From Asterionella formosa (Eukaryota): a stretch of DNA of 36,371 bases. Position numbers and translations under genes: made by a program. The stretch covers positions 1-36,371 of the forward strand of contig NKIB01015351.1 of NCBI GenBank assembly GCA_002256025.1, written 5' to 3'. This document shows positions 1-36,371 of this stretch, one piece after another. Every line of letters begins with the position of its first letter. The first letter of the stretch is position 1. The notes under the pieces were generated by a model. The model saw only the letters and a program-made list of their open reading frames with translations. It did not search any database and was not told the origin of the DNA.

Positions 1-1004
1 TTTTTTTTCAGAACACACCATTTTGTCTGAAGAAGACCAAATGCCATTTCTATTCTTATCCTTAGCTGTGAAAGGAAAAAGTTAAATGTATCCTGTGTTG
101 GATCATCACGTTGTGAGCCAACAAAGGGAACAAGCATTACATCAGACAATGTGTAAGCTGCATCGCCGACCAGATAAAAACCTGTGTTGAATGCTGCAAC
201 TTGATCGAAAATGGAAGTTTTTTCAAAAGCTACTTGGTCACTGCATTTTCCCGGTGCAATTACACCAAAATAAATAAATCTTGAGTCAGCATCACAAACA
301 GCCTGGACATTGATTCCATAAGTCATGTAGTGACCGGAAAAAAATGAACCAGGGTTGTTGCCACTTTCAACTATAGTCGGGCGGTTGATGGTGGCAAGGA
401 AGCCGTCAATAGCACCAACACATCCTCTCATCACGCCCTCTGAGCTTTTGCATTCAAAGCTGGAAGCCAATTTGATAAATTCTTCTTTTTCTTTTGGAAA
501 AATAATTTCGAGTTCTTCACAGTTTAGTACAGCATCAATGAACAAATCACGACATCGATAAAGTGAAGCAATGCTACAACCGTAGGCATGACGAATGTCG
601 ATGTAACTGCCACCAGCCAGCCATCGCAAACCAATGGCTACCACAATTTCGGGAATTATGGGCTCAGAAGTGCCACATTTGGAATAATTCCCTGCAATCT
701 GAATTTCCAGCATGGAGGTGAGTTTTTTGAATGCTCTGTGTGACATTCTGTATGTCTTCTCGAAAGCAATCTCGTGATTGAGTTTCTCGACATGTGATTG
801 CCAGGAGATTCTTTCGTGGTGCCACTTGTGCCTTCGTTGTCGTCGTCGTTCAGATGACTGAAGCTGCCGTTTACAGCGTCGCCTTTGTCGTTTGGATGAG
901 TGTTCTTTTTCCTCTGCTTCCTTAGTTAAATGACAGAGGAAGAAGAAATCAAGATCACTACTGTCATCGTCATTATCATCAAGTAAATCAAATGGCGACG
1001 ACAT
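1..1004 (-). CDS. PIF/Harbinger-family DDE transposase (DDE_Tnp_4/HARBI1-like); its 3' end lies beyond the window edge
   Basis: Manual translation from the ATG at 1004 stays open to the window edge (about 334 codons; absent from the ORF track because there is no stop). Motifs: FEKTYRMS..F, LRWLAGGSYIDI (HTH region), GCVGAIDG (first D), FSGHY..YGINVQAVCD, YLVGDAAY (second D), FNFFLSQLRIRIEMAFGLLQTKW (E). Confidence 0.93.
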   Translation of the reverse strand, partial: MSSPFDLLDDNDDDSSDLDFFFLCHLTKEAEEKEHSSKRQRRRCKRQLQSSERRRQRRHKWHHERISWQSHVEKLNHEIAFEKTYRMSHRAFKKLTSMLEIQIAGNYSKCGTSEPIIPEIVVAIGLRWLAGGSYIDIRHAYGCSIASLYRCRDLFIDAVLNCEELEIIFPKEKEEFIKLASSFECKSSEGVMRGCVGAIDGFLATINRPTIVESGNNPGSFFSGHYMTYGINVQAVCDADSRFIYFGVIAPGKCSDQVAFEKTSIFDQVAAFNTGFYLVGDAAYTLSDVMLVPFVGSQRDDPTQDTFNFFLSQLRIRIEMAFGLLQTKWCVLKK

Positions 1005-1298
1005 GATTCATGCAAATGTGTGTTTTTAATATTATATTTAGTTTCCCGGTAATTATATTTTGTTGTTGCTTGATATCAAGACCATCATTATATTCTGGAG
1101 GGATATACACATGATCTTCGCCAGCCTGTTGCCGTTGAAGATTCATTTTACTCCATGATACAATGTGATCACAAATTAGTGATACAGTGACACTTTTGGA
1201 ATGAATGAAATTCAGTTCAAATCGAGTTACCGTTGCTGATACATTTTCAAAAAAATTCAAATTCCGTGATAAACGAAAAAAAATGATAAGAACGACCC
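1..1298 (-). mobile_element. 5' part of a PIF/Harbinger DNA transposon; putative terminus at 1298
   Basis: Contains the transposase. On the minus strand TGA is followed by GGGTCGTTCTTATCA (1298-1284), which is 11/15 identical to the TIR of the element at 5623-8065. The other end is outside the window. Confidence 0.6.
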
Positions 1299-1576
1299 TC
1301 AAATTGTGCGGTTGATGAGAGCTTGGTACATCAAAAGTCGACTCATTCGACTGTGAGTCATAGCTACGTTGATGAGCTCACTTTGACACAGTACCGGTAC
1401 CTGGTAGTATTCATGTTCATCCTCCTCACACAATTTCAAAACACCGTCAGCAACAGCATAGAAAAGAAGAACAACGTGACTACCGGGCGGTACTTGTTCC
1501 GGTATACTATAGTTCGAGAACCGGGGGCGAGCAGCAACCTGTCGATACTCTGTCCAATGAACCAAGAATAAATAGC

Positions 1577-3355
1577 ATGACGAATGCTGGCGTGAAGGAG
1601 CTTTTGTGTCCCAGAATTGGCAACATCGACCGAAATGGGAGTCGACTCATGAACGATAAAGAACAGAAGCAATACTTGTGCTCACTGACAATTGACGGAG
1701 GTGAACGAACGCAGGACTCCATCAAAGCATCAACATCCAGTGATGCTGTTTCCAATACAGGCAACGATTTTATAGATGAAGCTTTCACAGAGAACCTCAC
1801 CGGTTTATTGGGACAAACTAATGGGGATATTCCGTCGCCTTCCATGTCAGACCAGCACTCTGACTCTTCTGACGCAGCTACCGAATGGATGGAGGCCACC
1901 TTGGGGCGTTCTCATCGGTTCTGGTCCTTTCGATCTCTCCTAACATTTGATGCCATCCAAGGTTCCTTCATTAATCAACTGCCGACCCCACTCCCTCACT
2001 ATGCTACTATCCGCCACAAATTTGGTTTCAACGTGGCTTTTTTGGACATGAAACACGGTGGGAGACACATGGGTCCCGCCCTTCTCGAACCGTACCGTCA
2101 CGTTGGCGATCCTGTCATAGACAGCATTATGAATGATCTGGAAACTTGCGGCCGCCCACTCAAGGCCGGAGACGATTTGTTTGCCGCTGCTCAAGACAAG
2201 GCACTTCCTGCTGCAATACTTGCTGACCTGGAGGCGTTTTTCGAATACTACAAACAAACACCCCCGTGGTTAGACTTGAAACAACTGGAACGTGGTCAGC
2301 GAGTTTTCTTGAAATACTGTCCTGCCATTTCAGTTTCCTTGTACTACCGATCGTTGGTAGCAGGCTTTAGTATTCCTAAGATTTCAAAAGTCATTCAAGC
2401 GACTGCATATTTGGCACCGCCAAGCCGACCTGGTGATGTCACGTTGAGATTGATCGATACGGGGGGCCTCCTGGGAGCATGTTTCGCGGAAGAGCTGAAC
2501 CCAGGAGGAGATGGATGGAAGACGGCCCTGCACGTGCGTTTCTTGCATGCTAAAGTTAGGCGGGTTCTTTTGAAGCGTGGCGGGAAACGAGCATGGGATA
2601 CTGCCACTAATGGAATACCCATCAATCAAGAAGATATGGCGGCAACGCTATTAGCCTTTAGTATCAATTCATTAGTTGGAATGGAATATATTTCAGGGAT
2701 ATCAATCTCGAACGAAGAAAGGTGCGACTTTCTTGCTGTGTGGCGATACATTGGTTGGTTGCTAGGAGTATATTGTGAAAATGATTCTTGGAGTACTCTA
2801 TTGCGTCCGCTAGATCCATGTGGACCGGGATGGTACCCATTTTATCCAGATCCCATTGCACATGCCAAGGCAATTCTAGAGAGTGTCGTTTTTCATATCT
2901 TGGAACCAGATGAGTCGTCAGCTGTGATTGCTCACCACCTTCTAAACATTGGGAGGCCTAAACGAGACGTCAATGGGAGAACAATTTTTGATAATGACAA
3001 AACGACAATGACATCATCAATGGCGGAAAAGCAACAAGTTCCCTTTTTGTTTCGAGCATTGGTATGCCGCCATTTTATCGGCGATCCGTTGGCTGACGCT
3101 CTGAAACTTCCATTTCATTTTTCTTGGACTCAGCGTCTTAAATTGTCACTTTATTCATTTTTGTATCTTTGGTGCTTGCGAGTTTATACATGGGTCACCA
3201 TGATATACCCACAGCCTTTCATTTCGTGGCATAAACGTGTCCTTCACAGATTTCACAAGGATTGGACCACGCTTCATTCTTCACGAATGGCTCGAACATT
3301 GAACACTGCTTCTGCATGTCCATTTGCCATGGTAAGGGACCCGAATGACAACTAG
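1577..3355 (+). CDS. ER-bound oxygenase MpaB / rubber oxygenase Lcp-like protein (DUF2236 family)
   Basis: 592-aa ORF with PPWLD..QLERGQRVF, RLIDT, ALHVRFLHAKVRR, W.....GIPINQEDMAATLLAFS and WRYIGWLLGV, plus C-terminal ACPF. The true start may be a downstream Met. Confidence 0.85.
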   Translation: MTNAGVKELLCPRIGNIDRNGSRLMNDKEQKQYLCSLTIDGGERTQDSIKASTSSDAVSNTGNDFIDEAFTENLTGLLGQTNGDIPSPSMSDQHSDSSDAATEWMEATLGRSHRFWSFRSLLTFDAIQGSFINQLPTPLPHYATIRHKFGFNVAFLDMKHGGRHMGPALLEPYRHVGDPVIDSIMNDLETCGRPLKAGDDLFAAAQDKALPAAILADLEAFFEYYKQTPPWLDLKQLERGQRVFLKYCPAISVSLYYRSLVAGFSIPKISKVIQATAYLAPPSRPGDVTLRLIDTGGLLGACFAEELNPGGDGWKTALHVRFLHAKVRRVLLKRGGKRAWDTATNGIPINQEDMAATLLAFSINSLVGMEYISGISISNEERCDFLAVWRYIGWLLGVYCENDSWSTLLRPLDPCGPGWYPFYPDPIAHAKAILESVVFHILEPDESSAVIAHHLLNIGRPKRDVNGRTIFDNDKTTMTSSMAEKQQVPFLFRALVCRHFIGDPLADALKLPFHFSWTQRLKLSLYSFLYLWCLRVYTWVTMIYPQPFISWHKRVLHRFHKDWTTLHSSRMARTLNTASACPFAMVRDPNDN

Positions 3356-3482
3356 ATAATAGAGAATTATTTATGTATATATGTATTATAATAATATAGC
3401 TGACTAATATGGAGTGCATTTACATTTGCTTTTTCTATCATGTCAAGCAGCACAGCACGGTCTGATTCCTTCGGCATAAGAC

Positions 3483-5156
3483 CTATTTTTCCTTGTCTGA
3501 CGCTTCCTCCAACAGCCGTTCGATATTTGCAAGTCTTGTTTGCACAATGTCTCGCAAACTTACTACTCTCTGCAAAAGTTCTGTTCGCAAGTCAGTTTGT
3601 ACGACCAATGCAGTTTCGATTGAAGTACTGGTAATTCCCTGCTCTTCAATCATGTCTCTGAATTTCCGTCGACTTTTAGGTCTATTTTCTCTATCATCGT
3701 CTACATTCAACAAAGGATCGGCATACTTCAAGAACGCAGCAGTCAAAATTGGACTCAGAACCAAAGAATCGCATGTACTTCCAGCAAAATCGAAACCAGT
3801 ATTGGCAAGGGCCATCTCTGGACTGTCGGGAGCGAGTGCGGGATCCATGTGACTTGGAATGATTTCCGCCTTGGTATAGTTCCACACTTTGGCATCGACT
3901 TCAACATCAATCAATTCATTGACTCGTTCGTTTGCCATGGCCAATTGCAATTGAAACCCAACAATCCATTCTGGTACAGAAACGCCTAGCAGTTCTCGCA
4001 CAATACCATCTGGCTTGTCGGCTTGCGTCGCGTTGCCACTACTAGCCTTTGCTTCGTCGTCAACTTCTTTCAAGACAGTGTCCCATGTCTCTGCTGCCAA
4101 TTGCGACGCAAAGACTCCGATCAATACACTCAACCCAATAGCCAGCAATAGGATAATATCTTGCGTGTTACTCGGGTCTGTCGCTGCAGTGCCATCAATA
4201 ACAGATTTGCCAAAGTACCCCAAATATGAATCTAACAAGTATGGTTTCAAGGATCCAAGGAAGATACCAGAAGCGAAATCAAAAAAGGGGACCCCAGTTA
4301 CAGCATAGATATAATTGTAAAGACCCAATGGTACAGGAAGGACTGGTGCCAATCTCAAAACTAGTATAGCCTTGAATCCATCTTTTGCCACGACTTTTTC
4401 AATGCCTCGTAGCGACGGATTTTGTTCAACTGCTTCGAGTGCCTTGGATCGGAGAGGTGTGTCTAATTTGGCCAGAGCAAAGCAGACGGCACTACCGACA
4501 GTGGCAGCAAAGGCCGAAAACAAGGCCCCTTGCAGGACCCCGCCAAATAAAATTCCTGCCGATAGTGCCAATGCCACTCCACCAGCGTCAAATAGTAACA
4601 CCTTGCAGGCAGTCCATGCCAAAACAAACAAGAGGGCTTCAGTAGTAGTGTCCATCGATGCAGCAAAATTGAGGATATTGTCCAATTGCTCCTTGAGTTG
4701 AGGGTTGTCATTGGCAAAGTCTAGTCCGACAGCGGATGCCAAGGCGGCGCGTCCACCAATCCGTAGGGCCACTGCCCCTCCAGCGACAGCAAAGGCAGTG
4801 AATGCAACGGCCATTTTGGAATCCGACTGTTTGGGCTTTCCATCGTCGTCGAGTTCCGGAAGAAATCCTTTTTCAATTCGGAAGTTCTTCAATACTTCTG
4901 CGGCTCTGAGTGTACTACGAATTGTGGATCGCCTAGATGCAAGAATATTCAACCGTGATTCTTCTTCTATTCGTAGACGTTCTCGGTCGTCGTCATTGTT
5001 GTTTGCTGCGAGTCGCAAGACAGGCACACGTGTCGTCGCTTCGGGAAGATGACTACGACCAACCAATATTCCCGAGGAAAATGCATCCGTCGGATGTGAA
5101 GACAAACAACAGATTGCTGTCAACATCACTGTAATGCACCAAATATATTGAATCAT
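3483..5156 (-). CDS. VTT/SNARE-associated (DedA/TVP38/TMEM64-type) membrane protein, probably plastid-targeted
   Basis: 557-aa ORF with LALSAGILFGGVLQG...ATVGSAVCF and ILVLRLAPVLP..LYNYIYAVTGVPFFDFASGIFLGSLKP. The N-terminal signal peptide ends in TDA|FSS (ASAF-type motif). Confidence 0.85.
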   Translation of the reverse strand: MIQYIWCITVMLTAICCLSSHPTDAFSSGILVGRSHLPEATTRVPVLRLAANNNDDDRERLRIEEESRLNILASRRSTIRSTLRAAEVLKNFRIEKGFLPELDDDGKPKQSDSKMAVAFTAFAVAGGAVALRIGGRAALASAVGLDFANDNPQLKEQLDNILNFAASMDTTTEALLFVLAWTACKVLLFDAGGVALALSAGILFGGVLQGALFSAFAATVGSAVCFALAKLDTPLRSKALEAVEQNPSLRGIEKVVAKDGFKAILVLRLAPVLPVPLGLYNYIYAVTGVPFFDFASGIFLGSLKPYLLDSYLGYFGKSVIDGTAATDPSNTQDIILLLAIGLSVLIGVFASQLAAETWDTVLKEVDDEAKASSGNATQADKPDGIVRELLGVSVPEWIVGFQLQLAMANERVNELIDVEVDAKVWNYTKAEIIPSHMDPALAPDSPEMALANTGFDFAGSTCDSLVLSPILTAAFLKYADPLLNVDDDRENRPKSRRKFRDMIEEQGITSTSIETALVVQTDLRTELLQRVVSLRDIVQTRLANIERLLEEASDKEK

Positions 5157-6259
5157 TGTTGTGTCGTCGTATGTGAACGGTAGAAGCTCTAAAACGGATG
5201 CAGTTAATTTGATCGAAGCCAGTGCTTCGATATAATAGACTGGAACGAAGTGTAAAATATACTAAATTTTGATTTATTATTATATGATTTTTTTTGTCGA
5301 TGATAAACTACATACATAAAATGAGTCACCATGATATCTACCGTCGTATCCATGCTTCTTCAGTGTTGATTGGCAAAGATCTTTAAAACCAGGTACCAGG
5401 GTACCTGGTACCGTACCCCCTGGTGTCCTTATGATATGCATGTACTGGTTGGTCAACCTTGTACTGGTACCTGTTACCTGTTACCTGGTACCAGGAACGA
5501 GGTAGGATGAAATAAAATATACCGGTATGCTGGTATGTATACCACTCTGGTGTGGTTGAGAAATACATACCGGTATTTAGTGATCAATGGAGGTGGAGGA
5601 GAGCAGCAAACAGATCAGCTGAGGGCCAATCTTAACAGCGATACAAAAATCAAAAAATGTTGCTCAGCCCAATTTTTTGCATCTCACATATCTGGGTGAT
5701 ATGCTGCTTCCAGCAACACATTTTTTGTTGCTCCGAAATGTGTATCTGTGTGTATCGCTGCATATTATACAGCGTTGAGCAAAACTAATGTTATAAATTA
5801 AATATATGACATGTAATTAAATTAATCAACAAAGACACCATTTTTATCTCTAATGGCAACAACAAAAATGAATTTTGGGAGGAGGGATTCTCAGCAGCAA
5901 TTATTATTATCTCTAGCTAATCATGGAATAATGCTTTTTATCACTTGTAAAAGACTTGTGCAATGGCATCATTTGAATCTTCAGACAATCAAACTTACTC
6001 TGCAGCAAGGAAACAGGATGACCAGTGGGTTGCATGTATCACTCCTGCTGATTTTTTCATTGACAACGAAGGGTCTTTGGGGACAATTAAAGACATGCTC
6101 ATTCAACAGATATCGCTGCAACGACTTCTTGCGTTCACTTTAAAATCGCCTGATACAGAAACATAACAAATGATAATGATTACACTCATTAAGAATTGGT
6201 TAAAGACTCTTGATCTTTGAGACATGATGGGGTACAACAAAAAGTCATCAAAAGAACCT

Positions 6260-6397
6260 AAGAAGTATCTGAGAAGAAACGGAGCTCCCTTTACTCCTGA
6301 ATCATCAACAATGTTGTCTCCTTGCCTAAAGAAGTATCTGAAAAGAAAAGGCTCTCCCTTTACTCCTGAATCATCAACAAGGAAGTCTCCTCGCCTA
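6260..6397 (+). repeat. Two-copy 69-bp tandem repeat inside the TIR element
   Basis: aagaagtatctga...ccctttactcctgaatcatcaaca starts at 6260 and again at 6329; it translates as KKYLRRNGAPFTPESSTMLSPCL / KKYLKRKGSPFTPESSTRKSPRL. Confidence 0.85.
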
Positions 6398-6617
6398 ATA
6401 CTATCAAAGCAACTTTCTACTACAAGAGAAGATATTGCCAATGATTCAAGTACAGATTCCGAATCATCTCCTTTCCAATTGTCTACATTTACATCTCCAG
6501 TTCCTGCTGATGTTAATTGGATGACGATTCTAAAAGATCCCACCAGATTATTAAGAAACGACAAGGAATACCTCCCAAGAATCAGAGGAAAAGAAATGCT
6601 GCAATTACTCCCAAATT

Positions 6618-7182
6618 CATGCCGGCTGTACAGAAATCGTGGCGGTTATCATTGAACATACACTAACTGATTCGAATGCTGGGGATTCCCAAGCTTTCCT
6701 TTGTAGGGCGGGTGGAAAGACGGAAGCATTAAGGTTCGACCACAAACCACAGCAGCAAGATCGAGAAATAGATAGAATCCACAAGGCTGGTCGATTTTTC
6801 AACCAATTCGGGCGTGTGAATGGAAACTTGAACCTTTCTTGATCCATTGGTGATCATCTGAAATATAAACAAGTTCCTGGAACTCCCCCAGCAGGACAAA
6901 TGATTACAGCGGAACCCAATATTGTTCAGGTGATTCTGCATCCAAATGACGAATTCATTATTTTTGGTTGTGATGGTATTTGGGATTGCCTCACTAACAA
7001 ACAGGTGGTTAAAATACGTGATTGAGCAAATTGACACCAAGACGCCAGTAGAGATTGGAATTGAGATGATTGATGAAATCAGTAGTGAAGATCCTCGATC
7101 TACCCAACAAGTTATTGGCGGCGATAACATGATGCTTATGGTTATTGATTTGCAACCATGGCAGCAACGAGCCTACCAGTGA
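6618..7182 (+). pseudogene. C-terminal fragment of a PP2C/PPM protein phosphatase, inactivated
   Basis: HAGCT..VAVI...NAGDSQ..LCR...DHKP....E..RI.KAG......RVNGNLNLS*SIGD.LKYK....MITAEPN......DEFIIFGCDGIWDCL...GGDNM. In-frame TGA at 6840-6842, +1 frameshift in AAAA at 7011-7014, N-terminal half missing. Confidence 0.9.
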
Positions 7183-7306
7183 AAACTCTATAATTAGAAG
7201 TCTCAGTACTGTAAAATATGTCATTTTATTTGTCGAATCATTTCTGACAACGGCTGCATGCAGTAGGTAAGAACCCAATATTATAGGGTTGGGAAACCGT
7301 TATTAA

Positions 7307-7590
7307 AGGATTCAGACGCTTGGGGTGACGAGGGAACCAGGCTGCCTTTCGAATGTTGGGCAGCCCTAAAAATAGCATAATGACACACTCGAGTCCAATA
7401 CCTCCGCCGCCATGGGGAAGAGCACCATTTCGTAATGAGTTCACATTTTCCTGAATCCTCGATACATCGATTCCCCATGCTTTGGCCCGCTCTTCCAACA
7501 AGTCTGGGTCATGAACATGCTGAGCACCTGACAAAATTCCTTGTCCACAAATGATGTTATGATGGAAGATCGAAGGAGTTCCAGTAGTTG
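7307..7590 (-). pseudogene. C-terminal fragment of cytosolic aspartyl-tRNA synthetase, degenerate
   Basis: NYWNSFDL../[29 protein letters not shown]...[40 protein letters not shown] matches the AspRS motif-3 region. The normally conserved Arg residues of GAQR and GLER appear as H and C, and the rest of the gene is absent. Confidence 0.88.
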
Positions 7591-8180
7591 ATTGAAAGCT
7601 TCAAGAGACATGCAATATTCACAATGAAATCTTTTTTCATGAAGAAGCTTTGTGACATGCTCATTCCAGTCAATTCATTGATGCTCCCATTTTGGAATTC
7701 GCACTGGCTTCAAGTTTTGTTCATAGTAGGACTCCAAAAATGATAATGTAACTGCTGCAATTAACAAAAAGCTCTGTTGTTCCGCTTCTTTATCAAGATT
7801 GTCAATGACATCCTAACTTTCAGGTTCTTCCGGTCGATTTGTTGTTGTCATTGCAGCAATGATAATGGTCAGACATGTTGAATAATTGAAGCTCACATTG
7901 CAAATTTTTTTGTTGAGTCTGATGTACATGTTTGCAGAGACATAAAGAAAACGGCTTACTGTTTTACTGTTACAGAGATATATTTGTGAAAGGTCTCTCT
8001 GTTAAGATTCATTTTTTTCTGAAGATAAAACAAAAAATAATTTGTATCTCTGTTAAGATTGGCCCTGAGTGTCACTTTGGGATATGATATGAACCAGAAG
8101 GAAAAATCGCACATATCAACGTCCGTATATGTAGTACCGGTATATGAGGTCCCATTCTTGGTGCCAGGTACCTGGTACCA

Positions 8181-8264
8181 GCAAGTTGCGGTCATTTTGC
8201 TAACATTTTAATCTCGGATAAAGATAGCTAAATATTTAGTTTATGCAAAATTCCCGCAAATTGA
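8181..8264 (+). repeat. Mini inverted-repeat element, family A (copy 1)
   Basis: gcaagttgcggtcattttgc ... gcaaaattcccgcaaattg; shares the internal ggataaaga.agctaaa..tttagttt with 14315-14403. Confidence 0.7.
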
Positions 8265-8601
8265 AGGTACGTACATGGTACTGTACGATGATGATATTGT
8301 TGTGAACCGACCGCTTAAAATATTGCATTATTTTACATCAAAGCAATACCGGTAGACGGTTTCTGACTTACTCCAGTACCGGTATCTGCCTCCTCAGGAG
8401 GAATCCAACAATAGACCCATCATAAACCGGCAACACAATACCGGTACTGTTATTACCCCACACATCACTGTATGTTCGATTCGAACTGCGAGTACAGTAA
8501 GGTTGTGCTTTCTTTCATGAACTGAGAATTATAAAAGCGGGTATCATCAACAACATTAGTATTTGCTTTGTAGCTTGCTGCTCACGCATCAGCACATTAG
8601 A

Positions 8602-11036
8602 ATGACGATACTAGAACAAGACAAACTCGTATCTACATTGAGCCATGTGTTGCTCGACCAAGATATTGATGGTATCGATGAAGATCTCATTCAGTATCTG
8701 GCTGGCTTGTTGTCCGAAGGACTAGACGATGGAATCACAGAAGAAGATGTACAAGAACTCATGGGTCCTTTTCTGGAATCGGTTGGTTGTCCTGATACCC
8801 TTTGCAATCAGGCCAAACAAGCTGTTTTGGATATGGCTATGTTGCAAACGACAAACTCCACGGCGTCGACGGATGGACCTGTCGTACTTAAACAAGGTAT
8901 CGTGACCATGTCGCTAGACGACAACGACGATGACAATGCCATGGATTTGCTATGGGGAGGCAAGTCCCACAAGGCCAATTCCAACACCGCCATGGAACAC
9001 AAATTACGATCCTCTGCCAAAGACCGGCGCAAACAAAAACAAGAACTTGAAAAGACTCGCAAGGAATATCAATACAAATTGGAACAAGAGCAAGCAGCCG
9101 AAGCGGCGGAAAAGGGAGCGGTATCGGCCATGGTATTGCCAGATTACAGGTCGGGGAAGGGAGAACGAGATGTACTGGTGCAAAATGTTCATATAGCCTT
9201 GGACAATGGAAGATCTTTGCTGGATGCTGGAGAACTCAAATTTGCGTACCGACGTCGATATGGACTGGTTGGGAAGAACGGGGTGGGAAAAACAACATTG
9301 CTAAAGGCGATTGCCAGTATGGAGATTGTTGGCTTTCCAAGACATTTGCGTGTCTTGCATGTAAGACAAGAAATTAAAGCATCTGGGACAGACGATAGTG
9401 TCTTGAAGGCTGTCATGGATGCCGATGTCGAACGTATTGTGTTGATACAAGAAGAACAGGCCTTGTTAAAGAAATTAGAAGCTGATGATAACATCCATGG
9501 GGGCGTTGACGATGAAGCCACCACAATGTCGGTAAAGGAAAAGATCGAGAAGTTGGCAAAGGAAAAATCGAATGACTCAAGCTTCAAGGAAGATATGTTG
9601 CGATTGGACGAAGTTTACGCTCGCTTGCAGGTACTAGGAAGCGATTCGGCTGAAGCCAGAGCTAGCATGATTTTGAGTGGCCTTCAATTTACACCAGAGA
9701 TGCAGCGGGGACCAACTTCTGCATTGTCAGGGGGTTGGCGTATGAGAGTCAGCTTGGCTGCCGCCTTGTTTATTGAACCTGACTTGCTAATGCTCGATGA
9801 GCCGGTGAGCCCCTTTGTGCCTCATGTGTTGCATGTTGCTCTGATATGTAAAGTCGGGTTTCTCACTTTCTATTCCGTATTTTTCTGGTTTCTCTTTTGA
9901 TACAGACGAACCATTTAGATTTGGAAGCTGTCTTGTGGTTAGAATCCTATCTAGTTGAATATAAGCATACGCTAATAATTGTTTCGCACGACCGGGGATT
10001 CCTGAATGAAGTTTGCACAGATATTATTGAGTTTGATAAACGGAAGCTCAACTACTACAAGGGTAATTACGATCAATATGTCAAGACTGCCGATGACAAT
10101 GTCAAGAACCAAATGAGAGTCTATCATGCTTACAAGGATAAGCGAGCTCACCTTATGGAATTCATTGATAGGTTTCGGGCCAATGCCAATCGAGCAAGCG
10201 TTGTTCAATCCAGAATTAAACAGGTGGAAAGGATGGACCTGGAAGCACCAGACCTTATTGAAGTGCCACCAGTATGGCGATTTAACATTCCTAATCCAGA
10301 ACCCCTGGGTCGGCCCATTATTTCGGTTGACGACGTATCTTTTGATTATGCCACCATGTCGGATGATGGGGTCAAGAAACCTTTATCGTCGTATTTGTTG
10401 CAAGAAGCCAACTTTGGTGTGGATATGTCCAGCCGTATTGGAATTCTAGGCGCAAACGGTGCGGGAAAATCTACGTTGCTGAATCTGATCATGGGAAAGT
10501 TAGAACCCATCAAGGGATCGTGCACTCGAAATGGTAGGTTGCGAATTGGTCATTTTACGCAGCATTCGGCCGACAAGTTTGATCTGCAGCTGTCTGCTGT
10601 GGAGAATATGCTGGCTCTGTTTGATGATGCAGAAGATCAAGAGATGCGGTCGTTTTTAGGACGATTTCAGATTCAGGGTGTCGATGCTCTCAAGCCCATG
10701 TTCTTACTGTCTGGAGGACAAAAATCTCGTGTCGCTTTTGCGTCCCTGGCGTACCAGAAGCCTCACGTTATCGTAATGGATGAACCCACAAATCACTTGG
10801 ATATGGAAAGTATTGATGCTTTAGTTGATGCCATTAAGGATTTCAAGGGTGGTCTTATTGTTGTTAGTCACGATCAGTTCTTCATTACCAACACATGTTC
10901 CGAGTTGTGGGTTGTGGGCGAAGGAAAAGCTACTCGATTCCGCGGAGACTTCAACGAATACAAACGGCATACCCTTGAAAGGACAAGAAAGCGTGTGGAA
11001 GCTAGCGTTAAGATGCTGAGTGCGATTAATAACTAG
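8602..11036 (+). CDS. ABCF3: ABC-F family ATPase, ABCF3/GCN20-like (exons 8602-9804 and 9906-11036; about 777 aa)
   Basis: Two ABC domains (GKNGVGKT, LSGGWRMR, LDEP|TNHLD; GANGAGKS, LSGGQKSR, MDEPTNHLD) and no TM domains. The GT..AG intron 9805-9905 rejoins LDEP-TNHLD in frame. Confidence 0.92.
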
Positions 11037-11069
11037 AACCTTCTACAATGATGTTTCATTTAGTTAAAT

Positions 11070-13937
11070 TTACAGCACATCGTCAGTCTCCGCTAGCAAG
11101 AAATTTACCCACTTCTCTCGAACATTCTCTCCTTCTAGAGTATCAACCTCTTTTGCAGGAGCGGGTAATGGAGCTACAACGGCCCCTACGAATTTTTCAT
11201 AGCTTCCGGTTCCTTCGTATATGTGGCACTTCTCTTTGTCGCCATCCGTGAAATGCAGCATGCTGGCCATGAGCTCCAAAACTTGCTTCTTGTTCTTGCC
11301 TGTCTTCGAGAACCAATCCAAAATTATGTTCTTCATCATGGTTCGATCCACAACATCTTCTTGTGTCGATTGTAACCTATAAATAGCTTCATCTAGTGAC
11401 CGTCGCAAATGCAAGTTGTCTTTTTCGTATTCTTGGATTCTCCCTTTCAGCACCTGTAGTTCAGTATTCAACTTCTTTATGGCCGTGTCGGCTGCATACT
11501 TTACCTCTCGAATTTTGGTTTCATTCGCGTCGTAAGTCGCCTGAATTGCTGCTGCGTGTGCTGCAGCCGCAGCTTTCTCGTCTCGATGCTTTGCTTCCTC
11601 TAACATCCCTAGTTCTGCCTCGCGTTCACTCTGGAAAGATTCAAGAGCTCTTTGCAGATTCGCATTAGAAGTCATGGCCCGCTGAGCGTCTGATCTTGCC
11701 ACTTCGACATCGGCTAAAGCAACCGTGAGCTGTTGATCTAAGTCCCTGGCTCTTGCCAAAGCGGTATTTCGTTCCATCTCTAAATTGGATTTGTGGGTTG
11801 TCACATCAGCAACCGTAGATTGGCTCTTGGCAAGCTCGCGATCCCTCGTTTCTTTCAACATCTGAAGCTCCAGTTGCAGTTTACTACTTCGCAATTCATG
11901 GCCTTCCAAGTGCTCTAGTTGTTTTTGAAGTTCTTCTTGCTCTTCCTCTGTGACCTCGATATTGTGATGTAGAATTTCATTCTCTTTTCTGAGCTCTTCC
12001 AGCTCCATTTTTATAGCGTGCGATCCCTCTTGATTTTTCATGACAGTAGCTTTGAGCTCCTTAATAACAGTCTTGAGATTTTCGACTTCTTCCCCCTTGT
12101 CATCAAGCAAAGCCAGTGTCAGAGCGAGCTTATCTTCTGCCAACCGCGCAGAATGCTGCTGGCGCTGCTGTAGTTGAGTAGAACTGGCGTTTTGAAGGAC
12201 GAGTGCATTCTGCATTTCCGATGCGGTTGCTTTCGCTTTTGCTTCCACTTCATCCAGCTGTCGTTCCAATTTCAAAATCTGTAAGTTCTTTGCTGCGTTT
12301 TCCTCCTGAAGCTGATCTCGCAATTTGAGGTTCTCCTTTTCTAGTGATTGTCGAAGATTTATCATTTCCTGCTGATGATCTTGAATAACAGCCTCAGAAC
12401 TGGCTTCCAACAAGCGAGCTTGATCTTGTTTTGCTTTCAAAAGTATTTCCTGACGCCACTGATCATCTTCGTCCATTCTTTTTGCGGTTTCAAGTTGCAT
12501 TGCAACAATATGCTGCTCGGCATTTTCAAGTTGCCGTTCGAGCGTTTTACATCTCTGTTCTAAATTGGCCACTCTCATGGAAGCGGCGTAATCACTAGAC
12601 ATTTCCTCGGCGACAGGCAAAGGAGAAGGATTCAACGGCGATATTTCGCTTACAGGATATAAAATTGGTGCGGAATCGTTAATTGCATGAGGCTCTGTTT
12701 TTGCCACAAGGCGTGGTACAGGTTGAAGCGCGGCTGCGTGTGTTTCAGGTATCGATGGGTTTGTCGTGGGGGCTTGAACATGCACAGCTTCGGTAGTCGG
12801 CTGCCTTGTCGTTGTCATTGCTGGTATTGTGGCGTTTGCATTTTCCGACTTTTCCTTTACCCCCGCTCTTACTGGTTTGTCTGCCATGGTTGGGATTTTT
12901 GTTTTGACGTTAATCTCGACACTCTCCATGTCGCTACTTTCATGTCGTAGACAGGGATTAACCCCAACTGTTTGCATCTTCCCCTTCATCTTTGTAAGTA
13001 TTTCATTGCCCTCTGCCTCCACATTCTTGAGTTCCATGGATGGCCTTTCTGGCACCATGGTATCGTTCGTAAAAACTGACTTGCCTTTGATGGATGGTGA
13101 TGATTCCTTTCTGACTAAAAGTTTCTTTTGACACAATGGCGAGGGTAATACCGGCATCTTCTTATGAATCAACGGTGACGGTGCGACGTTGTTATTTATA
13201 TTTTCCATCGTCGATGAAGTTTTATAACTGATCGGTTCCAAGATAGGAGGATCATCGGGAACACTCAATGTTGTTTCCACAGCTGGTAAATTAACCACTG
13301 GAACGATCATTTTCGTTTCAGCCAGCGGCGACGCAGCTGAATTTTTTGCAGGGACCGTCTTCGTTACGATAAGCGGTGAAATTGGAAGAACTAATTTTGT
13401 AGACGTTGCACTGGTTGTAGAGGTTGATTTCGTGCTCATGGTGGATCGGCTAGGAATGGCAATCTTCTGCTTCGCAGATCTGACCGAGGATGTTGGTTCG
13501 GCCATTGCAGCGACCGGCATTGGTTCCACTTTGCTTGGCTCTTCCCTCTTGGGAATCCATTCGTTTTTGTCTGTAACCTTTGTCGGTATCGTCAGTTTAG
13601 GTTTTTCTACTGGAGTTGGTTGTTCCTGTTTGGGTGGTTGATCCAACCAATTATCGTTTGTTGATGGTTCAACAAACTCGCCTTCCTCTTCATCGTCTCC
13701 ATCTTCTTCTTCGTAGAACTCTTCATAAACATCTTCGTATTCTTCTTCATCTTGGGGTATGACTCGCGAGAGATATCCAATCAATCCACGGCGCCGTGGC
13801 GTTTCCATTTCGTCGTGATCCTCCTCTTCGTCGTCCTCAATCTCGGGAGCCACGACATCCACCACTCGACTCATGGCTCGTCGCACATCGACATCCTTGA
13901 CGCTATCCGCAACGCGACCGGCTAGTTGTCCCCACAT
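11070..13937 (-). CDS. Golgin-like coiled-coil protein with C-terminal GRAB/GA1-like region (GMAP-210/Rud3-like); about 955 aa
   Basis: Acidic and P/T-rich N-terminal half, then a long heptad coiled coil. The C-terminus reads VDRTMMKNIILDWF...KQVLELMASMLHFTDGDKEK...EKWVNFLLAET. Likely start is MWGQLAG at 13937. Confidence 0.75.
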   Translation of the reverse strand: MWGQLAGRVADSVKDVDVRRAMSRVVDVVAPEIEDDEEEDHDEMETPRRRGLIGYLSRVIPQDEEEYEDVYEEFYEEEDGDDEEEGEFVEPSTNDNWLDQPPKQEQPTPVEKPKLTIPTKVTDKNEWIPKREEPSKVEPMPVAAMAEPTSSVRSAKQKIAIPSRSTMSTKSTSTTSATSTKLVLPISPLIVTKTVPAKNSAASPLAETKMIVPVVNLPAVETTLSVPDDPPILEPISYKTSSTMENINNNVAPSPLIHKKMPVLPSPLCQKKLLVRKESSPSIKGKSVFTNDTMVPERPSMELKNVEAEGNEILTKMKGKMQTVGVNPCLRHESSDMESVEINVKTKIPTMADKPVRAGVKEKSENANATIPAMTTTRQPTTEAVHVQAPTTNPSIPETHAAALQPVPRLVAKTEPHAINDSAPILYPVSEISPLNPSPLPVAEEMSSDYAASMRVANLEQRCKTLERQLENAEQHIVAMQLETAKRMDEDDQWRQEILLKAKQDQARLLEASSEAVIQDHQQEMINLRQSLEKENLKLRDQLQEENAAKNLQILKLERQLDEVEAKAKATASEMQNALVLQNASSTQLQQRQQHSARLAEDKLALTLALLDDKGEEVENLKTVIKELKATVMKNQEGSHAIKMELEELRKENEILHHNIEVTEEEQEELQKQLEHLEGHELRSSKLQLELQMLKETRDRELAKSQSTVADVTTHKSNLEMERNTALARARDLDQQLTVALADVEVARSDAQRAMTSNANLQRALESFQSEREAELGMLEEAKHRDEKAAAAAHAAAIQATYDANETKIREVKYAADTAIKKLNTELQVLKGRIQEYEKDNLHLRRSLDEAIYRLQSTQEDVVDRTMMKNIILDWFSKTGKNKKQVLELMASMLHFTDGDKEKCHIYEGTGSYEKFVGAVVAPLPAPAKEVDTLEGENVREKWVNFLLAETDDVL

Positions 13938-14178
13938 GATGGTCGATGCAGTGCGTGGAAAGGAACCTTGAATGACAATAAATGTGTGTGTATTTTGCGT
14001 ATTACTGCTAGGTACCGTAATACATAGAGGGTTAGAAATACAATTGGGGGACATGGACGACGGTATAAACAAGGACAGCACCTGCCTGCCTGGTTCTCAT
14101 ATTTGTACATGAATACCGGTATATACATATGAATCCTAGTGCGTTTTGGTGATGGCTGTGCATGTTTGGACGAGCGAT

Positions 14179-14247
14179 GAGCTGCGTTAAATGAGAAATT
14201 TAGCTTTCGTTTTCCTAATAATGAGAACCGTTTTTTACCGCAATTTC
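14179..14247 (+). repeat. Mini inverted-repeat element, family B (copy 1)
   Basis: gctgcgttaaatgagaaatttagctttcgttttcc...gagaaccgttttttaccgcaattt; similar along its length to 31830-31898. Confidence 0.65.
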
Positions 14248-14314
14248 AGAGGAGGTAGTACAATACTATGCGCCGCCGGTACCTGGTACCCTTGTACCCT
14301 GGTGCCAGGTACTT

Positions 14315-14403
14315 GCACGTTGCGGTAATTTTGCTTAAACTAACAATGAATATGGGATAAAGAAAGCTAAACTTTTAGTTTCAGCAAAATTCCCGCAACT
14401 TGC
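14315..14403 (+). repeat. Mini inverted-repeat element, family A (copy 2)
   Basis: Terminal inverted repeats gcacgttgcggtaattttgc (14315-14334) and gcaaaattcccgcaacttgc (14384-14403) are 18/20 complementary. Confidence 0.75.
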
Positions 14404-14634
14404 TGGTACTGGTACCGTACCGGTAAGCCATTTCGTGATGAGAAGCTCCAACAAATGGGAGTGTGTTATTTTATATAATTTTTGAATGTCGACAAAAACG
14501 TGCATTACTACAAAAGAGGTGTTCTAGGTACCTGGGAGTACCACGTAAACTCAACGAGGAGGAACGGAACGACTCGTGGCACACTTTTGATTCCTGTTAC
14601 CGGTATGCTAATAACAACAGAGTCTCGTTCCACG

Positions 14635-17122
14635 ATGTCAGATGCAGTTCCTCCTCCATCGTATGAAGAGGAAAGCCTTCCTCAAGGCTCCTCTTCCTCC
14701 ATCATGACCGCTATTAAGCTGTTGGCAGCATCCGCTTTTCTCGTCAGCGCCATTACTACTGTCACGAGCAACAATACGGATTCAAATTCCGCCGTTCATC
14801 GAAGGCTCCTTCAAGTGGGCGATACAATCCCTTCGTACATGAACGACTTGATGCTAGAATTGAAGGAACGAAAGAAACTCATGGAAGAAACACCCCCCGA
14901 GGAGGTCAAGTACTGGTTTGAATACACAGGTCCACTTCAGGTGAGTTCGACTTTCTAGAGTTGCATGAATTTGCCGTGTCTGGTGAGTTACTGGCTGGCT
15001 CTGCTGCGGCGAAATGAGGATCACAATCATTATTCATAGTTCATCTGAAGTTCAAAGTCACCCTTTGCTTGATGTCTACATTCCATCAGAATCGCTATCT
15101 GATCGCCGCAACTGTCTCATTGTTGGGATTTTTCGTTCTGAACTGCTGGTATGTTACTTTGACATGGGACTAACTCCAATTTTTTCGTGAATTCCTGGAC
15201 AGAAATACTTTTACAGATATTCTAGATCACGAGGAAAAGCAGACTCGTTTGAAGGCCGCGATGACTCTGGCGTGACTTCTGCTCGATTTACTGAACAGCC
15301 TCTGGGTAGTAAGGAATTTCATGACTTTCTTTTGGACCCTGATGTTAAGGAGGAGGAACTATCTGCTCATGCACGCTTGTTAGAAAATTGCCTTTCCATG
15401 GGTTCACCAGCGCGCCCAAAGATGGGCAAGGGAACTCTGTGGAATGACTGGTTTGGGGGGAAGCAAGCGCCTTCCGCGGCGAGTGTGGATCGATGCCGTA
15501 TTCTTTTTACTCTAAATACAGTTGGGGCTGGTAGGGGAACTACCATGTTGTGGGAGACAAATCCTCCTCAAATTCATACACAGGGAGCCGCACCTTGGAT
15601 GTCAGAACAAGAAACAGCTGCAACTCATTTGGAGCGAAATTTGAAGGAAATGGACGCTATGTGTGCGACGGGACAAATCGCGGTCCGTGTACAAGTATTG
15701 GTGTGTGAGCCGATCCCTGCTAAGTGGACCGATTGGATGGATAGCATGCTAGTGAATTGTGGTGGCAAGCCAAGTCCCATGGAACGCAAAGATAATGGAT
15801 CTCCTTATGACTCTGGTGTCTTGGTAGAGGAACGACCATCCCCTGTACAAGTAGTGGTGGTTGCTTCGGTGGCAACTGCCGATACCTGTCATGACTTGAA
15901 GAGTGGTTTCATGGAAAAGAGGATGCAAGATTTGATTCTCGCTCCTCCATTTCTTGCCAACGGAAATGTAAAGACTACGAATCCCGCTGTTAAAACCACT
16001 CACCCTGACTTGGTTAGCTCGGATGATCATGATTTATTTGTTGCCTTGAAGTGGTCCTCCATGGTAACCGTCAGAGCTGTCCACGCTTTCTTGCAAGCGT
16101 CGGCTGATTTGGCTGCTGCCGCAGCATCACCAAAAAATAAAACACCGGCTCAACCAGAGAAGAATGCAGATGGAAGCACAGTGGATATTTCTTATGCACC
16201 TACATCTCCATTTTTGATTCCTTCCTTTGTGCGTGTATCATACGTGAGCGAAGAAAACTCGAAAGTGGCCAAATGGAGAATGCATGGTGATTTCTTTCAC
16301 CCTGCTGCTTGGGAAATTTGCAAAGACTCCTTCGACTTGACGTGGATTCCAGACTCGCTGTCAGGAAATGGTGGTGTCAACGGTATTTGTTATTCTCAAG
16401 ATTTAGTGTCGGCCTCTCGCAAATTGAAGGAGGGCGAAGAATGCGGACAATGGTGGGTTTATTTTGCCGAAGAACAAATGCCAACAACTCCAGAAGTTTA
16501 TGCCAACGAAGTGACGGCACCTTTGGTTCTGGGTGGATCCAACTATATTTGGATGTTGACAGAGCGTCATCGACGCGAGATTGTCAAACAAAAGGTTTGC
16601 AAACAAGATGGAAACATGTCCTGTCCCGAGTCTCCTCAAGCGGTGATTCCTCTAGGTAACTTGGAGTCATTTCTTATCAACTTTACACCTAACACTGCCC
16701 TTGGGAAGAGGCATGTAACAGGCCGCCGCCCTGGGTATTCCCGCGAGAAGGAACGTGAGTTGGACCGCCAAAAGGTTCGTGAGCGCAAGCAACTGAAGGA
16801 CCAAGAGGATATTGAAAAGGCGCTATTCGACTACACTGTATACCCAGCTGCATTATTTCATAAAGATGCAACAATAAAGGCGACTCGTTCTCGTGACTTA
16901 GTCTTGACGAAGAATCGAAATGAGGACGCAATTGGTCCACAGACTGTCAAGTCAAGTTATTACGATGTCACAATCACCAAGCCACGAGAGCCGACTTCGG
17001 CTTGGTGCCAATCCATTGCACGCAAGGGACTTTGTGTCTTGTACAGTGACTATTTCCGAACAGGCTCTGACGACCGATGTATGGAAGCATGTGGTATGAC
17101 GAAGAATTGGTCCCCCCTGTAG
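14635..17122 (+). CDS. Uncharacterised membrane-anchored or secretory protein (exons 14635-14940 and 15203-17122; about 741 aa)
   Basis: Donor CAG|GTGAGT at 14941, branch CTAAC near 15170, acceptor CAG at 15202; splicing joins GPLQ-KYFYRY in frame with the 616-aa ORF. N-terminal hydrophobic segment, HRRL motif and Cys-rich C-terminus. Confidence 0.75.
15005..15110 (+). ncRNA. Intronic box C/D snoRNA, SNORD80/SNORD77/snR60-like D' guide
   Basis: 8-bp terminal stem TGCGGCGA (15005-15012) / TCGCCGCA (15103-15110); box C ATGAGGA (15014-15020); D' CTGA (15045-15048); C' TTGATGT (15069-15075); D CTGA (15099-15102). Guides CATAGTTCA and TCAGAATCGCTA are complementary to LSU rRNA segments as recalled (UGAACUAUG and UAGCGAUUCUGA). 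Confidence 0.8.
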
Positions 17123-17491
17123 AAAGTATGCAATATATAGTGGTGTTAGGGTAAGCTGGTCATGCGAACGTAGCCTCAATGGGGATATAATAAGTTTGTT
17201 ACGAGTTGTCCTCTACAGTTGCGTCGTTTACGAGCACATTTTTGAAAAGAATGTTCGGACAGTTTGCAAGAGTAGTAAATACTGCAATCGCTAAGAACTT
17301 AAACTATTGAACCAAAGGCAAGCGCAACATTGTGCCAAAAATAGAAATACATATTGCATTCAACGGAGTTACAAATGTTTTGGACTTGAGGGTAAACGGT
17401 TTCTGGAGTGGTGAAGTTGTTTTGCTTATAAAAAGTGTTTGCTGATCCTCAAAAAAGGCTTGGTTGTCTAAACTCAATGTGTGGTACAATA

Positions 17492-17633
17492 GGGGGACAG
17501 GGAGGGGGGGGGGGGGGTTATTTAGGAAATTTAAAAATTGGNNNNNNNNNNCCCCCCACGCCCCCCCCCCCCCACCCCCCCCCCCCCCCCCCCCCCCCCC
17601 GCCCCCCCCCCCCCCACCCCCCCCCCCCCCCCC
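17492..17633. other. Assembly gap (10 N at 17542-17551) flanked by poly-G/poly-C low-quality sequence
   Basis: An N run with long G and C homopolymers on either side. Confidence 0.9.
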
Positions 17634-19680
17634 GGATATTCTGCAACTTTACAAATAGGTGATACACATGTAACACCACACATCCCCTTAGGAATCCGAA
17701 ATGCGGCCAATCAAGACGAAATGGAAACATTTAATTTTAAAAAGCAGGCTGGGATACATGCTTTATATTTGATATGGTGCTGGACTGGGAAGCGAAATGG
17801 GATACAAGCAAAACTTGGAGAGGTTCAAGAAAAATGGCAGTTTTCAAATTGGAATACCAGAGCGAGATATTTGATGACAAAATGGAAAGGAATTCAGGAG
17901 CATGCACTTATGTGGCATCTAAATTTCAAGAGAGCATTTTACAATGGTTATTCAATGAACAAAAAAGATGGGTAGGAGCAATTTCTCAGTCATGAGATGT
18001 TGTAGGGTCTCTCATGTTCAAAGCGTACCTAAACCAGATAGACATCAGTGGGGGTCAGCCATTAAAAGGGAAACTAAGGAAACACTGGAGGGCAGCAACA
18101 TAGAAGCCCATGGTAAAGAAAGGGGGATGGCTTATATATGCAAGGCAGAAACTTGGAGTGCCCAGATGATAGCAAGTTTGTAGAACATGGTGGTGCAAAG
18201 TTGGATTATTAGAAATGAAGAAGAACTCTATGGGAATATAAAGAAGGAACAATGAACTAACTTGATGGTGGAGGAGGATATGCAAGTTAGGAGATGTGAA
18301 GATGATCAGCAGTGGGTTTTTACAGTGGACACCTCAATGTTTCCATTGCCTGGCTGTGGAGGTCAGGATATAGAGATGCACCCTACATCTAAAGAGGCTA
18401 TGGGTGGACACAACCGATATTGCATTCAACATGTGGTATCAGTACGGTGAGAGCCATGCTGGGAATGATGGAGCTTGGCTTCGCTGCACAGAAACATGGA
18501 TATATGGGTATAGGCCTTGGGAGGCACAGAAGAAATGGGTTTGAAATTTCAATTGTGTCAATTTGGTCACAAGTGCATTTTCAATTTCGTAGTCAAATAT
18601 CGTACTCTAAAATTTATTTGTTGAACAAGAATAGGGGGGATGTCAAGAATACAGCATCAATGCCTATAATGAGTCACAAGGACTGTGGAATCTGTCTGTA
18701 AATAAAAAATATCATGAATATAGGATCAAGGGTATCATACGCTAAGTGGCACAGGATTTTTACATATATGATAGTTTTTCAATCAAAAATATGATCAATG
18801 TATCATATAATTATGATCATGCAGTAAACTTTTACCAAGCTTGAAGTATGATGAGACTATCATAGTTATAATACCATTGCATCATAAAATTAGTTAAACA
18901 TGGTCATATGATGTGTATACTTTTGTCATACATCTATCTTAGCATGATCGTAATTCTCATCGATATCACTGTCTAAAATAGGATGAAATTGATCGAAATT
19001 TAGAACTATATTTAAGAATGGTTTTATGTTTCTATATCTTGAGTGGCTACAAAATGTTCTACAAGAATGCTCTCATCGCAATGATTGGTGCTTTAGCTCT
19101 CACTTCCACATTCCCCCCAATCCAATTCTGAAGGTTGTTGTACTGGTTGCCTTGCCGTTGTTCCCCTGCTTGCTTTGTTCCATTTACTCCTGAGGAATCT
19201 GATTTTGCATTCACGCACTATTGAATCCATTTCGTTGTTCCAATCAGCCATACTAACAAAGAGAAGCAATTCATTGTTAGCTGCTCATTTTTTGCTACAC
19301 AACAACATGCATTTTGCTTCTATCTGCCTTCACTTACCACAAATTGAGGAGGTAACTGATGCACATTTCTGTAGAAGAATGTGTCAGTCAAAGATTGAAT
19401 GAGAAGCAAAGTATCGATCAATAAATGGGCTCCAACACTGCTGTTTGTAACTTACAAATACTAGTACTGTTTGTCTACCATTATCCTGAAAGAAGCAACA
19501 CATATGTGTCAGTTTTTTTAACAGTTGTAGATTGATCCAAAGATGGCTGATATGCAGCACTTACCGATTTCTTTTGTCCACATTGATGGTTGGCCAGCCA
19601 CAAAATCGAAAAGGAGCTATTGAATCACTGAAAGGGGACGAGTCATTCCATCTTTGAAATCCCAGCAATTGATCATCCTG

Positions 19681-20027
19681 GCATTTGCTCTTGACAAACC
19701 GTGATGCTATGCACAGCTTATTTATTCCGCCCTTCTCCATCATATTCACTCATTCTTAGCCGCATGGTGTATCATCATGCTGTATTGTCACTTCAGTTTT
19801 TCGCATCATGTGTTGCTTGAGATCCTTCATTTCAGGAAGTGGATGCAGCATGACAAGGAACATGAAAAGCATTTGCTCTTGACTTACCATCAATTGATTC
19901 CGCCCTTCTCTTCTAAGCCGCAAGTATCATTGTGCTGTATTATCACTTTCGTTTTCCACGTCATCATATGTGATGATCCTTCATTTCAGGAGCAAAGTGT
20001 ATGTATGCATGACAAGGAACATGAAAA
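19681..20027 (+). repeat. Diverged tandem duplication (units of about 188 and 159 bp)
   Basis: Shared blocks in the same order: gcatttgctcttgac (19681/19869), attccgcccttctc (19724/19897), gatccttcatttcagga (19821/19975), gcatgacaaggaacatgaaaa (19848/20007). Confidence 0.85.
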
Positions 20028-20055
20028 CATGATTTCGAATGGTTCAGCCATGAAT

Positions 20056-20082
20056 ACATATATATATATATATATATATATA
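20056..20082. repeat. (TA)n microsatellite
   Basis: About 12 TA units. Confidence 0.9.
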
Positions 20083-23000
20083 AAGATTTGTAAGAAGTTT
20101 AAATGTATATATAGTTGAACAGTTGCATAGTTTTAAACATGCTCATTATATGGCACATCCTGTGTATACTTAGCAACATCAATTTGATTATACATAATTA
20201 GAATATATACAATGCATGATGAGTTCAAAGTTTTCCACTACCTGTTGAGTTTTTTCAATTTGTTTTGTGTCAATTCTTGTACTCTATCTACAAGTCAGTG
20301 GCTGATTTAAATAAGCCCCTTAATAAACAGGAGTCATCACCAATTTTTTAAATGGTCGAAATCGTGCATACATGTATATAGACATATTGACCGAAATTCA
20401 TATGGCCTACCGGTAGTACTGTATACTTGCTGGGAATTATTTCTATCATGGAAATGCCACAATATTGCAGCGGAAAACTGAATATGCTCATGTGTTTAGG
20501 ATCATTTGATCATAATTTTAAGATCAAATAATCCTGATTCTTGAAAATAAATTTTGATCTTTCATTTTCTCATCAACGACACCGTTTATCATATGATCAA
20601 TATGTTATGATCAAAGGTATAGGATAAACAAATCAAAATTGATTGATTAAAGATCATAGTTTATACCGGTGTAGTTGCTCATGCATGCAACCCCTTCCCC
20701 CCCCCTGTATACAGTACGGAAGTGATAACCCCGAAGCTACCAAATTGGACTATCTTTTGTGCACCCTTGTTGTGTTTGTACTTGATTTCGCAGCTGTCAG
20801 CCAAGAGCAGCCATGGTAGTATGCCACCATTTATTGTCTATACGAGCTTCGAATGCGTTCAGCTATGATAACTTTTGCTCCCCCCCCCCTCCTTAACACT
20901 ATCTCACCACCCACTCTTGTCGTAGATTTTTCTTTATCCTTTGGCTTCACAGGCCCAGGTTACTCAATGCCTTCATCTGCAAGGAGTTCAGCCAATCAGG
21001 CCCACGTTGGCGTCAAGAAAACCTCAACCCCGATTTTCCTCACATGCTCCGCCCATTGACTTCTTCATTGATGAAGTCGAGGTAGCTGTATTGACGACAG
21101 CAGCTGGCGCAGGCTTGTGTATAGCTAGATTGATGATGCCGAAAGCATTGCTTCCTTTATGGGTAGGTACCTATTTGTCAACATTGTTTGGGTCAATCTA
21201 TTCTTGTTCCCGCAAGACCAGAAGCAATTATCCCTTTACTTCTCCTCCCAAGAACCTTCATTTCTCTTTCAAAATTGTCCTGATATTTGGAGAGCATTTT
21301 TTGGTTCCCTTTTGATTTTTCCACTGGTTTTGATCCCTTTTGCATGCAAGTCAAGAAACAAGCAACTCATTGAGATTTCTGGAGGTTTTGGTCAGTGGCA
21401 CCATTAAGCAAGTAACAATCAACAGATCATGGCGGCTGTTCTCCATTTTCTGTAGCAAGTGACATTCAAGGAGGGTCTGGGATGATAATTGGGGAGAAAA
21501 ATTAGTAGGATTCTCTGTGTTTGTCCCCGCCCGTTTGGCAGCCATTCTACGATTGCTTCCTCTCAATCAATACTAGCTAGTATAGCTAATGAAAACCGTA
21601 ATTAGATGAAATGTGACTTCCGGTTTCTAATATTTTATATTGTTGCACTACTGAAACTTGAATCCATAAATGGTTATTCAACTTGTGCTTCTTGCATTTT
21701 TGCAGTATAGACTGGCTGGTGTTCGATAGGCCAAAGTGTCTGCTTTTCGTGAACATCTACAAGGCACAAGTGCTTTTGTCGAGGTTTGTTTGTGTCAAAA
21801 TCCAACTGCTGCCATCCATTGAAATATTCCAGATACATCAAAGAATACGCTCCTGTCTTCAAAGGTAAGTAAATAGAACGATGACAAAGGAAATCTAATG
21901 AGACATGAAAATTACGAAACCAGAATCACTCTGTTACTATAAATAGACAGTCTCATGCTTCTTTGTGCATATCGCCTGCTATGCTGCGTTTCAATTCTAG
22001 ATGTATTACGTTCTTGTTAAAGAGACAATGTCATGGAGAAGTAGATTGTGCTGTTCTATAATGGATGTTGTTTAGCTATGATTGAGGTTGTAACACTGAT
22101 TGATGCTCTGGTGACAGACCGGCCGGAAATATTCGTCTTGTGTGATGAGGCATTTCGTTTTCATTGGATTTCTTTTCAAGCTCTTAACGGATTGCATTGT
22201 ACGAACATACTGTGCAATGTAGATGATGATTCATCGAAGACATATGATGACTTGAACGAGAAATGAAGATTTTATCACAAACACTCATTCCTCTCGACAA
22301 GGCTGGTTTGTCGTTGTTGCAAGAATCAGAGTGAGGACTGGCCAGGATGATGAGCCAAACCACATTACTCTAACTGGTACATTATCCTACCAAGAAATTT
22401 TAATAAAGGAACCTAAAAGAAACAATACATATAATAGTTAAATTTCCATAGTCAAAAGGGTTACTATTTAAATTACGAGGGCATTTATCAAAATTATTAG
22501 ATGATATAACGAAAAATTTTGATCAGATGATCATGATCCCATGATGCATCATGGAAATATGACGGTTTTTATTTGCAGACGTCAGCTATAGTCCAATAAG
22601 TCAAATGTTGCGTTCCCATGTCAAGAAGCTTGCTAATGAGATTGATGTCTTAGATCAATCAGAAGAAGGTTTACATCAACAAAAAGGGAACACGAAGAAC
22701 AGGTTCTTGAAGTGTGATGAATGGGATTGAAATCAGTTACCTGGTAGTAAATTCATATACCGGTACCAGGTACCAGTAAATACCATGACACACCTCTAGC
22801 ATCGAAGTACCTTCGACAGAATTACCATCTTGTCCATTTCCTCTTTCTCCATCTGTCTATTGAGTAGGATCATACTAGGGACGTCATAGGAATAAGACTA
22901 ATGCGAACCGTAGACTAATAGAATAGCGATCCAAGAATCAGCTAAATATCGTTAATGGCATTTTGAGTTTGTTGCTAAGTAACATGTCCCATTCCCAAAC

Positions 23001-23824
23001 TCCGGGTTTGGTCCGTGTCCTTCCTCCGGGTTCTGCGGCAGTCGAGTTGCACTCAGCCATGTGGGGGACTTAAGGTGGGTGATTTACTAGACTATAAATT
23101 GCAAAAGGCTTGGCGATGCTTTTAGACTGCTTCTTTGAATCATGCTTTGTCCCTCTAAATATTTCACTGAAGATAACCTCGCATGGTTGCTCTTGTCTTC
23201 CCTTGTCTTAGCTGCCAACTCTTGGTTGTTCGATTCAACTATAAAAGCTAGAACTTGATAGTCATGTTGTCACTATAATAATGCCTCAGCTTCGACACCT
23301 TCGATTCGATTGCGAGTTTATTTTTAGTAGGGGCTTGCTTGGCATGGCCCCATAGCGTCCGTCCTTGTCTGTAAAATAAAAGTATGCATTCGCATGATGG
23401 TTGTCTCGTCATCATGATAAGTGTGATAAACACCCTTTGAAGGAGCACCGGTCGCTCGTATGTAGTAAAGAATAAGCCGGAGTACGGTACCGTCCAGGTA
23501 CGTTTATTAAAAATTCATAGCCAATCCTAGCCACAGGTAAACAGCACATACACAATAAGATAGTAAGTATTCTTCGTATCCATGAACCCGATATAATTTT
23601 ACCAGTAATTCATGTATGACCCGGTATACAGCATGACTACCTGGTACTTAGCTAGTTCTTATAATGCACTCCTCCAGACAGGCTTATTTTAGTCGCTTCC
23701 TTTTCTTGTCAATGCTTCTTGCTTTTGCTCTTCTTGTCGAATACGATATTATAATAACGCATGACCAATCTGCTGGTGCTTTCCACAGTATGAACAATTT
23801 CCTCCTTTTACATTAAAAGTCAAC

Positions 23825-26800
23825 ATGTTCATATCCAGCAACAAAAAGCGCAAGCTGACCGACAAGGAAGTGACGGTGTTGGAGCAACAGCGGATGGTTG
23901 CGGCCAGACTTGCCGCAGCCAACAGCAACAAGGCAACCCCCGTGATTGTCCCACCGCCGTCATCGAAACAAGCTGCGATGGTTCAAGCCAAGAATCAATC
24001 CGAAGCTATTCAAAAGGTATTTCAGCCGACAGACACGATGACGGCAACGACGAATATTCAGAAGAGGCCCGTCATTCGTAGCAAACAACAAACTCCTCCA
24101 ACTACAGCTGCTGCCGCATTGGCACAAGCCAGAGCACGGAATTATGCGTCAACGACGACGAAAGCAAAGCCAACAGAACAAACAAATGATGCAACACAGA
24201 ACGATAAACCGAAACCATCGCTCATATTGACACGTAAGAAAGGCTTGGCATCGTTATTGTCCGCATCGATGCAAACGACGATCGATGCGACAACGTTCTA
24301 TGGGGCTGTGGATCCTGAAGACTTTTGGAAGAATTTGAGGGATTGGGATGTTCTGACCGCCTATGTCAAAGAAGTTGGGGCCAACCAGCAATCTAGGGTA
24401 TCCAAAAACGAGAAGAACGAAGAAACTGATAGCAGAAGCAAGGCATTGCCAGATACATACATCTCACATCGCCACTACATCGCATCGTGGGCACCCCTGT
24501 GCTTGGCGGAATGCAGAGCACAAATGTTATCGGAGCTATTGCAAAATACAAAGACTGTATTTTATCCGGTATTGATTGAAACACCAAAATCGAATATCGG
24601 TTCGGCTATGGACAGTGCTGTCATTATTTGTAAAAGCAAGAATCGAGGACAGAGAAGTGACTTGCAATTCTACGCTAATGATTGTGTCGTTTTGATCCCA
24701 ACAGAGCATGTCGATCTCGTGCAACGCAACATGAAAGAGGGTGATACCGAAAAAAATATGAGGAAATATGGAATTCTAGGACATACCGAACACGCGCGGA
24801 AAGGAGTGGATGGATTACAGTTGAAGGTGTCCAAAAAGCACTGGGCAAAAGTTGGTGGAACGGAAATGAGCATTTGGAAGATCGGGAGCAATATTACCGC
24901 ATGGCGTGAATTCACAGCGCTGTGTCGGGTGGAATCCATTCCATTGACACGATATTTGTTAGGTCAACAATTGGATGGCTCCCAGCCAGAACAGCAACAA
25001 TTGGCGTCGACAACTAAGACTCAATTACTAGAAAAGATGGGTGGAACAACTGCGCTTGGCAAGGGATTTACCGCGTATGCTAATGCTAAATTCAATCAGT
25101 CTCAGCTCCTTGCTATATCTGCGGCTGCAATGGAGTATGGCAATGGTGGTTTTACTCTTATCAAGGGTCCTCCCGGAACTGGAAAGTAAGTCACTTTAGC
25201 CGGAGAGGGAAGCAATTCGTCAATGCCGAGAAGCTCACACAATATATCACAAAAGGACCACCACACTTGTAGCTGTGTTGAATTCGTTGCATATTCGGCA
25301 GTTCAATAAGTATTACGACGAAGTGAGACGGATTGCTGCCATGACAACGACGAATCGAAAGGTGGCACTTGGAAATGCAGTGCGAGCCAAGCCGCGATTA
25401 TTGGTGTGTGCGCCATCGAATGCAGCCGTCGATAATATTATTTTGAAAATCATGGAAGATGGCTTCGTGGACGGAGCTGGACAGCGGTACAATCCTAGCA
25501 TGATTCGAGTTGGTGTAGGACAGAGTCTGACAGTCAAGGATGTTGGATTGGAACTTCAAGTAGATTCGATCCTTGAGGAACATCTCGATCTGGCCAAACT
25601 TGATTCGAGTGTCGCTGGATACAAGATGGAGTTGCAGAGAATTCAGTCGGATATTGCACGACTACGCCTACGGGTCCATGCATTGGCCAATGCGTCGCCA
25701 TGGCCTCTCAGTAAGGATTGGGAGATTAGAATTGATGAACCAACGTTTGAGGAGACTAAGCGGGTCTACTTTGTCAATCATAAGGAGAAAACAACTTCAT
25801 TTGAATGCCCTCCGCCTCCTGAGCCAGGTGAGACCCACTTTCTAGCTACCGCCATGCCAGAGTATCGTAGTTACATGGGTCGGATTGTGAAATTGGTCGA
25901 AAGTTACAACAGTGTGACGTCGAAATTAGAAAGATGTACAATTGTTCAGTCCGGCCATAATGGAGTTGGCGCTTTTCAAGTAAGACAACATTTGGAAACA
26001 CATATCCTTGACAATGTACATATTGTCATGACAACTTTAGGCACTGCTGGTAATCGAGTATTGGAGGCGTCATCGAAATTTGAAGTAGTTGTGGTGGACG
26101 AAGCTGCTCAATCTGTGGAGCCAGCGACCTTGTCAGCGCTGCAACTTGGATCGAAACATGCTATCCTTGTAGGAGATCCTCAACAGCTACCCGCTACAAT
26201 TTTTAGTGTATCTGGCAAGACTACAAAATATGATCGGTCACTCTTTCAACGCCTCGAAGAATCCGGTCACAAGGTCTACATGCTCAATGAACAATATCGG
26301 ATGCATCCTGCTATTTCTCATTTTCCCAGAAAGATTTTTTATGACGGCAATCTTCTAGATGGACCAAATGTAAAGAATCCTGAATACGGAAATCCGTTGA
26401 GACAAATTATTATGTCTCGAGCAAAGGCGTTCCAACCCTTCACTATCTTGGACTTGGATTCCACTGAAGAAAGAGGTGGGACTTCCCTGGCTAACTCAGC
26501 TGAAGCTCATTTGGCTTGTTATATGTACACTGCACTCCGAAAGTTGACGAATGGATTGTCGACTAAAACTAAAGTGGCAGTAATAACACCGTACTCACAG
26601 CAAGTGAAACTGTTGCGACAGTTATTTTCAGATTTGCTTGGTGAGAGCCAATACAAGAACTTGGTAGAGATCAACACAGTGGATGCTTTTCAGGGCAGAG
26701 AAGCTAATATTGTCATATTTAGTGCAGTAAGAGCCGGATCTGGCAAGAGTATCGGGTTCTTGAGTGATGTTCGTCGAATGAATGTTGCATTGACTCGAGC

Positions 26801-27245
26801 CAAGCATTTCCTATTTGTTATTGCCAGATGTGCTTCCATCGTGGTAAACCCGTACTGGCGAGATCTAGTGGAGCATGCCAAGGAGACACACGCCGTAGTG
26901 CCGGTTCCAATGACACATGACCGAGGTCGGGGCGCAAAGCCTTCATTTCCTGCTTTGGATGAATTAGAGGCCGTTGGCGCCGTACCAAAGGCCCCTTCGC
27001 TCCCACGTGCGCCGACAATATTACCTTCAGACCCTAGACGATCATCCACACCCGCAACAATTCCTTCTACTATGCGTCCCAAACCTTTTTCATCCCATGA
27101 CCCGCGAAAGGAAGGAAGGGGTTATTGTGCTGCTCCTCCACCTCCTCCTCCACCACCACCTCCTCCCCCTCGCATTGCCAAGCCTCCCCCCTCTGATCCA
27201 AGGCAGGTGAAACAGAAACCAACTGATCCTAGGAAAATGGTATGA
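23825..27245 (+). CDS. Sen1/senataxin-like (UPF1-like SF1) helicase with WW-like insertion (exons 23825-25185 and 25256-27245; about 1116 aa)
   Basis: FNQSQ..AI, LIKGPPGTGK|TTT across the 70-bp GT..AG intron, LLVCAPSNAAVD, VVVDEAAQ, LVGDPQQLPAT, SLFQRL, QYRMHP, VITPY..Q, TVDAFQGRE, RRMNVALTRAK. Confidence 0.9.
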
Positions 27246-27442
27246 AAATGGTTCTCATAGATTGATCGACTAGGAAGGGCAGAGAAGTGAGGGTGCGAAA
27301 GATCATAATCTACTGAGCTATATAACCATCCGATGAGCAGTTTTTAAAGGAGTACTAATGGTCTATTACTGGTACTCGGTGATACCGGTAGTCTAGGTCT
27401 TTATCAGTACGTCCTTTTATCTTTATTAGTGTTGTCTCACAC

Positions 27443-27660
27443 ATACCGGGTACCTGGTACCAGGTAGTACCTGGGGGGATATATTATAGGTTGTACCAGT
27501 ATACCAGGTAGCGGTACCTGGTACCGTAGTTACAGACTTCCAAATGATTTATTACGTGCTCTGTATACCGGTATACATCGGTGGTTTAGTTTTATATGGA
27601 GATAAATGTAACATATAATGGACTACCGGCACCAGGTAGGGTACCTGGTACCAGGTACCC
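27443..27660. repeat. Cluster of palindromic GGTACC(A/T) repeats, representative of a window-wide intergenic family
   Basis: Includes the perfect 22-bp palindrome GGGTACCTGGTACCAGGTACCC (27639-27660). Similar clusters at about 1391, 5389-5495, 8160, 14276-14425, 22759, 30389, 30672, 31909 and 36357. Confidence 0.85.
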
Positions 27661-27783
27661 AGCATACATCATCAAACATAAATTTTATTTTATTGTAAAT
27701 GAACGAAACTGAAACTGATAATCTCTACCATCAGCAGCCTGCTGCATGTTGTCCTTCTTGTATCCTATTAACAAGCACAGTAG

Positions 27784-29160
27784 ATGCCGAAAATCACCAA
27801 GACAATGAGCATTCAGCACTTGATGGGAAATGAGCAGACCTGCTCATGTCTATGGTCAAATCCGGTCCAGGCAAAGAATGGAATGATGTATTGCTTGCCA
27901 CGGCGACACACCCGAATTCTGAAAATCAATACAGCAACTAACCACGTTGGTTTTGTTGAGGGGTGTGTTCGTGAGCCAGAGAAAAATCAAGATGAGGGGG
28001 TTCATAGACAGGATTTATGGCCGTATGCTGCTTCGACAGGAAATGGTTGCATTTACGGATTCCCCCGCGGGGCAAAATCTGTATTAAAGTTTGACCCAAC
28101 CCAGGAAACCACTTCGTTCATCCCACTACTTGACTACCATCGCGATCGTGAGACTGGGATTCCTGTTCGTGGAAACGACGGACATTTCTATTTTATACCT
28201 CAAAACAGGGTGGTGCGATTGAACACAGAAAGTGACACGATGGAATACATTGGGGCGGCATTGTCGCCCAGAACAGAAGATCATGATTTTGGTCTGCATA
28301 CACTTGCATTCAATGGGAAGATTTATGGCAGATCTGGATTCGTCAACCAGTATTTCGTTGTGAATCCTTTAATAGGAGTCTCAAGCCTCATTGGTGAACC
28401 GTTACCAAGCGATCAAGGTGGGGATCCGTATGTAGAGGGCATCCAACACAACGACAACAAGGTCTACTTTGTACCATCTATGGATGTACTTGTTATCATC
28501 AATACAGAAACAGATGATCTCAAGGTGAAATACAAGCCCTTCAGCGATTATGAATGTGGACGAAAAATCTATGCTGCTGACAAGTGTTGCCGTGCTCCAA
28601 ACGGCAAGCACTATGATGTGCCAGGATATTCTGGTTTCGTTGTAGAGATTGACTTGACAAAGCCCTCGTTGAGGCACATTGGACAGCCCTATGGACAGTA
28701 CTTTGGAGCTCCACGAAGCCATGCACGTGCTACCCTTTTTCGTCCTTGGAGTAACATTCTTCTGGGGAAGGATGGTTGCTGCTATGGAATTCCCAACTCA
28801 GCAAGCCAAGTTGTTAGGGTGGATGGCAGGTTGGCTGAAGTCAAACTGGAACTTGTCGGGGAAAAATACCCCGATGACGAATGGGAGAGTGCTGCACTCG
28901 CTGACAATGGAAAGATATTTTGCATGCCAAAAAGTACTTCAGGAAACCTCTTAGTTGTTGACACCTCCAGATGGGTGCATGTGGGTGAACTCATCATGAT
29001 TCGAGCCTTGGTGGAGAAGGGACGAGCCACGCTGGATATTCAACTTTCGCATAAGAGACTTAGGAATAGTAATGCAAGTCATATTGTTGGAAGAATGTAT
29101 CGGTTTCTCTTTGTTGAATCGCCACGGGATATATTTGCTTTTGTGTTATCATACCTGTAA
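27784..29160 (+). CDS. Uncharacterised beta-propeller-like repeat protein with short C-terminal helical tail
   Basis: 458 aa with eight repeats of about 40-55 aa, consensus h...(N/D)G.hY.hP....hh.h(D/N) (e.g. TGNGCIYGFP, GKDGCCYGIP, ADNGKIFCMP). The tail reads LIMIRALVEKGRA...PRDIFAFVLSYL. Confidence 0.75.
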   Translation: MPKITKTMSIQHLMGNEQTCSCLWSNPVQAKNGMMYCLPRRHTRILKINTATNHVGFVEGCVREPEKNQDEGVHRQDLWPYAASTGNGCIYGFPRGAKSVLKFDPTQETTSFIPLLDYHRDRETGIPVRGNDGHFYFIPQNRVVRLNTESDTMEYIGAALSPRTEDHDFGLHTLAFNGKIYGRSGFVNQYFVVNPLIGVSSLIGEPLPSDQGGDPYVEGIQHNDNKVYFVPSMDVLVIINTETDDLKVKYKPFSDYECGRKIYAADKCCRAPNGKHYDVPGYSGFVVEIDLTKPSLRHIGQPYGQYFGAPRSHARATLFRPWSNILLGKDGCCYGIPNSASQVVRVDGRLAEVKLELVGEKYPDDEWESAALADNGKIFCMPKSTSGNLLVVDTSRWVHVGELIMIRALVEKGRATLDIQLSHKRLRNSNASHIVGRMYRFLFVESPRDIFAFVLSYL

Positions 29161-29565
29161 GAGGATTTGGGCTAATAGGGTTGCTGTTCTAAAATAAACA
29201 GCAGGGCAGTATCTTCGAAATGAGTTTTGTAAATTTTAGCAAAATTTCCACTGTGCAGGGTTTTATCGAATGAACCAGTTATGGTCATCAAGACGAAGTA
29301 GGTTTTCAGCTCAGCTGTTCATTGTTCTACACTGAAAGCCTGGGAACATTTGGTTCCGATAAATGACCTCGTGGAAAAGACATGACGGGAAAGGATGCTT
29401 GGAATACGTACGTAGTCCAGGACCTCAATTCATCCTCGGGACCTTCCTGGGTGCAACATCAACATCTAGTTTGGTTGCTGTAGTGTTGGTTGGGCTTATC
29501 CCAGCCCATACAACGGCATTTACTATAGTCGATCTAGTTATAGCGCAAGTCCTACTGTGCTCAAC

Positions 29566-30245
29566 TCACATTTTCTTTCGAAATATTCTTCGCCAAAATG
29601 AACGCTTTGCAGGGACCTCAACATTTGTCTCCACTTCAATATTTTCTTTACCCTCATCTGCTTTTTCTGGAACTGAGCTCTCGACAATCTTAGAATCTGC
29701 CTTGGCCTTTAGAGAAAAGTACTGCTCGCACAATTGCAAAATTTTGTCCTTTCTAATGGCACCTTCAAGGTGAGCCTTCAAGACCGCTTTGGGGACTTCG
29801 TCTCCTTCATTCGTATCCCAAAAGAGCAGAGTCGGCAAGTCGTCAATTCTATAGCGAGCAGCCATCATTTCCTCCTTTTCGGTATCAATCGTAACAAATC
29901 TGACATTCCCTTCTAATTGCTTGGCAGCGGCTTCGAATTCAGGACCAATTGTGACGCTAGGACCACACCTGACAATTAAAAATGGTGAGCGGGACGATTG
30001 GCGAATCATTTGATATCTGGGATTATATATTCGTACCATGTTGCAAATGCATCAACAACTAGAGGCATGTCCAAGTTACCCAAAATCTTCTCTAACTCTT
30101 TTCCCGTCACTTGTTTGGCAACTTTTTCGGTTGCAAAACGACTGGAGGATACAATATGACGAGACATGCCAATATATGGTTGAGTAAATGCTCCTGACGA
30201 TGCGGCAAGAAAAACGATTGCCAAGAAAGTCTTCATTGTTAGCAT
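29566..30245 (-). CDS. Plastid-targeted thioredoxin-like protein with WCGPS active site (exons 30245-30037 and 29968-29566; about 203 aa)
   Basis: Signal peptide ending SSGA|FTQP; PLVVDAFATW|CGPS across the 68-bp GT..AG intron 30036-29969; VRFVTIDTE...LPTLLF. Confidence 0.85.
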
Positions 30246-30788
30246 GGTTGGTCAGATTAGAATTAAGGGGTCTCTAGTAGTTGAAATGAGGAATGATTCA
30301 TGTGGGAAAGTTGGAGAACTTCGTAAATAAAATGGAGAAAAAGGTTACAAGTTCCGAGGAAAGAAAAATAAAGAAGCATAAAATCAACTACCGGTACCGG
30401 TACCTGGTACCAGGTACCCTGTATATCATCTAGTTTACGACAAAAGGCAGAGATATAATGAAGAAAAAATACATAAGTGAGCTGGGTATATGTAGTAGGT
30501 ATACATACGACTAGCACTAGACTACCTCTAAATCGTATGACAAGTAATACGTCACTAAATATGCTCACGTCACAAGTTGGGGAATATACGCACGTTCGAC
30601 TTGGCGTGGACAACAATTTCATGATCATGGCGCGCACCACAACAATGGCGGCGATGATAAGTTGTAACAGATACCAGGTACCGGTACTCCATATCTGGTG
30701 CCTGTACCCTGCGGTAGCCTACCTGTCACATTTGTACCGGCCCAAGGAGAACAAAATAGAGGCATAAATAGTTCTACCCTGGAGTGCT

Positions 30789-31412
30789 TTAATGCCATAA
30801 AGAGGAGGTCTTAAAGACAGCTCCTGTGTTCGAAAAGAAGTATGTCGAGCACAAATCCAATATTTTTTCCTTAGTAACAGGTCCCACAGACTTCCCCTTC
30901 AACATCGCTTTGGCATTAGAAGGCGCTCCATCTCCGTACTCGGGTTTGTATGCATCCCAAAAGAGCAAAGTCGGATAATCATCAATGTTGAGGCGCATGG
31001 CCATCATTTCTTCCATTTCAGTGTCTAAAGAAACAAATCGAACCTTGCCTTCCAATTCTTCAGCAGCAGCTTCGTATTCTGCTGCCATCAAATTGCAAGG
31101 GCCAGACCTAATAAGAAGATTGAACCTTGTAAGAATACAGTTAAAGGATAATGGGCGGCATAAGAATAAACGCGCAGTTCATGATTGATTTTTGGTCCAC
31201 GCAATTTCTTACCACTTTGCATATGCATTGACAACAAGAGGCATATCCCAATCTTCCATGACTCGCTCCAGTTCTTTGGCTGTAACATCTTCGGCGGCAA
31301 AAAGACGGGAAGAGTAAATTAGGTGAGAGGCACCGATAGGCTGTGGAGAAAAGGCCTGTGTTGATGCGACAATACAGAGAGCTGCCAAGGAGGTCTTCTT
31401 TATATTCCTCAT
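30789..31412 (-). CDS. Plastid-targeted thioredoxin-like protein with WSGPC active site (exons 31412-31213 and 31107-30789; about 172 aa)
   Basis: Signal peptide ending STQA|FSP; PLVVNAYAKW|SGPC across the 105-bp GT..AG intron 31212-31108 (same position as in the paralog); VRFVSLDTE...YPTLLFW. Confidence 0.85.
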
Positions 31413-31665
31413 GTTAGATCTGAGCTGCTGAGGTGAAAAAGATGAAGCGAGTGTGATCGATATTAGTAATCAATTGGTTGTTGATTGTGAGAATGGAAAG
31501 AAAACGACATTCATTTCCCTTTAAGGTGATACATACCATTAATTATTTTGCGAGAGATTGATGATACGACCACTTCAAACTTCAAATAATGAGCACAAAC
31601 TTGTGGTGACGTGATTCCTACGTCAGCAAGATCTTACGTCGCTCCCCTGATCATGAGGGTACCTC

Positions 31666-31750
31666 CAAGTTTAATTTTGCTTTAATTAAATATTTAGCTT
31701 TTTTTATCCCATATTAAATTGTTTATTCAAGCAAAATGAGTGCAATTTTG
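31666..31750 (-). repeat. Mini inverted-repeat element, family A (copy 3, reverse orientation, degenerate)
   Basis: aattttgc...aaatatttagctttttttatcccatatt...gcaaaatgagtgcaa is the reverse complement of the family A interior (atatgggataaa.aaagctaaa). Confidence 0.65.
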
Positions 31751-31829
31751 TTGGTATACCTCGTCCTGACTACCGGTACAGTAAAATACCGGCCGGTGCT
31801 GGTAGTTTATATATAGCAGAGTAACCTGT

Positions 31830-31898
31830 GCAAGTTGCGGTAAATGAGAAATTTATCTTTGTTTTCCTTTTAGTGAAAACCGTCTTTTACTGCAACTC
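31830..31898 (+). repeat. Mini inverted-repeat element, family B (copy 2)
   Basis: gcaagttgcggtaaatgagaaattt.tctttgttttcc...gaaaaccgtcttttactgcaact; the termini are inverted and shared with family A. Confidence 0.65.
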
Positions 31899-32148
31899 CC
31901 TCTGATACTGGTACCCGTACCTGGTACCAGGTAACAGATATACTACCTTGTACAGAGGTACTGTCTGATTGTACCATGTAAGCCTAAGCCGTATACCGGT
32001 ACGTAGATGCGAACCAAGGATGATGTGTGTTGTGATCACCTGCTGCCGCCGCTGCTGATGGGAAAGCTTCACTCGTAATTATATTTTACGTTCGTCAAGG
32101 AATGATTGCAAGCCATCAATATCGCCAGACGGAAGGTTTTCGTTCACC

Positions 32149-34437
32149 ATGACGAGACAGTGGCAATCATCGAAAGATCAAACAATAATAAAGAATCATG
32201 CTCTTGCTAAGCCAAGCCATCTTCCATTGATAATATTGGCGTTGCTTTTTATGACAGGTCGTTGTGCTGAGCCGTCATCCCAGCATCGGCGTCGTGTTTA
32301 CTTTGGATCGATCAGCTCGTTGACTGCTCCGGTTATCGTTGCAAGTCGCAAAAAAGCAGTGATACCGCAAGAGTACTATCTAGAACAAGAAGAAGTAAGT
32401 AGAGAGGGGAAGCTGTGGCCACCTTGGCCTTTCAACTTAATTGGTAGGAGGAGACAGAAATCAAGCGCCGAAAACGGAAACTTTGGCGTTTCAGGGTCAC
32501 TTTTTTGGTCTTACTTGCGCGAAAGGGCCAGATCTGGAGCCAGGCAGATGCAACAAGGTAAGTTCCGAAAATACTCGTTTGTAACGAATGTTCGTATCGA
32601 GGCTACCGGTAGTAAGATTCGACATTCACTGACCCGTTCTATAGTCGGAAGTGAGCTATGGTTCCATCTGCCGCCAGCTACCCCACCATTGTTACTTTTA
32701 GCCTCAATACCCCGGAACAAAGTTGTTCCTTCTGTGTTTTCAAATCCGTTTGTAAGGAACCTACTGTTTGCATCTTTTGGGGTTGGTATCATGAGCTGGG
32801 CTCATTCTAAACTAAACAAACAGCGACGGTTGGTGTTGCTACCACTTCCGGAGCACTACAGAGATATTCACAAGGCAGTCTTACCTCACTTTCTACCAGA
32901 ACAGGTGCCTAACTTAGCTGATATTTCACCAGTGCAGAAAGATATTGCAATTGAACCTGTCAAGGAAAAGGCAGTTGAGTTGTCGGATGATGCAGGACTG
33001 TCCCCAAAACTTCGCAAACACCTCATCAACTTTTACCAATCCGCTCCAAGACCAGCTACTTTGAGGGACACATTTCGGGCATTTGGTAGGTTGCAAGAGT
33101 CAAGAAAATTGGATCGAGAACGAGCACATCGTGCTACAATTTATGATGAATTGGTGGCGTTGCAGGCCTTGAAACGTCAGGTGAATCAAAGGAAGAAACG
33201 ACAACAGCAGCAAACGAGCCTACCAAATCCAGACGATGACGATATGGGATATGCTCTCGTAACGGGCGCATCGAAAGGAATTGGTCGGGCCCTTGCGGTG
33301 GAGCTTGCTCGTTGGGAGATTCCGCTCATCCTGGTCGCCCGTGATGTCGACAAGTTGACATCACTGGCGAGTGATATTGAGCGATGTTATGGTATCAAAT
33401 GCATTGTCCTTCCCGCGGATCTTTCGAAAGCTGGCACAGCAGAGAAAATCCACAGTGCAACAAGGGTTGCTGGTCTCCGTGTCGATATTGTGGTTAACAA
33501 TGCTGGGATATCTTCAGTGGGATCATTCGTTGACACACCCGTGACGGAGATACAAGAGATCATTCAGGTAAATGCAGTTTCTGTCGCAACGTTGAGCCAC
33601 TTGTACTGCAAAGATATGAAGGAGCGACGACGGGGCCGCCTACTTATGGTTTCGTCAGTGACTGGAAGTGTCCCTGGTAGTCCGAATGCAGCTTGCTATG
33701 CCGCGACTAAGTCGTTTGAGAAGGTTCTCGCCGTGTCAATGGCCAAAGAACTTGAGCCTTTTGGTGTCGGTGTAACGTGCCTCATGCCCGGGGCAGTTTG
33801 CGATACGTCATTCCGATCAACTAGTCAAAGCGATGAAGCTTTATGTTGGAAGTTGCCATTTTATCCTCGATCCGCTCAGATAGTTGCTCGGCAGGGTGTC
33901 CGAGCCATGCTAGCCGGAGATGTCGAAGTTGTACCTGGATGGCAAAACAGAATATTTTTGAAAGTGCTCCAACCAATCTTGCCTCCGCGAGTGACAACAT
34001 TGATGGTTGAAATTGCATGGAGCCCCTTTCAGCTATCTTTTCCTTCCTTCAGAAAGGCACCAAAACTTGAGATCGAGATGGAGAAACCAACGAGTCTACC
34101 AGGAATATCTACTGGTCAATCCAATTGGCCAGGTTACACTTCGAGACCTCCCCCCAGGCTTATCAAATTAACGGATACAACAGTCGATCCCCAGGAAGAA
34201 TCCTCCTCTGTAGTGTCGGTCGTGCCTCAAAGTACTTTTCTAGATGAAAGTACTCCGGATCCTAGTAGTAAGAATATGGACCTCCCCTTGTATTCCGTCG
34301 ACAGTCACGAACCATCGGTCAGCATGCCTCCTCACCACCCAATGGAATCTAGCAACGATTCACTGAGCATGAGTGAAGACGCGACCAGTTTGGACAATGA
34401 ACAAGACACTGTTTTGATGATGGATAGTTTAATATAA
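32149..34437 (+). CDS. Short-chain dehydrogenase/reductase (classical SDR) with long N- and C-terminal extensions; probable 87-bp intron at 32558-32644
   Basis: ALVTGASKGIG, LILVAR, VVNNAG, SS, YAATK and PG motifs. The putative intron GTAAGT...CTGAC...TAG is in frame. Confidence 0.87.
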   Translation: MTRQWQSSKDQTIIKNHALAKPSHLPLIILALLFMTGRCAEPSSQHRRRVYFGSISSLTAPVIVASRKKAVIPQEYYLEQEEVSREGKLWPPWPFNLIGRRRQKSSAENGNFGVSGSLFWSYLRERARSGARQMQQGKFRKYSFVTNVRIEATGSKIRHSLTRSIVGSELWFHLPPATPPLLLLASIPRNKVVPSVFSNPFVRNLLFASFGVGIMSWAHSKLNKQRRLVLLPLPEHYRDIHKAVLPHFLPEQVPNLADISPVQKDIAIEPVKEKAVELSDDAGLSPKLRKHLINFYQSAPRPATLRDTFRAFGRLQESRKLDRERAHRATIYDELVALQALKRQVNQRKKRQQQQTSLPNPDDDDMGYALVTGASKGIGRALAVELARWEIPLILVARDVDKLTSLASDIERCYGIKCIVLPADLSKAGTAEKIHSATRVAGLRVDIVVNNAGISSVGSFVDTPVTEIQEIIQVNAVSVATLSHLYCKDMKERRRGRLLMVSSVTGSVPGSPNAACYAATKSFEKVLAVSMAKELEPFGVGVTCLMPGAVCDTSFRSTSQSDEALCWKLPFYPRSAQIVARQGVRAMLAGDVEVVPGWQNRIFLKVLQPILPPRVTTLMVEIAWSPFQLSFPSFRKAPKLEIEMEKPTSLPGISTGQSNWPGYTSRPPPRLIKLTDTTVDPQEESSSVVSVVPQSTFLDESTPDPSSKNMDLPLYSVDSHEPSVSMPPHHPMESSNDSLSMSEDATSLDNEQDTVLMMDSLI

Positions 34438-34677
34438 TACAAGCTAGAATATCTACAACCCGCCGTGGAATGACAGCGTATGTAGAATCGGCTTAAAGGA
34501 CGTGCTGCTGGAGAGTCGCGAGCTCACAAGACAGCGTCACAATACATTGGATTCGACGTAGGTCAGCAGTTCGACCTGTATAAACATATATGGTCTCCAA
34601 GTCGGAACAAAAGTGCTGTGATTCGGAGCTTTTCTTCAGGGGGCGACCAGAGAAACTGAGTGAGAATGCAATGACAT

Positions 34678-35818
34678 TCATGTCAATTCCCCGCGTTCGG
34701 TATCGTTAATAGCATTTACTACCAATGGGTCCCTCTGAGTAAAGAACAGACAGCAATTCATTAGATGGCAAGATTCGAACAATGGACCAAGCTATGTATT
34801 TCTTCAAACAACCATGCACTGCGTTGCTTAGAGCGAAAGCACTTACACGATACATATGATCCTCACTCTCGTCGTCAATGTCTTCCAAAATGCCATTCTC
34901 CTTATTTTCATGTATCAAAATCCAGACCCCAGCCATCAAAATCACCAGGCCCAATGGGTACATGACGTAATTAAGCATGGTAGTAAGATTTTCAAACGTT
35001 TCGTAATGAATAGCGCTCATAATACTCGCAGACACAACAAAACTTCCCACAAACATGGCCGATGAGTATGTGGCATCATATCGCTTCATACAGGCCGTCA
35101 AAAAAAGAAGCCCTCCAAAAGCCGTTGCCATGGCCAAGAGGACCATAAGTGGTAGAAACCAAGGCATGGGTTCACCTGATTTGGTAATGGTGAGGGTGTC
35201 CTTCAGAAAATTTTGCAAACCAGTAATGCTACCACCAGATACGCCCCAAGCAAATCGTTTAGCAAAGCCTTTGCCGTGTCTAATCCAATACACCATTGTC
35301 ACCATCCATGCCGCAACCCCAAAAAAGTAGAGAATCATGGCAGGTTCACGGTACGATTCTTTGACGTCCTGAACGGTCACTCCTTCGTCATTTGTATGAT
35401 CACCAAAGACTGCCACAACAACTTCACCGATGATAATCAAAGCGGCTGCCATGACTTGCATCCTGCTGGGACGTTCGCCAATGACCGAATTACTGAAAAG
35501 AACAATCCACACCAGTGTGAGTCCCGAAAATGGAGCCAAAATGGAAGGCGATGCATAATTCATTGCAAGCACGCAACAAATTGGATTTAAAAACGTCATG
35601 CCAATCATTCCCATGACTCGAAGGAATTTGGGTAGACAGCTGTAGTAGTAGTGTCGTGGAGCCGCATTCATTGTTCGGTCAGACCCGTCCCTACTAAGCT
35701 CCAGCAGCCATGACTTGCGAATCGCCAACTTACTGGCACCTCCAATAATGCTAGCAAGGATGGATAATGATATTCCCTTACCCCAGTCTTCTATTGTAAC
35801 AGCTGAAGAAGAGGACAT
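34678..35818 (-). CDS. NIPA-family (DMT superfamily) magnesium transporter-like membrane protein (exons 35818-34847 and probably 34734-34678)
   Basis: About nine hydrophobic segments; GISLSILASIIGG, AMNYASPSILAPFSGLTLVW..LFS..VIGE, LTACMKRYDAT. Donor GTAAGT at 34846, branch CTAAT and CAG acceptor at 34735 give an 18-aa final exon. Confidence 0.82.
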
Positions 35819-36371
35819 TGTGTGCGTTGTTCCGGGTGGAGTGGATTCGTTGGGCGCGAATCTGGGAAATGGGAATTTGCTGCTTTCAATTGCCCTTCTC
35901 TGCTTCTGATATCCTCTTCTTTGTAGATTATTGCAATTTATTCGGGAGGTATTTGGTGTTATGGGACAAATACTGCAGTGACGTTAGTGGCGAAGGGTGA
36001 CGATCCCGATGAATTCTATTCCCACAACAATTAAGCAAAACCGACAAGTAATGCAGGAATGTCAGAAATATTATGATTGAATAATATACCGGTATTTACA
36101 TATACATATACCCATCATCCATAAAAGTACCAAGTTTCACTGATGCGAATCTCTTATAAATTTATATTTTTGGCTGCCTGTATGTATGGTGCTTCTATGT
36201 GACCATGATTTGCTGTAACAACAATAGAATCAGTTAAATCGTTTGCCTTATTCCGAAATCATCACAAGCAAAATAGGGAATAGAGAAAATGAATCATTTG
36301 CATATACTAAAGCAAAAATGCAAAATTCAGTCTGAAGCTCACCATCGGAAGGAGCTACCGGTACCTGGTAC

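What the first reader, a model, noticed from the sequence alone, without database searches (positions are those of the whole stretch)
5620..8068. 'Pack-Harbinger': non-autonomous TIR element carrying captured PP2C and aspartyl-tRNA synthetase fragments
Seen: 25-bp TIRs (24/25), a TGA duplication and subterminal TIR-core copies enclose the 3' halves of two housekeeping genes plus unassigned coding-like DNA, with no transposase. It sits in the divergent promoter region between the VTT and ABCF3 genes. Known: Pack-type gene capture is documented mainly for plant MULE, CACTA and other TIR elements. Inference: a gene-fragment-shuffling Harbinger family in a diatom, which I do not know to have been described.
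Basis: partly seen in the sequence, partly recalled or inferred. Interest (0 to 1): 0.78.

Follow-up and report, generated by a model that had tools for sequence, protein, structure and literature searches.

The report
Diatom transposon carrying two gene ends
A dead cut-and-paste transposon in a diatom once swapped its middle for a single slice of host DNA holding the tail ends of two neighbouring genes and then spread to about a dozen places, a kind of gene capture already known from plants and animals.

Summary
Observation confirmed; interpretation partly. Window 5623-8065 is a non-autonomous PIF/Harbinger element with 25-bp TIRs (24/25) and TGA on both sides; its 16-base TIR core occurs 53 times in the genome. 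It derives from a decayed ~3.45-kb two-ORF element with a DDE_Tnp_4 transposase; about 2.0 kb of that interior is replaced by 940 bp of host DNA. The cargo is ONE contiguous slice of C12371, where intact single-copy PP2C and AspRS genes lie tail-to-tail, so this is one capture, not a shuffle of two genes. The 'unassigned coding-like DNA' is the element's own ORF1 and transposase 5' ends. The same junctions occur at 11-12 loci with different flanks. Copies decay neutrally (pN/pS about 1, CpG-biased); both fusions are out of frame. No empty allele was found; the filled left junction is in two independent populations. No second host cargo was seen in the other family members examined. It is a Pack-PIF, known from maize and rice; my searches found no diatom report. 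The scan already reported this family from other copies (e1-7547581, e1-7576836, e1-7575996).

The parts
5620..5622 (.). left target-site duplication TGA
   Evidence: family flanks are mostly TAA/TTA, TGA/TCA a minority
5623..5647 (+). left terminal inverted repeat, 25 bp
   Evidence: 53 exact matches of its first 16 bases in G000
5623..6616 (+). left arm of the progenitor Harbinger, with the decayed 5' part of its non-transposase ORF (ORF1), cut after the codons for ...ATAPK
   Evidence: 83-92% identical to cargo-free family members, ending at the same base
6260..6397 (+). 69-bp tandem duplication inside ORF1, present in some family members and absent in others
6615..7554 (+). captured host DNA, 940 bp, matching G000:C12371:4936-5862 end to end (90%); 2-base AT overlap with the left arm, blunt join with the right arm
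6615..7182 (+). 3' end of PP2C phosphatase gene (last 184 codons and stop), pseudogenised: internal stop and a 1-base insertion at 7009
7183..7303 (.). the parents' 121-bp intergenic spacer
7304..7554 (-). 3' end of aspartyl-tRNA synthetase gene (last 83 codons; stop codon lost)
7555..8065 (-). right arm of the progenitor, with the decayed transposase N-terminus (7701-7570 aligns to DDE_Tnp_4-bearing proteins)
7996..8009 (-). subterminal copy of the TIR core (14 of 14)
8041..8065 (-). right terminal inverted repeat, 25 bp
8066..8068 (.). right target-site duplication TGA
3483..5156 (-). left neighbour: VTT-domain gene, transcribed away from the element
   Evidence: Pfam PF09335 E 2e-15; RNA contig 4000-5163 with 0 differences
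8602..11036 (+). right neighbour: ABC-F family gene with one intron, transcribed away from the element
   Evidence: Pfam; RNA contig 8352-10000 joining 9803 to 9905

Best explanation
A Pack-type PIF/Harbinger element made by one capture event. Shown: a ~3.45-kb Harbinger with two convergent ORFs lost about 2.0 kb of its interior and gained a 927-bp contiguous copy of the convergent PP2C/AspRS 3' ends; the product kept both ends, was moved to 11-12 places, and has since decayed neutrally. Inferred: the swap arose when a break inside the element was repaired by copying from the host locus (gap-filling or fork-stalling template switch, guided by a 2-base overlap at one end); the copies were moved in trans by the family's own transposase in the same burst as the cargo-free copies; methylation drove the CpG decay. 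The window's copy is now an inert old insertion between two genes that are both still transcribed.
For: Cargo matches one segment of C12371 from base 1 to 927 including the intergenic spacer; uncaptured parts of both parents are single-copy, 1 of 1 candidates each. Left junction identical in 11 of 11 cargo copies aligned, right junction in 10 of the 11 (C7729 lacks that end). Progenitor-type copies of 3.3-3.6 kb carry DDE_Tnp_4 (E 1.4e-12 and 5.8e-16). Matching 3-base duplications at 5 of 6 cargo copies with both ends intact: TGA, TTA, TAA, TTA, TAA; C14258 mismatched. C14258 and C3323 share one internal deletion but are 93% identical with different flanks, so a derivative moved again. Copies: pS 0.037, pN 0.037, Fisher p 0.94; changes at CpG sites 110 of 859 against 105 of 3115 at other C/G and 103 of 4735 at A/T. 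Both fusions out of frame at the junction as inherited. Left-arm tree is star-like, 0 of 18 inner branches strongly supported, median tip 0.045. No family remnant on the 7.9-kb parent contig. PMC8277862 (passages) reports median 2-bp microhomology at Pack-TIR breakpoints.
Against: A 2-base and a 0-base overlap do not exceed chance and do not prove template switching. The left-arm tree does not recover the cargo copies as one clade (3 label changes, unsupported), so single origin rests on the shared junctions. No empty allele was seen, so transposition to this site rests on the TSD. No intact transposase of this family was found among the copies examined. The parent differs from the copies' majority state at 22 of 189 synonymous sites, more than the 12-16 expected if the donor were the direct ancestor of today's allele (Poisson p 0.005-0.07); this is unexplained. 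Methylation was not measured.
Confidence: 0.8

Rival explanations
1. Same element, but captured by fusion of two neighbouring insertions: two family copies landed in tandem around the PP2C/AspRS junction, lost their inner ends, and the outer ends carried the DNA between them away (the Pack-CACTA model). The donor haplotype, broken in both genes, was later lost.
For: Gives the same left arm + host DNA + right arm product. PMC8903248 (passages) supports this route for maize Pack-PIF. A lost donor haplotype would fit the synonymous excess between parent and cargo. Adjacent or rearranged family copies occur at C13066 and C13446.
Against: Needs two insertions into coding exons 927 bp apart plus two deletions. 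No family sequence on the parent contig. No inner TIR or TSD remnant at either junction.
Confidence: 0.12
2. An ongoing gene-shuffling family that repeatedly captures and combines fragments of different genes.
For: A 241-bp piece of the cargo, with the copies' alleles at 10 of 11 diagnostic sites, sits in a different high-copy repeat at C15315, so the cargo was copied onward at least once. An unchecked scan note (e1-7564182) describes another Pack-type Harbinger in this genome.
Against: One cargo only, contiguous in the host. In the 17 cargo-free elements compared and the 20 further TIR loci, interiors were progenitor deletions, nested repeats or a lone end; six lone-end loci had no partner TIR within about 4.5 kb. 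All copies are 2-6% from their common state, none young.
Confidence: 0.08
3. The cargo was copied from RNA (a read-through transcript) rather than DNA.
For: The cargo spans no intron; it starts 24 bases after a putative 3' splice site of PP2C, so the intron test is silent.
Against: It includes the 121-bp spacer and coding sequence of both strands; one transcript would have to run at least 370 bases past the PP2C stop into AspRS. No poly-A at either junction.
Confidence: 0.04
4. Assembly artefact or the only copies of the genes.
For: The assembly is fragmented (15,436 contigs) and holds exact duplicate contigs (C13524/C15292, C12368/C6681).
Against: Intact parents exist; copies differ by 3-11% in the cargo with distinct flanks; the left junction is in contigs of two independent studies.
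Confidence: 0.01

Closest known systems
Pack-PIF elements of maize and rice (Pack-TYPE transposons; Gisby and Catoni 2022, PMC8903248, passages read)
   Same: PIF/Harbinger TIRs, 3-base mostly TTA/TAA duplications, non-autonomous, internal host gene fragment with an intact parent, multi-copy cluster beside cargo-free relatives.
   Different: Host is a diatom; cargo is larger (927 bp against 163 and 58 bp in Zm-Pack-PIF cluster 18) and spans two convergent genes in one piece; arms keep recognisable 5' parts of both element ORFs.
Multicopy Pack-TIRs of animals, e.g. Ssk-FB4 and Pack-hAT-N8_XT (Tan et al. 2021, PMC8277862, passages read)
   Same: Single capture with short microhomology at one breakpoint, then recurrent transposition to distant sites.
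   Different: That paper's main text does not mention PIF or Harbinger (0 occurrences); Ssk-FB4 is young and possibly functional, whereas these copies are old and neutral.
Harbinger-like DNA transposons of Thalassiosira pseudonana (PMC2806351, passages read)
   Same: Harbinger elements are already recorded in diatoms.
   Different: That paper's text has no occurrence of 'captur', 'gene fragment' or 'non-autonomous'; sequence relationship to this family was not tested.

Membership tests
PIF/Harbinger superfamily | 3-bp target duplication, mostly TTA/TAA | tested here: met
   38 of 68 distinct TIR flanks end in TAA or TTA, 10 more in TCA or TGA; this copy has TGA on both sides. Criterion from PMC8903248 passage.
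PIF/Harbinger superfamily | short terminal inverted repeats (criterion recalled) | tested here: met
   25 bp, 24 of 25
PIF/Harbinger superfamily | DDE transposase of the DDE_Tnp_4 (IS5/Harbinger) type in full-length relatives (link of this Pfam family to Harbinger is recalled) | tested here: met
   PF13359 E 1.4e-12 at C497 and 5.8e-16 at C13563; N-terminal remnant in the window
PIF/Harbinger superfamily | second ORF encoding a Myb/SANT-like DNA-binding protein (criterion recalled) | tested here: inconclusive
   A second, convergent ORF exists but decayed pieces gave no meaningful Pfam match and no usable ESM Atlas hit
Pack-TYPE / Pack-TIR elements | non-autonomous element bounded by TIRs and TSD | tested here: met
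Pack-TYPE / Pack-TIR elements | internal sequence copied from a host gene whose intact parent lies elsewhere | tested here: met
Pack-TYPE / Pack-TIR elements | mobilised after capture (several sites, distinct TSDs) | tested here: met
   11-12 loci with different flanks; empty allele of this site not found
Pack-TYPE elements acting as gene shufflers | fragments from several unlinked loci merged in one element or varied cargo across the family | tested here: not met
   one contiguous cargo; no other host cargo in the loci examined; catalogue incomplete because searches score only the best 40 candidates
Pack-TYPE elements yielding new genes | in-frame or selected chimeric product | tested here: not met
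   both junctions out of frame; pN/pS about 1

The most novel reading that the evidence does not exclude
The element is a molecular fossil of a vanished, once-functional PP2C-AspRS haplotype (a lost homeolog or an introgressed lineage), since its cargo differs from today's genes almost only at synonymous sites; and because both captured ends lie in sense behind the element's two inward-facing promoters, copies could yield double-stranded RNA against two housekeeping genes. Together with the onward copy at C15315 this would make Pack-Harbingers a real route of gene-fragment traffic in diatoms.
Probability: 0.12. Interest if true: 0.6.

Novelty: new member of a known kind. Interest (0 to 1): 0.33.

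Why it matters
It extends Pack-type gene capture by PIF/Harbinger elements to diatoms (stramenopiles), with parent locus, progenitor, exact junctions and a dozen copies all in one genome, which makes it a clean worked example. It also warns annotators that partial PP2C and AspRS 'paralogs' in this genome are transposon cargo. It does not show a new mechanism or a new gene.

Tried and rejected
Empty allele in the assembly: left flank (7 of 7 candidates scored) and right flank (40 of 1061 scored, the rest of the hits being a 110-bp repeat) gave no second full-length copy of the locus. Empty allele in public runs: 4 of 24 listed runs were laid; none of the 15 joints shown (13 more not shown) skips 5623-8065. 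X2 (5536-5728, 0 differences) and X6 (5203-5669) bridge the filled left junction; X7's contig 8039-8169 has only 27 bases inside the element, under the tool's bar of 31. X6 has no cover at 6814-7416 and RNA run X10 none at 6211-8019; holes in contigs prove nothing, so neither 'cargo absent in X6' nor 'not transcribed' is claimed. Orthologous empty site in relatives: 17 metagenome loci with VTT relatives (50-70% identity) had no ABC-F neighbour and no DNA match to the intergenic region (0 of 17), so they are too distant. In-frame fusions: rejected; only C7729 reaches the PP2C frame through a later 4-base insertion and it has stops. Second copy of the parent locus: none. ORF1 identity: Pfam and ESM Atlas gave nothing usable (innexin hits at 0.76-0.78 are below the tool's lead level). 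C6535's apparent insert is an N gap. Rows dropped: C15292, C6681, C9426 and C15315 were left out of the 11-copy majority and pN/pS counts as duplicates, possible duplicates or secondary copy; C15292 and C7729 were left out of the arm tree, C12368, C6681 and C3323 lack a left arm. Literature: five searches listed no report of Pack-type capture in a diatom; the library lacks most subscription papers and Repbase, and I read no supplements.

Full report
Observation. The window has TGA at 5620-5622, a 25-bp TIR at 5623-5647, its inverse at 8041-8065 (24 of 25) and TGA at 8066-8068. The first 16 TIR bases occur 53 times in G000 against 0 for the reversed control. Of 68 distinct flanks, 38 end in TAA or TTA and 10 in TCA or TGA. 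A perfect subterminal core copy lies at 7996-8009; none was found at the left end. The neighbours are a VTT-domain gene and an ABC-F family gene, divergent, with start codons 467 and 537 bp away. The host is a diatom by the named relatives of its AspRS (Seminavis robusta 77%, Phaeodactylum tricornutum 81%).

Progenitor. Searching G000 with the whole element gave 59 matches from 40 of 332 candidates scored. Many share only window 5623-6616 and 7560-8065. Fetched whole, these are decayed 3.3-3.6-kb elements (C13563 3441 bp, C15066 3485, C8691 3338) and their deletion derivatives. They carry a DDE_Tnp_4 transposase reading inward from the right end (PF13359, E 1.4e-12 and 5.8e-16) and a second ORF reading inward from the left, which I could not assign. 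The window's 'unassigned coding-like DNA' is the 5' part of those two ORFs: 7701-7570 aligns with a database transposase N-terminus at 59% over 44 residues, E 2e-12. Against C13563, 1996 bp of interior are replaced. All copies examined have stops or frameshifts.

Cargo. Window 6615-7554 matches G000:C12371:4936-5862 end to end at 90%, and that locus has no arm sequence. There an intact PP2C gene and an intact AspRS gene (565-aa open frame) converge with a 121-bp spacer. Their uncaptured parts are single-copy. The cargo is therefore one slice: the last 184 PP2C codons, the spacer and the last 83 AspRS codons. The left junction has a 2-base AT overlap between arm and parent; the right is blunt. 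Both captured ends lie in sense behind the element's own ORF starts, but both fusions are out of frame.

Amplification. The same junctions appear in C14304, C15063, C13524 (duplicate contig C15292), C13207, C6191, C9426, C2423, C14258, C7729, C12368 (duplicate C6681) and C3578+C3323 (overlapping halves) as well as the window: 12 loci, or 11 if C6191 and C9426, which share 66 bp of flank, are one event. Five of six copies with both ends intact have matching 3-base duplications. C14258 and C3323 share an internal deletion yet differ by 7% and in flank, which indicates a second round of movement.

Age and fate. Eleven copies are 94.4-98.3% identical to their column majority. Changes are neutral (pS 0.037, pN 0.037, p 0.94) and concentrated at CpG (110 of 859 sites, against 105 of 3115 and 103 of 4735), which I read as methylation-driven decay (inference). 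A tree of 21 left arms is star-like, no inner branch strongly supported, median tip 0.045, and does not separate cargo from cargo-free copies: one old burst, with single origin of the cargo resting on the junctions. One thing is unexplained: the parent differs from the majority state at 22 of 189 synonymous and 8 of 609 non-synonymous sites (p 6e-9), more synonymous change than the 12-16 expected from the copies' age (p 0.005-0.07). The donor may have been a diverged allele or a lost duplicate.

This insertion. No second haplotype of the locus is in the assembly. Of 24 public runs listed, 4 were laid: contigs from two independent studies bridge the filled left junction and no listed joint skips the element. 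The insertion looks old and shared; the empty allele was not seen. RNA contigs cover both neighbours without differences, the ABC-F intron spliced, so both are transcribed; an effect of the element on their levels was not tested.

Is the family a shuffler? In 17 cargo-free elements and 20 further TIR loci interiors were progenitor deletions, a 4.3-kb nested repeat, a tRNA-headed insert or lone ends; I saw no second host cargo, though the catalogue is incomplete. The cargo itself moved once more: 241 bp of the PP2C piece, carrying the copies' alleles at 10 of 11 diagnostic sites, interrupts one member of an unrelated high-copy repeat at C15315, where nine other members show the uninterrupted site.

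Mechanism. Shown: replacement of the interior by one host slice, amplification, neutral decay. Inferred: break repair by template switching (about 0.8), or fusion of two neighbouring insertions (about 0.12), or an RNA template (about 0.04). The junction overlaps are compatible with the first but too short to prove it.

Known context. Pack-PIF elements with TTA/TAA duplications are described in maize and rice (PMC8903248, passages); Pack-TIRs with short microhomology in animals (PMC8277862, passages); Harbinger elements in Thalassiosira pseudonana (PMC2806351, passages). A 2026 review of gene capture in plants has no occurrence of 'diatom' (PMC13317346, passages). Five searches (listings only) showed no diatom Pack element; the library is partial and no supplements were read. 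The scan's own notes describe this family from other copies; none lie near this window.

Verdict. Real, well resolved, a new member of a known kind in a host group where I found no published case. Interest 0.33.

Noticed in passing
window 3-1004, minus strand: An open Harbinger-type transposase frame of about 334 codons without a stop, running off the contig start; 41-48% identical to four DDE_Tnp_4 proteins and only about 66% identical in DNA to this family, so a different and possibly intact element.
   Followed up: partly
G000:C15315:5070-5311 (L128 3571-3812): 241 bp of the captured PP2C piece, with the transposon copies' alleles, inserted with an apparent GTG duplication into one member of a high-copy repeat that encodes a long low-complexity ORF.
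   Followed up: partly
L081 (G000:C497), element positions 903-5197: A 4.3-kb nested repeat inserted within about 15 bp of the spot where the cargo's left junction lies; related pieces interrupt other family members (C7393, C14413, C12228, C12282). Not classified.
   Followed up: partly
L088 1355-1560 (G000:C2195): A 205-bp insert with a tRNA-like head (Rfam tRNA 25.4 bits, below the gathering score of 29, E 0.0025) and an A-rich tail; related copies at C1568 and C15315. Looks like a tRNA-derived SINE.
   Followed up: partly
window 8160-8270, also 14309-14409 and 31673-31723: A ~110-bp very high-copy repeat (1061 first-look candidates in G000) 95 bp right of the element; the copy at 14309-14409 forms a hairpin.
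   Followed up: no
L036 (G000:C6191) flanks: This cargo copy sits at the centre of a short palindrome: the left and right flanks are reverse complements around the TAA duplication.
   Followed up: no
cargo 6615-7554 versus G000:C12371:4936-5862: At 22 of the 38 sites where the parent differs from the copies' majority state, the parent has T or A and the copies C or G, against 4 the other way, suggesting the live genes drifted towards A+T at silent sites.
   Followed up: partly
window 17492-17650: G-run, N gap and C-run: an assembly gap, not biology.
   Followed up: no
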